The position numbers and the translations under genes are program-made. Below, in pieces: positions 1 through 64,000 of a stretch of 64,000 bases of DNA. The notes beneath the pieces were generated by a model. That model was not told the origin of the DNA. It saw only the letters and a list, made by a program, of their open reading frames with translations, and searched no databases. Source of the DNA: Candidatus Hydrogenedens sp. (GTDB lineage: Bacteria > Hydrogenedentota > Hydrogenedentia > Hydrogenedentales > Hydrogenedentaceae); NCBI GenBank assembly GCA_049968235.1, contig JBMFRC010000003.1, positions 32,001-96,000 on the forward strand. The letters are read 5' to 3'. The stretch's first letter is position 1, and each line of letters starts with the position of its first letter.

Positions 1-1170
1 AAAGTTCTGTATATTTCCAACTACCGCATCTTCATCTGTGTCAATAGTAATGGTTGATGTTCCTGTTTTCAAAAATGTTAATGTAGTCCCTGTAATTGCA
101 TCTGTAACTACATTGCTATTCCGTGTCTCTTCTGCTCCACCGTTAATTTTAAAGATAGCATCCGAACCCGCTGTTTGACTTGCCGAAGTAAGGTTCATTA
201 CGGAAAGGAAATTGCTGGTATCTGAAGTTCCTCCAAATCGAATAAGCCGACTGCCCATATCCCTGGCTACAAATCGTAATGTATCCGTTAGAGAATCATA
301 ACTTGCTGTAACACCTGCATCGGAAGCATTAATTCGTGAAATTATATCCGCCAGTGTATCCGATGTCGGGTCAATGGTAATACTGAAACCATTGATGCTA
401 AATGACCCCCCTGTTATTGCCCCATTCTGTAAATTCAGGTCCTGTAGTTTAACGCCTGTATTTATCGCACCTAATGGCTGTCTGCTTCGTAATTCCGTAG
501 AACCGTTACCATTGGTATATTGCACAACATTTGTCCAGCCCAATGCCGAAATCAAATTACTGGTATCATTAGAACTACCTAAAACTATTCGTGTCGTATC
601 TCCCGGCGTAGTATTTTGGAGATAAATTCGGTCCTCACTCGCATTGTAAGTAGCGGTTACACCAGCACTACTCGAATTTATCATTGAAACAATATCATTC
701 AAACTTTGTGTGGTAGGGTCAACAGTAAACTCAACTCCATTTATCGTAAAAGTTCCTGATTGTACGGTTGTCGTCAATCCACTATTTTCCAACGCTACAT
801 TGGGGTCTATTGAAGAACTTACCCGTCCACTGCTATTCGCCACAGTTGCAGATGCCAACTGTATTACCTCTACCTGATATGTCCCTAAAACAGGATTAGA
901 ATCAGACACATTCGATTGAACAACACTTGTATCAGAACTGGTAGACTTAAATGCAGTAAAAATATTATTTAAATTAAAATCTTGAAGTCTATTTCGAAGT
1001 GTCGTTAAAGCAGTTCGCACATTTTGTATAGCAGTTCTCTGCCTCTGTAACCTTGTTACTTTCTGTTGAAGGCGAGTTATTGGCTGTCGCTCAATCTGTA
1101 TTAACTGGCTAATAATCGTATTAGTATCTAACCCCGAAACTAATCCGCCAATATTAAATGTGCCTGACAT
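1..1170 (-). CDS. fliD: Flagellar filament cap protein FliD (hook-associated protein 2). C-terminus truncated by the window edge; start codon at 1168-1170.
   Basis: Minus-strand translation from ATG (rc of 1168-1170) reads MSGTFNIGGLVSGLDTNTIISQLIQIERQPITRLQQ..., the typical FliD N-terminus. Later AIFKINGGAEETRNSNVV...TLTFLKTG is also FliD-like. The ORF stays open to position 1, so it is absent from the ORF track. SD GGAGA lies upstream. Confidence 0.8.
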   Translation of the reverse strand, partial: MSGTFNIGGLVSGLDTNTIISQLIQIERQPITRLQQKVTRLQRQRTAIQNVRTALTTLRNRLQDFNLNNIFTAFKSTSSDTSVVQSNVSDSNPVLGTYQVEVIQLASATVANSSGRVSSSIDPNVALENSGLTTTVQSGTFTINGVEFTVDPTTQSLNDIVSMINSSSAGVTATYNASEDRIYLQNTTPGDTTRIVLGSSNDTSNLISALGWTNVVQYTNGNGSTELRSRQPLGAINTGVKLQDLNLQNGAITGGSFSINGFSITIDPTSDTLADIISRINASDAGVTASYDSLTDTLRFVARDMGSRLIRFGGTSDTSNFLSVMNLTSASQTAGSDAIFKINGGAEETRNSNVVTDAITGTTLTFLKTGTSTITIDTDEDAVVGNIQNF

Positions 1171-1206
1171 ATCAATTTCTCCTAATTCAGTTATACTCTA
1201 ATCTAT

Positions 1207-1234
1207 ATTTCGGCAAGAAAATTTAAAACTTTAG
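1207..1234 (-). promoter_or_regulatory. Sigma-28 (FliA)-type promoter upstream of fliD
   Basis: The minus strand reads TAAAGTTT-N11-GCCGAAAT, against the FliA consensus TAAAGTTT-N11-GCCGATAA. It lies about 40 nt upstream of the fliD start. Confidence 0.6.
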
Positions 1235-1582
1235 TCTATTTACCAAAAATATTCTGAATATCTGCATATTTATTTCATAAATTATATAAATATGATATTT
1301 GTGCTAATGTATGGTATCTGTGTTTTGTTTTGTAAATCGTCTATTTTTAACAAGTATATTGATTGTAAGTATATAGCGATAAGAGATAGGATAAAACAGA
1401 TATTGACAGAAAAGCAAGGGGAAAAGTATTTGGAGAAAGTATGAAAAATGATATAATAAAATTTCCCCTTTTTCAGTTCTCTTTCTATCTATCAAAATAT
1501 ATAAATCTGTCACATATTGTCGAAACCAAATATTTAATTTATTAAATTACATTTTGGTAGAACGGGATGCTGAACAAGTTGA

Positions 1583-2293
1583 TTATTCTTTGATGATTTT
1601 TATACGGATATTGCGAAATTGGACTTTCATAGGTGGTCCTGGATGCATTTGTAAAGCGATATATCCTTTCCGACGTGAATATTGTTTATCATCATCAAAA
1701 ACTTCACACATTTTTGTTCCATTAATAAAGAGTTCTATATGGTTTCCAATCGCTCTTATTTCATATTCATTCCAATCTTTGAATTTGACAGCCGATAGTA
1801 ATTCCTTTGGGTCTTTAATTTGTTCTTCTTTGCGGTTTCCGTCTTTGTCTATCCATGCTTTATAGCCCCGTTTAACAACAGCCCATCGGTCATGTTGAAA
1901 CAGGCAACCTGTCCATTCGCCATTTTCATCTATATCTGCCTGGTAGCCCCAGATATCGTAGTCTGGTCGTTTTTCACTCCGGAATTGGACGCCTGAATTG
2001 TTATTTTCGAGGCGAAATTCCAGTTTTAAGATGAAATCTTCAGGTTGACCACCCATCCAGTATAGGTAATGTGCCTTTTCACAGGGTTTTTGTTGTGTAC
2101 TCTGGCTTGTTATTGCCCCATCTTCAAGCCACCACCAGCCTTCCAGTCCTTCCCATCCTTTTAATGTTTTCCCGTCAAAGATAGAAACAAAGCCTTCTTC
2201 TTTTAGAGCGTCAGGAGCAGATATAAAACCCTGTAAAAGTAATACTGTCATAAGGAATATGTACATGAATGGACTCCTTTTCAAAAAATGCAT
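1583..2293 (-). CDS. DUF1080 (3-keto-disaccharide hydrolase/LamG-like jelly-roll) family protein, secreted
   Basis: N-terminal signal peptide. Motifs FDGKTLKGWE...GYIALQMH are typical of DUF1080. It sits adjacent to, and is co-oriented with, a Gfo/Idh/MocA oxidoreductase. Confidence 0.65.
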   Translation of the reverse strand: MHFLKRSPFMYIFLMTVLLLQGFISAPDALKEEGFVSIFDGKTLKGWEGLEGWWWLEDGAITSQSTQQKPCEKAHYLYWMGGQPEDFILKLEFRLENNNSGVQFRSEKRPDYDIWGYQADIDENGEWTGCLFQHDRWAVVKRGYKAWIDKDGNRKEEQIKDPKELLSAVKFKDWNEYEIRAIGNHIELFINGTKMCEVFDDDKQYSRRKGYIALQMHPGPPMKVQFRNIRIKIIKE

Positions 2294-2305
2294 TTTGATG
2301 TATTT

Positions 2306-3661
2306 TCATGAAGGTAATTCGTAGCCTTTGCGACGGGGACGAGAGAGCATAGCATTCCCTTCATCACAATTTTTGAATTGTTCTTTCTTCGGGTCCCATT
2401 TTAATACTTCACCCACTTTTCCCACATCACGGGCAATGTTCACAAGGATACATAGTGTATTGCTCCTATGCCCAATTTCAATATCTGCATGACATTGTTT
2501 TCGTGTTTTAATTGCCTGAATCCAATCTTCAAGATGTGGTTGTGTTTCGGGCACGGCTAATTTTTCCGGTTTATCAGGGCGTTGTAATATTTCTGGAGGA
2601 TTTGAGGAGATAGCATCACGATTTATTTCGATACTTCCATTTTCACCCACAAAGATACATCCCAATCCGGGACCTTTATCGGAATCATAATATAATTCCA
2701 ATTCAACACCATTTTTGTATCGCATACGAACTTTTGCGCGGGGACCTACGATTCCTTTTGTCATGGGATAATATGGGGCCCCTGTTTCTTCCGGTTTAAT
2801 TTCACGTTCTTCAAACAAGCCCGCAGGCATATCCTTAACAGGTTCCTCCAGTATTACCTCAACAGGTCCTGTTGTATCTGTTCCTAATCCTCTTTGAATC
2901 TGGTCATAAGCGTGAGCACCCCAGCCTGTTACACCAAAGGAAGTTCCTCCTCCATCATAATCCCACCATTTTGCCCAGCCACGATGTAACTCTTCATGAT
3001 AAGGTCGAAATACCGCCTGATTTGTCCATAAATCCCACCAGGGTTCATTTGTATAGGGTGATTCGGGATATTGTGTATTTTCATTCCATCGTAATGGACT
3101 TACAAAATTGGCAGATATGACCTTCTTTAACTTACCAATAGCACCATTTTTAACAAGGTCACTTGCCCAGTTGTTTAAAGGAATAGAACGTTGTTGTGTT
3201 CCTACCTGCGTAACACATTTATACTTTCGTGCCATTTTTACAAGTTTGCGTCCTTCCTCCACAGTTAAAGCCATCGGCTTTTCCATATATACATCTATTT
3301 TTCGAACCATAGCATTTGCGGAAACCCACGCACGCGAATGGGTCGTCGTAGCAACCACAACTCCGTCTAATTTTTCCTTATCCAACATTTCCAATGGATT
3401 TGTATAAGCATGCCAACCATTCTTTTCACCAACAGATTTCATTGCGGAATCAATTCTTGGCTTAAAACAATCACATGCAGATACAATGCGAGCAGTGGGA
3501 ATATTAAATAAAGTTTTAATCAGTTCACGAGAACGACCGCCAATGCCGACTACACCGATTAGCACCTGTTCTGAAGATGGAACACCCTGGGCTCCTAACA
3601 CAGATGATTTAACAATTAGTGGAGCACTAACTGCCAATTTTAAAAAATTACGCCTCTTCAT
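2306..3661 (-). CDS. Gfo/Idh/MocA-family NAD(P)-dependent oxidoreductase with twin-arginine (Tat) signal
   Basis: N-terminus MKRRNFLKLAVSAPL fits the Tat motif RRxFLK. Rossmann motif GVVGIGGRSRE. Size and layout fit secreted Gfo/Idh/MocA (GH109-like) enzymes. Confidence 0.7.
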   Translation of the reverse strand: MKRRNFLKLAVSAPLIVKSSVLGAQGVPSSEQVLIGVVGIGGRSRELIKTLFNIPTARIVSACDCFKPRIDSAMKSVGEKNGWHAYTNPLEMLDKEKLDGVVVATTTHSRAWVSANAMVRKIDVYMEKPMALTVEEGRKLVKMARKYKCVTQVGTQQRSIPLNNWASDLVKNGAIGKLKKVISANFVSPLRWNENTQYPESPYTNEPWWDLWTNQAVFRPYHEELHRGWAKWWDYDGGGTSFGVTGWGAHAYDQIQRGLGTDTTGPVEVILEEPVKDMPAGLFEEREIKPEETGAPYYPMTKGIVGPRAKVRMRYKNGVELELYYDSDKGPGLGCIFVGENGSIEINRDAISSNPPEILQRPDKPEKLAVPETQPHLEDWIQAIKTRKQCHADIEIGHRSNTLCILVNIARDVGKVGEVLKWDPKKEQFKNCDEGNAMLSRPRRKGYELPS

Positions 3662-3788
3662 TGTTCATATCCTTTTATTTCTTTAGTTATCAGAAGGCAT
3701 ACTAATAAATTACTACTTTTTATCTATAATAAACAAATTGATTGCTGTGTATCCGAGGGAAAAGATGTTTCATGCCAACGAAATTATT

Positions 3789-3817
3789 TTGACAGTCGTT
3801 AAGATATATGGTAAACT
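3789..3817 (+). promoter_or_regulatory. Sigma-70-type promoter of the hrcA operon (TTGACA-N17-TAAACT)
   Basis: TTGACA at 3789-3794, a 17-nt spacer, TAAACT at 3812-3817. It lies immediately upstream of CIRCE. Confidence 0.55.
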
Positions 3818-3821
3818 ATTA

Positions 3822-3848
3822 TTAGCATTCTACCTTAGTGAGTGCTAA
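3822..3848 (+). promoter_or_regulatory. CIRCE operator (HrcA binding site)
   Basis: TTAGCATTC-N9-GAGTGCTAA matches the CIRCE consensus TTAGCACTC-N9-GAGTGCTAA at 17 of 18 positions. It lies between the -10 element and the hrcA start. Confidence 0.9.
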
Positions 3849-3861
3849 AAGGTGTTGTGTT

Positions 3862-4920
3862 ATGAATATGAATTTTCCTCCATTGAACGAACGAGAACGA
3901 ACCGTTTTGGAAGCAGTTGTGCATATATATATTACAACTGCAGAACCTGTGGGTTCACGAACTGTTGTAAAGAAATTGGGCTTAAATTTGAGCCCGGCAA
4001 CTATTCGCAATGTAATGGCGGATTTGGAGGATATGGGTTATCTCACTCAGGTTCATACAAGTTCTGGTAGAGTGCCTACAGATATGGGTTATAAATATTA
4101 CGTTACTTACTTAATGAAGGTTCAGGAGTTAACATTAGCAGAGCGTGAACATATTAAACAGGAATTAACAAAAAAGATAGATTCCGCAGACCAGATTCTT
4201 CGTCAAACGAGCCATTTATTGGCTCTGGCAAGTCATCAGGCGGGACTGGCAGAATTACCGGCTGAAAGCACGGCAGTTATCCGTCGTGTTGAACTTGTCC
4301 CCCTTTTAGAACGACAGCTGGCTATTTTGATAGTGGATAGTTTCGGATGTGTTCACACATCTTCGGTTATTTTAGATAATACCGTATCACCGCAACTTTT
4401 AGAAACATTAAGTAAATTCTTAAACGAATCTTTACTTAATGTTTCGATAGATAATATTTATCCTGTTGTTCGGGAAAGTTTAAAGAAATTCTTTGATGAA
4501 CGCAGGAAATTGGCTGAGTTAGCATTAAAGATTCTGACGCAGGTGGACCCTCCTGCCAATCAGATGTTCTTAGATGGAACCAACAATCTATTTGACCAGC
4601 CAGAATTTCAGGAACCGATAAAGGTGAAAAGTATTATTGGCATCATGGAGGACCCATCTCCATTAGTAAAAGCATTAAGAGAATCCCTCGCTCGTTCTGA
4701 AAACCGACAACGAACTGTTTTAATTGGTTCAGAAACGATGATGAACAATATTAGTGAGTTTGGAGTTATTGCTTCTCCATATCAGTTAGAGGAACAGGAA
4801 GAGCCTGCAGGTTTTATTGGCATTCTGGGACCGAAACGGATGCCTTATGAACGGCTCTCTTCCATCGTAGATTATACAGCGGGAATGGTAGGGAAAATGC
4901 TAACCCGTCTGTGGAGGTAA
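3862..4920 (+). CDS. hrcA: Heat-inducible transcription repressor HrcA
   Basis: LNERERTVLEAVVHIYITTAEPVGSRTV...ATIRNVMADLEDMGYL is a classic HrcA winged-helix N-terminus. It is the first gene of hrcA-grpE-dnaK-dnaJ. The ORF-track start (GTG at 3838) lies inside CIRCE, so the ATG at 3862 (MNMNFPPL) is preferred. Confidence 0.9.
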   Translation: MNMNFPPLNERERTVLEAVVHIYITTAEPVGSRTVVKKLGLNLSPATIRNVMADLEDMGYLTQVHTSSGRVPTDMGYKYYVTYLMKVQELTLAEREHIKQELTKKIDSADQILRQTSHLLALASHQAGLAELPAESTAVIRRVELVPLLERQLAILIVDSFGCVHTSSVILDNTVSPQLLETLSKFLNESLLNVSIDNIYPVVRESLKKFFDERRKLAELALKILTQVDPPANQMFLDGTNNLFDQPEFQEPIKVKSIIGIMEDPSPLVKALRESLARSENRQRTVLIGSETMMNNISEFGVIASPYQLEEQEEPAGFIGILGPKRMPYERLSSIVDYTAGMVGKMLTRLWR

Positions 4921-4972
4921 CTGTATAATTTTATTTAAACTATTTTGAGTTGTAAAAATCATAGGTAAAGGA

Positions 4973-5629
4973 GTGGTGATTTTATATATGGAAAACGGGA
5001 AATCGGAATTAGAGAAAAAATTTGAACAGGATAAAGAAAGCACTGCATCCGATTCTGAAATTATAAGACGGGCTTCTATAGTTCCTCCTTCTTTAGAGGA
5101 ACCAGTGGAACAGGAAACTGTTTCAAAATCGAACTCTCTGGAAGAAATTTCTAAATTGTTTGAAGAAAAGACAAAAGAATTAGAAGAATTAAAAGACCGT
5201 TATCTCCGTGTCTGTGCGGAATATGACAATTATCGAAAACGAACAGTGCGGGAGATAAAAGAAATTCGTGAAGTAGCCACAGAACAATTGGTTAGGGACC
5301 TACTTCCTGTCTTAGATAATTTTGAAAGGGCTTTACAACATGTTGTGGACCCGGAGGACGCTTTTGCTTCGGGTATTCGTATGGTCTTTTCTCAATTGAA
5401 AGACACACTCATGGCACGCGGTTTGCTACCTATAGAAGCGATAGGACAACCGTTCGATCCCAATGTTCATGAGGCAATAGCCCAAATGGAAACAGAACAA
5501 CCGGAGGGAACGGTAGTCCAGGAATATCAAAAGGGTTATTTATTCGGTAAACGCGTGCTACGACCTGCAAAGGTTGTAGTAAGCAAAAGACCGGAGCAAA
5601 TAACTGAAAGTAATGAAGAGAATAAATAA
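4973..5629 (+). CDS. grpE: Nucleotide exchange factor GrpE
   Basis: LRVCAEYDNYRKRTVREIKE and the downstream GrpE coiled-coil and beta-domain motifs. Positioned between hrcA and dnaK. The true start may be the ATG at 4988. Confidence 0.9.
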   Translation: MVILYMENGKSELEKKFEQDKESTASDSEIIRRASIVPPSLEEPVEQETVSKSNSLEEISKLFEEKTKELEELKDRYLRVCAEYDNYRKRTVREIKEIREVATEQLVRDLLPVLDNFERALQHVVDPEDAFASGIRMVFSQLKDTLMARGLLPIEAIGQPFDPNVHEAIAQMETEQPEGTVVQEYQKGYLFGKRVLRPAKVVVSKRPEQITESNEENK

Positions 5630-5702
5630 TTAAATTTTTTGAAAAATATGTTCTATAATGAAACATTTTATTAAAATTTTATAAAAGGAGGTTGAAAGAC
5701 CT

Positions 5703-7604
5703 ATGGGAAAAGTTATAGGAATTGATTTAGGAACAACAAATTCCTGTGTTGCGGTGATGGAAGGTGGCGAACCTGTAGTCATTGCAAATGCAGAAGGGAA
5801 CCGCACAACACCTTCTGTGGTAGGTTTTACAAAGGATGGAGAACGATTGGTGGGTGCTATTGCAAAACGGCAGGCAGTTACCAATCCCCAGAATACCGTA
5901 TTTTCAATTAAGAGATTTATGGGTCGTCGTTATCATGAAGCAACAGAAGAAATTAAGCGTGTCCCATATAAAGTAACGGAAGCCTCAAATGGAGATTGTC
6001 AGGTAGAAATTCATGGCAAGGCTTATAAACCCCCCGAGATTTCTGCGATGATTCTTCAAAAAATGAAGGAAACCGCAGAAGCCTATTTAGGGACAAAAGT
6101 TACGCAAGCAGTTATTACAGTCCCTGCATACTTCAACGACTCTCAAAGACAAGCAACCAAAGATGCCGGTAAAATTGCTGGACTGGAAGTTCTGCGGATA
6201 ATCAATGAGCCAACAGCAGCAGCTCTGGCTTATGGTTTAAATAAGAAAAAGGATGAAAAGATAGCCGTTTACGATTTAGGTGGTGGAACTTTCGATATTT
6301 CTATACTGGCTATCGGTGATGACAGTTTTGAAGTATTGAGTACGAACGGAGATACCCATTTAGGTGGTGATGATTTTGACCAACGCGTAATAGACTGGTT
6401 AGCGGGTGAATTTCTGAAGGACCAGGGTATAGATTTGCGAAAAGACCCGATGGCATTGCAGAGATTGAAAGAAGCGGCAGAAAAAGCAAAGTGTGAATTA
6501 TCCACCACAATGAGCACGGATATTAATCTGCCCTTTATCTCAGCAGATGCGTCAGGTCCGAAACACTTAAATTATACACTGACACGGGCAAAATTGGAGC
6601 AACTTTGTGATGATTTACTACAACGGACAAAGGGACCCTGTTTACAAGCATTGCAGGACGCGGGCTTAAAAGCAAGTGATATTGATGAGGTTATCCTTGT
6701 CGGTGGTATGACACGGATGCCCGCAGTTATACGCCTTGTTCAGGATTTATTCGGAAAAGAACCACATCGAGGTGTAAATCCGGACGAAGTGGTTGCAATA
6801 GGTGCAGCAATTCAAGGTGGCGTTCTTGCGGGTGAAGTAAAAGACATTCTATTGCTGGATGTTACTCCTCTATCATTAGGTATTGAAACATTAGGAGGCG
6901 TTTGCACCAAGTTAATTGAACGGAATACAACAATCCCTGTTAACAAACGGCAGATATTTACAACGGCTGCAGATAATCAGACCTCTGTAACTATCCATGT
7001 GCTTCAAGGAGAGCGTGAGATGGCAAGGGATAACCGCACATTAGGTCGGTTTGACCTTGTAGGTATTCCGCCAGCACCACGTGGTGTCCCGCAAATTGAA
7101 GTAACCTTTGATATCGACGCAAATGGTATATTACATGTTTCAGCAAAAGACCTTGCTACCGGCAAGGAACAAAAAATACGTATCGAAAGTTCCAGTGGAC
7201 TGACAGAAGAAGAAATCCAAAAGATGGTGAAAGAAGCAGAACAACATGCGGAGGAAGATAAAAAACGTCGTAAGGAAATAGAAATACGCAACAATGCAGA
7301 TTCTCTGTTGTATAGCACGGAGAAACTGTTAAAAGAATACGGCGATAAGGTTTCTGGACCTGAAAAAGCAGAGGTAGAGTCCGCTCTGGAAGAATTACGC
7401 AAAGCCTTAGCAGGAGACCGTATTGAAGAGATAGAATCCGCAATAAATAAAGTAACTTCCGCAACGCATAAATTATCAGAAGCCATGTATCGTTCTGCAA
7501 CTCAGGCAAAAGGTCCTTCTACAGAACAAACAACCCAGACTTCATCAGACGGCGGAAACTCTTCGTCGGAGGGTGAAGGTGGGCAACGTGTTGTAGATGT
7601 ATAA
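5703..7604 (+). CDS. dnaK: Molecular chaperone DnaK (Hsp70)
   Basis: [32 protein letters not shown] and the other Hsp70 signatures. SD AAGGAGG is present. Confidence 0.97.
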
Positions 7605-7606
7605 AA

Positions 7607-7650
7607 GGAAGACCTCAATCTATCGAATAGGACTTCTGCCTTTTTGTATA
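7607..7650 (+). terminator. Possible imperfect rho-independent terminator after dnaK
   Basis: An imperfect inverted repeat (AGGAAGACC ... GGACTTCT) followed by TTTTTG. Confidence 0.3.
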
Positions 7651-7687
7651 ATACAGCATAAATCGTAGTAGGTGATGAGTAGTAAAT

Positions 7688-8833
7688 ATGGTTCGTGGTA
7701 AGGACTTATATGAAATATTAGGTGTCCCGAAGAACGCTTCGCAGGACGAGATTCGTCGTGCTTACTTAAAATTAGCACACAAATACCATCCGGATAAAAC
7801 CGGCGGAGACAAAGAGGCGGAAGAAAAATTAAAAGAAATCAATGCGGCGTATGATATTCTTAAAAATCCTGAGAAAAGGGCACAATATGACCGCTACGGT
7901 ACGGTTGATGGTCAACCCTTTGATATGGGTAATTTCACCGGTGGTTTCCGTGGCTTCACGGAAGGCTTTGGAGAAGGTTTTGAATCGCCGTTTGACGACC
8001 TGTTTGATATGATTTTTGGCTCCGGTACCCGTCGAACGGGTCGCCGGAGCAATGCCCAGCGTGGTAGCGATGTTGAAACCACATTAACAATAACATTAAA
8101 AGAGTCTGCCACCGGAGCCAGAAAAAAAGTCCGTTATATTTGTAAAGAACAATGTAGCGAATGTCATGGAACAGGTGCAGAACCGGGTTCCAAATTGGAG
8201 GTTTGTCCTCAATGTGGAGGGACAGGACAAATACGGGCTTCTCATGGATTTTTCAGCATTACACGGACCTGTCCTCAATGTCGTGGAGAGGGGAAATATA
8301 TATCACGACCCTGTATGCGTTGTAGCGGACAGGGGAGAATTTCCTCAACACGCGAAACAGAAATAAACATTCCACCGGGTGTGGATGCCGGGACAACTTT
8401 GCGTTCCGTAGGTGATGGTGAAGCAGGAATAGGGGGAGGTCCTCCGGGGGATTTATATGTTCATTTACAGATAAAAGAACATCCTTTATTCGAGCGTAAG
8501 GGTAGTGATTTGTATTGTGAAGTTCCGGTAACATTGTCTCAAGCAATTTCCGGAACAGTCATTAAAGCACCTACGCTCATTGATGGAATGATTGACCTAA
8601 CCATTCCTGAAGGCACACAATCCGGAGACCTTTTAAGAAAAAAAGGCTTGGGGATGCCTCGATTGAATAATCGCGGAAGAGGTGACTTATACTACAAAAT
8701 TGTGGTTGAAATACCCGTTCGTCTATCCAAACACCAGCAAGACCTGCTCCGAGAACTGGATGATTTAGCCAATGCCAAAAATTACCCCAAATATTGGAAA
8801 TTCCGTGAACTCAAAGAAAAAAATTTTGATTAA
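7688..8833 (+). CDS. dnaJ: Molecular chaperone DnaJ (Hsp40)
   Basis: J-domain with HPD (KYHPDK), a G/F-rich region, and four CxxCxGxG zinc-finger repeats (CSECHGTG, CPQCGGTG, CPQCRGEG, CMRCSGQG). Confidence 0.95.
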   Translation: MVRGKDLYEILGVPKNASQDEIRRAYLKLAHKYHPDKTGGDKEAEEKLKEINAAYDILKNPEKRAQYDRYGTVDGQPFDMGNFTGGFRGFTEGFGEGFESPFDDLFDMIFGSGTRRTGRRSNAQRGSDVETTLTITLKESATGARKKVRYICKEQCSECHGTGAEPGSKLEVCPQCGGTGQIRASHGFFSITRTCPQCRGEGKYISRPCMRCSGQGRISSTRETEINIPPGVDAGTTLRSVGDGEAGIGGGPPGDLYVHLQIKEHPLFERKGSDLYCEVPVTLSQAISGTVIKAPTLIDGMIDLTIPEGTQSGDLLRKKGLGMPRLNNRGRGDLYYKIVVEIPVRLSKHQQDLLRELDDLANAKNYPKYWKFRELKEKNFD

Positions 8834-8897
8834 CCCTGCAGGTTTCGTTATTCTATAAGTTATATTATATTATGGTTAAATTTGGAAGGAGGAGTAA

Positions 8898-9239
8898 ATG
8901 GCGTTTGTTGTTTGCGAACCCTGTATTAAATGTAAATATACCAGTTGTGTAGAAGTATGTCCGGTGGCATGTTTTCATGAAGGAGCCAATATGCTGGTCA
9001 TAGACCCACAAGAATGTATTGACTGTGCGGTTTGCGTGGACGAATGTCCCGTTCGTGCTATATATTCGATTGATGAGGTTCCAGAAGAGTGGAAGGAATA
9101 CATACAACTGAATGCAGAATACTCCAAAATCTGGCCCGTTATACGAAATAACAAACCCGTCTCTCCTGAATCTGAGGAATATCGAACTGTGAAAAATAAA
9201 CGGGGACTCTTTGACCCAACACCGGGCACGGGAAATTAA
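8898..9239 (+). CDS. 7Fe (3Fe-4S/4Fe-4S) ferredoxin
   Basis: [14 protein letters not shown] and [12 protein letters not shown] cysteine clusters, typical of FdxA-like ferredoxins. SD GGAGG. Confidence 0.8.
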
Positions 9240-9282
9240 AAAAGATTAAGATATAAACAAAGATAATAAAAGGAGAAACGTC

Positions 9283-12087
9283 ATGAAAAAAGAGAAAGAG
9301 AAGAAATATGTCCATTTTATTTCAAATACACATTGGGACCGCGAATGGCTCTATTCTTTTCAGGAAACGAGAATTCAACTTATTGATTTTTTCCAGCGAT
9401 TGTTAAATATCCTTGAAAAAAACAAAGAATATAAGTCGTTTGTTCTGGATAGTCAGGTAGTCCCTGTTGAAGATTATCTCGAAATATTTCCCAATGAACG
9501 GGAACGAATAAAAAGGCAGGTAGAAGAAGGACGATTGCTTATAGGTCCATGGTATACATGTCCGGAATGTTTTCAGGTTGGGAGTGAATCTATCATTCGA
9601 AATTTACTATACGGACATAGTATTGCAAAACAGATGGGCGGTGTAATGAAAGTTGGACACACACCCTTTTCATACGGTCAGATTTCACAGTTACCACAAA
9701 TATACAAGGGCTTTGGAATCCACATTGCTCTTTTTTATCATGGTGTCAGCCATGATGAGGTTCCCAATGAATTCTGGTGGGAAGGAGCGGATGGAACAAA
9801 AATTTTGGCAAGTCAGATGAGTCGGCATGCACGATATAACTTCTATCATCAGGTATATCGCCCTGTTGTATATGGCATGGAGCCGGAAGAACGGACCTGG
9901 GACTGGAATAAAAGAGGAGTTCCTTTCCGCCTTGCAGATGAAAAGGCACAATTTGAACATTATTTGCTTTTACAACCTACCCGAAACTTTGATGAAAAAC
10001 AGTTAAAGGAACGGGTAAAGAAACTCTTGAAATCAGAATGTGAAGTGGCAACTACACCACATATTGCTTTTATGATGGGACACGATAGTAGTGTTCCGGA
10101 CGAACTGGAAGTATGTCTCATTCATAAAACGCAACAAATTCTTGAAGAACATATTGTTAAACATGCGAACTATCATGATTATGCAGAAGAGGTTTTAAGG
10201 GAAGTGCAGAACAAAGAAATTCCTACTTTACAAGGGGAACGACGAACTCCCAAACCTATGCCTCGAATCTACCATTTGTATAGTGATGTGCTTTCCAGCA
10301 GGACGCATGTAAAACGAGAAAATTTCTATTCCGAACGCGATTTACAACGGTTAGCAGAACCGTTCTCCGTTTTGAGTGCATGCTTGGGCATGGAGTATCC
10401 AAAGGATTTCATTGACCTTGCATGGAAAGAACTTCTACGTTGTCATGCCCATGATACGATATCCGGCTCGGGTGTAGATATTATTGAGCAGGATACCTTG
10501 CATCGGTTACGGCAGGTTCGCGAAATATCACGAAGTGTTATGCGTCGTGCCTTAGCTTTCTGTCAAAAGAGTATAGATTTTTCAAAAGAGGATAAAAATG
10601 CTGTATTAATTACCGTATATAACCCATTACCCCAGGAAAGAGAAGAGACTATTTCTACAATTATTGACTTTCCAGGGACTATTTCTGCAGGTGAGTTTTG
10701 TCTTGAAAATATAGAAACAGGAGAAGAAGTACCTGTGCAGATACACTCGCAAGAACGAACAAATGTGGTTATAACCCAGCCCGAAGATGCACGACACTCC
10801 ATGAAAGTTCAGCGGTATAATGTATCATTTACTACGACTAAAATACCACCCCTGGGATATACCTCCTACCGTATTAAACAAAATAAGCCTTTCCTGCAAG
10901 GAACACTTATTACAAGTGACCGCGTATTGGAAAATCAATATATGCGTGTGGCTATTCGAGATGATGGTACTTTCGATATATACCATAAAGCCTCCGAAAA
11001 AATATATTGCGGTTTAGGTTACCTTTTAGATGATGGGGAAGCCGGCCATGCCTGGATGCATATAGCCCCTGCCCATAATGAAGTGATTGATAGTCGTCCT
11101 TTTCCGAAAAAAATCTCTCTTTTGGAAGATGGTCCTCTATCTGCCACATATAAAATTGATTACGAAATGATAGTCCCCGGTCAATTAGTCTCCACAAATG
11201 AAGATTTAAATGACCGATTGGATGGTGTCGGAAATAATTCAAAACGAAGTATTCGGCAGGTAAGTATTCCTGTTCAAATGTTTGTTACTTTAAGAAATCA
11301 AGCACATTCGTTAGAATTGAAGGTTAAACTTATCAATAATGCTCGTGACCATCGTCTGCGAATAGCATTTCCAACCAATCTGGATGCAGATATTGTCCGG
11401 GTGGAATCCGCTTTTGATATTGTAGAACGAGAAATTGTCCCCGGTCCAAATAATCCCTGGAAACATACAAAATCCGTTACATTCCCTCAATATCGATTTG
11501 TAGATCTGGATGATACATGGGGCGGAATTGCCATTATTAATGATGGACTAAAGGAATATGAAGTCTCTCGTGATTTAACAAGGACAGTGCTTATTACCTT
11601 ATTAAGAGCCTATACAATCCATCTGGCAACTGTATCTAAACAATGGGAAACCCATCCCGAAATGAACTTATCACAATGTCCCGGAGAACATGAATATAAT
11701 TTCTGGATATATCCGCATGCGGGAGGTACAATGAAAGGAAATGTCGTTCAAGAAACAGAACGGATATATTCACCCCTAATACCTGTCCAGTCTGGTGTTT
11801 CAAAAGGAATTCAGCCTCCATCAAAGACTCTTATTAAAATTCAGCCGGATATAATCACAATGTCCGCTCTTAAACTTGCTGAAGATAGACAGGGCTATAT
11901 ATTACGCATATACAACCCATCTACCGAACCGATAGAAGCAGTTCTGGAATTTGGAGAGCAATTAAAAGAGATTTATGAAGTTAATTTTGAGGAAACTATT
12001 ATCCAAAAACTGGAAATTACCTCTCCAAATATCGTGAAATTACAATGTAATGGGAAGAAAATTATTACAATTAAATTTGTTATTTGA
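9283..12087 (+). CDS. Glycoside hydrolase family 38 (alpha-mannosidase/mannosylglycerate hydrolase-like)
   Basis: N-terminus FISNTHWDREWLYSFQETR matches the GH38 catalytic domain, including CHAHDTISGSG. Length 934 aa. Confidence 0.75.
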   Translation: MKKEKEKKYVHFISNTHWDREWLYSFQETRIQLIDFFQRLLNILEKNKEYKSFVLDSQVVPVEDYLEIFPNERERIKRQVEEGRLLIGPWYTCPECFQVGSESIIRNLLYGHSIAKQMGGVMKVGHTPFSYGQISQLPQIYKGFGIHIALFYHGVSHDEVPNEFWWEGADGTKILASQMSRHARYNFYHQVYRPVVYGMEPEERTWDWNKRGVPFRLADEKAQFEHYLLLQPTRNFDEKQLKERVKKLLKSECEVATTPHIAFMMGHDSSVPDELEVCLIHKTQQILEEHIVKHANYHDYAEEVLREVQNKEIPTLQGERRTPKPMPRIYHLYSDVLSSRTHVKRENFYSERDLQRLAEPFSVLSACLGMEYPKDFIDLAWKELLRCHAHDTISGSGVDIIEQDTLHRLRQVREISRSVMRRALAFCQKSIDFSKEDKNAVLITVYNPLPQEREETISTIIDFPGTISAGEFCLENIETGEEVPVQIHSQERTNVVITQPEDARHSMKVQRYNVSFTTTKIPPLGYTSYRIKQNKPFLQGTLITSDRVLENQYMRVAIRDDGTFDIYHKASEKIYCGLGYLLDDGEAGHAWMHIAPAHNEVIDSRPFPKKISLLEDGPLSATYKIDYEMIVPGQLVSTNEDLNDRLDGVGNNSKRSIRQVSIPVQMFVTLRNQAHSLELKVKLINNARDHRLRIAFPTNLDADIVRVESAFDIVEREIVPGPNNPWKHTKSVTFPQYRFVDLDDTWGGIAIINDGLKEYEVSRDLTRTVLITLLRAYTIHLATVSKQWETHPEMNLSQCPGEHEYNFWIYPHAGGTMKGNVVQETERIYSPLIPVQSGVSKGIQPPSKTLIKIQPDIITMSALKLAEDRQGYILRIYNPSTEPIEAVLEFGEQLKEIYEVNFEETIIQKLEITSPNIVKLQCNGKKIITIKFVI

Positions 12088-12150
12088 GCATTGCCATTAT
12101 ATCGATTGGAAAAGGGAAAAAGTATATCAGAGCGTAATCAAATGTGTTAT

Positions 12151-13560
12151 TTACATCAGAGGTGCGATAAGCAGACTCAGATTTTCGAACCAAACATGAA
12201 TGGAATCATCGGGCAAGGATGATATTTTTTGGGAATTGTTGATGAGTTGATAAATCCACCCTGCGATAGCGTCAATTTCATTGGGGGAGTAATGAAACAG
12301 AGCAATTTCAAAGTTGAGATACATACTTCGAATATCCAGATTGGGTGAACCGGTAACAGCGAGAAATCGGTCAAATACAAGTAATTTGGAATGCACCATG
12401 CTTTTCTCATAAAACCATATATTTGCACCACTGTCGAGGAGTTCTCGAAGGGCAGGACCGCGTGCAAAATCCGCTATTCTGTGGTTGGAATGTTTTGGCA
12501 TAATGATAGAAACATCTACTCCTGCCCGTGCTTGCAAGTTGAGTGCTTTTAATATCGGTTCATCCGGCACAAAGTAAGGTGTAACTATCCAGATACGCTC
12601 CCTGGTTTCCATACATGCGGTTAGTATCGCATCATATAATATATCTTCGGAAACATCAGGACCACTGGCGACAACCTGCACAAGACCCGGAAGGGAATGA
12701 GTATCCGTCTCCACATGGAAAGAATCTGTTTTGGGCTCTGGCAAATCTTTTTCTGTTGTGAAATACCAATCGCTTCGGAATACCTGTTCTATGTCGTATA
12801 TGGCTTCTCCCTTCAAGAAAACAGTATTATCCAGAAATCTTTTAGGCGAAGATGTAGGACCTAAAAAATTATCCGAGAGGTTCATCCCGCCTATCATTGC
12901 AATATTCCCATCAACAATGACAATTTTTCGATGATTGCGGAGGTTAGCAGACCATTTCCTACGGAAGGGTAGAACTGGCAGAAAAAAGCCCACTTCTCCA
13001 CCGGCTTGTATCAAGGGGGCAAGGGTCTTTTTTGTAACGGTTAAACACCCAAGGCTATCTAAAAGCAAACTTACTCGAACCCCTTGCCTGGATTTTTCTG
13101 CTAATGCGTTAATAATGCTCAGACCTGTTCTGTCCTTGCCTAAGATAAAAGTTGTGCAATAAATGTATTCTTTTGCTTTATTTATGATTTCCATCAATCG
13201 GTTATATGCTTCAACACCATCAAATGAAAATGAAACCGAATGGGTTCGCCGTATAGGAGGCATGCCTGACGATAAAAGAACGCGTTCTACCGGATTTCTT
13301 GTAACTTGCTCCGGTTTTGTAATTGGCTTGGTATATAGAGGTTCTTTCCGGTTTATTTTTTTGGCTATTTTTCTACCTCCGAATATGAAATATAGAGGGA
13401 CACCGATATAGGGAGCAAAAATAATGGCTATCACCCATGATATAGCACCGCCAGGACGACGATGTTCTCCGACTATTTTTAAGAGAAGGAAAACCGCAAA
13501 CAAGAACCCAATAACAGTGAAAAAATGTTCAATCAGAAACTGATAAATTAAGGTGTTCAT
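12151..13560 (-). CDS. cls: Cardiolipin synthase (PLD superfamily)
   Basis: Two HKD motifs (HRKIVIVDG and HSKLLVFD) and N-terminal TM helices. Confidence 0.85.
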   Translation of the reverse strand: MNTLIYQFLIEHFFTVIGFLFAVFLLLKIVGEHRRPGGAISWVIAIIFAPYIGVPLYFIFGGRKIAKKINRKEPLYTKPITKPEQVTRNPVERVLLSSGMPPIRRTHSVSFSFDGVEAYNRLMEIINKAKEYIYCTTFILGKDRTGLSIINALAEKSRQGVRVSLLLDSLGCLTVTKKTLAPLIQAGGEVGFFLPVLPFRRKWSANLRNHRKIVIVDGNIAMIGGMNLSDNFLGPTSSPKRFLDNTVFLKGEAIYDIEQVFRSDWYFTTEKDLPEPKTDSFHVETDTHSLPGLVQVVASGPDVSEDILYDAILTACMETRERIWIVTPYFVPDEPILKALNLQARAGVDVSIIMPKHSNHRIADFARGPALRELLDSGANIWFYEKSMVHSKLLVFDRFLAVTGSPNLDIRSMYLNFEIALFHYSPNEIDAIAGWIYQLINNSQKISSLPDDSIHVWFENLSLLIAPLM

Positions 13561-13578
13561 GCTATTAATGGTTTCCCT

Positions 13579-15354
13579 TTATTTCTCTTTAGGTTTTAGT
13601 ATGATAAATGTTGGCAAACCTAAAACTTCTAAATGGTCAAGCACTTTTCGGACTTCCGATGCATCCGGATTTTCCGCCTGGAATTTAATCTGAACAAATT
13701 TGTTGAGTTTCTGCTTTACGGTTTCGTCAGATAAAACGGTTTTATTCATAACGATACAGTTTTTACACCATGTCGCCCAGAAATCAATAACAACAGGCTG
13801 ATTGCTTATTTTCGCTTTATTCAGCCCTTCCGCTAATGAGGTATGCCAGCCTTCTGTAATTTTATTCACGGAAATATCTCGGGTAGCCAATAGGGTATAG
13901 GTAGTATATCCATAATAACCTGCAAGGCAAAGTAAGAACACACCAAAAGCATATTTCACATATTCCATCCATTTACCGGGTTTGGGTAAAAGCGTCATAC
14001 CAGCACCTAATATGGGCCAGGGTAAAGCCATTCCGACACCTAATAGCAAGGGGAGGAAAAGAGCAGAAGAATAACCCTGACTATACAAATCCTGTGCCTG
14101 CAGTATTGTGGATATGACAACCGGAGCCACACAAGCACCCGCTAATAACGCAGATACCCCACCCATAAATAAGGCAACGAAAAAACTTCCTTGTGTATTT
14201 CTGCGAATGCCTATAAAAGATTGGAAACGGGAAAAATCGATGATAATAAAATCAAACATGGCTAATGCTAATATTATAAATAATAAAGTTATAAAGCCAT
14301 TGAACCAATAGGTTGAATTGATGGCTCCGAATGTTTTGGAAATACCCAGAACGACAGCAATCCCCAATCCGCCATAGACAAGAGAAATACCCAACCCATA
14401 GGCTAAACCCAGTAATGAACCGCGTATGCGTGAACCTGCTCGTGCTCCTGCACCAATAATCGCCAAATTTAATGGAATTACAGGTAGCACACAGGGCGTA
14501 AGATTTAACGCAAGTCCACCTATGAGGATAATAAAAAGGAGGGAAATAATACTGCGGTTTGTTTTTTTCGTGACAGAGGTTGTGCCGTCCTGTTCTGCGG
14601 ATTCTATAAATCGTATAAATTCATCCCGATTGGCATAACCATCCAATCGGGACACTACTCGAAAATCTTTTATAAGTTCCTCCCAATTCTTTTGTCCAGT
14701 AACGAGGGCACTTATTTGTGATGGTGAGGTTTTATCAGAAACTTTTTCCTGTGGAACTGTTTCGGTTCCCGAAAAGGTTTCTGCTTGAGTCCATTGTATC
14801 GTTTTTATTTTTTGTTGTATCTCATCACTGGCAAGAATGGAGTTTTCACCGATGTTTAAAGATATTTTTACTGGAATGGTCGAAGGAGGAAGGCATTGCC
14901 GGTCATTACAAGATTGATATTTCAAAGTTCCCGTTAATTCTATTGAACCGCGATTTTCAGCATTATTTAAAACGACAATTTCAATACCGATGAAAAAATC
15001 ATTTTCAAAAACCGATAAGGGTTCTTCCGAAAAGGATAATTTCACTTCTTTAGATGCAGGATAAATAATTTTTTTTATCTGAATTAGCGGGTTTTCTTCA
15101 AATGTGAGTTCAGTAGGTATTAAAAATTCATCCAGAGGTTTATTGCTGTTAATATGCCATTCAGGTTCTAACTGAAATTGTATAACTATCTTAGAAGGAA
15201 GTCCCGGTTTTATACGTTCATATTCCACAAAAACTTTATAAGTTATTTCAGGTCCTTTGGAAATCTTCTGCCATTGTGCCGGTGCATCTACGATGATAAA
15301 AAAAATAAAAATAAATAATGATACCGCTATAAAGTAAAAATCCTTTTTCTTCAT
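13579..15354 (-). CDS. dsbD: Thiol:disulfide interchange protein DsbD-like (periplasmic N-domain, CcdA-type membrane core, C-terminal thioredoxin)
   Basis: TM cysteines in CVLPVIPL and ACVAPV, as in CcdA/DsbD TM1/TM4. C-terminal thioredoxin motif WATWCKNC. N-terminal signal peptide. Confidence 0.75.
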   Translation of the reverse strand: MKKKDFYFIAVSLFIFIFFIIVDAPAQWQKISKGPEITYKVFVEYERIKPGLPSKIVIQFQLEPEWHINSNKPLDEFLIPTELTFEENPLIQIKKIIYPASKEVKLSFSEEPLSVFENDFFIGIEIVVLNNAENRGSIELTGTLKYQSCNDRQCLPPSTIPVKISLNIGENSILASDEIQQKIKTIQWTQAETFSGTETVPQEKVSDKTSPSQISALVTGQKNWEELIKDFRVVSRLDGYANRDEFIRFIESAEQDGTTSVTKKTNRSIISLLFIILIGGLALNLTPCVLPVIPLNLAIIGAGARAGSRIRGSLLGLAYGLGISLVYGGLGIAVVLGISKTFGAINSTYWFNGFITLLFIILALAMFDFIIIDFSRFQSFIGIRRNTQGSFFVALFMGGVSALLAGACVAPVVISTILQAQDLYSQGYSSALFLPLLLGVGMALPWPILGAGMTLLPKPGKWMEYVKYAFGVFLLCLAGYYGYTTYTLLATRDISVNKITEGWHTSLAEGLNKAKISNQPVVIDFWATWCKNCIVMNKTVLSDETVKQKLNKFVQIKFQAENPDASEVRKVLDHLEVLGLPTFIILKPKEK

Positions 15355-15508
15355 AATATATCCTTTTGTTAAAACAATTTTATATAATATTATATTCTAC
15401 TTTTTAAAGATAAATAATTAAAACAAAATAGCATCCATCTGTGTCTAACATCTCAGTATAATTTTAACGAAAACATAACCCAAACTATTTCAATGTGGTA
15501 TAAGGAGT

Positions 15509-16492
15509 ATGTATATGGAAAGCAAGGTTTTATTCTTCATTGTATGTTTAACAATCACCACTTCGATTGTTGCTCAGGACTCATCGAAGAAAATTCCTCT
15601 GGTAGAACGATTGGGATTTCCGCCTGATACCAAGGTATTAATTATAAATGCAGATGATTTTGGGATGAATCATGCAACCAATATGGCGACGATTCGAGCC
15701 TTAAGAGTAGGTGGTGTTACATCATCAACGGTGATGGTCCCTTGTCCATGGTTCCCTGAGGCGGTAAGTATAATAAAAGAAAATCCAAAGGTAAGCATAG
15801 GCGTGCATACAACATTAACCAGTGAATGGGGAAAGTATAAATGGGGTCCCGTTTTAGGAAGAACTGCTGTTCCCAGTTTATGTGATGAGATGGGGTATTT
15901 TTATGCGGATGTGCCTTTTGTATATCTGAATGCAAAACCTGAAGAAGTAGAAAAAGAAGTCCGTGCTCAAATAGATAAAGCTTTATCCGCTGGAATTGAT
16001 GTAACGCATATTGACTCTCACATGGGAACATTGCAATATGCACCGGGCTATCACGAGATTTATATCAAAATTGCAAAGGATTATAACTTGCCCTGTCGCA
16101 TGGCGGGTCGTGAATTAATGAGAAAATACGGTGGTGAATATTTGATAGATAAGGCAGATGAATTAGGTGTTCTACATCCCGACGAATTGTTCATGGATGA
16201 CCCACCAACGATTGAAGAAACCGAAAGTTGGTGGAAAGAACGACTGGCACAAATTCCCGCAGGGAAAGTTTCTGAAATTTATATACATTGTGGTGAATTA
16301 ACACCGGAAATGAAGGCAACTACGGGTTCTGCAGGTCGTAGAACAGCAGATACAGACTTTTTCTGCAAACCGGAAACGCGCGAATATATCAAATCACTCG
16401 GAATTGAATTAATTAGTTATAAAGAATTGCGTTATCTTCAAAGAGAGGGAAAACCCATGCCTCGTGTTCAATATGGCTGGGCAACAGAATAA
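15509..16492 (+). CDS. YdjC/ChbG-family carbohydrate deacetylase, secreted
   Basis: LIINADDFGMNHATN...HTTLTSEWG...HIDSHMG are YdjC-family motifs. Signal peptide present. Confidence 0.7.
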   Translation: MYMESKVLFFIVCLTITTSIVAQDSSKKIPLVERLGFPPDTKVLIINADDFGMNHATNMATIRALRVGGVTSSTVMVPCPWFPEAVSIIKENPKVSIGVHTTLTSEWGKYKWGPVLGRTAVPSLCDEMGYFYADVPFVYLNAKPEEVEKEVRAQIDKALSAGIDVTHIDSHMGTLQYAPGYHEIYIKIAKDYNLPCRMAGRELMRKYGGEYLIDKADELGVLHPDELFMDDPPTIEETESWWKERLAQIPAGKVSEIYIHCGELTPEMKATTGSAGRRTADTDFFCKPETREYIKSLGIELISYKELRYLQREGKPMPRVQYGWATE

Positions 16493-16516
16493 CGAATATC
16501 GCGAGAAAAATTTTGA

Positions 16517-16553
16517 ATAGGCTCTATATTTTTTTATAGAGCCTATTTTTTTT
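16517..16553 (+). terminator. Rho-independent terminator
   Basis: Perfect inverted repeat ATAGGCTCTATA-tttttt-TATAGAGCCTAT followed by a T-run. Confidence 0.8.
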
Positions 16554-16775
16554 GAGGTATATTTGAATTGTCCTATTTTGTATTATTATAAAATTGATAA
16601 ATATTGTTTAATGTAAAACAATAAAAATAAAAATATAAGGTATTTCTTGAAGTAGCGAAAATAATTTGCAATTTTGATTTGCAGATAGTATTATAAATGT
16701 TGTATAACGAACGGTAAGTATATATGGTTCTATAAAAATTTAAACACTAAACCCAGTGATAGGAGTAAAAAATCC

Positions 16776-19175
16776 ATGAGGGAAATTCGAAAAGCAGCAG
16801 TTTTAGGCTCTGGCGTTATGGGTGCCGCAATTGCCGCACACCTTGCCAACTGTGGAGTTCCCAGTATTATGCTGGATATAGTAACTCCAAACCTCTCTGA
16901 GGATGAAAAGAAGAATCCGAAAAAAAGAAATGCGCTGGTTGAGGGTAACAAAGCAAATCTGCTGAAAGCGAAACCGGCTCCTCTTTACAGTAAAAGTTAT
17001 CTCAATATGATAGAAACGGGTAACTTTGAGGATGATATGCACAAGATAGCAGATTGCGATTTAATTATTGAAGTAGTGATGGAAAATCTGGACATTAAGA
17101 AGCAGGTATATGCCCAGGTTGCTCAATACCGCAAGCCGGGAAGCATTGTTACATCCAATACAAGTGGTATTCCGATTCGTGCTATGGCTAAGGATATGCC
17201 GAAAGAGATGAGTCAGCACTTCATGGGAACTCATTTCTTCAATCCTCCTCGCTATTTGAGATTGTTAGAATTGATTCCCGGCCCGGATACTCTTCCCGAA
17301 GTGATTGATACAATGGCATGGTTTGGTGAGAATGTATTAGGGAAAGGAATTGTTTATGCAAAAGATACTCCAAACTTTATTGCCAATCGTATTTTGACCT
17401 TTACGATGTCCTGGATATTGCATGAGATGACGAAGGAAGGTTTAACGGTTGAAGAGATTGATGCATTAACAGGACCGGCTATTGGGCATGCCAGTTCTGC
17501 AACTTTCCGCACAGCAGATTTGGTAGGTTTAGACACCTTTGTGAAGGTGGTGAAAAATGTATATGATGGTTGTCCGGATGATGAGTGCAGAGATTACTTT
17601 AAGATGCCCGATTGGGTAGAGAAGATGGTAGAGAAAAAACTGTGGGGGAATAAAACAGGTAGTGGGTTCTATAAGAAAACCGATAAGAAAGATGAAAAAG
17701 GGAAAGCCATTGTTCAGGCAATTGACCCTGCTACGGTTGAATATCGCGACCCCGTTAAAGCGAAGTTTGAATGCACAGGTGCTGTTCGCAGTATTGAAGA
17801 CCTTGCTGAGAAATTAAAGGTTATGCATTTCAGTGAGGATAAGGGTTCCAAATTTGTATTTAAGTTGTTTGCTAATGTTGCTAAATATGCAGGGAATCGC
17901 ATCCCTGAAATTTCAGATGATATTGTAAACATTGATAATGCAGTGAAATGGGGATTTGCATGGGAAGCAGGAATCTTTGAGACCTGGGATTTGTTAGGTT
18001 TTGAAGAAGTTTGCAAGCGAATGGAAAACGAAGGGTTCGATTTACCAGAGATTGCCAAAGCGATAAAGAAAGCAGGTGGAAGTTCCTTTTATAAGACTGA
18101 AAATGGTGTAGATTATTATTTTGATATTGCCACGAAATCCTACAAACCAGTACCAAAGAATCCGAAAGAGATTCGTTTGGCATCAGTCAAAGCACAGCCC
18201 AACAAAGAGATTGATAGAAATGACAGTGCCAGTTTAATTGACATCGGTGACGGGATTATTTGCTGTGAGTTCCATTGCAAGATGAATGCCGTGGATGCAG
18301 ATATTGTTACCATGTTAAGTAAAGGTGTTGACCTTCTGGAAGAGGGTAAATATGAAGGTATGGTCGTTGCAAATCAAGGACCGCATTTCAGTGCCGGTGC
18401 CAATCTGTTCCTGATTTTAGGACAAATTATGCAACAGGATTGGAATGCAATTGAGGCGATGGTGCGTGGTTTGCAGGGAGCCAATATGCGGATGAAATAT
18501 TGTTCCAGACCTGTGGTTATAGCACCGCATCATTATACCTTTGGTGGCGGGCTTGAAATCTGTATGCACGGTGCAAAGTGTGTGATTGCAGGTGAAACTT
18601 ATGCGGGTCTGGTAGAAGCCGGTGTTGGTGTTATCCCCGCCGGTGGTGGAACGAAGGAACTGACGGTTCGTGCTCTGGAATTAGTTCCGGAAGGAGTAAA
18701 TGCAGACCCATTCCCATTTATCCGTCGTTCATTTGAAGATATTGCTATGGCGAAGGTTGGCACCAGTGGTGCAGAGGTCGTTGAATTAGGATATTTAAGA
18801 CCCACCGATATAATCGAACCGAATTTTGAACTTCAAGTAGGTAGAGCGAAGAATGTATGTTTGAGTTTGATACAGGCTGGTTATCGTCCTCCACGTCCAC
18901 CAAGATTATGGGCATTGGGCGAAACACCACGTGCAGCATTTGAAGCGGCGGTATGGGGTATGAAGGAAGCCGGATTCGCATCAGAACATGATATGCTTAT
19001 CGCAACGAAAGTGGCTTATATCCTGACCGGCGGTGACCGTGCAGAAGGAACACCGATAACCGAACAAGACCTGCTTGATTTAGAATGCGAAGCCTTCTGC
19101 AGTCTTTGCGGAACAGAAAAAACACAACAGAGAATTCAACACATGTTACAAACAGGTAAACCATTGCGGAATTAA
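16776..19175 (+). CDS. Fatty-acid oxidation multifunctional protein: N-terminal 3-hydroxyacyl-CoA dehydrogenase fused to a C-terminal enoyl-CoA hydratase (FadN-type domain order)
   Basis: NAD-binding motif AVLGSGVMGAAIAAHLA at the N-terminus. Crotonase fold (GPHFSAGANLF...) at the C-terminus. 799 aa. Followed by a thiolase gene. Confidence 0.85.
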   Translation: MREIRKAAVLGSGVMGAAIAAHLANCGVPSIMLDIVTPNLSEDEKKNPKKRNALVEGNKANLLKAKPAPLYSKSYLNMIETGNFEDDMHKIADCDLIIEVVMENLDIKKQVYAQVAQYRKPGSIVTSNTSGIPIRAMAKDMPKEMSQHFMGTHFFNPPRYLRLLELIPGPDTLPEVIDTMAWFGENVLGKGIVYAKDTPNFIANRILTFTMSWILHEMTKEGLTVEEIDALTGPAIGHASSATFRTADLVGLDTFVKVVKNVYDGCPDDECRDYFKMPDWVEKMVEKKLWGNKTGSGFYKKTDKKDEKGKAIVQAIDPATVEYRDPVKAKFECTGAVRSIEDLAEKLKVMHFSEDKGSKFVFKLFANVAKYAGNRIPEISDDIVNIDNAVKWGFAWEAGIFETWDLLGFEEVCKRMENEGFDLPEIAKAIKKAGGSSFYKTENGVDYYFDIATKSYKPVPKNPKEIRLASVKAQPNKEIDRNDSASLIDIGDGIICCEFHCKMNAVDADIVTMLSKGVDLLEEGKYEGMVVANQGPHFSAGANLFLILGQIMQQDWNAIEAMVRGLQGANMRMKYCSRPVVIAPHHYTFGGGLEICMHGAKCVIAGETYAGLVEAGVGVIPAGGGTKELTVRALELVPEGVNADPFPFIRRSFEDIAMAKVGTSGAEVVELGYLRPTDIIEPNFELQVGRAKNVCLSLIQAGYRPPRPPRLWALGETPRAAFEAAVWGMKEAGFASEHDMLIATKVAYILTGGDRAEGTPITEQDLLDLECEAFCSLCGTEKTQQRIQHMLQTGKPLRN

Positions 19176-19201
19176 CCTTAAAGTTGTAAGGAGGATTATA
19201 T

Positions 19202-20368
19202 ATGGAAAAATCATATATTGTAGCAGCATGTAGAACTGCGGTAGGCAAGTCCAAGAAAGGAAGTGCTATCGCACATGTTCGCCCGGATGATTTATTAGCA
19301 GCAGTATTAAAAGAAGTCGTAAAGCGGTCGGGTATTCCAGCCGAGCGGTTTCAGGATTGTATCATCGGTTGTGCGTTCCCTGAAGCGGAAGCAGGGATGA
19401 ATGTCGGTCGTATTGGATTGCTTATAGCAGGATTACCGGACACGATTGCGGGAGAGACTATAAATCGGTTCTGTTCGTCAGGTCTGGATACGATGGCAAT
19501 TTTGTCCACGAAAATCGAATGCGATATGTTAGATGTCGGCATTGCTGGTGGTGTGGAAAGTATGAGTGTAATCCCTATGGGTGGAAATAAGACATGTCCA
19601 AACCCAAGGTTAATTCGCGAGAATCCGCGTGCCTACACCTCTATGGGACAATGTGCTGATAATATTGCTAATGATTTCGGTATTACACGCGAAGAATGTG
19701 ACCAATGGGCTTTGCGTAGTAATCAATTAGCTGTGAAAGCAATTAAAGAAGGTAAATTCAAAGAAGAAATTGTTCCGATAGAAGTGAAAGGGTTGGATGG
19801 GAAAACCTTTATCTTTGATACTGATGAAGGACCCCGTGCTGATACGACACTTGAGGGATTAGCCAAGTTGAAACTCGCATTCCAGGGTCCTGCCGGTAAA
19901 GGCGTAACGACTGCAGGAAATGCAAGTCAAACCAGTTGTGGTGCGGCTGCAACAGTCATTGTGAGTGAGGATATTGTAAAAGAGTTCAACTTGAAACCGC
20001 TGGCAAGGTTAAGGGGATACGCAGTTGGCGCTGGGGACCCGGGATATTTAGGACCTGCCCAGATTCCTGCTATTCAAGAAGCATGCCGTCAGGCAGGAAT
20101 TAAAATAGATGACATCGGTTTGATAGAATGCAATGAAGCCTTTGCTTCCCAGACACTTTATGTGATTAAGACTCTTGGATTAAATCCGGATATAATAAAT
20201 GTCAATGGAAGTGCTATTGCACTTGGACATCCCTTAGGTTGCACTGGTACAAAACTTGCATGTACGTTGATATATGAAATGAGACGCCGTGGTGTAAAAT
20301 GGGGTCTCGAGACCATGTGTATTGGCGGTGGTATGGGTGCTGCAGGTGTGTTCGAATTATGTGAATAG
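19202..20368 (+). CDS. Acetyl-CoA C-acyltransferase (thiolase)
   Basis: Active-site NRFCSSGL, C-terminal GHPLGCTG and CIGGGMG thiolase signatures. Confidence 0.9.
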   Translation: MEKSYIVAACRTAVGKSKKGSAIAHVRPDDLLAAVLKEVVKRSGIPAERFQDCIIGCAFPEAEAGMNVGRIGLLIAGLPDTIAGETINRFCSSGLDTMAILSTKIECDMLDVGIAGGVESMSVIPMGGNKTCPNPRLIRENPRAYTSMGQCADNIANDFGITREECDQWALRSNQLAVKAIKEGKFKEEIVPIEVKGLDGKTFIFDTDEGPRADTTLEGLAKLKLAFQGPAGKGVTTAGNASQTSCGAAATVIVSEDIVKEFNLKPLARLRGYAVGAGDPGYLGPAQIPAIQEACRQAGIKIDDIGLIECNEAFASQTLYVIKTLGLNPDIINVNGSAIALGHPLGCTGTKLACTLIYEMRRRGVKWGLETMCIGGGMGAAGVFELCE

Positions 20369-20396
20369 TTAATACTTAATAGTCCTTGATTGCCTT

Positions 20397-20438
20397 CAAC
20401 CTTTGCCTCGTATTACGGGGCAAAGGTTGATTTTTTTG
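20397..20438. terminator. Strong rho-independent terminator, possibly bidirectional, between convergent genes
   Basis: Perfect 11-bp stem CAACCTTTGCC/GGCAAAGGTTG with an 11-nt loop, followed by ATTTTTTTG. Confidence 0.85.
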
Positions 20439-20471
20439 TCGGATAAGTCGGACAGGTTGAGCAGGTCCGAC
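20439..20471. repeat. Dispersed intergenic motif, copy 1 (TCGGATAAG-TCGGAC plus GTCGGAC/GTCCGAC hairpin)
   Basis: tcggataagtcggacaggttgagcaggtccgac. Tandem 9-mers TCGGAYNNG. Related copies at 43454-43470, 45535-45560 and 52888-52922. Confidence 0.5.
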
Positions 20472-20477
20472 GAAAGA

Positions 20478-21983
20478 TTATTCTTCATAAGTTCTTAGTG
20501 CTCTTGCCCATTGTTCCATACGCCAGTCTGCATTTTTTATTCGCCAGCGGAGAAGTAAAGAGAGGTAATAATTTATAAGGGAGTGATACCTCTTATCATT
20601 TGCTAAATCATTTATTTCTCCATCCGAATAAGAGATGTCAAAAAGTCGAGGAGGTAATATATCTTCTCCAAAGAAGACACATTTGTATCTTGTATCACGG
20701 ACCACACACAGTAAACATTTTTCGGGGTCTGTTTTTTCTTGCTCCTCCGGAGTAAGATGATAGTAATAGTAATATTCTGAAAAGATGGCTTTGCGGTTAA
20801 TCGAATATATTTTATTATGAATACGGGGTAATAAATTATTCCCTTGAAAAAGGGGATAGATGGGAATGTTGAGGTAATCACAAATTGTAGGTGCTATATC
20901 AATTAATTCGACCAAATCATGTATTATTTGCCCCCGAGTGGAACTTGCTTGTTCTGATGGGTCATATATAATTAATGGAACATGATAAGCACCATCAAAG
21001 TAATGAGATTTGCCAGTTAAAAAATGGTCCCCTAAATGTTCTCCATGGTCGGAAGTAAATATAATCAAAGTGTTATTCCATAAATCATGAGATTTTAAGT
21101 AATCAAATAAAATTCCGAGATTAAAATCTAATTCTGTAATCATTCCATAGTAGGCAGAACGAAAGTCCTGCAAATGTGTCGGATTTATCAAGGCATTACA
21201 AGCGTCTTTTCCCAATCTTTTGAAGTAAGGGTCGTTTTGGTAATAATCTAATCTGGCTCGTATAGGGGGAGGAAATGTGGTATTCCGATAGAGTTTATGG
21301 TAAGGGTCCGAGCATAGATTGGGACTATGCGGTTTAATATAATTCAAACTCAAAAACCATGAAGAGTCTTTTTGATGATGGATATAGTCAATCGCTTTTT
21401 CTGTTATGAATCTACATTCACTATGTTCCGCTTTATAATGTGCAGGATAATATTCAGGTAGATGTTCTTGTGGTCCTGCAGTTGGGACATCGGGTTGACA
21501 CATGTATTCACGAGTGCACTGCTCCTGGGGGTAACCTTTTTCCCGCAGGAATACATACCATTCCGGCGAGTCATATTCATGTTGAAACAGGTGATTAAAT
21601 CCGGGCAGGGCATATTCATAACTCAACGAAAAACGATGAGGGTGATTCGATGGAAGAATCTCAGGGTCTTTCGCATAGTCATTGTAGCCAATCAATGTTG
21701 GGTCATAGTTATAACGACGCAAATAGAACGCAAGATTTTCTTTGGCATGGCGAAGAGGTGTTTTATTCCAGAGGCAACCATGCGAAAACATATACCTGCC
21801 TGTGAACATACACATACGGCTTGGAGCACATGGGGTAGCCTGAGCAAAACAATTGGAGAACACGGCACTTTCTTTACACAGACTGTCTAGATGGGGTGTT
21901 TGTATTATTGAATTTCCTGAATACCCTAAACAGTCTGCTCGAAACTCATCACTAATAATCCATAAAACATTCTTCGCTGGCAT
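20478..21983 (-). CDS. Sulfatase (arylsulfatase family)
   Basis: Sulfatase signature C-x-P-S-R in ATPCAPSRMCMFTGRY. N-terminal LWIISDEFRAD metal-binding region. Confidence 0.8.
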   Translation of the reverse strand: MPAKNVLWIISDEFRADCLGYSGNSIIQTPHLDSLCKESAVFSNCFAQATPCAPSRMCMFTGRYMFSHGCLWNKTPLRHAKENLAFYLRRYNYDPTLIGYNDYAKDPEILPSNHPHRFSLSYEYALPGFNHLFQHEYDSPEWYVFLREKGYPQEQCTREYMCQPDVPTAGPQEHLPEYYPAHYKAEHSECRFITEKAIDYIHHQKDSSWFLSLNYIKPHSPNLCSDPYHKLYRNTTFPPPIRARLDYYQNDPYFKRLGKDACNALINPTHLQDFRSAYYGMITELDFNLGILFDYLKSHDLWNNTLIIFTSDHGEHLGDHFLTGKSHYFDGAYHVPLIIYDPSEQASSTRGQIIHDLVELIDIAPTICDYLNIPIYPLFQGNNLLPRIHNKIYSINRKAIFSEYYYYYHLTPEEQEKTDPEKCLLCVVRDTRYKCVFFGEDILPPRLFDISYSDGEINDLANDKRYHSLINYYLSLLLRWRIKNADWRMEQWARALRTYEE

Positions 21984-21993
21984 AAGGTTCTTC

Positions 21994-24426
21994 CTAATAA
22001 ATAATTTCCCAGATATATTTCATAATCTCTTTGTTTTGTATCTCTTGCCATTCTGTTAATTTTTCAAGAAAACCCTGCTCATCATTTAATAGAGAATAGG
22101 TATCCATCAAACCAAGCCAAGCAGGGGCATAATATGGAAATATTTGAACCGCTTCTTCCAACAAACAATTCCCCTGCTCAATATCACCTCTGGATAATAA
22201 CTCCTCTGCTTCTTTCGTAAACAGACAGGTTAATTTGTAGTAATTGTATATATTTGAGGGTGAAACTGAAATTGCCTTTCGTAATAGTTCTATTGACTTC
22301 CGGATTTGATTTTCATCTTCATAGATATTAGATAAAAAACTGTAAGGCAACTCGGATTGGGTATCCTTTTGGATTATTTCCAATAAGGTTTCTTTTAATA
22401 GTTCCTTTTCTGCTCTACTCTGGGCTTGATTGCTAATATATTCAAAACTATCAAATGACCATGGACTTTTCTGCAGGACTTCTTTCCATTGTGTTATTTT
22501 TTGTTGGAAGGATAGATTTTTGTTTTCATTGATTAAAACACATTGGGCTAATGTTTTTCGGAAAGGCAGAGAGTAGGGTTCTGCTATTAATTTTTTACTA
22601 ATCTCTATTGCCTTTTCTTTTTTATCCTGTTTTATTGCCCATTTAAGAGAGAGATTTAGATAAATATCATGCGGGTAAATAACAGATTTTTTTATCTTAT
22701 CTAAAGCGTATTCCACAGTTTCCTTGTCGTCTGCATAATAAGCAAAAATAAATAATAAGTAATAAAGATTTATATTTTCTGGATAAATCTTACATAGTCT
22801 CTTTGTCTTTGAAATACCCTGACGAAAAGAACCCAAATTATTTAAAATGTCCAAACAGATTAAGGATAAATTAATGTCGTTAGGAGTGGTGTTTAAAATC
22901 TCAAATAGCATTTCGGCAGTTCTTATATCATAATGAAATTCATGAACGGCTTCTCTGGGAGAGAAAGGAAGAACGTTTTCTTTTAATTGTGTAAGGATTT
23001 CTTTGTAATTAAACGTTTTACATTCATTCGGGAAATAAATTAAATTTGTAGGTGATTCTATGTAGGCATGAACGTAATACTCCTGTTCTTTATTTTTCGT
23101 AATGCCTAATCTTATTTTCACATCTTCAAACGAAGGGATTGGAAAGGATTTTAATGAGTAGTAATGGATAATTTCATGGAGATATGCACAGGCAATAAGA
23201 TAACTTCCATAGAAATTAAGATGACATGAATCTATAAATAAATCATTGCCGGGGATATTCTTTATTGCATGTTGAGAAAGTGTTTGTGTTACAGGGATTA
23301 AAGAGACATTTTGAGATTGAGAATATTCCTGTGCGATTTTGGTAATGGTCTGATTGATAAAAGGTTTTGCTCGAACAAAACCGAAACCATCTTTATCACA
23401 TGCCTCCAGAAAATATTTTCTTGCTTCTTCCGTGTTATTCTCTGCTAATAATGACCATGCGAAAAAGAAATTAAGAATAGCAGGTGAAGAATCAATCCGC
23501 ATGGCTTGTGTAAAAGCATTCTTTGCCTCTATAATATTTTTTTCTTTCAGGAAGTCCAAACCTTTATTAAAATCTTCATTCCATTTTTCTGCTTCTGCAT
23601 TTGTTATATCACTTCGGAACCACGACTCTATAGGTTGCCAATCACGCAAGTTGGCTCCCATCGTGCTGATGAAAATAGGGATATGTTTTTGGGTTAGTGT
23701 GTTTATAATAGATTTAAGATTTTTTTCAAAATTATTTTTTACCATATCCACTTTAGGGTCATCCCATCGAATGGTATGTGTTGATTTTTGAGGGGAAGTT
23801 ATTCTTAGAGAGATTGCCCATTTACGGAGTTGTTGGACGAGATAAAAATTTTGCAAATATATATGAGTTTGCACAATCCAGGGAGAAAAAGGAATAGAAT
23901 TTTTAAACGAATGAAGCAGACCAAAAGTCCCATGGGTTTCATTATTTCCCATATAAAATATAACAAGGTCCGGTTGTAAGAAGAGGCTATTTTCTACCAA
24001 ATAACGAAGGATATGTGAATTAATTCCAGCAAAACATAAATTGAACACTTCCCAGCGATGTTCTGGATAAAGCATGTTTAACATCACTTCCAGAAACTTT
24101 CCCATCGAATAACTCGAATCCGGCCAGCCTAATGCGGCAGACTCTCCGAAAACGAAGATACGGATAGTATTATCTGGTTTTGGTAATTGAATAACTGTTA
24201 TGTGGGGTTCGTATTCTAATGGATTAACAGGATGTTCAAAGAATTGTTGATAGAAAGCAATATTTTTTGTATATATTCTTTTATCTCCAACAACCTGTTC
24301 TCTCCATGGAAATCGGTTTTCACCCCAACCTTTATAACGCAGAAAGCCTTCTATGCCAGCAAGGATAAGAAGAGGAATAATGAGATAAAAAAACAAATAT
24401 TTACATAATTTTATGATAAATTTCAT
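21994..24426 (-). CDS. Membrane-anchored SGNH/GDSL-type hydrolase domain fused to a long TPR-repeat region
   Basis: N-terminal TM helix. IFVFGESAALGW is a GDSL-like block I. The C-terminal two-thirds are TPR-like repeats. Its start codon overlaps the stop of the upstream gene (TAATG). Confidence 0.55.
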   Translation of the reverse strand: MKFIIKLCKYLFFYLIIPLLILAGIEGFLRYKGWGENRFPWREQVVGDKRIYTKNIAFYQQFFEHPVNPLEYEPHITVIQLPKPDNTIRIFVFGESAALGWPDSSYSMGKFLEVMLNMLYPEHRWEVFNLCFAGINSHILRYLVENSLFLQPDLVIFYMGNNETHGTFGLLHSFKNSIPFSPWIVQTHIYLQNFYLVQQLRKWAISLRITSPQKSTHTIRWDDPKVDMVKNNFEKNLKSIINTLTQKHIPIFISTMGANLRDWQPIESWFRSDITNAEAEKWNEDFNKGLDFLKEKNIIEAKNAFTQAMRIDSSPAILNFFFAWSLLAENNTEEARKYFLEACDKDGFGFVRAKPFINQTITKIAQEYSQSQNVSLIPVTQTLSQHAIKNIPGNDLFIDSCHLNFYGSYLIACAYLHEIIHYYSLKSFPIPSFEDVKIRLGITKNKEQEYYVHAYIESPTNLIYFPNECKTFNYKEILTQLKENVLPFSPREAVHEFHYDIRTAEMLFEILNTTPNDINLSLICLDILNNLGSFRQGISKTKRLCKIYPENINLYYLLFIFAYYADDKETVEYALDKIKKSVIYPHDIYLNLSLKWAIKQDKKEKAIEISKKLIAEPYSLPFRKTLAQCVLINENKNLSFQQKITQWKEVLQKSPWSFDSFEYISNQAQSRAEKELLKETLLEIIQKDTQSELPYSFLSNIYEDENQIRKSIELLRKAISVSPSNIYNYYKLTCLFTKEAEELLSRGDIEQGNCLLEEAVQIFPYYAPAWLGLMDTYSLLNDEQGFLEKLTEWQEIQNKEIMKYIWEIIY

Positions 24427-25343
24427 TATTTGCTGGATTCTTTTTTCTCCTGGCTTGTATCGGTTTTGTTAGTCTTTTGTGCAAGGCATGTTTTTATGTC
24501 CTGTTGTATTTTTTGGAGTTCTGAAATATCTCCCTGAGGCATCCATACGCCAATGATTCGGTTTTTTGATAATGATATAACTGCCGTTTCTGATGCCGGA
24601 GAAGTAATCACAATTTCATTTTCCTGAGATTGATACTCTGCCCCAATTTCTTCTAAGTAATTTCGATATTCATTCCATCCTTTATTCGTTTCTATATCAT
24701 CATGGAACATTACTATGAAGCCTGTTGCGGTTTTATCTCCTATTTTGTAAAGTGCGGTAGTTCCGCGAGGTAGAAAGGATTGTGCGAGAACATCTTTAGC
24801 AAGATAGCATTCCGAACGAGGAATTTTATCAAGTTGGTCTAAACATAACAATTCCGGAACGGTATCCTCTGATTTGGGAAATAATCGAGATATTTCTTTG
24901 CCAAAAAACTCAAGAACTGATTTTGCATTTTGCGTTTGCTGTATCAGGAGTTTAACAAAATATTGTGCCTGGTAAAACATGGCTTGATTCTCACCAATAA
25001 AACCGTCCTGCCCATATGGGAAAACATCCTTATTGCGGTCTCGATGGACAGAGTATATTCCAAAGGCTTCCAGAGGCGTTGCCATCCGGTATATTTGAAC
25101 CTCAATACTATTTTCAGGATTGGAATCATTATGATAGAAAAGGACGGTTAATTTCTGAAAGTTATAAGGTAAATATCGGTCAGCATCGCCATCAATATAA
25201 TCGAACAGGGTATCCGGCAGAAATTCTAAAACCTTCTGCTCCTTTGTCCATGAACCGATTTTATCGGGAATTTTATCGATTGAAAACGACCCGGCATTTG
25301 TCCCGATAGCACATAAATATATTGCAGTTATGATGTATGCCAT
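24426..25343 (-). CDS. Hypothetical secreted protein
   Basis: 305-aa ORF with an N-terminal signal-like segment and no recognisable motifs. Translationally coupled to the SGNH/TPR gene. Confidence 0.45.
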   Translation of the reverse strand: MAYIITAIYLCAIGTNAGSFSIDKIPDKIGSWTKEQKVLEFLPDTLFDYIDGDADRYLPYNFQKLTVLFYHNDSNPENSIEVQIYRMATPLEAFGIYSVHRDRNKDVFPYGQDGFIGENQAMFYQAQYFVKLLIQQTQNAKSVLEFFGKEISRLFPKSEDTVPELLCLDQLDKIPRSECYLAKDVLAQSFLPRGTTALYKIGDKTATGFIVMFHDDIETNKGWNEYRNYLEEIGAEYQSQENEIVITSPASETAVISLSKNRIIGVWMPQGDISELQKIQQDIKTCLAQKTNKTDTSQEKKESSK

Positions 25344-25477
25344 TACAAGTATCCTTTACTGATGGTTGTATTATCACATGTCATCTTTGTCATAATTATA
25401 AGAATAAGAAAAAAGCACTATATATTTCACATTAAGTGGCATATCATTTGTCTTGCTAAAACGATAGGAGTAGTTCT

Positions 25478-26587
25478 ATGTTGTACAAGGAATATGGAAA
25501 GACAGGGTTAAAGGTTTCGCGATTAGGTATGGGCGGTATGCGTTTTGAGGACCCGCATAAGACAGAGAAAATGGCTGAAGTGCTCATTCGTGCATATGAA
25601 TTAGGGATTAATTTTTTTGATACGGCTCCCTCTTATTGTGATGACCAGAGTGAGATTATTTATGGATGTGCCTTCAAGCAAATGAAAAAGCCTCGCGATA
25701 GTTTTTATGTCTGTTCCAAAACGATGGCAGATAATCCTAAGGATATTCGCGAAGCATGTATGCGTAGTCTGGACAGGCTCGGGCTGGATTATCTGGATTT
25801 TTATTATGTCTGGTGTCTGGTGCATCCCGAAGATTTGCCGAAACGGAAGAGGAACGGAGTATTGGACGGCTTCCGCCAACTAAAAGAAGAAGGACTGATT
25901 AAACACATTTGTGTTTCTACTCATCTGGAACATAAAAAAATTGCAGAGATGTTAGACCAGGGCGAGGGTTTATTTGAAGGAATGTTAATCGGTTTGAGTG
26001 CTATTAATTTCCCTTTGCGTTATCCCGGTGTTGTAGAGGCTGGAAAACGAGGTATGGGTGTAGTTACAATGAACACTTTAGGAGGTGGAATTATTACCCA
26101 GCATCCCGAACGGTTTTCATTCCTGATGAAAGAAGGAGATAAAAGTGTTCTTGATTCCGCTATTCGGTTTAACCTATCCCTGCCGGAAATAACTGTTGCA
26201 TTGGTGGGTTTTCGCAATGTAAACGATGCAGAAACCGCCGTAGAAAGTGTGAACCGATTCGAACAAATGGATTGGTCTGAGATTGAAGCGTTGCAAAAGC
26301 ACATAGCGGAAGTTCAACATGATTTTTGTACCCAATGCGGATATTGTGAAGGTTGTCCAGCAGAAATTCCTATTGTGCGATTGATGGACACATACAACTA
26401 TCGGCTTTTATTCGGTCCCGAAAAGGCAATGGAACATCTAAAATGGCACTGGTGGACCGAAGACATCCGCAGTATTATCGACAAATGTACCCAATGCAGA
26501 CATTGCGAAGAAGAATGCACACAAAGCCTCCCGATATTAGAGCGATTTCAGGAGTTATGCCGGGACTACGAAACATGGAAAAAGTAA
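25478..26587 (+). CDS. Aldo/keto reductase with C-terminal Fe-S (4Fe-4S ferredoxin-like) cysteine motifs
   Basis: AKR N-terminal region (GMGGMRF...FFDTAPSY...). C-terminal CTQCGYCEGCP and CTQCRHCEEEC. Confidence 0.75.
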   Translation: MLYKEYGKTGLKVSRLGMGGMRFEDPHKTEKMAEVLIRAYELGINFFDTAPSYCDDQSEIIYGCAFKQMKKPRDSFYVCSKTMADNPKDIREACMRSLDRLGLDYLDFYYVWCLVHPEDLPKRKRNGVLDGFRQLKEEGLIKHICVSTHLEHKKIAEMLDQGEGLFEGMLIGLSAINFPLRYPGVVEAGKRGMGVVTMNTLGGGIITQHPERFSFLMKEGDKSVLDSAIRFNLSLPEITVALVGFRNVNDAETAVESVNRFEQMDWSEIEALQKHIAEVQHDFCTQCGYCEGCPAEIPIVRLMDTYNYRLLFGPEKAMEHLKWHWWTEDIRSIIDKCTQCRHCEEECTQSLPILERFQELCRDYETWKK

Positions 26588-26695
26588 GGGAGAAATAAAG
26601 ATATACCGAGAGATAAAGGAGACTTCAATTTAATGATATATGGATAACTGCGTTAGGGGATATGTGTGTTATCTCTGGATTGGCGATAATCAGGA

Positions 26696-29128
26696 CTATT
26701 TTTGTGTAAGTTTTAAAGATGTTTTATATACATTAGTTATAGAGCAAAGAATCAAAGCGGTAATTGCCATATCAAACAAGGTATAACTAATACGGATTAG
26801 TGAAGTTAGTTGATTACCTTTACTTGCCATGATACCTCCACTAATAATTGCAATTACCAAGAAAAGTCCAGTAATCCATGAAAGTATTTTACTGTGGGCA
26901 TCTCTGTGTTGTGTAATTAAGAAGAATAGCGATACAAAGACAGGAAAAGCGGTAACATAAAAATGGTTTTTGTCGAACCAGAGCCTCTCAGGAATAACCC
27001 AAAAGGCAATATCAGGTTTGATGATTAAAATGAAGACACCGACTAAAATCAGTAAATACACGAGTGAAATCTGAAGAGATGTTAAGGCAAATTCGTTATG
27101 TGATGAACTTAGTTTATGTAATAGCCAAACTAAAGTAAAGAGAAATAGTAAAAATACAAGTTGATATTCAATGGGTTTTAATATTTGTTCTCGAAAGGCT
27201 GATAGGGTAACCATCCACCGACTTAAACCTAAACGAATATATTGTGGTTCGTAAACAGGTTTTCCATCCTTGCCAAAGGGATATTTAACGATATTTCTAA
27301 ACAACATACTTTGCGATGAAAAGGAATGACACTCAACGCAACCTTTTCTGCCGAGTGCTGATAAAGCCGGCGATACATCATGGTTATATTTATATACAGA
27401 AGCATATGGTGAAGACTCATACAAATCTTTGTTTATCCATTGGAATTCTGAACTATTAAAGTACATTCTATCATCGTTAACCCAAACTACCTTCTTATGA
27501 GCTAAATCATAACCTTTGCTTGTCAGCATATCTGTTACTGATTTAATAATCGCATCAATTTCTTCATCTCGATTTACCTCAGGGATGCCATCATTGTTAT
27601 CGTCTTTAATTTTTGCTAATTCAGGATATGCATTGGGGTCTTTCTGGTGAGTAACCCACATTTCATATACATCTTTCATCCGTGGTTGATGAAGTCCATT
27701 TTTACCCTTGGTGTAGATACCGGGCCAGGTACTATGCACAGGGTTAACAGGGAATATTTGTCCTTTATAGCGAGCATATTGTGGATAGAACAGGTCGGTT
27801 GGTTGGTCTTTTTCAGTAAATTGAGCCAGTTCTCCATAGTGATTCCAGTAATTCATATCTTGGTCATAAAAAGTCCAGACATACTTGGGTGGTGGTGTAA
27901 TTTTAGGACCTGGATTCAGCACATCACTTACTTGCACAAGTGCAGATTTTACTTTTCTTACAGGAATATGACAGGTTTGACAGGATAAACTTTCCATGTG
28001 AAATGGAGGCAACCATTCATGCCGGGCTATGGGCGCATTCATATATCCCTTAATGTGGCAATCGGTGCATTTCCGCATAGTGTTATCTAAATCATCGCGA
28101 ACAAAACCAGAAGGGTCGTCGCCTTTTCCAAACTGATGTTCTTCCTTCCCCTTAATTCGAGTATCTACTGCCATAGAACCAGCAGGATGACAATCAACGC
28201 ACTTTAATCCTTTTGCTATGTGTACATCTGTTAGCGGAGAAAAAGAGGCTCCTCGTTTTTTCCATTGAGGCTTAGAATGACAATTCAAACAATTTTCCAC
28301 TCTCGGTTCACGAACAAGATGAAGGGATACTTTCCCATCTTTATCAAATTTGGATATATCATATTGAATATTAATTTCCTCATTATCTTTTATAGAACCG
28401 TTTATCTTTGCTAAACCGCTTCCAATAGTTGCCATCCACTTAAAATTCCATTTTAAAAGATTTTCATTTCTTTCCTTGTAATCGTATTCAGGTAAATGAC
28501 ACATGTTGCAATCTGCCTCTGCAACGCCTGATTTTTTCCAGAAAGATTTATAGTAATCACCATCATAATTGTTTATCCCCCCATCCTCATAATTTGCTTT
28601 ATTCATATACTTATCATACCTGTTTCCTGTTCGGTCATATTCAAAAGGTCCACCCCCCGGATGACAGGTGCCACATCCATTAGCAAAAATGGTGAATGAA
28701 GTCATATCCATTTCTGTATCGGTTGTGTTTTCTTTTTTGGAAAGATAATTATAAAGGGGTGCTGGTGAACACCAATTACCCCCATAAAGACCGGGATATA
28801 ATACCCATTGGTATCGTTCTGCTAATTTATCCGTTACATTTTCATCTCTTCCCTGTTGGAAATGAAAACCTTTTGTTATCTTATCGTAATTATGACACTT
28901 CCCACAGGTCTGTTTTGTTGAATAAGGTTTGTCGGTATTAATATTATGAACAGGGTCAATCAGATTTCCATCTTCATCATATAAATAGAAAGGTGGACAT
29001 ACTCCTGACTGGGTAACTAAATCTCGTTTTATTGGGGGTATTCGTTCTTCATATTGATAATTAACCCGTGTAATATAACATGAAATCAATATTATCAAAA
29101 CAGTTAAAAAAAGATAACAAATTTTCAT
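26696..29128 (-). CDS. Multiheme c-type cytochrome (8 CxxCH motifs) fused to a C-terminal polytopic membrane domain
   Basis: CxxCH motifs CGKCH, CGTCH, CNMCH, CLNCH, CVDCH, CTDCH, CQTCH and CVECH. N-terminal signal anchor. The last ~200 aa contain about 5 predicted TM helices. Confidence 0.8.
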   Translation of the reverse strand: MKICYLFLTVLIILISCYITRVNYQYEERIPPIKRDLVTQSGVCPPFYLYDEDGNLIDPVHNINTDKPYSTKQTCGKCHNYDKITKGFHFQQGRDENVTDKLAERYQWVLYPGLYGGNWCSPAPLYNYLSKKENTTDTEMDMTSFTIFANGCGTCHPGGGPFEYDRTGNRYDKYMNKANYEDGGINNYDGDYYKSFWKKSGVAEADCNMCHLPEYDYKERNENLLKWNFKWMATIGSGLAKINGSIKDNEEINIQYDISKFDKDGKVSLHLVREPRVENCLNCHSKPQWKKRGASFSPLTDVHIAKGLKCVDCHPAGSMAVDTRIKGKEEHQFGKGDDPSGFVRDDLDNTMRKCTDCHIKGYMNAPIARHEWLPPFHMESLSCQTCHIPVRKVKSALVQVSDVLNPGPKITPPPKYVWTFYDQDMNYWNHYGELAQFTEKDQPTDLFYPQYARYKGQIFPVNPVHSTWPGIYTKGKNGLHQPRMKDVYEMWVTHQKDPNAYPELAKIKDDNNDGIPEVNRDEEIDAIIKSVTDMLTSKGYDLAHKKVVWVNDDRMYFNSSEFQWINKDLYESSPYASVYKYNHDVSPALSALGRKGCVECHSFSSQSMLFRNIVKYPFGKDGKPVYEPQYIRLGLSRWMVTLSAFREQILKPIEYQLVFLLFLFTLVWLLHKLSSSHNEFALTSLQISLVYLLILVGVFILIIKPDIAFWVIPERLWFDKNHFYVTAFPVFVSLFFLITQHRDAHSKILSWITGLFLVIAIISGGIMASKGNQLTSLIRISYTLFDMAITALILCSITNVYKTSLKLTQK

Positions 29129-29186
29129 TCGAGACCTCTAAATAAGTTATCCGAGTTAGGTAGTATATAAAACAGTGTATAGAAAT

Positions 29187-29225
29187 GAGACCTCTGAACC
29201 ATTATACTAATTGTTCAGAAGTCTC
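29187..29225 (-). promoter_or_regulatory. Leader hairpin in the cytochrome 5'UTR, with a duplicate of its 3' arm overlapping the SD
   Basis: Plus-strand GAGACCTCTGAAC-N13-GTTCAGAAGTCTC (12 of 13 positions complementary). A second GAGACCTCT sits at 29131-29139, immediately 5' of the start codon and covering the putative SD AGAGG. Confidence 0.4.
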
Positions 29226-29544
29226 ATTTGCAAATTGATAATAAGTTAATTTAAAGGGCGGAAAATATTTTGTTATACATTAGTCTGTATTTTGATGGTG
29301 AAATGGGAATCTTTTATTTCATAATGTGAAATATTGTCCCATATTAAATTAAGTAATTTTCATGCTTTTATATGTTTATTTATACTATCTATGAATTATT
29401 GCCTTCTTTGTTAATCTGTTTTATTAATAATTTATTCTATTCATTTTATCAGTTGAATTGCTGTCATTGGGACTATTCTTCGCAATTGTAATTCAGGGAT
29501 TATCCCATGATAGGTGGTGATGTAATAATCTTGACCGGGTTTGT

Positions 29545-31386
29545 CTATGCAATGTAAACATCTATGGGATTATATTTATTATGGAGGAATAGGGCATCGC
29601 GGAAGGTTCCCGTTTTTTGAAATTGTAGTTTCTCTATAAAAGAAATCAGTGGTATATCATTGGGATTTACATAAATAAGCCAGCGATTTTTGGGAAATCG
29701 GCTTTTGATTTGATTAAATAGAATCTGGAAGTTATCCTGAATATCTTTATTCATATAATCATCCGGGTTATGAAAATATATATACACTACGGATAGATTG
29801 GGGATTGTATGCATGTGTATTTTTATCAATCCACGAGGTTTCGTCTTTTTATCGATGATGACCCATTCTTCATATTCTCTGCTTGTATTTAAAATCTCCT
29901 GCTCTTTCTCATGCCTTGTGGTTGTTAAAATATTTCCCCATTGAAGTGTAAAATAGATATTGCTATTCCATGTTTCCCATTGAGCAAGCCAATCTTCATC
30001 TTGTGGTCGTAGAGGTCGGATAGAAATATGTTCTTTAAAGAAACTACGGAAAATATGTTTCAGGATAGATAATTTGCCGGGTTTTTGAACATCTCTATTT
30101 ATAGGCATATCTGCGAAAAGAGCAACCCCGGCATTGTTTAACTCCTGATAGCGGACAATTACTTCTTCTATCCATTTTCGTTGTGCTATACACCAGTCCT
30201 TTCTAGGTTCCGTTACTTTTCCTGTATATCGATAATGAATTGTTCCATGTCCACCTCCGCAGAAATTTTGAGCCCAGCAAGTAATACATGCAGGAGTTGT
30301 ATTAATCCCCAGACGATATAGACATTCTGCATCTTTCAGAGGGATTTCGTCCTTCCGTATATTTCCCATGTAGCAGAGGTTCTTTTTATAGTATAAATAT
30401 CCACCATACACATCGCCAGTAGATGTTATAAACCATTCTTGTATACCTGCGGGGTCTCTTCGTTTTGTAGGGATACCATGTTGAATGTTCTGAAACAACT
30501 GCATAATGGGTTCTAATATGTATCTGTTCCCTTTTTTTAATTGTTGTGTATATACGGCGGTTAGGTGTGTTAGTTCCTGGAAAAAGGTTCCAATATTCCT
30601 ATCCGGATTTAAGGCAAGGGGCGAAAATATGTCAATTAGTATTTTTTTTACATCATAATTAAAAACTTTTTCAATGGTTGGAGTAAAAGGTAATTCTTCG
30701 GGAAGGAAAAGAATGTGTCCGTTCTGACTATTTAGAAAATTATGGAACACTGATTCATTAATGGTTTCTATTTGTTGTACAAGTTCAGCGGAAATTTTCG
30801 GAAAGACTAAAAATAGTTTTCCCATATCCTCTATTTTCAATTTCGCACGGATATAATCCGACATAGGGAGATATAGATTTATAACCACATTTTTATCTCT
30901 ATTCGGGCACTGTTCATGAATGAATAAATTAAGTGTATTAAGAATATCCTGAATAGTTTCGTATTTTTGGTGAAGCCATAAATTTATCTGAAATTTTGGG
31001 TTTGCCTGAATGTAAGGTAATGCTTTTAATATTGCCAATGGAATTATCTTTTGAATGAGAGAGAAATTGGATTCATCTATCAAGAAGGAAAGTGTGTTGA
31101 GATGGAGAGTTTGGGTAAGAGATTGAACCCAATTCTCTATTTTTTGATATTTCAAAATAGAGCCAATTGAACGCAGGTATTCGAGTTCATCCCAGACTTC
31201 CCGTAGTTCTTTTTCCGTATATTGTGTAGATAGGATATTTTGTATTTTATGTTGTGTATTTTCTGGGTAGTATTGCAGGGTATCGTATGTAATTTTATCG
31301 CATTCAAAACAGAAAGTATCAAACACATCTACAGCAAAGAATCTTCCCTCTCGTTCAAAGGTATATATAGGTCTTATCTTGCTCAT
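29545..31386 (-). CDS. Radical-SAM-like/SPASM-domain protein with a degenerate SAM-cluster motif (putative peptide-maturation or scaffold protein)
   Basis: C-terminal region GDVYGGYLYYKKNLCYMGNIRKDEIPL...CITCWAQNFCGGGHG matches the SPASM pattern (G.VYPC...GNI...CxxCx5CxGGC). N-terminus RFFAVDVFDTFCFECDKITYDTLQYY resembles the pre-core region of peptide-modifying rSAMs. At the position where the rSAM motif L.L.ITE.CNL.C.YC is expected, the sequence is LSFLIDESNFSLIQ, with no CxxxCxxC. The C-terminal ~200 aa start IRPLRPQDEDWLAQW, which is GNAT-like. Confidence 0.55.
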   Translation of the reverse strand: MSKIRPIYTFEREGRFFAVDVFDTFCFECDKITYDTLQYYPENTQHKIQNILSTQYTEKELREVWDELEYLRSIGSILKYQKIENWVQSLTQTLHLNTLSFLIDESNFSLIQKIIPLAILKALPYIQANPKFQINLWLHQKYETIQDILNTLNLFIHEQCPNRDKNVVINLYLPMSDYIRAKLKIEDMGKLFLVFPKISAELVQQIETINESVFHNFLNSQNGHILFLPEELPFTPTIEKVFNYDVKKILIDIFSPLALNPDRNIGTFFQELTHLTAVYTQQLKKGNRYILEPIMQLFQNIQHGIPTKRRDPAGIQEWFITSTGDVYGGYLYYKKNLCYMGNIRKDEIPLKDAECLYRLGINTTPACITCWAQNFCGGGHGTIHYRYTGKVTEPRKDWCIAQRKWIEEVIVRYQELNNAGVALFADMPINRDVQKPGKLSILKHIFRSFFKEHISIRPLRPQDEDWLAQWETWNSNIYFTLQWGNILTTTRHEKEQEILNTSREYEEWVIIDKKTKPRGLIKIHMHTIPNLSVVYIYFHNPDDYMNKDIQDNFQILFNQIKSRFPKNRWLIYVNPNDIPLISFIEKLQFQKTGTFRDALFLHNKYNPIDVYIA

Positions 31387-32225
31387 TAATAAATCCCCAG
31401 CGTGCCTTTGTATCTACTATAGTTTTCCATTATCTTAAATAAAGAAATTCCGATAAAAGTCCAGATAATACAACTAGCACAAAGCCAATAGAAGCAGGGG
31501 TGTAAGAAAACGGACATAAATTGTCCCGGTGCCATTTGTTGACCTTTTACAAGCACATATTTTAAGCAGATAGAAGCGTCTGTGATAGGTAAAGCATGCA
31601 TAAAAGCAGATATAAACCAGCCCTGCTGTAAAAATTCTTCACGGGCAAAGATGGCTAATGCGAACAATGCCATTCGCACAATAATTGTCAGTTGTCCTAC
31701 TTGTTTAAATACGAGCACCAGTCCTCCTACCAAAAAACCAAATCCCAATAAATTGATAAAGGACAGGGTTAGTAGAACAACAACAGGGATAGGGTCAAAA
31801 TAAAGTTTTCCACCGACACTAATCACAACAAAATAAACCATAATAGCGGAATAAAGAATTGTTGTTACTGACGCAACCACGGCACGGGCAAGAAAATTCG
31901 TTACCAGACCATAAGGGCTCATACATAATTGTTCTAACACACCCGTTTGTGCCATACCCTGAATTCCCTGTGTGAACATGCCAATTACGCCGAAGGCAAA
32001 TAATCCGATAATAAAGCCCAGAATATAGTTTGTGGCACGTGTCGGGTCATCCAGTTGATTTATTCCCTTTTCGATTGCGGGCTGGCTATAAAAAAAACCA
32101 GCAATGAGTATCATGAGCATCCCATAGCCAATAATCAGTCCTGTTAATGTACGGAACCAGTAGCGTCGGGTGATAATCCATCCACGTATTATCTCTGCTT
32201 TCATAATGAGTAGAAAACCAAGCAT
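31386..32225 (-). CDS. ABC-2 type transporter permease
   Basis: About 6 TM helices in 279 aa. Sits directly downstream of an ABC ATPase and overlaps the next gene by 1 nt. Confidence 0.7.
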   Translation of the reverse strand: MLGFLLIMKAEIIRGWIITRRYWFRTLTGLIIGYGMLMILIAGFFYSQPAIEKGINQLDDPTRATNYILGFIIGLFAFGVIGMFTQGIQGMAQTGVLEQLCMSPYGLVTNFLARAVVASVTTILYSAIMVYFVVISVGGKLYFDPIPVVVLLTLSFINLLGFGFLVGGLVLVFKQVGQLTIIVRMALFALAIFAREEFLQQGWFISAFMHALPITDASICLKYVLVKGQQMAPGQFMSVFLHPCFYWLCASCIIWTFIGISLFKIMENYSRYKGTLGIY

Positions 32226-32229
32226 GATA

Positions 32230-33309
32230 TTATTCCTGTTCTTGTGAATTTATCGCATCAAATACGGGTTTTTCACCTGTAAGTTGTAAAAAGACATATT
32301 CCAGATTTACCTGTTTTTGTTGTATGGAGCGTAATTGATATTTTTTCCTACGAAGTGTTTCAAATAGAAGATATAATGCTTCTGACCGTTCTTCATACGG
32401 TTCCGGTACCTGCACCGTAATTGTAGGACCATCCGCCGTCAGGTCTGATTGGAGAAAAATAATCTGCGGACCAAGAGCATCGAGGTCCCCATCTGCCAGG
32501 TTACGGTCTAATCGCAGGGAAAAGATTTGTTTTGAAAATAGTTCCAGCAGTTCAGAAGTAGGTTTGCAGGTAATAAGTTTTCCCTTGTTAATAATTCCAA
32601 TACGATCACAGAGTTCTTGAGCCACATGCATATCATGAGTAGTAACCAGCACAGAACGACCATATTTTCGGGTCAGTTCCAGAATTTTGTCTTTAATGGA
32701 GCGACTGCTTTGCACATCCAGACCCGTAGTAGGTTCATCTAACAGAATAATTTTGGGGTCAGCAATCAGAGCGATGCATATCGCTAATTTTTGCTTCTGT
32801 CCTCGTGATAGTTTGCGAACTTCTATGTCTTTTTTGTCATTCAACCCGATAAAATCAAGTAGTTGATGGGCTCTTTCTTTGAGGATTTTTCCGCGAATAT
32901 TTCGCAAATTTCCATAATAATAAAGATTTTCAAGAGGTGTCAGGGGCCAGATACTGGTTCGTGTTCCTTCAAGCACAACGCCGATTTGTGAAAGGACCTG
33001 TTTCCGTTTCTTTTCTACATTCATCCCATCCACATAAACTGTTCCACTATCCGGTTTTACTAGTCCTGAAATCATTTTTACCGTGGTTGTTTTTCCAGCA
33101 CCATTGGGACCCAATAATCCCATAATTTCACCGGGCATAATACCAAAAGTAATTTTATCTGCTGCACATGCTTCTTTCTTTTTTATTAAACTCCTCTTAC
33201 CTGTTTCCTCGTCTTTATAAAGAAAGTGAGATGTGTGAAAGGTCTTTGATACCGCATCAAGATAAACCGTATATTTTTTTATATTTGTATTCAATTCATT
33301 TTTATACAT
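32230..33309 (-). CDS. ABC transporter ATP-binding protein
   Basis: Walker A GLLGPNGAGKTTT, ABC signature LSRGQKQKL, Walker B ILLDEPTTGLD. Confidence 0.9.
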   Translation of the reverse strand: MYKNELNTNIKKYTVYLDAVSKTFHTSHFLYKDEETGKRSLIKKKEACAADKITFGIMPGEIMGLLGPNGAGKTTTVKMISGLVKPDSGTVYVDGMNVEKKRKQVLSQIGVVLEGTRTSIWPLTPLENLYYYGNLRNIRGKILKERAHQLLDFIGLNDKKDIEVRKLSRGQKQKLAICIALIADPKIILLDEPTTGLDVQSSRSIKDKILELTRKYGRSVLVTTHDMHVAQELCDRIGIINKGKLITCKPTSELLELFSKQIFSLRLDRNLADGDLDALGPQIIFLQSDLTADGPTITVQVPEPYEERSEALYLLFETLRRKKYQLRSIQQKQVNLEYVFLQLTGEKPVFDAINSQEQE

Positions 33310-34007
33310 TATGAAACTCCACCTCCTTCAAATAATGTCCTTTCTAATTCGTCCATACATTTATCGGGGTCATTTATCTCCTGCAACTTGTCTAAATACT
33401 CAAGGTAATTGCTTTCCATATTACGAATGAAATGTAGAATTGTTACAAAACCCAGGTCATTTGTAACATGGTAAAGAATGCTTATGATAATAGAGAATAT
33501 CAAAAATTCGATGTTCTGGCGTAGTTGATTTTGAAAAATATGTTCATGCACCAATGTAAAAGTGAGGGATACGATAAGAATCGCAATAGCGGGACTTCCC
33601 ATTATCCCTATCAGAATAGGTTGGATTGTAGCCCGATAAATAATCTCCTCTGTAAGTGCAACTGTAAAAGTCTTTCCTAATAACACCGGCGAAAGAAATG
33701 AGAAACGGAACACCTGTAAAAAGGATAGAAATTGATTTTTTACAATAGAATTAAAGCCTACTGTAATAAGAAATCCGATGGTATATAAAATATGTCCCAA
33801 TACTAATCCCACTATCCAATTAGGCACGAAAAATAAATTTCTGGGGAGTATTTGCTGGATAAATAGATAAAAAATCGCACAAATAAGTAAAAGGGATTGA
33901 ATAATTTTTACAATTGTAGTTAATTTCTGAATCTGGAAAAAATTGCGACATAATTCCAGCAGGAAATTCAAGGAGAAGAGGACTACAAGAATTATTTTGA
34001 TATTCAC
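33309..34007 (-). CDS. CPBP-family intramembrane metalloprotease (CAAX protease/Abi-like)
   Basis: Polytopic membrane protein with motif 1 EEIIYR (EExxxR), FTLVH (FxxxH) and a YHVTND motif. GTG start overlaps the GNAT stop (GTGA). Confidence 0.65.
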   Translation of the reverse strand: MNIKIILVVLFSLNFLLELCRNFFQIQKLTTIVKIIQSLLLICAIFYLFIQQILPRNLFFVPNWIVGLVLGHILYTIGFLITVGFNSIVKNQFLSFLQVFRFSFLSPVLLGKTFTVALTEEIIYRATIQPILIGIMGSPAIAILIVSLTFTLVHEHIFQNQLRQNIEFLIFSIIISILYHVTNDLGFVTILHFIRNMESNYLEYLDKLQEINDPDKCMDELERTLFEGGGVS

Positions 34008-34624
34008 GAAGACTTCTCCAGATAATTCTTTATGCTTTCAGCCATTTTTTGTAGTGTAATTTCCCTTGTATGTTCGGTATTTTTTTCACGCCAGATTTGA
34101 AACTCCTGTTTTAATAATCCGTAAACATAAACATCATGCCAGACCCCGTTTCGTGTAATGTGTTCCTTTAGTGTGAGTTCTCGTTGGGCACCGAGAAATT
34201 CCAATAATTTCCATGATGGTTTATTGAAAGCATAAATAATAGCGGTAATGCGGTGTAAATTGAGTTCATCAAACGCATATTCCAATGCACGAAAAACATT
34301 AATTCCTGTCGTCAAATGATTCCGATGTTCCGGTGCTATATATACATCCAGATTGCAGGAACGATTCCGCCAGCTGATATTTTGTAGTGAAATCATTCCT
34401 AAAGGACCCTCCGGTGAATCAACGATGAAATATACACCAGCAGGGATAGGACTACCTGTATTTTTACTTAAAAACCCGATAATCTGTTCGCGAATAGTTC
34501 TTGGAGAACGGGCAGGGTCACCATACAGGAAGTATTGAAAATCTTCATCTTCCATCCAGCGGATAAGTGTGTCGAGGTCATCGCGGTCTGCTCTGCGGAT
34601 AAAAGATTTTGTAATAATACTCAC
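34004..34624 (-). CDS. GNAT-family N-acetyltransferase (RimL/RimJ-like)
   Basis: IRRADRDDLDTLIRWMED... N-terminus and GNAT fold length (206 aa). A paralogue lies upstream. Confidence 0.6.
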   Translation of the reverse strand: MSIITKSFIRRADRDDLDTLIRWMEDEDFQYFLYGDPARSPRTIREQIIGFLSKNTGSPIPAGVYFIVDSPEGPLGMISLQNISWRNRSCNLDVYIAPEHRNHLTTGINVFRALEYAFDELNLHRITAIIYAFNKPSWKLLEFLGAQRELTLKEHITRNGVWHDVYVYGLLKQEFQIWREKNTEHTREITLQKMAESIKNYLEKSS

Positions 34625-34637
34625 GAAAAACCCCTTC

Positions 34638-35183
34638 TTATTTCAATTCGACCGACAAAGTATTACTATTTTGAAATTTTGCCCATGTCTCAAGATTATG
34701 CCATTTCCCACAGGTGAATAGCACCTCTCGCATACATCCTTCACATTGATATGAATGATTTAATAGAAAGTTTCGCAGTCTTTCTTCCACATCCAGACAG
34801 GTTGTCATTAATTTTCTTAAATGGAGTTGTTGAAATGCCCGCACCTCAATAAATTCTAATGCTTCACCAATCAGAGCGGATTCATTATCGTAGGTCTCAT
34901 TTTCAAACAGGAGCATCATCTCCCCAAAAAGTGCCTCCGCATTTATCCCTTTTAGGATAACAAAGCCGGAAATATCTCCAATTTTATTTTCAACAGCATA
35001 AAAGGACTGAGCAGTATCTTTATGTTGAAGAAGTTCCTCCAACTCACTTAGATTGGGCATGAGCGGTTCTCGTTTCGTATCCAGCAGGGTGGCAAAGATG
35101 GGTTTGTGCAGGTAAAAACGGAGCAGTTCTTTTGCATCAAAACGGTCCGCATTGCGAATAGTCGCATAAGTCTTTTTTATCAT
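34638..35183 (-). CDS. GNAT-like acetyltransferase paralogue
   Basis: IRNADRFDAKELLRFYLHK... parallels the adjacent GNAT N-terminus. 181 aa. Confidence 0.45.
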   Translation of the reverse strand: MIKKTYATIRNADRFDAKELLRFYLHKPIFATLLDTKREPLMPNLSELEELLQHKDTAQSFYAVENKIGDISGFVILKGINAEALFGEMMLLFENETYDNESALIGEALEFIEVRAFQQLHLRKLMTTCLDVEERLRNFLLNHSYQCEGCMREVLFTCGKWHNLETWAKFQNSNTLSVELK

Positions 35184-35219
35184 ATAGAAAGGTTATATCC
35201 CGCAGTTAAAATTACACGC

Positions 35220-35247
35220 TTCCATGCCCTAAAATGGCATGAAGACA
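35220..35247 (-). promoter_or_regulatory. Intercistronic stem-loop between the small-peptide genes and the downstream enzyme genes (possible attenuator or processing site)
   Basis: Imperfect inverted repeat TCCATGCCC-taaaat-GGCATGAAG on the plus strand. It lies between the stop of the last small ORF and the GNAT start. Confidence 0.35.
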
Positions 35248-35280
35248 ACTGAAAAAATCCCTGCTTATAATAACGAAAAG

Positions 35281-35400
35281 TTAAAAGCCAATTTCGTTTT
35301 TCTTTTCGTAGCGGAAATCCTGCCAGGCTCGCCACACCGCATTAAAAAAGTTTGTAAAGGCATCAGCTTTCCGTAATGTCAACTTTTGAATGTGCTTCAT
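35281..35400 (-). CDS. Small peptide E (39 aa from MKHIQKLTL...; alternative start 35415)
   Basis: Minus-strand ORF MKHIQKLTLRKADAFTNFFNAVWRAWQDFRYEKKNEIGF. Shares the MKHI+K/R N-terminus with the neighbouring small ORFs. Not in the ORF track (under 60 aa). Confidence 0.45.
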   Translation of the reverse strand: MKHIQKLTLRKADAFTNFFNAVWRAWQDFRYEKKNEIGF

Positions 35401-35451
35401 GTTCTTATTTCCCATATTACAAGTTTTAGGTGTTAATATATAAAAATTTAT

Positions 35452-35652
35452 TTAACTGCTTGAAGAGGTTGTTGTAGTAGTTGTTGTCCCGGTGCTCGGC
35501 AATGGAGACTCCGGGTCCTTATTCTTGAAAACAGGAATAAAAATTTTTATTATATCTTCAATAAATTTTATTATATTAACTGTGGTATAGGGGAAATCAC
35601 TCGCGGATAGGGGTTGAGTTATCTTCTGAATATGTATCTTATTACGCACCAT
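35452..35652 (-). CDS. Small peptide D (66 aa), Ser/Thr-rich C-terminus
   Basis: MVRNKIHIQKITQPLSAS...PSTGTTTTTTTSSSS. SD GGAAG upstream of the ATG at 35652. Overlaps the end of peptide A in another frame. Confidence 0.45.
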   Translation of the reverse strand: MVRNKIHIQKITQPLSASDFPYTTVNIIKFIEDIIKIFIPVFKNKDPESPLPSTGTTTTTTTSSSS

Positions 35653-35809
35653 ACTTCCCACTTCCGTCCAATGTTGAGGTATCTTCTGTATTTCTCGTTT
35701 CGAGTAAAGTTCGAACTGCTGTCAATATCTGAAGAAAAATTGTCAAAATAACATCAATCGTAACCGCTTGAACAGGTCTACTGTATGTCTGTCTTTTAAT
35801 ATGTTTCAT
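35642..35809 (-). CDS. Small peptide A (55 aa)
   Basis: MKHIKRQTYSRPVQAVTIDVILTIFLQILTAVRTLLETRNTEDTSTLDGSGKYGA. Its N-terminus and hydrophobic core (ILTIFLQILTAV) are paralogous to peptide B (ILTLIANILSVV). Not in the ORF track. Confidence 0.55.
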   Translation of the reverse strand: MKHIKRQTYSRPVQAVTIDVILTIFLQILTAVRTLLETRNTEDTSTLDGSGKYGA

Positions 35810-35884
35810 AAAAATACCTTTAAACTATAAATCTATTATACTAAATATAAAGTATTTTACAAACTACAAAGATTCTGTATCTTA

Positions 35885-36070
35885 CTAACTGGTCGTAGTA
35901 TTTGTTGTTTCCTGAGGTTTTTTTACTTCCGCTAAAGGCAAGAAGAAATTTGTAAGCACAGAAAGCAAAAAACAAAGAAATGCCTGATAATCACTTGTGA
36001 TATTTGTGCAAAAGTTAGAACTTTGCTGTGCCCTTGATGGTTTAACAGTGATACATTGGATTCTCTTCAT
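35885..36070 (-). CDS. Small peptide C (61 aa)
   Basis: MKRIQCITVKPSRAQQSSNFCTNITSDYQAFLCFLLSVLTNFFLPLAEVKKPQETTNTTTS. Strong SD AAGGAG 9 nt upstream. The only member with Cys (3). Confidence 0.55.
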   Translation of the reverse strand: MKRIQCITVKPSRAQQSSNFCTNITSDYQAFLCFLLSVLTNFFLPLAEVKKPQETTNTTTS

Positions 36071-36094
36071 TATTTCTATCTCCTTTTATTTAGA

Positions 36095-36250
36095 CTACGA
36101 AGAAGAGGAGGTGCCTCCTTCTTTAGCGACAAAAGCCTGAGCGACGACAGATAAAATATTCGCAATCAGGGTTAATATCTGTCCAATACTCAAAGTTGTC
36201 TCTATTTGTGCTTTGTGTAATGTGGCGGTTAATCTTCTTATATGTTTCAT
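36095..36250 (-). CDS. Small peptide B (51 aa)
   Basis: MKHIRRLTATLHKAQIETTLSIGQILTLIANILSVVAQAFVAKEGGTSSSS. SD GGGAG 8 nt upstream. Not in the ORF track. Incompatible with the overlapping 71-aa track ORF 36123..36338, which is considered spurious. Confidence 0.55.
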   Translation of the reverse strand: MKHIRRLTATLHKAQIETTLSIGQILTLIANILSVVAQAFVAKEGGTSSSS

Positions 36251-36475
36251 TTTCCAACTCCCGTATATTGGTTATAATATTATCTAATATAGAATATTGT
36301 TTACATTCTATTTCATTACAGATTTCTTTTAATATCATATATTAATTTAATACCAAATTACATAAAAAAGTTTTCCCTTTCCACCTCATAATAACACGGA
36401 ATTATAAGATATATTTTACAAAATAAGAAGCAATATAGGAAATATTTAACAGAATTTAAGTATATCAATAACTTT

Positions 36476-39046
36476 TTATTTCTTTAATCGAGCACTGCTC
36501 ATCATAAATAACAATATACCGATAAATATAAAATCAAACAGATATTTCAATAAGGAATTGTTGTTTAAGGATTTGTTTATACAGCCACAAACATTTGTTG
36601 CTCCAGTTTCTTCCTTACTGATATTTCCATCACCATTCGTATCTATTTGATTAAATATTTCATGGGTTAACCATGGATACACAATACTTAACTCATCCCA
36701 ACTTAACATATTATCGCCGTTCGCATCAAACAATGAAAACCGTTTCTTGAGTATATTCTTTAATTCCTTTAATGTCATTGGACATGTACCCGCAGAAACC
36801 GTAATATTAACTACTGATTCCGGCTCTACCTGAGTTCCTGCGGGTGGATATTGAGTTATGACATTGCCTGTAGCTATGTCATTACTACACTCCTGGGTAA
36901 CATCCCCAACCTTCAGGTTTGCAGATTTTATAACATTTTTTGCAGAATCCTGGTTCATACCAACTACATCCGGAACCACATTTAATCCGACATACTGAGA
37001 CACTAATTGTGGATAAGATTTATTTTCTTTTATATACCATACTTTTTCAAAATCCCAACCATTAAAAGTGGCTTGCTGTTTCATTTTTGCCGTTGTTTTA
37101 CCCGTGCCACCTGCAGAATTTTTTTGTCCGGAAGTCTCTGTGTCCCAATATGAATTACTTACCGTACCGGAATGGTTATATCCCAAAAGCCCCCCAATAT
37201 ACGAAGCCCCGGAAGAATTGGACACAGAACCTGCTGAATAACAATAATTTATTGTGCCTCTATAATTTCCACCTACCAGTCCACCACTGTATAGAACTCC
37301 TGAAACAGACCCTATGGCATAACAGTTGCTAATTTCATTATTATTCTCACCTACCAGACCACCAACATTTATATGTCCCTGAGTTGTAACCTCCGCACAA
37401 CAACTACTTGCCTTACCCGAATTTGAACCTATTGCCCCACCAATAGAACTATATCCTGTTACAGACCCCTCTGCATGACAACCACTTACTGTACCATAAT
37501 TCTGACCTGCTAATATGCCTATAGAAGAAATATTCGTATCCCCGGAAACAGAACCTTTTGCATGGCAATTACTCACAGTACCATAATTTCGTCCTATTAA
37601 TATACCGACGGAAGTGGAAGTAACAGAAAGAGTATTTGTATGTCCTGATACGGAACCTTCTACATAACAATTACTTACTGTGCCATAATTTTGTCCTGCC
37701 AATATACCCACGAAAGAAGAACCCGCGACAATAGCATTTTCTATACTTAAATTTTTAACCACACCTTTCATATCAATATAGCCAAAGAAACCAACATAGT
37801 TTTCAGAAGGACGATTTATCGTTAGACCAACTATTTTATGCCCTTTACCATCAAAATTGCCTTTGAATGGATGCTCTTTATCTGCCCCTATAGGAGGCAA
37901 ATCTATTCCTGCAACATTAATATCATTAATTAATTCATAATCGCCATTCAAAGGATAAATGTCCCCTATCTTTTGCAATTCCCCGACATTATCTACAAGG
38001 ATAGTCCCCGGATTAATATTTCGCAGGAAAGGATATTGATATGGATAGGAATACACATCACTGCTGACATAGATTCTCCAAACTGTTTCAAAATCCCAGC
38101 CCACATAAGTGTTCTTTAATTTCATTTCTTCCGCTGTTTTCCCTGTTCCCCCATCAGAAGCACTCTGTCCGGATGCTATTATGTCCCAGTAACAATTACT
38201 AACATAGCCACTTTCTTTCTTTGCAATAAGCCCGCCTGTTATATGTTCTTCCGTTGAAGTCGCTGTTGACCGAACAGTTCCTCGACAATAACAATTAGTT
38301 ACACCATTTTCATTGCTGTTATTGTAGCCAATAAGTCCCGCAACATAATTCTTCCCTGTAATAGAACTTGAACTGTAACTATTATCAACAGAGCCTATAT
38401 TTTCACCTATCAATCCGCCAACACGATTTATTCCTGTTATAGATGCAAGATTATAACACTGACTTACTGTTCCCAAATTTTGACCCGTAATACCGCCAAC
38501 ATAATCCGTTCCTTTTACCGTTCCGCTGTTAACACAACTCTGTAATACTACACCGAAATTCCGACCGACAATCCCACCAACATTTGAATTACCTTTAATT
38601 GATATATTTTCTAAACGGAGATTATGGACTTTCCCACCAGCATCAACATATCCAAATAATCCAATATCATCCTCATCTCCCCGCGATATAACAAGACCTT
38701 TTATCTTATATCCTTTGCCATTAAAATCACCTGTAAAAGGACTATTAAATGTTCCTATGGGTTTAAACCCCGCTTTATCATTCCAGGTCGATGTGCTACT
38801 TGCGTCAATATCTTCTGTCAATTCATATTCCGCACTTAACGGGTAATTTGCATCATTACCTATTTTCTGTAATTCCTCAATACTGTTTATCTGGATTACA
38901 GTTGCACCATAACTGTTTCCGAAATAGAAACTCATGCAAAAAATAAAAAATAAACAAAAGGGGAAATATATGGTCTTTTTTGAAAAACTTCGATTATTCA
39001 TCAAACAGCTCCTTGTTATTAATAAAATTACATGCAATAAACGCAA
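36476..39046 (-). CDS. Large surface protein with two blocks of GLUG-motif repeats, a PASTA-like domain, a dockerin/EF-hand-like Ca-binding pair and a C-terminal hydrophobic anchor
   Basis: Repeated VGG(I/L)(V/I)GxNxGx(V/I) units (GGIVGRNFGVV, VGGITGQNLGTV, VGGLIGENIGSV, VAGLIGYN...; a second block GILAGQNYGTV, GILIGRNYGTV, GGLVGEN...). PASTA-like VVPDVVGMNQDSAKNVIKSANLKVGDV. DANGDNMLSWDEL and DTNGDGNISKEE. N-terminal signal; C-terminal TM plus KK tail. Confidence 0.6.
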   Translation of the reverse strand: MRLLHVILLITRSCLMNNRSFSKKTIYFPFCLFFIFCMSFYFGNSYGATVIQINSIEELQKIGNDANYPLSAEYELTEDIDASSTSTWNDKAGFKPIGTFNSPFTGDFNGKGYKIKGLVISRGDEDDIGLFGYVDAGGKVHNLRLENISIKGNSNVGGIVGRNFGVVLQSCVNSGTVKGTDYVGGITGQNLGTVSQCYNLASITGINRVGGLIGENIGSVDNSYSSSSITGKNYVAGLIGYNNSNENGVTNCYCRGTVRSTATSTEEHITGGLIAKKESGYVSNCYWDIIASGQSASDGGTGKTAEEMKLKNTYVGWDFETVWRIYVSSDVYSYPYQYPFLRNINPGTILVDNVGELQKIGDIYPLNGDYELINDINVAGIDLPPIGADKEHPFKGNFDGKGHKIVGLTINRPSENYVGFFGYIDMKGVVKNLSIENAIVAGSSFVGILAGQNYGTVSNCYVEGSVSGHTNTLSVTSTSVGILIGRNYGTVSNCHAKGSVSGDTNISSIGILAGQNYGTVSGCHAEGSVTGYSSIGGAIGSNSGKASSCCAEVTTQGHINVGGLVGENNNEISNCYAIGSVSGVLYSGGLVGGNYRGTINYCYSAGSVSNSSGASYIGGLLGYNHSGTVSNSYWDTETSGQKNSAGGTGKTTAKMKQQATFNGWDFEKVWYIKENKSYPQLVSQYVGLNVVPDVVGMNQDSAKNVIKSANLKVGDVTQECSNDIATGNVITQYPPAGTQVEPESVVNITVSAGTCPMTLKELKNILKKRFSLFDANGDNMLSWDELSIVYPWLTHEIFNQIDTNGDGNISKEETGATNVCGCINKSLNNNSLLKYLFDFIFIGILLFMMSSARLKK

Positions 39047-39534
39047 TCAAATACATAGCTCTATTTCGCAATATATCTCTTTTAATTTATAAAATATCTT
39101 GTTGCCTCGGACTATCTTTGTATTTTAATAAGAAAGAGGCAATCCGCTTAAAATTTAAAGAAATACTATCATAGTATTATTGAATAATATAATTCTATTT
39201 TCAACATTTTAGAGTGATAATGAAATGTTAAAACAAACAAAATATTAACGGCATCTTTTGTGTCTCCGCTGACTGAATATAAAAAGATGAGCAAATAAGA
39301 AAAAGTTGTATTGTTTATAAGATAAAATCATTACGCATGTTATAAACGGTATTGTTATTTTATAATATAATTCCCGCTGTTCGTTGATAATACTATGATT
39401 ATTTCATACATGCTATTACCATACGGTCATTGGGAAAGATAGTTCAGGTTGCAATTTGATAATCACATAGAATTGAAATTACACTTATTACAGATTTTTT
39501 GTGTTCTGGAAAGTTAAATATAAGGAATGGGAAA

Positions 39535-40578
39535 ATGAAAAATGTATTGTTGCACATCTTCTTTATCTTGATTTTATCCTGTATTGCGACAGCACAAAAT
39601 ACGGATGTAGGAAATGCATCAGGCACAACACCTCCAGGGTCAGAAACGGAATTAAAAATAGGGTTAATAGGACTGGATACTTCCCATGTCATTGCTTTTA
39701 CGCGATTATTTAATGACCCTAATAATCCGAAACATATTCCCGGTGCCAGAGTAACATTGGGGTATCGTGGAGGCAGTCCGGATTTAGAAGCGAGTTATAC
39801 ACGTGTGGATGGCTTTACGGAACGATTAAAAAAAGAATATGGCGTAGAAATTGTAAATACTATTGAAGAACTCTGTTCTCGTGTGGATGCTGTTATGTTG
39901 ACCAGTGTTGACGGTAGGGTGCATTTAGAACAAGTAAAACCTGTGTTTCAAGCCAAAAAACGGGTATTCATTGATAAACCATTGGCAGGTTCTTTGATAG
40001 ATGTCATAAAAATTGCACGGTTAGCGAAAGAAAATGATATTCCATGGTTTTCCAGTTCCTCCTATCGCTATTATTCCAGTTTAACAAAGTTACGCCAGCA
40101 GGACGTGGGTCCCATTCATACAGTTATTTCGTATGGACCCTGCCATTTAGAACCTCATCACCCTGATTTGTTCTGGTATGGTATACACCCTGCTGAAGCA
40201 TTGTACACCGTCATGGGAAGAGGTTGTGAAACCGTATCCCGTGTTAGCACAGCCGATACCGATGTGGTTACAGGTGTGTGGAAAGATGGGCGTGTTGGTA
40301 TTCTCGTTGGACTGAGAAAAGGACCTTTACCTCATCAGGTTATTGCTTTCGGTGAGAATGGAACTGCCTATCAGGAAGAAGGGGGCGATTATGCGGAATT
40401 GGCACAGGAAGTAATTAAATTTTTTAAATCAGGGGTGCCTCCTATCACACCGAAAGAAACCATCGAAATTTTTGCTTTCCTGGAATCTGCAGATGAAAGT
40501 AAACGACAAGAAGGCAAACCAGTACGATTGGAAGAAGTTATTGCAAATGCGGAAAAACAAATCGCCGAAGGCAAATAA
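39535..40578 (+). CDS. Secreted Rossmann-fold oxidoreductase (Gfo/Idh/MocA-like)
   Basis: Signal peptide MKNVLLHIFFILILSCIATAQ, then KIGLIGLDTSHVIAF. The ORF-track start at 39499 is probably too early. Confidence 0.5.
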   Translation: MKNVLLHIFFILILSCIATAQNTDVGNASGTTPPGSETELKIGLIGLDTSHVIAFTRLFNDPNNPKHIPGARVTLGYRGGSPDLEASYTRVDGFTERLKKEYGVEIVNTIEELCSRVDAVMLTSVDGRVHLEQVKPVFQAKKRVFIDKPLAGSLIDVIKIARLAKENDIPWFSSSSYRYYSSLTKLRQQDVGPIHTVISYGPCHLEPHHPDLFWYGIHPAEALYTVMGRGCETVSRVSTADTDVVTGVWKDGRVGILVGLRKGPLPHQVIAFGENGTAYQEEGGDYAELAQEVIKFFKSGVPPITPKETIEIFAFLESADESKRQEGKPVRLEEVIANAEKQIAEGK

Positions 40579-40620
40579 TACAAAAGAATACTTCTTTAGA
40601 TTTTAATAAATATTGTTAAA

Positions 40621-42987
40621 ATGTTTTTCCACCGTCATTGGGTAATTATCTGTGTAGGGTTTGTATGTGGTGCTTTCTTTGCCAAAATACAATGGATAAC
40701 ATGGGCGTTATTACCTGTTATTATCAGTATCATTGTCATTTTTCTTTTAATAAATTATCAGAAGAGAATACGATATGCAGAAAATATCGGGATTTTTCTG
40801 TTTTCCTTCATTATTGGTTCGTTATCTTATTTATTACACCCCTATCCTCAGGAAGGGGATGATTTTTTCGTATGGTTGAGACAGCAACAACCTAATATAT
40901 ATGTTGAAGTTGAAGGATATGTAACAGAAAATACGCTTTTTGACCCTATCAATAAACAAATTCGCTTTGTGATTAATATCTCAAAGGTAAAAGAAAAAAA
41001 TACATGGAAAAATATAAAGGGGAAAGCCCTTGTTTTATACAAAGATGCTCAATCTCCCATCTATACACATACCCGGCTTCGGTTATCCGGGAAAACTTCT
41101 CTATATTTAAGTCCAGTAAATGAAATATTAAGTGATTATGAAACCTATCTTCGTTCCCATAGAATTTATTCATTAATTTTTGTATATGCACCGCAAATAC
41201 AAACAATACATACTTACACATTTTCTCCATTTTATCACATATCCCGATTGCAACAATATTTTTATGAACGAATAATTCAATATACACCTACTTCCATCAG
41301 GGATATGACAAGAGCTATTTGGTTGGGAGACCGAAGTGGTCTGGATTATAAGGAAGAACAGAACTTTATGCTCACAGGAACCATACATATCATTGCTATT
41401 TCAGGACTGCATATCGGTCTGGTATTCTGGTTTACTCAGGTTGCGATACGGGCAATTTTCAAAACAAGGAGGCGATTGGCAGATATACCTGCCCTATTGT
41501 TATGTGTTTTTTATGCACTGATAAGTGGTGCTCATGGCTCTTCTTTGAGAGCAATCCTTATGCTGTTAATTTATGAGTTGTATGTGTTTAGTAGAAGAAA
41601 TGCGGATATTCTAACAACTCTTTCTATAACAGCAACACTACTTTTTCTCTGGAGCACAGATCTCATCTGGGATATAGGGACAGAAATGTCCATATTAGCA
41701 GTTGTTTCCATCATATTATTCAACGAACCCATCTCAAAACTATTACGCATCTTCCCATGGACAATCCGTTCCTATTTTTCGGCGATTATATCTGCACAGA
41801 TACTTTTACTGCCTTTACTTATTACAATAAACTCACAAATAAATGCTTTAAACCCTGTATATAATCTTTTTGTTGTTCCGTCAATTACACTTTATTTAAT
41901 GACCAGCATTTGTGGATTGGCTTTTATTTTTATTCCATTTTTACCGACTTTATTTTTCTACGCAAGTGGAGTATTTTTAATCTTCATTCAATCGTTATGT
42001 AAATGGGGTAGTTCTTTTTCCTATACTTTGTTTGCCATTCCCCATCTATCCTATTTCGGAATCTTCCTTTACTTTATCCTTTGCATGTTCCTTTATCGCT
42101 GGCTTATTAAACAAAAACGAAAAGAGTTTTTGATATTCATTGCAGGATGTGTCGTGTTATTCTTTTTCTGGAGGGGTATCCCGTTTTATAGAGAAACGAC
42201 TGTGCATATACTCGATGTAGGACATGGTGATGCTATACTTATCTCAACCGCAGAGAAAGAGAATATCCTTGTGGACGGGGGAACCCCATTTATGGGAGAA
42301 CGAGTTGTGCTTCCTTTTCTGTTTGCAAAAGGAATACGGACATTGGATTATGTCATCGCAACACATGCAGACGAAGACCATATAGGGGGGCTATTTAACG
42401 TTATAGACAAACTGCGTGTTCGACATTTTATTTATGGTGAAGGGTTTTTAAACACCGAACCCGGTAGTAAGATTATAAAAAAAGCCATGTCCCGCGGTAT
42501 TAACCTTATAAAAACTGAAAAAGGACAACAAATAAAATTGAGAAAGAGTTTTTTAAATGTTCTTTATGCGGGTAGAACTTACTACAATGAGACCAACGAA
42601 AATTCACTTGTCTTGAAATTTGTAAATTATCGTTTTTCCATATTGCTAACAGGGGATTTTCCTGCCCACTTGACAAATAAGGAACTTGCCTCTGCCGATT
42701 GTTCTACAACAATCATAAAAATAGCCCATCATGGTTTGAAGAATTCACTAAATCAGGATTTATTGGAGAAATCACACCCCGAGATTGCCGTTGTCTCTGT
42801 TAATGAATTCCAACGCAATTGGGGTGTGCGGAAGGAAATTAAAGACCTGCTACAACAATACCAAATTCCACTCTGGCGAACAGATTACTATGGAGGAATT
42901 ATTATACGAACGGATGGGAACAAAATAAATCTCTATGGGGCAAGACAGAAAAAAGGATACCTTCTCAGAAAAGAAACTTGTTTTTAA
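40621..42987 (+). CDS. comEC: DNA internalisation competence protein ComEC/Rec2 (with C-terminal metallo-beta-lactamase domain)
   Basis: Polytopic competence domain, then HILDVGHGDAILIS...ATHADEDHIGG MBL motifs. 788 aa. Confidence 0.8.
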   Translation: MFFHRHWVIICVGFVCGAFFAKIQWITWALLPVIISIIVIFLLINYQKRIRYAENIGIFLFSFIIGSLSYLLHPYPQEGDDFFVWLRQQQPNIYVEVEGYVTENTLFDPINKQIRFVINISKVKEKNTWKNIKGKALVLYKDAQSPIYTHTRLRLSGKTSLYLSPVNEILSDYETYLRSHRIYSLIFVYAPQIQTIHTYTFSPFYHISRLQQYFYERIIQYTPTSIRDMTRAIWLGDRSGLDYKEEQNFMLTGTIHIIAISGLHIGLVFWFTQVAIRAIFKTRRRLADIPALLLCVFYALISGAHGSSLRAILMLLIYELYVFSRRNADILTTLSITATLLFLWSTDLIWDIGTEMSILAVVSIILFNEPISKLLRIFPWTIRSYFSAIISAQILLLPLLITINSQINALNPVYNLFVVPSITLYLMTSICGLAFIFIPFLPTLFFYASGVFLIFIQSLCKWGSSFSYTLFAIPHLSYFGIFLYFILCMFLYRWLIKQKRKEFLIFIAGCVVLFFFWRGIPFYRETTVHILDVGHGDAILISTAEKENILVDGGTPFMGERVVLPFLFAKGIRTLDYVIATHADEDHIGGLFNVIDKLRVRHFIYGEGFLNTEPGSKIIKKAMSRGINLIKTEKGQQIKLRKSFLNVLYAGRTYYNETNENSLVLKFVNYRFSILLTGDFPAHLTNKELASADCSTTIIKIAHHGLKNSLNQDLLEKSHPEIAVVSVNEFQRNWGVRKEIKDLLQQYQIPLWRTDYYGGIIIRTDGNKINLYGARQKKGYLLRKETCF

Positions 42988-43072
42988 TACACTTCGTATT
43001 CAAAAACTTATTATTCAAACATAACTCTTCTTTTTTCCCTACCTATTTCTTTATTACAAACTGTCCCATAGT

Positions 43073-43423
43073 CTAATCATTCTTTGCATCATATTTCTTT
43101 TCCAAAAATTTGTTTTTAAAATAAATCAAAGACAAAATGGGATGATACAAGAACATTCTGGGTCCGGAAAACCGCATTACTGTTTTAATACGCTCTTTAT
43201 GTTTCTTATCATAACAGTGGATATGGCAATTCTTGCAGGTAGGTTTATCTGGCATGAGAGGACATTTCTCAATACGTTTATAAGCATACTCTAAAAGTTC
43301 ATGGCACTCTCCACACACAGGATTTATATGATGAAACTTGCAATAAATTTCTATCATGCTTTTGATAGTTTTTTTCTCAAACTTTTCTCTACGAAGGTTC
43401 TTTCTATTTTCTTTTTTTCTCAT
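43073..43423 (-). CDS. Nitrous-oxide-stimulated-promoter (YgbA-like) family cysteine-rich protein
   Basis: IKSMIEIYCKFHH...CGECHELLEYAYKRIEKCPL...KPTCKNCHIHCY...RFSGPRM matches the YgbA family pattern. Confidence 0.55.
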   Translation of the reverse strand: MRKKENRKNLRREKFEKKTIKSMIEIYCKFHHINPVCGECHELLEYAYKRIEKCPLMPDKPTCKNCHIHCYDKKHKERIKTVMRFSGPRMFLYHPILSLIYFKNKFLEKKYDAKND

Positions 43424-43453
43424 TAGGGGTTAGTCCTTCCTTTTTATCGAGCC

Positions 43454-43470
43454 TGTCAGACCTGTCGGAG
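43454..43470. repeat. Dispersed intergenic motif, copy 2
   Basis: TGTCAGACCTGTCGGAG, lying between the M48 stop and the ygbA-like start. Confidence 0.4.
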
Positions 43471-43471
43471 G

Positions 43472-44848
43472 CTACACCGTATAAACTGCTTTACAACGGG
43501 GACATATTACCTTCCTATTGTAACCCGGTGGGACTTTCAACGTTACTCCGCATTTACAGTTAAGGAAGGTATATTTCTGTGCCTTCATTATAGCATCACC
43601 ACTTAGACGTGCATTTTGAAGAGGTGTGGTAGAAACCTGCGACATGGTTGTCGTTGCGCTAGAAAGCGGATTTGCAGGAGGAGTAATAGCCCCTTTTGTC
43701 CATTTCTTCCCTTCGACTTCCTGCCATGCTTGTTCATAAGTAAGAAAAGGGCTTCTGGCAATATTTCGTAATATTTGTATCCGTCTTTGTAATGGTGGAT
43801 GTGTGCTAAAAATAGATGATGCATCGAGGTTCCGCGTCTCTAATGGATTTACGATATAAAGAGGGGCAATTATCTGGTTTACATCTGTAGCAGGTTGTTT
43901 TTGATAACGTTTTGCAATTGTTTCGAGAGCCGAAGCCAGTCCTTCCGGATTGCGTGTAAATACAACCGCTCCTGCATCGGCTAAGTATTCCCGCTGACGA
44001 GAACAGGCAAAATAAATAATTTGAGCAAGGAATGGTGCTATTAGTGATAGTAGTAGAGCAAAGATATAGACCAATATCAAAAATAGGATAATCCCACTTG
44101 TCTCCTTTCGATTGCGTCCACTATACCGTGCGGAACCATGAATCCCTGCTCCAACAATTTCACGCAGTCCCACAACCAGCAAAATAATAGTGCCGAGTGA
44201 TACCGCAAGCATGGTCATGTACAATGTGTCGCGGTGTGTAATATGACTAATTTCATGAGCAATAACACCCTGTATCTGGTCCCGGTTCATCGTGTTTAGC
44301 AATCCGCGGGTTACCGCAACAGCAGAATGTTCCGGCGACCGACCTGTTGCAAAGGCATTTATAGATGGGTCATCAATTACATATATCTCCGGCATCGCAG
44401 GAAGTCGCGAAGCAATTTTCATCTCCTCAACGATATTATATAACTGAGGATGGTCTACCTTTTCAATTTTAACAGCATTGCTGATGGATAAAAGCATATT
44501 TCCGCCGGAGTAGTAAGCAAACAACATTTGTATAAACCAGATTACAAATGCAACCAGAGCCCCGAGAGGTCCCCAATACAACCAGATAAAATACTGGACC
44601 TGCTCGTAAGTCAAATGATTTTCTTCAGACAGACGAGGAGAGTAATGATTGGGTGAGGAGTAAGGAGCGTATTGTTGGGTAGGATTATTTATTATCCTGT
44701 CATTGGCAAAGGCATAGGGTTCCGAGAAGTAATAGAAAACAAAAGCGAGAAACGAGCCAATAACATAGCCTATTAACAGCATGAAAATAAGCATAAGAAT
44801 GGCAAGTAAAATAGAACGGCGTTTGTTTTGACGGATAAGTTCAAACAT
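43472..44848 (-). CDS. M48-family zinc metalloprotease (HtpX-like) with C-terminal zinc-ribbon
   Basis: HEISHITHRD (HExxH), TM helices, and a C-terminal CKCG...CPRC ribbon. Adjacent to lemA. Confidence 0.75.
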   Translation of the reverse strand: MFELIRQNKRRSILLAILMLIFMLLIGYVIGSFLAFVFYYFSEPYAFANDRIINNPTQQYAPYSSPNHYSPRLSEENHLTYEQVQYFIWLYWGPLGALVAFVIWFIQMLFAYYSGGNMLLSISNAVKIEKVDHPQLYNIVEEMKIASRLPAMPEIYVIDDPSINAFATGRSPEHSAVAVTRGLLNTMNRDQIQGVIAHEISHITHRDTLYMTMLAVSLGTIILLVVGLREIVGAGIHGSARYSGRNRKETSGIILFLILVYIFALLLSLIAPFLAQIIYFACSRQREYLADAGAVVFTRNPEGLASALETIAKRYQKQPATDVNQIIAPLYIVNPLETRNLDASSIFSTHPPLQRRIQILRNIARSPFLTYEQAWQEVEGKKWTKGAITPPANPLSSATTTMSQVSTTPLQNARLSGDAIMKAQKYTFLNCKCGVTLKVPPGYNRKVICPRCKAVYTV

Positions 44849-44878
44849 CGTTGAATTTTATATCCTTGAGTGGTGTTA

Positions 44879-45439
44879 TTAAAACGATACTTTTGGCACA
44901 GCCCGTTCTGCAATATTCTCCAGTTCAAAGAAACTTTGTTCTTTAAATCCGAACATAGTACCCACAATATTTGTCGGGAACATCTGCATCACATTATTAA
45001 AATTCATTACCGTATCATTATATGCCTGACGGGCAAAAGAGATTCGGTTCTCTGTAGAAGTAAGTTCTTCCTGCAAGGCAAGGAAATTCTGGTTCGCTTT
45101 CAGGTCAGGATAATTTTCTACTACAACAAAGAAATTATGTAACGCCTGTGTTAGTTGTTGTTCCGCTTGAGCCCGCTCATTAACAGAACCCGGCTTCATT
45201 GCAAGATTGCGTGCCTGAGTTATGTTTTCCAGTGTTGCCCGTTCATGTTGCATATAACCTTTAACCGTTTCTACCAGATTGGGAATAAGGTCATGTCTGC
45301 GTTTTAACTGCACATCAATTTGTGACCATGCATTTTTCACCTCATTTAGCAATCGAACCAGTCGATTATATGTGCTGATGAAAAATAACACTAACAGTAC
45401 GATAAATACCAGAACAGCGATTAGTATTCCTATTGTCAT
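44879..45439 (-). CDS. lemA: LemA family protein
   Basis: N-terminal TM helix plus the LemA core (YNRLVRLLNEVKNAWSQIDVQLKRRHDLIPNLVETVKGY). SD AGGAG. Confidence 0.8.
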   Translation of the reverse strand: MTIGILIAVLVFIVLLVLFFISTYNRLVRLLNEVKNAWSQIDVQLKRRHDLIPNLVETVKGYMQHERATLENITQARNLAMKPGSVNERAQAEQQLTQALHNFFVVVENYPDLKANQNFLALQEELTSTENRISFARQAYNDTVMNFNNVMQMFPTNIVGTMFGFKEQSFFELENIAERAVPKVSF

Positions 45440-45534
45440 AGTTCGTTTCTCCTATTTATGGTCTAAAATCTATAACAGACCGTTTTGTTAATAGTAACAT
45501 AGTTAACAACATAAGCAAAAAAATAGAGGTGTTC

Positions 45535-45560
45535 TGTCGGATTTGTCGGATTCGTCTGAG
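45535..45560. repeat. Dispersed intergenic motif, copy 3 (three tandem 9-mers)
   Basis: TGTCGGATTTGTCGGATTCGTCTGAG in the lemA/cydA divergent intergenic region. Confidence 0.45.
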
Positions 45561-45729
45561 TTATTTAAATTTAAAAGAATAAAATAACTCTTACTCTTGT
45601 TCCTCTTTATGTATAAAAGAAATTTTCACCAATTCCTTCCGTGAGGGTTGGATAATTGATAGAAACGAAACAATATAAATATTATAATGGTAAAATAAGT
45701 AATGCAATAATATACAGGAGTATTTATCT

Positions 45730-47067
45730 ATGTTTAGTGATGCACTCATGTTAGCACGAATTCAATTTGCTTTAACCGCCATGTTTCATTACCTTTATCC
45801 GCCTTTAACAATAGGATTGGGCTGGATTATGGTTTATATGTCCTATCAACGTTTCAAAACCGAGGAAAAGATTTATGATAAAATGGCACGCTTTTGGACC
45901 AATATCTTCGCTATAACCTTTGCTATGGGTGTTACTACGGGCATAGTTATGGAATTTGAATTTGGGACAAACTGGTCCGAATATTCTCGATTTGTAGGTG
46001 ATGTTTTTGGTTCCCCATTAGCTGCAGAAGCATTAATCTCTTTCTTCCTTGAATCTACATTTTTAGGTATCCTCGTTTTTGGATGGAATCGCGTATCCAA
46101 AAAGGCTCACTTTTTTGCTACATTTTTGGTAGCTTTAGGAGCGACTCTATCCGCGTTGTGGATTATAGTAGCAAATTCATGGCAACATACCCCCGCAGGT
46201 TTTCATATTGTAGAAACGCATCTGGGACCGCGAGCAGAAATCATTAGTTTCTGGCAGATGTTTTTTAATCCTTCCACAGTGGGCAGATATTTCCATGTCA
46301 TTTTCAGTGCCATGTTAAATGCTTCCTTTTTTGTCATGAGCATTTCTGCACTTTATATCTTAAAGGGCAGGTATGAAGAATTTGCTCGTCGTTCCTTAAA
46401 AATTGCTCTGATATTTGGTGTTATCGGAGCTTATTTCACATTGCTTTTTGGACATCATCAGGCAATAGTGGTTGCACGACATCAACCTGCAAAATTAGCC
46501 GCCTTTGAAGGACATTTCAAGACAACAGAAGGGGGCACTCCTTACTATCTTTTCGGAATACCAAACGAGGAGAAGAAAAAAGTTGATTATGGTATTACTG
46601 TCCCCGGCTTTTTGAGTTTCCTGGTCTATTTTGACTTTAATAAGCCCGTAAAAGCCTTAGACCAGTTCCCACCTGAAGACCCGCCACCCGTAAAATTACC
46701 CTTTTTCACCTTCCATTTGATGGTAAGTTTAGGAATGTTCTTCATCGCTTTAACCACACTATCTTTATTTCTCTGGTGGAAAAATAAGTTGTTTGACTAT
46801 CGCTGGCTTTTATGGATATTTGTTTTTTCACTTCCGTTACCTTATATCGCCAACATGGCAGGCTGGATTGCTGCGGAAGTGGGTAGACAACCCTGGATTG
46901 TTCAAGATTTATTGCGAACCAAAGATGGTGTTTCTCCGGGTGTCTCAGCCAGTCAGGTTTTCTCTTCTACTGTAATGTTCACCATGATTTACTCCCTTTT
47001 ATTCATTCTATATGTGTTTATTCTTGTTAAGAAAGTAAAAAAAGGTCCTGAACTCATAAACCATTAA
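45730..47067 (+). CDS. cydA: Cytochrome bd ubiquinol oxidase subunit I
   Basis: MLARIQFALTAMFHYLYPPLTIGL..., a Q-loop, and the characteristic GRQPW motif. Confidence 0.9.
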   Translation: MFSDALMLARIQFALTAMFHYLYPPLTIGLGWIMVYMSYQRFKTEEKIYDKMARFWTNIFAITFAMGVTTGIVMEFEFGTNWSEYSRFVGDVFGSPLAAEALISFFLESTFLGILVFGWNRVSKKAHFFATFLVALGATLSALWIIVANSWQHTPAGFHIVETHLGPRAEIISFWQMFFNPSTVGRYFHVIFSAMLNASFFVMSISALYILKGRYEEFARRSLKIALIFGVIGAYFTLLFGHHQAIVVARHQPAKLAAFEGHFKTTEGGTPYYLFGIPNEEKKKVDYGITVPGFLSFLVYFDFNKPVKALDQFPPEDPPPVKLPFFTFHLMVSLGMFFIALTTLSLFLWWKNKLFDYRWLLWIFVFSLPLPYIANMAGWIAAEVGRQPWIVQDLLRTKDGVSPGVSASQVFSSTVMFTMIYSLLFILYVFILVKKVKKGPELINH

Positions 47068-47092
47068 ACTTCAATAAGCAGAGGAGTTTTTT

Positions 47093-48097
47093 ATGTTACT
47101 TAATGTAATCTGGTTTGTTTTAATGACAGTCTTGCTCATGGTTTATGCCATTCTGGAAGGTTTTGATTTAGGTGTCGGAATTTTACATCTATTCACACGA
47201 AAAAATGAGCATCGGCGTATCTTGATGAATTCCATCGGTCCTGTTTGGGATGGAAATGAGGTCTGGTTGATTACCTTCGGAGGTGCCTTATTTGCCGCAT
47301 TCCCAACAGCATACGCTACCGTTTTTTCTGCTTTTTATACACCCTTTATGATATTGCTTACTACTTTAATATTCCGTGCCGCATCAATGGAATTTCGGAA
47401 CAAAGTGGAGTCGCCCGTGTGGCAGGATATCTGGGATGTCCTATTTTCTATCTCCAGTCTTATAGCAACACTTTTATTAGGTGTGGCAGGAGGAAACGCC
47501 CTACAAGGGATAACTATCAATGAAAAAGGAATTTTCCAGGGCAATTTCTTCTCTTTCCTCAATCCTTTGGGAGTAATCGCAGGTTTATTTGTTATATTCC
47601 TTTTCGCTTTACACGGTTCCTTATACCTTCAAATGAAAACAGAGGAAGAACTAAACTACCAGATAAAACAAACATCAAAGGTATTAAGTTTTTTTGTCCT
47701 CATCCTTTTTGCAGTGTTAACCTCTGTTAGTTTTTCCTCTGTCGCATGGGCAAAGCCTCGGCTTATCACATCTATTTTAGGCTTGATTGCGGTTGCTATG
47801 TTAGGACTAACTCTCTGGTTATCCTGGAAAGAGAAGGGTGGTATTGCCTTTTTAAGCAATACAGGCTTTATTGCTTCCATCATCCTGCTATTTTCATCTA
47901 ATATGTTTCCCTATCTTGTCCGCTCTTCCCTAAATCCTTCTTTCAGTCTTGATATATACAATTCCGCTTCCAGTCCTAAAACGCTGGCTATTATGTTAGG
48001 CATTGTTCTAGCCGTGTTACCCATAGTCCTTGTCTATACAGGGTATGTCTATTGGGTATTTCGCGGTCCTGTCAAATTAGATGAAAATTCCTACTGA
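47093..48097 (+). CDS. cydB: Cytochrome bd ubiquinol oxidase subunit II
   Basis: Polytopic 334-aa protein immediately after cydA, with WDGNEVWL-type motifs. Confidence 0.85.
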   Translation: MLLNVIWFVLMTVLLMVYAILEGFDLGVGILHLFTRKNEHRRILMNSIGPVWDGNEVWLITFGGALFAAFPTAYATVFSAFYTPFMILLTTLIFRAASMEFRNKVESPVWQDIWDVLFSISSLIATLLLGVAGGNALQGITINEKGIFQGNFFSFLNPLGVIAGLFVIFLFALHGSLYLQMKTEEELNYQIKQTSKVLSFFVLILFAVLTSVSFSSVAWAKPRLITSILGLIAVAMLGLTLWLSWKEKGGIAFLSNTGFIASIILLFSSNMFPYLVRSSLNPSFSLDIYNSASSPKTLAIMLGIVLAVLPIVLVYTGYVYWVFRGPVKLDENSY

Positions 48098-48190
48098 TGG
48101 CAATATTTCAGGTTTAAATTCATGATTTGAAAGAGGTAAGATAAGTAGAAACAACGAATTAATGACCTGAATAATAGGAGCGACAGGATT

Positions 48191-49882
48191 ATGAAGGATA
48201 CCTATGCCCTTGGACTGGATTATGGAACCAATTCGGTTCGTGCGTTGATTGTCAATGTTCATACGGGTGAAGAAATTGGGACCGCAGTTGTAAATTATAC
48301 CCACGGTGAACAGGGAATTATTCTAGCCTCGAAAGACCCTCATCTTGCCCGCCAGCATCCCAAAGATTACATTCAAGGGCTGGAACAGGTGGTAAAAGAT
48401 GCAATAGAAGATGCTAAAGCCAACAATCCCTATTTCAATGCAGAAAGTATAATCGGTATTGGTGTTGATACTACGGGTAGCACACCTTTACCTGTGGACC
48501 GCGAAGGCACACCGCTTGCTTTCCATGAAGAATTTGCCAACGACCCCAATGCAATGGCATGGCTCTGGAAAGACCATACCTCATATGCAGAAGCGGATGA
48601 AATCACACAGCAGGCAAAACAACAGAGACCCCATTTCCTTGCCAAATGTGGTGGGACATATTCCTCCGAATGGTTCTGGTCAAAATTACTTCACTGTCGG
48701 CGTATTGCCCCCAAAGTGTTCACATCCGCTTATACCTGGGTCGAATGTGCTGATTGGATACCTGCAGTGCTCACAGGAACGACCCATCCGGATAAAATTA
48801 AGCGATGTATTTGTGCCGGTGGGCATAAAGCTATGGCAAATCCCTCCTGGCATGGCTATCCCGATGAAACTTTTTTGGGCTTTCTTGACCCCGAATTAGC
48901 ACGAATTCGTCAGACCTTACCGGATATTTTATTCTGTGTAAAAGATAAAGCGGGAGATTTAACGCAGGAATGGGCAGAAAAATTATCTTTGCGTGCAGGT
49001 ATTCCTGTGGCAGTAGGTGCCTTTGATGCTCACTTAGGGGCAGTCGGTTGTGGAATAGCTCCCGGGGTGCTTACGAAAATTGTAGGCACATCCACCTGCG
49101 ATATGATGGTGGCACCTATGGACCAACCCCTGCCTGACATTCCCGGACTTTGCGGAATTGTTCCTGAATCTATTTTACCCGGCATGTTCGGATTGGAAGC
49201 GGGACAATCTGCCTTTGGGGATATTTATAACTGGTTTGTACAGTATATTCAACCCGGTGGTCCTGTCGAAGGGTCCCATGAAAAACTTACCGAAGAAGCA
49301 GAAAAATTAAAGCCCGGTGAAAGCGGATTGTTGGCATTGGACTGGCATAATGGGAACCGAACTATTCTTGTGGACCCGCAATTAACAGGAGCGGTCATCG
49401 GTTTAACACTTCTTACCAAACCTGCAGAAATATATCGTGCATGGATTGAAGCCACAGCCTTCGGGGCTCGTGTTATTATGGAACGTTTTGAAGAGTATGG
49501 CGTTAAAGCGGAACGCGTTATCAATTGTGGTGGTATCGCTATGAAGAATCCATTGGTAATGCAAATCCTTGCAGATGTTATGGGTAAAACAATGGAACTT
49601 TCTCGAAGTCAACAGACCTGTGCACTTGGCTCTGCTATATGTGGGTCTGTTGTTGCAGGTTCCGCAAACGGGGGACATACCGATTTTGCCTCCGCTATTA
49701 AAGCAATGACAGGTGTTCAATCCACAAAATATATACCCAATCCGAAAAATCAACAAATATATAACCAACTATACAAACTATACCGTCAGTTACATGATGC
49801 TTTTGGGACTAAAGAATATCAGGGCAACCTTGCCAATGTCATGAAAGAACTTCTGACCATTCGACGCAATATCAGCCAGTAA
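48191..49882 (+). CDS. araB: L-ribulokinase (FGGY family)
   Basis: The N-terminus is near-collinear with E. coli AraB (ALGLDYGTNSVRAL...GIGVDTTGSTP...ENPNAMAWLWKDHT). 563 aa. Confidence 0.8.
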   Translation: MKDTYALGLDYGTNSVRALIVNVHTGEEIGTAVVNYTHGEQGIILASKDPHLARQHPKDYIQGLEQVVKDAIEDAKANNPYFNAESIIGIGVDTTGSTPLPVDREGTPLAFHEEFANDPNAMAWLWKDHTSYAEADEITQQAKQQRPHFLAKCGGTYSSEWFWSKLLHCRRIAPKVFTSAYTWVECADWIPAVLTGTTHPDKIKRCICAGGHKAMANPSWHGYPDETFLGFLDPELARIRQTLPDILFCVKDKAGDLTQEWAEKLSLRAGIPVAVGAFDAHLGAVGCGIAPGVLTKIVGTSTCDMMVAPMDQPLPDIPGLCGIVPESILPGMFGLEAGQSAFGDIYNWFVQYIQPGGPVEGSHEKLTEEAEKLKPGESGLLALDWHNGNRTILVDPQLTGAVIGLTLLTKPAEIYRAWIEATAFGARVIMERFEEYGVKAERVINCGGIAMKNPLVMQILADVMGKTMELSRSQQTCALGSAICGSVVAGSANGGHTDFASAIKAMTGVQSTKYIPNPKNQQIYNQLYKLYRQLHDAFGTKEYQGNLANVMKELLTIRRNISQ

Positions 49883-49940
49883 GGTTATAAAAATATGATA
49901 ATATAATATATATAAGCAAGAATCTTTTTAAGGGTAGAGT

Positions 49941-51821
49941 ATGAGTCAAAATATCGAGGGCAATTTAAGTTCGCCAATGGGACAGGCTCTGGTAGACGAA
50001 GGTGTTATCACCGAGGAACAGTTAAGACGGGCTCTACGTATCCAGAGTTTACTGGAACAACCCAGACATCTTAGTGATGTTTTAATTGAATTAGGCTATG
50101 CTACCCGTCAGACAATTAATCAGGCGATTACAAAGCATGGGGGGAATCTTCGTTTAGGGGATTTGTTAATAGAACAAGGAATTATTACACCAGAGGTATT
50201 AAATTCCGCACTGGCTCTTCAAAAGGAACGCGGTATTCGACTTGGGGAGGCTCTTATTGAATTAGGGGCTATTAACGAACGCACATTACTTCGAAATTTG
50301 GCACATCAGATGAGTGTGCCTTTCATTGAACCGGAATTCCCTATGATTGACCCCCGTCTTTTGCAGGGCGTATCTCCGGCATATTTGCGAAAGTATAATT
50401 TTATCCCTTTCTCGAAGGAGGAAGATGGGAGTATTACCGTTGTAGTAAGCGATATTAACAATGACCAGGTTCGGCAGGCTATTCAAGATGTTTTTCAGGG
50501 ACAATTTAATGTGGCGTTAGGACCACAAGATGCTATTCAGGAGTCCATCCAGGCGTTTGAAGAATACCGACGACAGATAACACAGGCCCCTGGTACAGCA
50601 CATGCAGGAGAAGATAATATTATTCAATTGGTAGACCATCTTCTTATAACTGCCATTGAACGCCGTGCTAGTGATATTCATATTGAACCTATGGCGGACA
50701 AAATTAGAATACGCTATCGAATTGACGGCGTATTGGTATATCATACCGACCTACCCCTGACAATGCTACCGCGTCTTATATCCCGTATCAAAATTATGGC
50801 AGGCTGTAATATCACAGAACATCAACGACATCAAGGGGAACGTATTCTTTTTCCATATAAGGGGAAAGATATTGATTTGCGATTATCCATTTATGTTACG
50901 GTATATGGCGAATCCGCAGTTATGCGTGTTTTGAACAGAGATTTGGCTTTGGTAACTCTGGATGAATTGGGGATGAACCGTAGCATGTTGGAGCGTTATC
51001 GCTATGATGTTCTGGACTTGCCCACAGGGGTAGTGCTGATTACCGGACCTACCGGTTCAGGAAAAACGACAACATTATATGCCAGTATTGCCTATTCAAA
51101 TGATGTATCACGAAAAATTATCACTGCGGAAGACCCTGTTGAATTCACTATTGATGGAGTTGTGCAATGTTCCGTTAACGACAAGGTCAATCGCACTTTC
51201 GACTCTACCCTGCGTGAAATTGTGCGTCAGGACCCGGATATAATTGTTATCGGAGAAATCCGGGACCGTGAAACAGCCCAGGTAGCCATTCAGGCTGCAT
51301 TAACCGGGCATAAAGTATATTCGACATTCCATACAGAAGACACCATCGGTGGACTTCTACGTTTGATTGATATGGATATAGAAACTTTCCTCATTTCCTC
51401 AACTGTTATCTCGGTACTGGCTCAACGATTACTCCGTCGCATCTGTCCCAAATGCATTGTCCCTTATATCCCTACTGCAAGAGAGGCACAATCATTGGGA
51501 TTAGACTATGCCGAGGTGCGAGAATATGAATATAAGCGAGGAAAGGGCTGTCAGTATTGTTCATACACGGGTTACCGGGGAAGAGTAGGGGCTTATGAAT
51601 TGCTGGTCCTTAATGAAGATGTGAAGGAAGCAATTCTTCAGAAAAAGACCGCTCACGAAATACGACGAATTAGCGTAGATTCCACAGGACTTATTAGTAT
51701 GCGAGAAGATGCCATTTCAAAAGTCATTCGTGGCACTACTACATACGAAGAAGTCGTTAAACATACACCGCGAACCTTTAATCTGCGTTCCATACGGCAA
51801 ATTATGACTTTATGTTCATAA
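49941..51821 (+). CDS. GspE/PilB/MshE-family secretion ATPase with N-terminal MshEN (c-di-GMP-binding) domain
   Basis: Two 24-aa MshEN motifs RLGDLLIEQGIITPEVLNSALALQ and RLGEALIELGAINERTLLRNLAHQ separated by a 5-aa spacer. Walker A GPTGSGKTT. Tetracysteine CPKC...CQYC. Confidence 0.8.
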   Translation: MSQNIEGNLSSPMGQALVDEGVITEEQLRRALRIQSLLEQPRHLSDVLIELGYATRQTINQAITKHGGNLRLGDLLIEQGIITPEVLNSALALQKERGIRLGEALIELGAINERTLLRNLAHQMSVPFIEPEFPMIDPRLLQGVSPAYLRKYNFIPFSKEEDGSITVVVSDINNDQVRQAIQDVFQGQFNVALGPQDAIQESIQAFEEYRRQITQAPGTAHAGEDNIIQLVDHLLITAIERRASDIHIEPMADKIRIRYRIDGVLVYHTDLPLTMLPRLISRIKIMAGCNITEHQRHQGERILFPYKGKDIDLRLSIYVTVYGESAVMRVLNRDLALVTLDELGMNRSMLERYRYDVLDLPTGVVLITGPTGSGKTTTLYASIAYSNDVSRKIITAEDPVEFTIDGVVQCSVNDKVNRTFDSTLREIVRQDPDIIVIGEIRDRETAQVAIQAALTGHKVYSTFHTEDTIGGLLRLIDMDIETFLISSTVISVLAQRLLRRICPKCIVPYIPTAREAQSLGLDYAEVREYEYKRGKGCQYCSYTGYRGRVGAYELLVLNEDVKEAILQKKTAHEIRRISVDSTGLISMREDAISKVIRGTTTYEEVVKHTPRTFNLRSIRQIMTLCS

Positions 51822-51843
51822 TCAGTAAAAAAGGGCTTAATTT

Positions 51844-52872
51844 ATGAATCTTACATGTCCATTTTGTCAGGCAGTTATATCTCCTCCCCAAAAAATGCGA
51901 AAGTGGTTTTTGTGGATTTGCAAAGAATGTAATAATCCTTTATGGATACAGGCACAAGGAACGAAAAACCTTGTTCAACCGTTTAGCAATTACACCGATG
52001 TTCGGTCGGTGCTACAACCCAACTCCATTGGAGCAAAAATTTTTGAACATCTGCCCGGGTATATCGAAAAGATACCTGTCATTCCTCGTATCGGACAGCG
52101 ATTGCTAAATACTATTCAAAAACCGGATGTCTCTTTTTCAGAATTGGTTTCCATTGTCCAGGAAGACCCTTCTTTATCCATGTCCATATTAAAAATGGCA
52201 AATAGTGCTTATTATGCAGGTTTGCAGGAAGTTAAAGATTTATTAACTGCCTGCTCACGCCTGGGCTTACAAACTTTAACGAACTTGGCACAGGTTTATG
52301 CAAGCCAGAAAGTATTTCAATCTTCAGACCCAAAATTAAATGCAGAGTTTCAGAAATTATGGAAACATTCCATTGCAACCGCTCATGCTTCGTATGAACT
52401 GGCGATTATTGTTGCAGAACCCCATCCGGAAGTTATGTTTCTCGCAGGTTTGCTTCATGATGTAGGGCATATTGTTCTACTTCAAATATTAAATGAGGTA
52501 AAATCATCTGCTTTTTCACAACTTATCGCCAGTCCTCAATTAACACAAGAGGTATTGATGCAATTTCATCCATTGGTGAGCCTTTTCGTCTTACAAAAAT
52601 GGGATATACCCGATGAATTTGCCGTTTTATCTTTTTCCCATCACGACCCATCACTTACACCTATGGAAGATTTACGAACACAAACACACATTCTCTGTCT
52701 ATCCAATTTAATTGTTTCAAGAGAAGGTTATAATTTCTTCCCCTTGACCGAAAATATTGTTTTCCTACAACATCCTTCCACACAATATTTAAATCTGAAT
52801 GATTTGAAAATTGCGACATTACGTGTGGACCTTGCAGACAAACTGGATGCTTATTTCTCCTCTATCGGGTAG
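51844..52872 (+). CDS. HDOD-domain signalling protein with N-terminal zinc-ribbon
   Basis: N-terminal CPFC...CKEC, then HDOD motifs (LAGLLHDVGHIVLLQ). Confidence 0.7.
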   Translation: MNLTCPFCQAVISPPQKMRKWFLWICKECNNPLWIQAQGTKNLVQPFSNYTDVRSVLQPNSIGAKIFEHLPGYIEKIPVIPRIGQRLLNTIQKPDVSFSELVSIVQEDPSLSMSILKMANSAYYAGLQEVKDLLTACSRLGLQTLTNLAQVYASQKVFQSSDPKLNAEFQKLWKHSIATAHASYELAIIVAEPHPEVMFLAGLLHDVGHIVLLQILNEVKSSAFSQLIASPQLTQEVLMQFHPLVSLFVLQKWDIPDEFAVLSFSHHDPSLTPMEDLRTQTHILCLSNLIVSREGYNFFPLTENIVFLQHPSTQYLNLNDLKIATLRVDLADKLDAYFSSIG

Positions 52873-52887
52873 CTGAACCTAAATACC

Positions 52888-52922
52888 GTCAAACGGGTCA
52901 GACTTATCGGATTTGTCGGACC
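52888..52922. repeat. Dispersed intergenic motif, copy 4 (four tandem units)
   Basis: GTCAAACGGGTCAGACTTATCGGATTTGTCGGACC, lying between the HDOD and terminase convergent stops. Confidence 0.45.
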
Positions 52923-52923
52923 T

Positions 52924-54345
52924 TCAAAACACATGGATCCTTGGCTTTACCCGAATATGTGGAATTACCCTTTCATGTGTATCCATATACCACGCTAACA
53001 GTGCACATCGGTCTGCATCAATAATATGGTCATTCCCTTTCGAATACACATATTGCCCTTGAGCATTTAATACATAGGTGTGATTTGCATATTGTTGCTC
53101 CCGCTCTGCGCTTTTCGGAAATATAATTGTATGCTCCGCTAAACGCCGTTGTAGCAATTCCGTCATCCATTCTTTGGTTCGCCGTTTCTGAAGCACCCCA
53201 TTTGATAACTGCCCCGTTTCTATCATTCCTCCAAATTCGAACGCACAAACTCGATGTTCCCAATCCTTACCTGATGCCATTAATTGATGTGCCACCGCTC
53301 TACCACTATTCCCACAGTCAATCCCTATCTTACAAAAATGATAATGATTATCCAACTCTTGTATCGTCATCTGTTGCTGAACATAGTTTACATTCTCCAG
53401 ATGCATACGCAGTACACAAATCAAATACGGTGGTTCATTTTTAAAAACGATGAATTCAGAAGGGTCTCGCGAAAAGCCTAAATCACAGCCTAAATAATAC
53501 ATCCCCTTTTTTACAGGTTCCGGCAATTCCCATTTTATCTCTGACCCTTTAAGTCGAATCTCATTTGCCGGCAAACTATCATCAACGCAAAGGAGATAAT
53601 CGTCCAGATTAAACACCGCATTCATCGGTTCTCCATGCAATCCCAATACCCGATGTACATATCCTGGACTATCTCTCCCTCCGTACAACAAAGCCAGTTC
53701 AGCATCTTTCTCAGGGATAAAATCCGGATTAAGATAACTGGGCCAGTGATATTGTTCCGCCTCCGGTAAAAAAGTCATACGGTAAAATGTATTCCGAAGC
53801 CCATTCGGTACACCATAAACCCATCGTTTACCCCCACCTTTCAGGGATTGATACAATTCCCCCCAACTTGTTTCTGTCATTTCCTGTGCCTCATCTACAA
53901 TCTGCCAGTCCACATGCATCCCCTGAAAATTTATTCCACGCGGTCCTGCAATCCGACCCCATAGAGTAAATCCATTCACAAATCGTATGAAGTAGGAAGG
54001 GGAACGACGCAATTCTGCAATACCTCCTGCGAATTCCGTCGTTGTTTCAAAACGACGCACCAGTCGATTCATTACCGGGAACAAATGATTTTCACATTGT
54101 GTAGCAATTAACATGGATTTTCCCGGACAATTAACCATAGCCCAGCAGGCTATAATTTCTATTTCCGTCGTTTTCCCTACATCTCTTCCATCACAATGCA
54201 CCTTGCGTAATGCCTGTGATTCCAGAGAATTGCGTTGATAATTGCGAACTCGCCAATGCGTACCATCAACATTATGAAAGAAACGATATGCAAACAATTC
54301 CCGCCGTTGAAGTAACTGAATTAAAGTCTGTTTCAGAACGGACAC
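52924..54345 (-). CDS. Phage-type terminase large subunit homologue (orphan)
   Basis: Walker A GRDVGKTT and Walker B WQIVDEAQE. C-terminal RNase-H-like nuclease motifs (LGCDLGFSRDPSEF, IGIDCGNSG, HIIDADR), as in TerL. Confidence 0.6.
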   Translation of the reverse strand: MSVLKQTLIQLLQRRELFAYRFFHNVDGTHWRVRNYQRNSLESQALRKVHCDGRDVGKTTEIEIIACWAMVNCPGKSMLIATQCENHLFPVMNRLVRRFETTTEFAGGIAELRRSPSYFIRFVNGFTLWGRIAGPRGINFQGMHVDWQIVDEAQEMTETSWGELYQSLKGGGKRWVYGVPNGLRNTFYRMTFLPEAEQYHWPSYLNPDFIPEKDAELALLYGGRDSPGYVHRVLGLHGEPMNAVFNLDDYLLCVDDSLPANEIRLKGSEIKWELPEPVKKGMYYLGCDLGFSRDPSEFIVFKNEPPYLICVLRMHLENVNYVQQQMTIQELDNHYHFCKIGIDCGNSGRAVAHQLMASGKDWEHRVCAFEFGGMIETGQLSNGVLQKRRTKEWMTELLQRRLAEHTIIFPKSAEREQQYANHTYVLNAQGQYVYSKGNDHIIDADRCALLAWYMDTHERVIPHIRVKPRIHVF

Positions 54346-54392
54346 ACTACACTCCCCTGAATAAATAAAAATCAGAAATTAAAAAGACGCGA

Positions 54393-54896
54393 TTATTTTC
54401 CCGGTGGATACCACACCTTCACCTTTTTAGTTTGTCTTCCCCAACGCATTGCTTCTTTGTGTTTCTTAAAAAACAGGTCTATACTATTCCCTTTTACAGA
54501 ACCACCACGGTCTTCCACTCTGCCATAACCATAGCCCGGAATATACATAACCGTCCCAAAAGGGAAGCGACTTATATCGGCTGAAATGGTTCCCTTCTTT
54601 GCTTTAACACCACTGGCAGTCACACCTACTTTCTTGGGTTTCCCTTTATTAGGACCATGGGCAACTACCGGACGGAAATACCAATTCCTTTTCCAATTAC
54701 AGCATTTACCACATGGACAATACCCACGCGTTTCTAAAGTTAATATCTCGGAACGAGAACCCGCCTGAGGCTTAAATCGAGATGAAGTTGTAGCACAGCC
54801 CGCAGAAAAAAACAAGAATACTGTTAGCGTTAGTATCAAATATCGTCGAAGCATCTTTTCAATGTTCCTTATCCATTGTTTATTTACTTTAATCAT
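54393..54896 (-). CDS. 3D-domain (MltA-like) lipoprotein
   Basis: Lipobox FFSAGC. C-terminal GTVMYIPGYGYGRVEDRGGSVKGNSIDLFF fits the 3D-domain pattern. Confidence 0.6.
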   Translation of the reverse strand: MIKVNKQWIRNIEKMLRRYLILTLTVFLFFSAGCATTSSRFKPQAGSRSEILTLETRGYCPCGKCCNWKRNWYFRPVVAHGPNKGKPKKVGVTASGVKAKKGTISADISRFPFGTVMYIPGYGYGRVEDRGGSVKGNSIDLFFKKHKEAMRWGRQTKKVKVWYPPGK

Positions 54897-54929
54897 ATCC
54901 TTTACTATTCTATCAAATTTGTTGAATGA

Positions 54930-55433
54930 TTAATTATCTTGATTCACAAGAATTTCTTCTTTACTTCCCACGACTAAATTCTTTTGCATCGTTCCATTGC
55001 CTTTCTCCAATTCGTGCATACAACACACCAAATCCTGAACAAGTTCCGCAATACTCATAGAAGATGTTTTTGCTTCCACTGGCTTGATATTTTCAAATTC
55101 CTGCACCAACTTGCGTTGCCGTTCCATATATTTACATAAAATCTCATAATATTGTAAAGAATGGTTTGTCTTTTCTGTTTTTTTGGAAGATTCTATACAC
55201 ACATCTTCCTTTTTAGACATCAGTGGAGATAATAGGAATTCCTGTTCCAGCCTCTGGATAAAAAAAGTGAGTATAAGCAATTCTCGCAAACGCACTTGTA
55301 GCCAAGGTGATATTTCAATTCCATTATTCTGAAACCACACTTGCAGTGCTCTATATTTTTCTCGCCATTGCCGTTTTTCATATGGCGTTAGCCATGCTTC
55401 ACCTTTTTCAATAGAATAAAATATCGAGTCCAT
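54930..55433 (-). CDS. Hypothetical protein
   Basis: 167-aa ORF with no recognisable motifs. Co-oriented with the 3D-domain and terminase genes. Confidence 0.4.
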   Translation of the reverse strand: MDSIFYSIEKGEAWLTPYEKRQWREKYRALQVWFQNNGIEISPWLQVRLRELLILTFFIQRLEQEFLLSPLMSKKEDVCIESSKKTEKTNHSLQYYEILCKYMERQRKLVQEFENIKPVEAKTSSMSIAELVQDLVCCMHELEKGNGTMQKNLVVGSKEEILVNQDN

Positions 55434-55792
55434 AAAAATCTCCTATTATCTTTTATTGATATCTCTAAAAATATAGGAAAAAATTTTGCCCTGAAAAGCA
55501 GATAAACCTTTGACATATTTGAAGGAACACTTCCTTGCGATAAGTTATATATGATTTGCAGAAAAAGAATATAAGTCCAACACAATGATATTGAAATTCT
55601 ATTTATTTAGCATGCCAGCGGGATTATGAAACACGATATTTTAACATATATTAATATTATAATGTAATGTAATTGTATGCATACAAATATCACTCATTTA
55701 TAAAAAATAAATATCATATAATAAAGATAGAATAATTTGAATAACTTTACTTTTAATATGTATTTATTATTTAAATAATTATTAAAATTTAC

Positions 55793-55821
55793 TTGACAAA
55801 TAAAAATATATTTATTATAAT
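55793..55821 (+). promoter_or_regulatory. Perfect consensus sigma-70 promoter (TTGACA-N17-TATAAT) upstream of the DUF1559 pilin-like gene
   Basis: TTGACA 55793-55798, 17-nt spacer, TATAAT 55816-55821. It is embedded in a ~400-bp, ~80% AT tract. Confidence 0.6.
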
Positions 55822-55929
55822 TATCCCGTAACTACAATTTAATATTTTCGTTATATTCATGTGCCCTGCATGAATAAGGATTAAATCAATCAAAGGGTTT
55901 TCAGGGCAAACCCAAGAAGGAGTTCTAAT

Positions 55930-56940
55930 ATGAGTAAAAAAGGATTCACACTCATCGAATTGCTGGTAGTCATAGCGATTATTGGCATTCTTGCGGCAAT
56001 TCTGTTGCCGGCACTTGCTCGTGCGAGGGAAGCAGCGCGTAGAAGTAGTTGTCAGAACAACCTTAAACAATGGGGACTGGTCTTCAAGATGTATTCCAAT
56101 GAATCGAAAGGAGAACGGTTCCCGCCGATATGTCTTACAGCAGACCAACGAATGAATTGTAATGTCTATCCGTTTACACTGGAAGGTTCCTATGGAATTA
56201 TTGCAGCTGGACCCAATCCGAAAGTCCTTTATCCGGAATATTTAACCGATTTAAATATTATATTCTGTCCTTCGGATTCGGCAGAGAAACCCGGACTTCA
56301 ATTTAATCCTGCAGCACAAGCGGCAGGTGTTGAACTGACAGATGTAAATATCCCGTGTAATGATGCAGTTCGTGGTATGTCTATAATAGATTCCAGTTAT
56401 AACTATGTGGGTTATGTTCTTGACCTCTGTAATGCGGATGGCACAGACCCGTTGACAGATATATCAGGATTGGCAACACTGGTAGGTGCTACAGGAGTTA
56501 CAGGAATGGGACCTGCGCAGTTGGTTGCAGCAATGCTGGTTGTATTACAGGCATACATTAACAACCCTGTAACTGGCGCCCAAAGGGCAGACGAGGACCT
56601 GGATGTAAGTTCATATGCAAATTTAGGAACACCTCCCGGACCTGTAGGTAATGGCAGACAAAATACGATATATCGGCTTCGTGAAGGTATTGAACGTTTC
56701 TTAATTACTGATATTAACAATCCTGCTGCTTCTGCCAAAGCCCAGAGTGAGACATGGATTATGGCGGATACAATCGCAACAGAAGTTGGACATTACAACC
56801 ATATTCCGGGTGGTTCAAATGTCCTCTACATGGATGGTCATGTTGAATTTATGCGTTATCAGGAAACAGGGGAACAGCCGGTTAATGGCGCGGTTGCTCG
56901 TGTCGTAGGACTGATACTAAATTCAGAGAATTTAATATAG
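55930..56940 (+). CDS. Type IV pilin-like protein with prepilin N-terminal cleavage/methylation domain plus DUF1559
   Basis: [47 protein letters not shown]... and C-terminal [21 protein letters not shown]. Confidence 0.85.
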
Positions 56941-56980
56941 TACTCCCTTCCTTTCGCTTCTGTTCAAAACCCTCGCAAAT

Positions 56981-57014
56981 CCCCGATTACTACGGTAATC
57001 GGGGATATTTATTT
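56981..57014. terminator. Bidirectional rho-independent terminator between convergent genes
   Basis: Perfect 10-bp stem CCCCGATTAC/GTAATCGGGG with loop tacg, followed by ATATTTATTTAT. Confidence 0.8.
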
Positions 57015-57063
57015 ATAGAACAAATAAATTAAAGGGGACTTTTTATTCAGAATATTCTCTGAC

Positions 57064-58959
57064 TTAACTTGCGAGTTGTTTTATTTTTTCGAGGATATGT
57101 TCAGGGTCCAATCCTTGATAGGTAATATGTTCGGACAGTCCGCCTTTTCCGGGCTTGCTAACGCCCATGTAATCGAATTTAGGCATAAACCTTCTTTGAA
57201 GTAGCCAGGTACCAAAACGAATGCCTAAACCTGTTTTAATATTTTGTGCCTCAACCACCAAAACGAATGGGGATTGTCCTAAAGTATTCATTATTTCTTC
57301 ATCTACGACATTAAGTGTCGGTTTATTGATAAGGCCTACATCTAATCCCTGTTCTCGTGCTTGTTCCACAGCATCCAGTGCACGGTGTAGCATTTCTCCG
57401 TAAGACACTACATATCCCGCAGAGCCTTTTCGGATAATTTCATCTTTTCCAGGAACGAACTGATAATTACCCTCATAGAACTTTGTCCCATCTTCTTTGC
57501 ATATGTATGGAACTTTACTGCGGGTAGTAAAAATAAACCGAATACCTTCATCTTTCCAGATACGATGAACCACTGCTTTAAGTTGTAATGCATCTGCTGG
57601 GAAATAAAGCCTTGTATTATCACCTTCCGGAAGTCCATTATCCGCAAAGAAAATGTTAATTCCATAGTGGCATGTATTGTCTGCAATATCATCAACACCT
57701 GCATGGGAAAAATGACAGATTGCATTGGCTTTATTTAACCGTGCCATCGTTAATTCAGAAAGAATCATCTCTAAAAATGCAGAAAAGGTGCTGAAGATTC
57801 CCTGTCTACCTTTTTCAAAACCGAAGCCTGCTGAAGCGGAGAAATTACCGCGTTCCTGAACACCTCCATTTATAAATACATCCGGATGTGCCACACGAAT
57901 GGCTTTTAACCCTGTAGAACCTTCAAGGTCAGAATCAATAACTAATATTTTTCGTTCACTCTTTTCTTCCGGATGTGCCGTTAAATAATCCTTAACAATA
58001 TTTCCAAATTCCGTGCGATTACTACCTTGTTCTTTCGAACAACCCCGATATGTTCTGCTCCCGGATATTTTTTCCACTTTATTTAATGCTTCAATAACTT
58101 CAGGCATCCCTCGTTTTTCAAAGTAAGCAATGGCATTATCTTTTCCAATAACATCATGTCCCGAATGATTCCCTTCTATTCCGGGGACACCCGGTGCCAT
58201 TACCCGCTTATTAATCAGAGCAACAGGACCTTCTGTACGAACTGCATTAATCATGCGTTTTGTTAGACTTTCTAAATTCTCGCCTTTGCCCACATCCACA
58301 TTCAATCCGTGTCCGGAAAGTGTTTTGCCAATATCATATCCGGGTAGATATTGGGACGGATGACCTGAAATCGTTACATTGTTGTCATCAATACATAATT
58401 TAACATTTATCTTCTGAGCGACCGCAAGTCGTGCTGACTCTGCGTCATCTCCCTCCTGCTGAGAACCATCAGAGCCCAACATAAATACAACCTTATCCGG
58501 ATTCGCTAATGCCACGCCATTAACAAATGACCATAAATGTCCTAACCGACCGGAAGCAAACTTTATTCCCAATTCATGTTCAATTTCAGGATGTCCATAT
58601 AATCCATAATTTGCCTCGCGATAATGTAATAAATAATCAAAGGGAATAATTCCATTGAAAGCAGACATGGCATACTGAATAGCTACACGATGACCCGCTT
58701 CATCAAAATATACGGGATATACTTTTTCCGAACCCTTTATAAAACTGTCCAGAACCAATACTTCAGGAACGATACTATACGCTCCACCCGTATGTCCACC
58801 TAACCCACGTATTCCTGCAACAGCGGTATAAAAAATGATAGTATCACGAACAATTTGAATATTTGTTTTTAACTGTTCTAATTGTTCCTTAGTAAACTCC
58901 TGAGTGAATGGGTCAATAGCAACAGGTCTATACTTCTCTACATTAATTGGGAAACTCAT
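57064..58959 (-). CDS. Transketolase-family thiamine-diphosphate enzyme
   Basis: N-terminal GLGGHTGGAYS (compare TK GHPGGSLS). TPP motif LGSDGSQQEGDDAE...IDDNNVTISGH. TK-like C-terminal domain. 631 aa. Confidence 0.55.
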   Translation of the reverse strand: MSFPINVEKYRPVAIDPFTQEFTKEQLEQLKTNIQIVRDTIIFYTAVAGIRGLGGHTGGAYSIVPEVLVLDSFIKGSEKVYPVYFDEAGHRVAIQYAMSAFNGIIPFDYLLHYREANYGLYGHPEIEHELGIKFASGRLGHLWSFVNGVALANPDKVVFMLGSDGSQQEGDDAESARLAVAQKINVKLCIDDNNVTISGHPSQYLPGYDIGKTLSGHGLNVDVGKGENLESLTKRMINAVRTEGPVALINKRVMAPGVPGIEGNHSGHDVIGKDNAIAYFEKRGMPEVIEALNKVEKISGSRTYRGCSKEQGSNRTEFGNIVKDYLTAHPEEKSERKILVIDSDLEGSTGLKAIRVAHPDVFINGGVQERGNFSASAGFGFEKGRQGIFSTFSAFLEMILSELTMARLNKANAICHFSHAGVDDIADNTCHYGINIFFADNGLPEGDNTRLYFPADALQLKAVVHRIWKDEGIRFIFTTRSKVPYICKEDGTKFYEGNYQFVPGKDEIIRKGSAGYVVSYGEMLHRALDAVEQAREQGLDVGLINKPTLNVVDEEIMNTLGQSPFVLVVEAQNIKTGLGIRFGTWLLQRRFMPKFDYMGVSKPGKGGLSEHITYQGLDPEHILEKIKQLAS

Positions 58960-59138
58960 GTATATATCTCCTTTGTTATTAAATTCAATTTTTAGAAATG
59001 TAATATATCAAAAATCGGAGAGAATTATCTATCTGGTGAACTTTCCCCATTGTACTTGTGCCGGATATTTGTTGTTATATGCATCATCAAGTTTGAATTA
59101 GTATTCGTTTTTTGGTAAAATCATTAGTGCAAAAAGTT

Positions 59139-59214
<76 letters not shown>

Positions 59215-59224
59215 TTTTTTTATA

Positions 59225-59300
59225 GGGCCGTTAGCTTAGCTGGTAGAGCAGGGGACTCTTAATCCCAAGGTCGCAGGTTCGATTCCTGCACGGCCCACCA
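59225..59300 (+). tRNA. tRNA-Lys (anticodon CTT)
   Basis: Acceptor GGGCCGT...ACGGCCC, anticodon loop CTCTTAA, T-arm GCAGGTTCGATTCCTGC, encoded CCA. Confidence 0.9.
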
Positions 59301-59636
59301 GTTTGTGAAATCTACACGGTGAATATACCGTTCCCACCTTTTAGCATGTGTAGTAATACCTCCCTTATTTTTCAGTGTAATTATCTTAACAAAAGCAGAA
59401 AATTTTTGGGGAAATAGAAATATATAACATAGACAGGTATGTAGATATTACATTTTTGTTCGCTTTATTTGTAGATGAAAAATAAATAAATGTAAAATAA
59501 ACAGGGGTACAAATACCCCTCTGTAAATACAATGCAAACGAAACTGTTGCAACTTATCTCTTTACAAAAGGATAATATTAATATAGTTTAATGAACTACC
59601 TATTTTCACAAATAGCATAAAAAAGGAAATTGTTGC

Positions 59637-60371
59637 ATGTTCAAAGGGAAAATCTTTTTTTTGTTAGTTGCTGGCATTTTTTGTATCACTCTGTTTTCAT
59701 ATGCACAAAGTAGTCCTGATATGACGAATGTTCTACCTGTTCAGCAAAATCTTACATTATGGGACATGATAAAAGCAGGTGGGGTAATACTCTGGATAAT
59801 TGGAGGTTTGGGCTTTATTGGATTGGTATGGGCATTTTATCTTCTGTTGACATTAACTCCGCGGAGGGAACTTCCTTCAACCCTTATCCGTAGATTGTTC
59901 CATTTATTACAAGCCAATGATTACAAAGGGGTGTTGGAACTTTGTGAAGGGCGAGATGAACTTATTGCCAAGATGATATTTGCTGGAGTAAAACTGGTAG
60001 GTCATGACCGCTATGTTATTCAGGACGCTATGGAAAGTGAAGGGGAACGAGGAGCGAGTATTTTATGGCAACGCATATCTTATTTGAATAATATTGCGGT
60101 CTTAGCTCCATTATTAGGTCTTTTAGGAACTGTATGGGGTATGATGCAGGCTTTTGGGGCTATCGCATTTAATGATGCTCAGGTGAAAGGGCTTACAATG
60201 GCATACAGTGTTGCCACAGCAATGGTAACTACTGCAGGTGGATTGGTCGTTGCAATTCCTGCTATGGCAATTTATTTTTATCTGCGGGGTAGAGTAAACC
60301 GAATTATTGCAGAGGTAGAAGCCATTGCCAGTGAAATGGTAGAGCTTATTTTGAGAGGAACACGTCCATGA
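59637..60371 (+). CDS. exbB: MotA/TolQ/ExbB proton-channel protein
   Basis: Three TM helices with the conserved ...LGLLGTVWGMMQAF... region. Overlaps exbD (ATGA). Confidence 0.8.
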   Translation: MFKGKIFFLLVAGIFCITLFSYAQSSPDMTNVLPVQQNLTLWDMIKAGGVILWIIGGLGFIGLVWAFYLLLTLTPRRELPSTLIRRLFHLLQANDYKGVLELCEGRDELIAKMIFAGVKLVGHDRYVIQDAMESEGERGASILWQRISYLNNIAVLAPLLGLLGTVWGMMQAFGAIAFNDAQVKGLTMAYSVATAMVTTAGGLVVAIPAMAIYFYLRGRVNRIIAEVEAIASEMVELILRGTRP

Positions 60372-60862
60372 GAATCCGTCGTAATTATGAAAATGAGCCC
60401 GAACCCATTCAAATGGCTCCATTAATTGATATTGTATTTTTGACCCTTGTTTTTTTTATGGCAACAACTGTATATGGCGTTCTGGAGTCGGAAATTGACA
60501 TTACTTTACCGACCGCAGAAACTTCGGTTCCAACAACGCGTAGTCAGGGAGAAATTTATATTAATCTAAAAGCAGATGGGTCCATTGTTGTTAATAATCG
60601 TTCTGTGTCCCTATCGGAATTGCAGGAGGTATTGAACAAGGTGTCCCAATTTTTCCCCGGCAGTTCAGTTATTATCCGGGGCGACCAGAGTGCCATGTTG
60701 GGCAATGCCATACGGGTTCTGGATTGTTGCAGGAAAGCCAATATACAAAATGTAGCGTTCTCCGCAATTAATGAAAAACAAACAACCGATTCAGAACATT
60801 CCGTAAACGCAAATACTTCTCCAGATGCAGTTTCTCCAGCCACAGAGCCCACAAAACAATAA
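60368..60862 (+). CDS. exbD: Biopolymer transport protein ExbD/TolR
   Basis: Single N-terminal TM (MAPLIDIVFLTLVFFM) plus a periplasmic domain. Confidence 0.8.
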   Translation: MRIRRNYENEPEPIQMAPLIDIVFLTLVFFMATTVYGVLESEIDITLPTAETSVPTTRSQGEIYINLKADGSIVVNNRSVSLSELQEVLNKVSQFFPGSSVIIRGDQSAMLGNAIRVLDCCRKANIQNVAFSAINEKQTTDSEHSVNANTSPDAVSPATEPTKQ

Positions 60863-60875
60863 ACAGGATTCACAT

Positions 60876-63263
60876 ATGATATTTACGAAGCATTTATATA
60901 AATTATCCATGATTTATTTCTTAATGGTATGTAGTTTCGCCTGGACACAATCCTCTGAATCTCTTTCGGGAGAAAACACACAACTTGATTTTGCTAATGG
61001 TCTCTACAGCAGACAGTTCTTTAAAGAAGCCATTGATGAGTATAAAAAGTTTATTGCTCAATATCCGGATTCTCCTAAAATTGCTGAGGTTTATCTTCGT
61101 TTGGGAAAATCTGCTCTTGTTGAAAAACAATATGAAACCGCTATGGGTGCCTTTGACCAGGTGATTAACAAAGCAACAGATGCCAATCAACGAACAGAAG
61201 CCATTCTTCGTAAAGGTGAATGCTTTTATTATCTAAAACGTTGGGCAGAATGTAGTGAGACATTAAAACCCTTAATTGAGGAGACCACACCAAAGGATTA
61301 TCGTCCCCGTGCTATGTATTTTTATGCCCGTGCACTTGTACAAACGCAGAATTTTGAAACTGCAATACCTGTATTACAAAACATGGTAAAAACTTTTCCG
61401 GAATATCCCCTGGTACCTTTTGCAAAGTATGTTTTAGGGAACATTTACACTCGTCTTAATCAATTAGAAAATGCTGTATCCATTTTATCTGACGTGGCAT
61501 CTAACGAAAAGATAGACCCACAATTACGAATGGAGTGCAATTTCCGTGTCGCAGAGATATACTCCCAGTTAGGTTGGTATGAAGGGGCGATGAATGCATA
61601 TCAAACACTCAAAACACAGTTCAAAGAAGGTCCCTATAAAGAAAAATCGGATTTTGGATATTTATGGACATTATATCAGGCAAAGAAATTTCCAGAAGCA
61701 GTAAATGAAGGGAAAAACTTTATTCAGAATTATCCGCAATCTGAGAAGAAGCCTTTTGCCATGTATATCCTTGCCAATTCATTGCTGGAACAAAATATGC
61801 TGGATGAAGCCCTGTCTTTTTATAACTCCTTACGCCAACAATATGCCGATACTTCTTACGCTACCGAATCGCTATATAAAATTGCATGGGCACACTATTT
61901 AAAGAACGACCTGAACATTGCAAAAACGAATGTAACCGAGTTTCTGGACAAAGCCGGGGAGTCTCCATTTCGAGCGGATGCTTACTTTTTGCTGGGTTCA
62001 TTATATACTGCCGAAGGAAATTATGAGGATGCTATGGAAGAGTTTCAGATGGTATATGAAAAATACCCAACCTCCAAATTTGCACCTGAGGCATTATACA
62101 AATCGGCGGAATGTGCAGAATTATTAGGCATCATCAAACCTGCTATGCAATTATACAATCGTTTTATCCAGACCTATCCCCAGCATACATTAATTGTTTC
62201 TGCCTATCTCCACTATGGGGATTTACAGGGTAAAGATGGGAATTGGGAAGAAGCACTGAAAACTTATCTCAAAGCAAAAGAAATCTCAGAGAATAATCCT
62301 CTACAAGAACAAGTATTCCTACGATTAGCACATTGTTATGAACAGTTACATAAAGGAGAAGACGCCTTTCAAATTTATCAGGATTTCATCAGTAGGTTCC
62401 CACAATCTCAATATGTTCAAGATATGAAGTTAAAATTGGGAACCTATTATCTAAAAGAAAAGAAGGACTCTATAAAATCAATCGATTCCTTGCAAAATTT
62501 ATTAGCCCAGAATCCTGCTCCGACCATTGCAGGTCAAGCCTGGCTGGCAATCAGCATCGCCTATTATGAAGTAAAAGATTATGAAAAATCTGCGGAAGCG
62601 TTATTGAAAACCATTGTGGACTACCCCCAGGTTACAGTAGGAGAAGAACAGTTCGCATGGTTAGCCCAATACTATCTTGATGCGCAAAAATGGGAGCAGG
62701 CACGTCAGGTGTTAAAACGAATGCAGGAGGTATTAAAAGATTACCCTGCTCCTCAAAGATTGCAATTCCGATATGCAGAATGTATTCATAATTTAGGGAA
62801 ACTGGATGAAGCCATAAAAGAATACCAGAAAGTTGTGGATATGTCCCCTTCTTCCACATCCGCTACAGAATCTTTGTATCGCATAGCTCAAATATATGAA
62901 CAAAAAAATCAGGTATCTCAAGCCTTAGAATTTTATGAACGCTGTGCAAATAATGGTGGAAGTGAAACAAGTGCCCGTGCTCAATTTCGAATTTCAGAAA
63001 TTTATGAGAACCAGAACGAATTTGAAAAAGCAGGAAAAAATTATCTAAAAGTGGCTATTCTTTATCTCCATCCGGAACTTTCTCCTGAAGCATTATGGCG
63101 TTCCGGAAATTGCTATTTAAAAATCAATGAAAAGGGAAACGCACAGAGAGCATTTAAAGAATTATTAGATGATTTTCCTTCGCATCCTCTGGCAGAAAAA
63201 GTAAAAGGCATTCTGTCCAGTGAAAAAGAAAATACACCTGCATTATCAATAGAACTGAGGTAG
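60876..63263 (+). CDS. Large TPR-repeat protein, secreted
   Basis: Signal peptide, then more than 15 TPR-like repeats. The ORF-track start at 60825 overlaps exbD; the ATG at 60876 is preferred. Confidence 0.65.
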   Translation: MIFTKHLYKLSMIYFLMVCSFAWTQSSESLSGENTQLDFANGLYSRQFFKEAIDEYKKFIAQYPDSPKIAEVYLRLGKSALVEKQYETAMGAFDQVINKATDANQRTEAILRKGECFYYLKRWAECSETLKPLIEETTPKDYRPRAMYFYARALVQTQNFETAIPVLQNMVKTFPEYPLVPFAKYVLGNIYTRLNQLENAVSILSDVASNEKIDPQLRMECNFRVAEIYSQLGWYEGAMNAYQTLKTQFKEGPYKEKSDFGYLWTLYQAKKFPEAVNEGKNFIQNYPQSEKKPFAMYILANSLLEQNMLDEALSFYNSLRQQYADTSYATESLYKIAWAHYLKNDLNIAKTNVTEFLDKAGESPFRADAYFLLGSLYTAEGNYEDAMEEFQMVYEKYPTSKFAPEALYKSAECAELLGIIKPAMQLYNRFIQTYPQHTLIVSAYLHYGDLQGKDGNWEEALKTYLKAKEISENNPLQEQVFLRLAHCYEQLHKGEDAFQIYQDFISRFPQSQYVQDMKLKLGTYYLKEKKDSIKSIDSLQNLLAQNPAPTIAGQAWLAISIAYYEVKDYEKSAEALLKTIVDYPQVTVGEEQFAWLAQYYLDAQKWEQARQVLKRMQEVLKDYPAPQRLQFRYAECIHNLGKLDEAIKEYQKVVDMSPSSTSATESLYRIAQIYEQKNQVSQALEFYERCANNGGSETSARAQFRISEIYENQNEFEKAGKNYLKVAILYLHPELSPEALWRSGNCYLKINEKGNAQRAFKELLDDFPSHPLAEKVKGILSSEKENTPALSIELR

Positions 63264-63267
63264 ATGT

Positions 63268-64000
63268 ATGTCCCGGGCGAACACATTAAATAATCGTTCT
63301 ATCTCCTCAGGAACACTCGAATTCCTGTGGAGTAAACGAATTCGCTTTGGGATTAGTGTTATCCTGAGTATCCTTTTATATTTCTCGTTAATTTACACTT
63401 CGCAATACATACCTCTTTTCACAACCGGACCGAATAGAATTCCTTTAAACATTCGTGTTAAGTTGCTTGATGAAAAAATAACTGTTTCCCAGCAAATAGA
63501 AGAACCTGTCAGCACATCTTTATCTACTCGTCCCATTTCTTTCCAGAATTTTATTGAAGAACTACTTCCCGCTACAGAAATACCTGAAACTCCTCATAGT
63601 CCATCCTTACAAAAGGAAGCATTAGCAAAACAGGCAGTAACAGAACCCATTGACCGACCCACAGAACCGCTTACGCCGGACGAAATGATACAGCAAATAG
63701 AAGAACAAATCCTCATGATTGAAAAGGAATCCGAAAAAGACACCGTAGATGTTGCCCGACGATTATTGCCTCCCCCCGAAGAAAACATATTGAAACCCGG
63801 TGAAACACCTGCTTTTTCATTGGATAATACAACTCTTCCCTCACAGGGAACGCAAATTTCTTCTTCTGCCATACCGCGTATCGTTGGCACATCACCTTCT
63901 ACAGAACAAACGGGTTCTGATACCGGAGAAACAAATCCAGTCCCTGTAGTATTAGAACCCATAGAACCTCCTATTCCGTTAGAGCAAGTTTTAGAACAGG
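63268..64000 (+). CDS. TonB/TolA-like protein (N-terminal TM anchor plus Pro/Glu-rich linker). 3' end beyond the window.
   Basis: Open frame from ATG 63268 to the window end: MSRANTLNN...ISVILSILLYFSLIY (TM), then a PE/PT-rich region. Follows exbBD. Not in the ORF track because it runs off the edge. Confidence 0.5.
   Translation, partial: MSRANTLNNRSISSGTLEFLWSKRIRFGISVILSILLYFSLIYTSQYIPLFTTGPNRIPLNIRVKLLDEKITVSQQIEEPVSTSLSTRPISFQNFIEELLPATEIPETPHSPSLQKEALAKQAVTEPIDRPTEPLTPDEMIQQIEEQILMIEKESEKDTVDVARRLLPPPEENILKPGETPAFSLDNTTLPSQGTQISSSAIPRIVGTSPSTEQTGSDTGETNPVPVVLEPIEPPIPLEQVLEQ

What the first reader, a model, noticed from the sequence alone, without database searches (positions are those of the whole stretch)
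52924..55433. Orphan phage-type terminase large subunit next to a 3D-domain lipoprotein, with no other phage genes
The 473-aa protein has a terminase ATPase (GRDVGKTT and WQIVDEAQE) and the RNase-H-like nuclease Asp motifs (LGCDLGFSRDPSEF, IGIDCGNSG, HIIDADR). The flanking genes are not phage-like. They are an HDOD signalling gene and PilB upstream, a 3D-domain (MltA-like) lipoprotein, a small hypothetical, and then a pilin-like gene. No portal, capsid, integrase or att-like repeats are visible within ±5 kb. This could be a prophage relic, a domesticated terminase (GTA-like packaging or another DNA-translocation function), or a misread of another P-loop nuclease.
Basis: partly seen in the sequence, partly recalled or inferred. 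Interest (0 to 1): 0.5.

Follow-up and report, generated by a model that had tools for sequence, protein, structure and literature searches.

The report
Domesticated phage DNA-packaging operon in Hydrogenedentota
The "orphan" terminase is real, and it is one half of a phage-derived DNA-packaging and capsid gene set that the candidate phylum Hydrogenedentota has kept in its chromosomes under strong selection, which makes it a likely new and undescribed gene-transfer-agent-like system.

Summary
ORF 52924-54345(-) encodes an intact 473-aa large terminase (TerL). PHROG_2 matches at 3e-21 and the top 50 Foldseek hits are all TerL. Walker A/B and the three nuclease Asp motifs are invariant in 81/81 relatives. 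No other head, tail, integrase or att feature lies in the 64 kb.

It is not a relic. At least 119 GTDB species genomes carry orthologues (one locus labelled Latescibacterota, one Armatimonadota, one FCB group, and several Nitrospir*/uncultured), at 55-97% pairwise identity (median 68%). dN/dS is 0.02-0.13. Gene GC tracks host GC from 37 to 71% (r=0.93). PilB-HDOD synteny is kept in relatives.

A small all-helical protein (window 54930-55433, candidate TerS) sits upstream of TerL in most loci. In about half, a conserved 3D-domain lipoprotein lies between them.

A similarly conserved cluster (Mu-like portal, HK97-type capsid, and in many genomes Dit and an SNase-domain hub) occurs in the same genomes. 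It is sometimes adjacent to TerL, about 970 kb away on one contig, and 9 kb away with rplJ-rplL in between in a Ca. Hydrogenedens relative.

Best reading: this is the packaging operon of an endogenised, vertically inherited phage-derived particle, a GTA-like viriform candidate. Particle production, random packaging and transfer are untested. I found no literature on it.

The parts
52924..54345 (-). Large terminase (TerL), 473 aa. N-terminal ASCE ATPase with Walker A G53-T59 and Walker B/catalytic D151-E152. C-terminal RNase-H-like nuclease with D288, D343, D443/D445.
   Evidence: PHROG_2 3.2e-21. Foldseek top 50 hits are all TerL. Weak phmmer hits to the P74-26 ATPase and G20c/P74-26 nuclease domains. 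Catalytic residues invariant in 81/81 orthologues. dN/dS 0.02-0.13.
54393..54896 (-). 3D-domain (MltA/YuiC-like) predicted peptidoglycan lytic transglycosylase with a lipoprotein signal (…FFSAGC). It sits between the TerS candidate and TerL. Its role is probably cell-wall remodelling or lysis for the particle system (inferred).
   Evidence: Pfam 3D 7.7e-14, above cut-off. phrog_22529 4.4e-22. NCBIfam SpsC-like 7e-21, below cut-off. Present between or next to hyp and TerL in 33/70 loci. 59-87% identity across loci. Signal peptide plus Cys is conserved by eye, although my strict regex matched only some sequences.
54930..55433 (-). 167-aa all-helical protein, the candidate small terminase (TerS). 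The N-terminal part is variable. The C-terminal third is the best-conserved region (consensus GKARERLRKAMKELE…GLAD…KPLLKK.EGVLEDAL in relatives).
   Evidence: Sits upstream of TerL on the same strand, directly or with only the 3D gene between, in 52/70 loci with at least 1.5 kb of upstream sequence. AlphaFold model has five helices, pLDDT 69. Top Foldseek PDB hits are the HK97 small terminase 6z6e/8pop but are not significant (E about 1.2). No PHROG, Pfam, NCBIfam or PDB sequence-profile match.
55463..55512 (-). Conserved upstream element just 5' of the operon (CAAAGGTT…N…GGGCAAAA…N…ATTTTTAGAG). It overlaps a sigma-70-like hexamer pair and is a candidate promoter/operator.
   Evidence: Conserved blocks in the alignment of the window with L002-L005 upstream regions, while the rest of the intergenic region is unalignable. 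Promoter-like site TTTTCA-16-TATATT at 55497-55470 on the minus strand. Function not tested.

Best explanation
The three co-directional genes 55433-52924(-) are the DNA-packaging operon of an endogenised phage-derived particle system: a small helical TerS candidate, a 3D-domain lipoprotein and TerL. Most sampled Hydrogenedentota carry this system and inherit it vertically.

Shown:
- The TerL is an intact two-domain packaging ATPase-nuclease under strong purifying selection.
- It is orthologous across at least 119 species genomes.
- It sits in host chromosomal context.
- A similarly conserved structural cluster lies at a second locus in the same genomes. The cluster holds a Mu-like portal, a putative protease-like g2, a LigD-phosphoesterase-like g5, a small structural protein, an HK97-type major capsid protein, and in many lineages Dit and a hub with an SNase domain.

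Inferred mechanism: under host control the capsid cluster builds portal-containing proheads. The TerS candidate recruits TerL to chromosomal DNA. TerL cuts and pumps DNA into the heads by a headful-type mechanism. The exported 3D lytic transglycosylase helps to breach or remodel peptidoglycan for release. The particles then carry host DNA, as gene transfer agents do.

In this window's genome the structural cluster must lie outside the 64 kb.
For: TerL identity.

Conservation:
- 454 homologous 90%-clusters; the 120 listed are 63-90% identical to the window protein.
- Mean column identity 71%.
- 119 GTDB species genomes carry it.
- The core family has minimum 55% and median 68% pairwise identity, and all catalytic residues are invariant.
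- The whole family collapses into roughly one 50%-identity cluster.

Selection and residence:
- dN/dS is 0.02-0.13.
- TerL GC tracks flank GC, r=0.93, n=66, over 37-71% GC.
- PilB-HDOD-TerL synteny is kept in L003 and L006, with TerL divergence between that of PilB and HDOD.
- TerL identity correlates with the adjacent host esterase (r=0.83, Mantel p=0.001), and TerL is more conserved (69% against 45%).

Partner cluster:
- It is adjacent to TerL in the 5.1-Mb chromosome OY782877 and in L027.
- It is annotated as portal, major head, structural protein and Dit.
- Portal homologues are 68-79% identical across the phylum, with 397 clusters.
- On the 1.6-Mb contig CAXXTH010000017 TerL and the portal cluster are about 970 kb apart, both flanked by housekeeping genes. 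L083 is similar.
- In Ca. Hydrogenedens sp. GCA_035406065.1 (TerL 77-78% identical to the window's) the portal-capsid cluster (PLT82_11225-11200) lies 9 kb upstream of hyp-3D-TerL (PLT82_11160-11150), with rplJ-rplL between them.

Not a free phage:
- The nearest isolate-phage TerL is 24-26% identical.
- IMG/VR holds one 38% TerL relative.
- No integrase or replication family appears among the Pfam hits recorded for the called genes of the loci whose gene tables I inspected.
Against: - No particle, packaged DNA or transfer has been observed. All functional steps are inferred.
- The structural cluster is not shown for this exact genome, because only 64 kb of it was available.
- The TerS assignment rests on position, size and helical architecture. 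Fold and profile searches were not significant.
- Many lineages, including the Hydrogenedens relative, have a short cluster without Dit and hub. No tail tube or tape measure was recognised anywhere, so a delivery apparatus is uncertain.
- Capsid capacity relative to the roughly 13 kb of genes is unknown.
- TerL-portal co-divergence is only weakly supported (r=0.75, p=0.024 with 9 genomes). It disappears without the one low-GC genome.
- The denominator is unknown: I do not know how many Hydrogenedentota genomes lack the genes.
Confidence: 0.7

Rival explanations
1. The system is a domesticated DNA-packaging particle as above, but its selected role is not gene transfer. It could be a PBSX-like killer or defective-phage particle, programmed DNA release, or interference with infecting phages.
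For: The same evidence supports domestication. Nothing here tests transfer. The cluster carries unusual DNA-end enzymes: a LigD 3'-phosphoesterase-like g5 and an SNase domain in the hub-like g10. Tail genes are absent from the short variants.
Against: No toxin or immunity module, and no sheath-type contractile tail genes, were recognised. Phylum-wide vertical retention of both TerL activities resembles known GTAs (criteria in PMC9662315).
Confidence: 0.15
2. The TerL operon has been exapted for a capsid-independent job in this low-GC lineage. For example, it could be a DNA translocase-nuclease working with the neighbouring PilB/HDOD/pilin-like genes or with competence (ComEC lies 10 kb away).
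For: In the window, L003 and L006 the operon lies next to PilB-HDOD and a DUF1559 pilin-like gene. No structural gene lies in the window.
Against: A genus-level relative keeps portal, capsid and accessory genes 9 kb from the operon. PilB adjacency is absent in most other loci. DUF1559 pilin-like genes recur in these loci regardless of context, for example L085.
Confidence: 0.05
3. Remnant of a decayed prophage, drifting neutrally.
For: It is locally isolated from other phage genes.
Against: dN/dS is 0.02-0.13. 81/81 sequences keep every catalytic residue. The gene has the same length and operon structure in at least 119 species. GC is fully ameliorated.
Confidence: 0.03
4. Part of an intact prophage or phage-inducible island whose remainder lies just outside the neighbourhood.
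For: The IMG/VR pipeline called one homologous region viral (L175).
Against: 52 kb on one side and 9.6 kb on the other are housekeeping. There are no att repeats. L175 is in fact a chromosomal segment of a MAG, with ribosomal protein genes between the modules. The modules lie about 970 kb apart on one contig. No integrase or replication family is among the Pfam hits recorded for genes flanking any inspected cluster.
Confidence: 0.03
5. Not a terminase, but another P-loop ATPase-nuclease, for example a defence protein.
For: No Pfam or NCBIfam terminase model matches.
Against: PHROG_2 matches at 3e-21. The top 50 structural matches are all TerL, covering both domains. There is no PADLOC hit. It is linked to portal and capsid in relatives.
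Confidence: 0.02

Closest known systems
RcGTA-type gene transfer agents (Rhodobacter capsulatus GTA; alphaproteobacterial type I GTAs, viriforms)
   Same: Phage-derived TerS/TerL, portal and HK97-type capsid genes, and in many lineages Dit and hub. There are no integrase or replication genes. The genes are endogenised at more than one chromosomal locus, conserved over a large host clade under purifying selection, and ameliorated in composition (criteria from PMC9662315). The small, almost entirely helical TerS-like protein is hard to recognise by sequence, as was RcGTA gp1 (PMC6854486).
   Different: This looks like an independent origin. The TerL matches no Pfam terminase family, and the portal is Mu-like. 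TerL is usually split from the head genes, whereas RcGTA keeps g1-g15 together. A 3D lipoprotein lies inside the terminase operon. A LigD-phosphoesterase-like protein and an SNase-domain hub are present. No tube or tape measure was recognised. The host is an uncultured candidate phylum. No experimental evidence exists for particles or transfer.
PBSX-like defective prophages (phage-like bacteriocins that package host DNA)
   Same: Chromosomal, non-replicating phage-derived particles that need a terminase, portal and capsid and package host DNA (from established knowledge).
   Different: PBSX elements are contiguous clusters of about 28 kb with contractile tails, repressors and lysis genes, and they are confined to close relatives. 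Here the genes are split, there is no sheath or tube, and conservation is phylum-wide.
Tailed-phage large terminases with solved structures (T4 gp17, D6E, HK97 gp2, P74-26/G20c, Sf6 gp2)
   Same: Two-domain fold, Walker A/B motifs and an acidic nuclease triad.
   Different: Only 12-20% sequence identity in the structural alignments. The nearest isolate phage is 24-26% identical. Sequences evolve at a host-gene-like rate within one phylum.
Capsid-forming phage satellites (cf-PICI-type islands)
   Same: Small sets of head and packaging genes without a full phage genome.
   Different: Satellites are mobile islands with integrase, att sites and replication genes, and a patchy distribution. None of these features is present, and inheritance is vertical.

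Membership tests
Phage large terminase (TerL) | N-terminal ASCE ATPase with Walker A and Walker B/catalytic Glu | tested here: met
   GRDVGKT (K58, T59) and IVDE (D151, E152) are invariant in 81/81 orthologues. They align to the P74-26 ATPase.
Phage large terminase (TerL) | C-terminal RNase-H-like nuclease with conserved acidic residues | tested here: met
   D288, D343 and D443/D445 are invariant. The nuclease domain of the model matches G20c TerL nuclease with TM 0.76.
Phage large terminase (TerL) | Overall fold similarity to solved TerL structures | tested here: met
   The top 50 Foldseek PDB hits are all TerL, best E 8e-16. The model is only moderately confident (pLDDT 72.6; residues 134-206 are low).
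Phage large terminase (TerL) | Match to a curated terminase family model (Pfam/NCBIfam) | tested here: not met
   No Pfam hit at E<=0.1 and no NCBIfam hit. Only PHROG_2 matches. It is therefore a divergent TerL lineage outside the current curated families.
Phage large terminase (TerL) | Genomic association with portal and capsid genes | tested here: met
   Not met inside the window. Met in relatives: adjacent in L001 and L027, within 10 kb in L038, L045, L050 and L181, and on the same contig in CAXXTH010000017.
Gene transfer agent / viriform (criteria of Kogay et al. 2022, PMC9662315) | Caudovirus-like structural and packaging proteins | tested here: met
   TerL. Portal: phrog_3753 5e-46 and Pfam Portal_Mu. 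Major head: phrog_3922 2e-51, PF25209 and TIGR01554. Dit: matches SPP1 gp19.1 at 8e-7.
Gene transfer agent / viriform (criteria of Kogay et al. 2022, PMC9662315) | Fully endogenised in the host genome, often across multiple loci | tested here: met
   TerL and the head cluster are about 970 kb apart on one contig. rplJ-rplL lies between the modules in L181. Flanks are housekeeping genes, with no integrase family among their recorded Pfam hits. No att-like repeats flank the window locus.
Gene transfer agent / viriform (criteria of Kogay et al. 2022, PMC9662315) | Mostly vertical inheritance and co-diversification with hosts | tested here: inconclusive
   Supporting: local synteny, GC amelioration r=0.93, correlation with the adjacent host gene r=0.83, p=0.001, and dN/dS of 0.13 or less. 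No species-tree congruence test was possible. The TerL-portal Mantel test depends on one genome.
Gene transfer agent / viriform (criteria of Kogay et al. 2022, PMC9662315) | Particles package mostly random host DNA | not testable with these tools
   Needs sequencing of particle DNA.
Gene transfer agent / viriform (criteria of Kogay et al. 2022, PMC9662315) | Head too small to package the whole gene set | not testable with these tools
   The capsid T number and packaged DNA length are unknown. The gene set is about 2.5 kb plus about 7-11 kb.
Gene transfer agent / viriform (criteria of Kogay et al. 2022, PMC9662315) | Packaged DNA is delivered to other cells | not testable with these tools
   Experimental. 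No tail tube or tape measure was recognised, and the short cluster variants lack Dit and hub.
Small terminase (TerS), for the 167-aa protein | Gene immediately upstream of TerL, co-directional, about 100-200 aa | tested here: met
   52/70 loci with at least 1.5 kb of upstream sequence. The window gaps are 33 and 47 bp, with the 3D gene in between.
Small terminase (TerS), for the 167-aa protein | Helical or coiled-coil oligomerisation core and a conserved C-terminal TerL-binding segment | tested here: inconclusive
   The model is all-helical. The C-terminal third is the most conserved part. Oligomerisation and TerL binding were not tested.
Small terminase (TerS), for the 167-aa protein | Detectable similarity to a known TerS | tested here: inconclusive
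   The best Foldseek hits are HK97 TerS but with E about 1.2 and probability 0.33. The PDB profile search hit only designed helical proteins. No consistent PHROG match.
3D-domain (MltA/YuiC-like) lytic transglycosylase | 3D domain above the Pfam gathering score | tested here: met
   PF06725, 52.1 bits against a cut-off of 23.8.
3D-domain (MltA/YuiC-like) lytic transglycosylase | Export or lipoprotein anchoring | tested here: met
   Hydrophobic signal followed by Cys (…FFSAGC in the window). Similar signals appear in homologues by inspection, though my strict regex caught only some.
Integrated prophage / phage-inducible island | Integrase, att repeats, replication or lysogeny genes contiguous with the structural genes | tested here: not met

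The most novel reading that the evidence does not exclude
Hydrogenedentota as a whole may depend on an anciently captured phage head-and-packaging machine that is more than a passive gene-transfer agent. It is kept at about 68% identity, better than neighbouring host enzymes. Its modules are interleaved with core genes such as rplJ-rplL. It carries its own DNA-end-processing enzymes (a LigD-type 3'-phosphoesterase and a staphylococcal-nuclease domain on the hub) and an exported lytic transglycosylase. That combination would fit a host-controlled system for exporting, importing or repairing chromosomal DNA, which would be a new functional class of viriform.
Probability: 0.2. Interest if true: 0.85.

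Novelty: new variant of a known kind. Interest (0 to 1): 0.68.

Why it matters
Only a handful of independently domesticated GTA families are known, and all were found in cultured organisms. This would add a new, independently derived one that spans an entire uncultured candidate phylum common in anaerobic digesters and sediments. Its architecture is unusual: a split terminase operon with an embedded cell-wall hydrolase, and DNA-end enzymes inside the head/tail cluster.

It gives concrete genes to look for in particle-fraction metagenomes. It offers a test case for how phage motors become host genes. It also carries a caution that viral-contig catalogues label such chromosomal segments as viruses (L175).

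Tried and rejected
- Pfam, NCBIfam and PADLOC on TerL gave no hits, so the identity had to come from PHROG and fold.
- TerS test: AlphaFold plus Foldseek, a 22-sequence profile against PDB, and PHROG scans of all members gave nothing significant.
- Extending the window with exact-protein look-ups of its end genes failed. Both were 'not on record'.
- A degenerate DNA pattern for the portal motif TETYGTAQFE scanned over the metagenome contigs returned 87 loci, all with GC of 52% or more. None was from the low-GC lineage. The reason turned out to be two substitutions in that lineage's motif (GTVQYE), not absence.
- Amino-acid-composition screening of the listed portal hits for low-GC members led to P0312, which proved to have 52.6% GC.
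- An att-site search found only chance-level repeats. The 17/19 match between tRNA-Gly (59161-59179) and 49821-49839 encloses PilB, transketolase and other core genes. About 0.3 such matches are expected by chance (my estimate).
- An Rfam scan of the ORF-poor 2.7 kb upstream of the L175 portal found nothing.
- The TerL-portal Mantel test is underpowered and depends on one genome.
- Literature searches for Hydrogenedentes/Hydrogenedentota with terminase, GTA, capsid or prophage found nothing relevant.
Full report
OBSERVATION

The gaps between them are 47 and 33 bp. Independent gene calls in two NCBI assemblies of Candidatus Hydrogenedens sp. are identical, and the 167-aa protein is annotated ACP5UA_03120.

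Pfam, NCBIfam and PADLOC do not recognise the 473-aa protein. PHROG_2 (terminase large subunit) matches at 3.2e-21 over residues 34-465. phmmer finds weak hits to the P74-26 ATPase and the G20c/P74-26 nuclease domains. An AlphaFold model built on 30 homologues (pLDDT 72.6; nuclease domain above 85; residues 134-206 poor) has only large terminases among its top 50 Foldseek PDB hits. These include T4 gp17 at 8e-16, D6E, HK97, Sf6, and the G20c nuclease at TM 0.76. It is a genuine TerL from a lineage outside the curated families.

Pfam scans of 36 of the window's larger ORFs found only housekeeping families or nothing. The housekeeping genes include hrcA-grpE-dnaK-dnaJ, cydAB, ComEC, PilB, transketolase and ExbBD. 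tblastn with portal, capsid and tail proteins from relatives found nothing anywhere in the 64 kb. There is no att-like repeat.

IT IS NOT A RELIC

A search of 5.8 billion proteins returned 454 homologous clusters. The 120 listed are 63-90% identical to the window protein over nearly its full length, and those that carry a name are almost all annotated Hydrogenedentes/Hydrogenedentota. In a 30-sequence alignment, mean column identity is 71%. At least 119 GTDB species-representative genomes encode it.

Across 81 loci the minimum pairwise identity is 55% and the median is 68%. K58, D151, E152, D288, D343, D443 and D445 are invariant in 81/81. An exhaustive profile search shows that the whole phylum's family collapses to about one 50%-identity cluster (635 bits). 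More distant relatives follow as a gradient.

dN/dS is 0.02-0.13 for the twelve closest species pairs, and 0.05-0.06 for the window against L002 and L003. TerL GC follows flanking GC from 37% to 71% (r=0.93, n=66).

In L003 and L006 the PilB-HDOD-TerL arrangement of the window is kept. Divergence is graded as for resident genes. L003: PilB 92%, HDOD 87%, 3D 85%, TerL 83%, hyp 65%. L006: 83, 58, 80, 68, 39. In 18 other loci, TerL identity correlates with that of the adjacent host esterase (r=0.83, Mantel p=0.001), and TerL is the better conserved of the two (69% against 45%).

The nearest TerL among 50,697 phage genomes is only 24-26% identical. IMG/VR contains a single relative at 38%.

THE OPERON

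All-against-all clustering of ORFs from 81 loci shows only two recurrent neighbours. One is a 155-180-aa protein (the window's 167-aa ORF). It lies upstream of TerL on the same strand in 52 of 70 loci with enough sequence, directly or with only the 3D gene between, and it often overlaps or abuts TerL. The other is the 3D-domain protein, present in 33 of 70 loci, usually between the two.

The small protein evolves fast (median 34% identity). It keeps a strongly conserved C-terminal segment (GKARERLRKAMKELE…GLAD…KPLLKK.EGVLEDAL) and is predicted to be entirely helical. Its best Foldseek hits are the HK97 small terminase but are not significant, and profile searches find nothing. Position, size, helical build and a conserved C-terminus fit the TerS description in PMC6854486. 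I therefore call it a TerS candidate, no more.

The 3D protein passes the Pfam threshold and matches phage family phrog_22529 at 4e-22. It carries a lipoprotein-type signal that recurs in homologues and is 59-87% identical across loci.

A block just upstream of the operon (55463-55512, minus strand) is conserved in the four closest relatives, while the rest of the AT-rich intergenic region is not. It overlaps a sigma-70-like site.

THE MISSING HALF

In the 5.1-Mb chromosome OY782877 (L001/L074) and in L027, TerL is followed by these genes:
- A Mu-like portal (phrog_3753 5e-46; Pfam Portal_Mu).
- g2 (phrog_16951).
- A 60-aa protein.
- g5.
- A small virion protein (phrog_4588).
- An HK97-type major capsid protein (phrog_3922 2e-51; PF25209; TIGR01554).
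- A 138-aa protein.
- g9.
- A roughly 580-aa protein, g10.
- A 173-aa protein, and further small genes.

Profile searches against PDB identify three of these. g9 matches the SPP1 Dit protein (8e-7). g10 holds a staphylococcal-nuclease domain (5e-8). g5 is a LigD-type 3'-phosphoesterase domain with its His/Asp/Arg motif invariant (1e-6).

Portal homologues are as conserved as TerL: 68-79% identity and 397 clusters. On the 1.6-Mb contig CAXXTH010000017 the TerL locus (about 0.29 Mb) and the portal-capsid cluster (about 1.26 Mb) are about 970 kb apart. Each is flanked by housekeeping genes (RuvA, URO-D), and an IS element is inserted in the cluster. L083 and L174 show the same roughly 10-kb cluster in yet other host contexts.

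A metagenome scan gave 87 more portal loci. Many have a short form of the cluster without g8-g11.

THE WINDOW'S OWN LINEAGE

The window belongs to a low-GC (37-41%) clade, L002-L007. The metagenome pattern missed this clade because its portal motif differs by two residues.

An IMG/VR contig (L175, 41.9% GC) carries portal, g2, g4, g5, g6 and capsid at 42-61% identity. Exact-sequence look-up shows that these are PLT82_11225 to PLT82_11200 of Ca. Hydrogenedens sp. GCA_035406065.1. That is the same MAG whose TerL (P0005, PLT82_11150) is 77-78% identical to the window's, and whose hyp is PLT82_11160.

The contig reads, all on one strand: capsid, 154 aa, 128 aa, rplJ, rplL, a glycosyltransferase, an 805-aa PASTA protein, 134 aa, hyp, 3D, TerL. 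A genus-level relative therefore has the head cluster 9 kb from the terminase operon, with ribosomal protein genes in between.

In the window that position holds the pilin-like gene, transketolase, tRNAs and ExbBD. The cluster has been separated further, and I could not see where it is.

INTERPRETATION

Shown:
- The gene is an intact, strongly selected TerL.
- It forms a conserved operon with a small helical protein and, in about half the loci, an exported 3D-domain hydrolase.
- It is orthologous across the sampled phylum and resident in the chromosome.
- It co-occurs with a similarly conserved portal-capsid(-Dit-hub) cluster at a second locus.
- No integrase or replication family is among the Pfam hits recorded for the genes around any inspected locus, and the window locus has no att-like repeats.

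Inferred:
- The two loci together build DNA-filled particles.
- The small protein is the TerS.
- The 3D protein serves release or entry.
- The particles carry host DNA as GTAs do.

Of the six GTA criteria listed in PMC9662315, two are met here: caudovirus-like proteins and endogenisation across several loci. One (vertical inheritance) is supported but not rigorously tested. Three (random packaging, limited head capacity, delivery) cannot be tested in silico.

Points against a classical GTA are the lack of a recognisable tube or tape measure, and tail-less cluster variants that include the Hydrogenedens lineage. A PBSX-like role or some other role is therefore kept as the main rival.

NOVELTY

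Searches of 8 million full texts found no paper that connects Hydrogenedentes/Hydrogenedentota with terminases, GTAs or phage-like clusters. The element has no Pfam-level relationship to the RcGTA terminase, and its architecture differs. It is best described as a new, independently derived variant of the GTA/viriform kind. It is a candidate only, pending particle data.

Noticed in passing
L083:13571-14263 (also L001:15737-16438, L175:5022-5768): g5 lies between the portal and capsid genes. It is a LigD-type 3'-phosphoesterase domain protein (PDB 3p43/3p4h, E 1e-6) with the H-x-D…H-x-D-x-R-x-E motif invariant in 27 sequences. This is an unusual enzyme to find inside a phage head module.
   Followed up: partly
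L083:16940-18676 (also L027:18635-20374): The roughly 580-aa protein after Dit carries an internal staphylococcal-nuclease (thermonuclease) domain (profile against PDB, 5e-8) and a weak Phage-tail_3 match. It appears to be a nuclease-bearing tail hub.
   Followed up: partly
L164, L106, L155, L151, L110, L136, L176, L175/L181 compared with L083, L082, L027, L174: The structural cluster comes in two forms. The long form has g8-Dit-hub-g11. The short form runs from capsid directly to the 154/160-aa and 122/128-aa genes. The low-GC Hydrogenedens lineage has the short form. I do not know whether its tail genes are elsewhere or lost.
   Followed up: partly
L181:1997-2988: Ribosomal protein genes rplJ and rplL sit between the capsid cluster and the hyp-3D-TerL operon in Ca. 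Hydrogenedens sp. GCA_035406065.1.
   Followed up: yes
L175 (IMGVR_UViG_3300025589_000772): This IMG/VR 'viral' contig is 100% identical to a chromosomal segment of a Hydrogenedens MAG (DAONKH010000034.1). It shows how domesticated clusters get catalogued as viruses.
   Followed up: yes
L082:15164-16255: A DDE_Tnp_1 transposase gene is inserted between the capsid gene and g8 in the cluster on the 1.6-Mb contig.
   Followed up: no
L085 (P0123) and L086 (P0134); L057 and L079: More distant TerL relatives (40-46% identity) also sit as 'orphans' behind small ORFs in housekeeping context. One is a second copy in the same MAG as L020. Bin CALEZK01 holds two family members that are 64% identical, which could be paralogy or a mixed bin.
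   Followed up: partly
window 53922-53933 (TerL residues 138-141, NFQG): In the weak phmmer alignment, the position that aligns with the P74-26 arginine finger R139 is an invariant Gln (81/81). The nearby R136 is variable (R/H/G/N). The trans-acting finger may therefore lie elsewhere in this family.
   Followed up: partly
window 40621-42987: A ComEC/Rec2 competence channel gene (Competence plus Lactamase_B domains) lies about 10 kb from the operon. RcGTA uptake is known to need competence proteins (my own knowledge). No conserved linkage was seen here.
   Followed up: no
window 59139-59300 and 49821-49839: tRNA-Gly(GCC) and tRNA-Lys(CTT) lie 3.7 kb from the operon. A 17/19 match to the tRNA-Gly anticodon region occurs 9.3 kb away, but it encloses core genes and is at chance level.
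   Followed up: yes
L084 and L177 (IMG/VR, about 40% GC): These contigs carry TerL (38%), portal (37%), g2 (29%) and capsid (29%) in the ancestral order. They may be a true phage relative or a sister domesticated element in another low-GC lineage.
   Followed up: no
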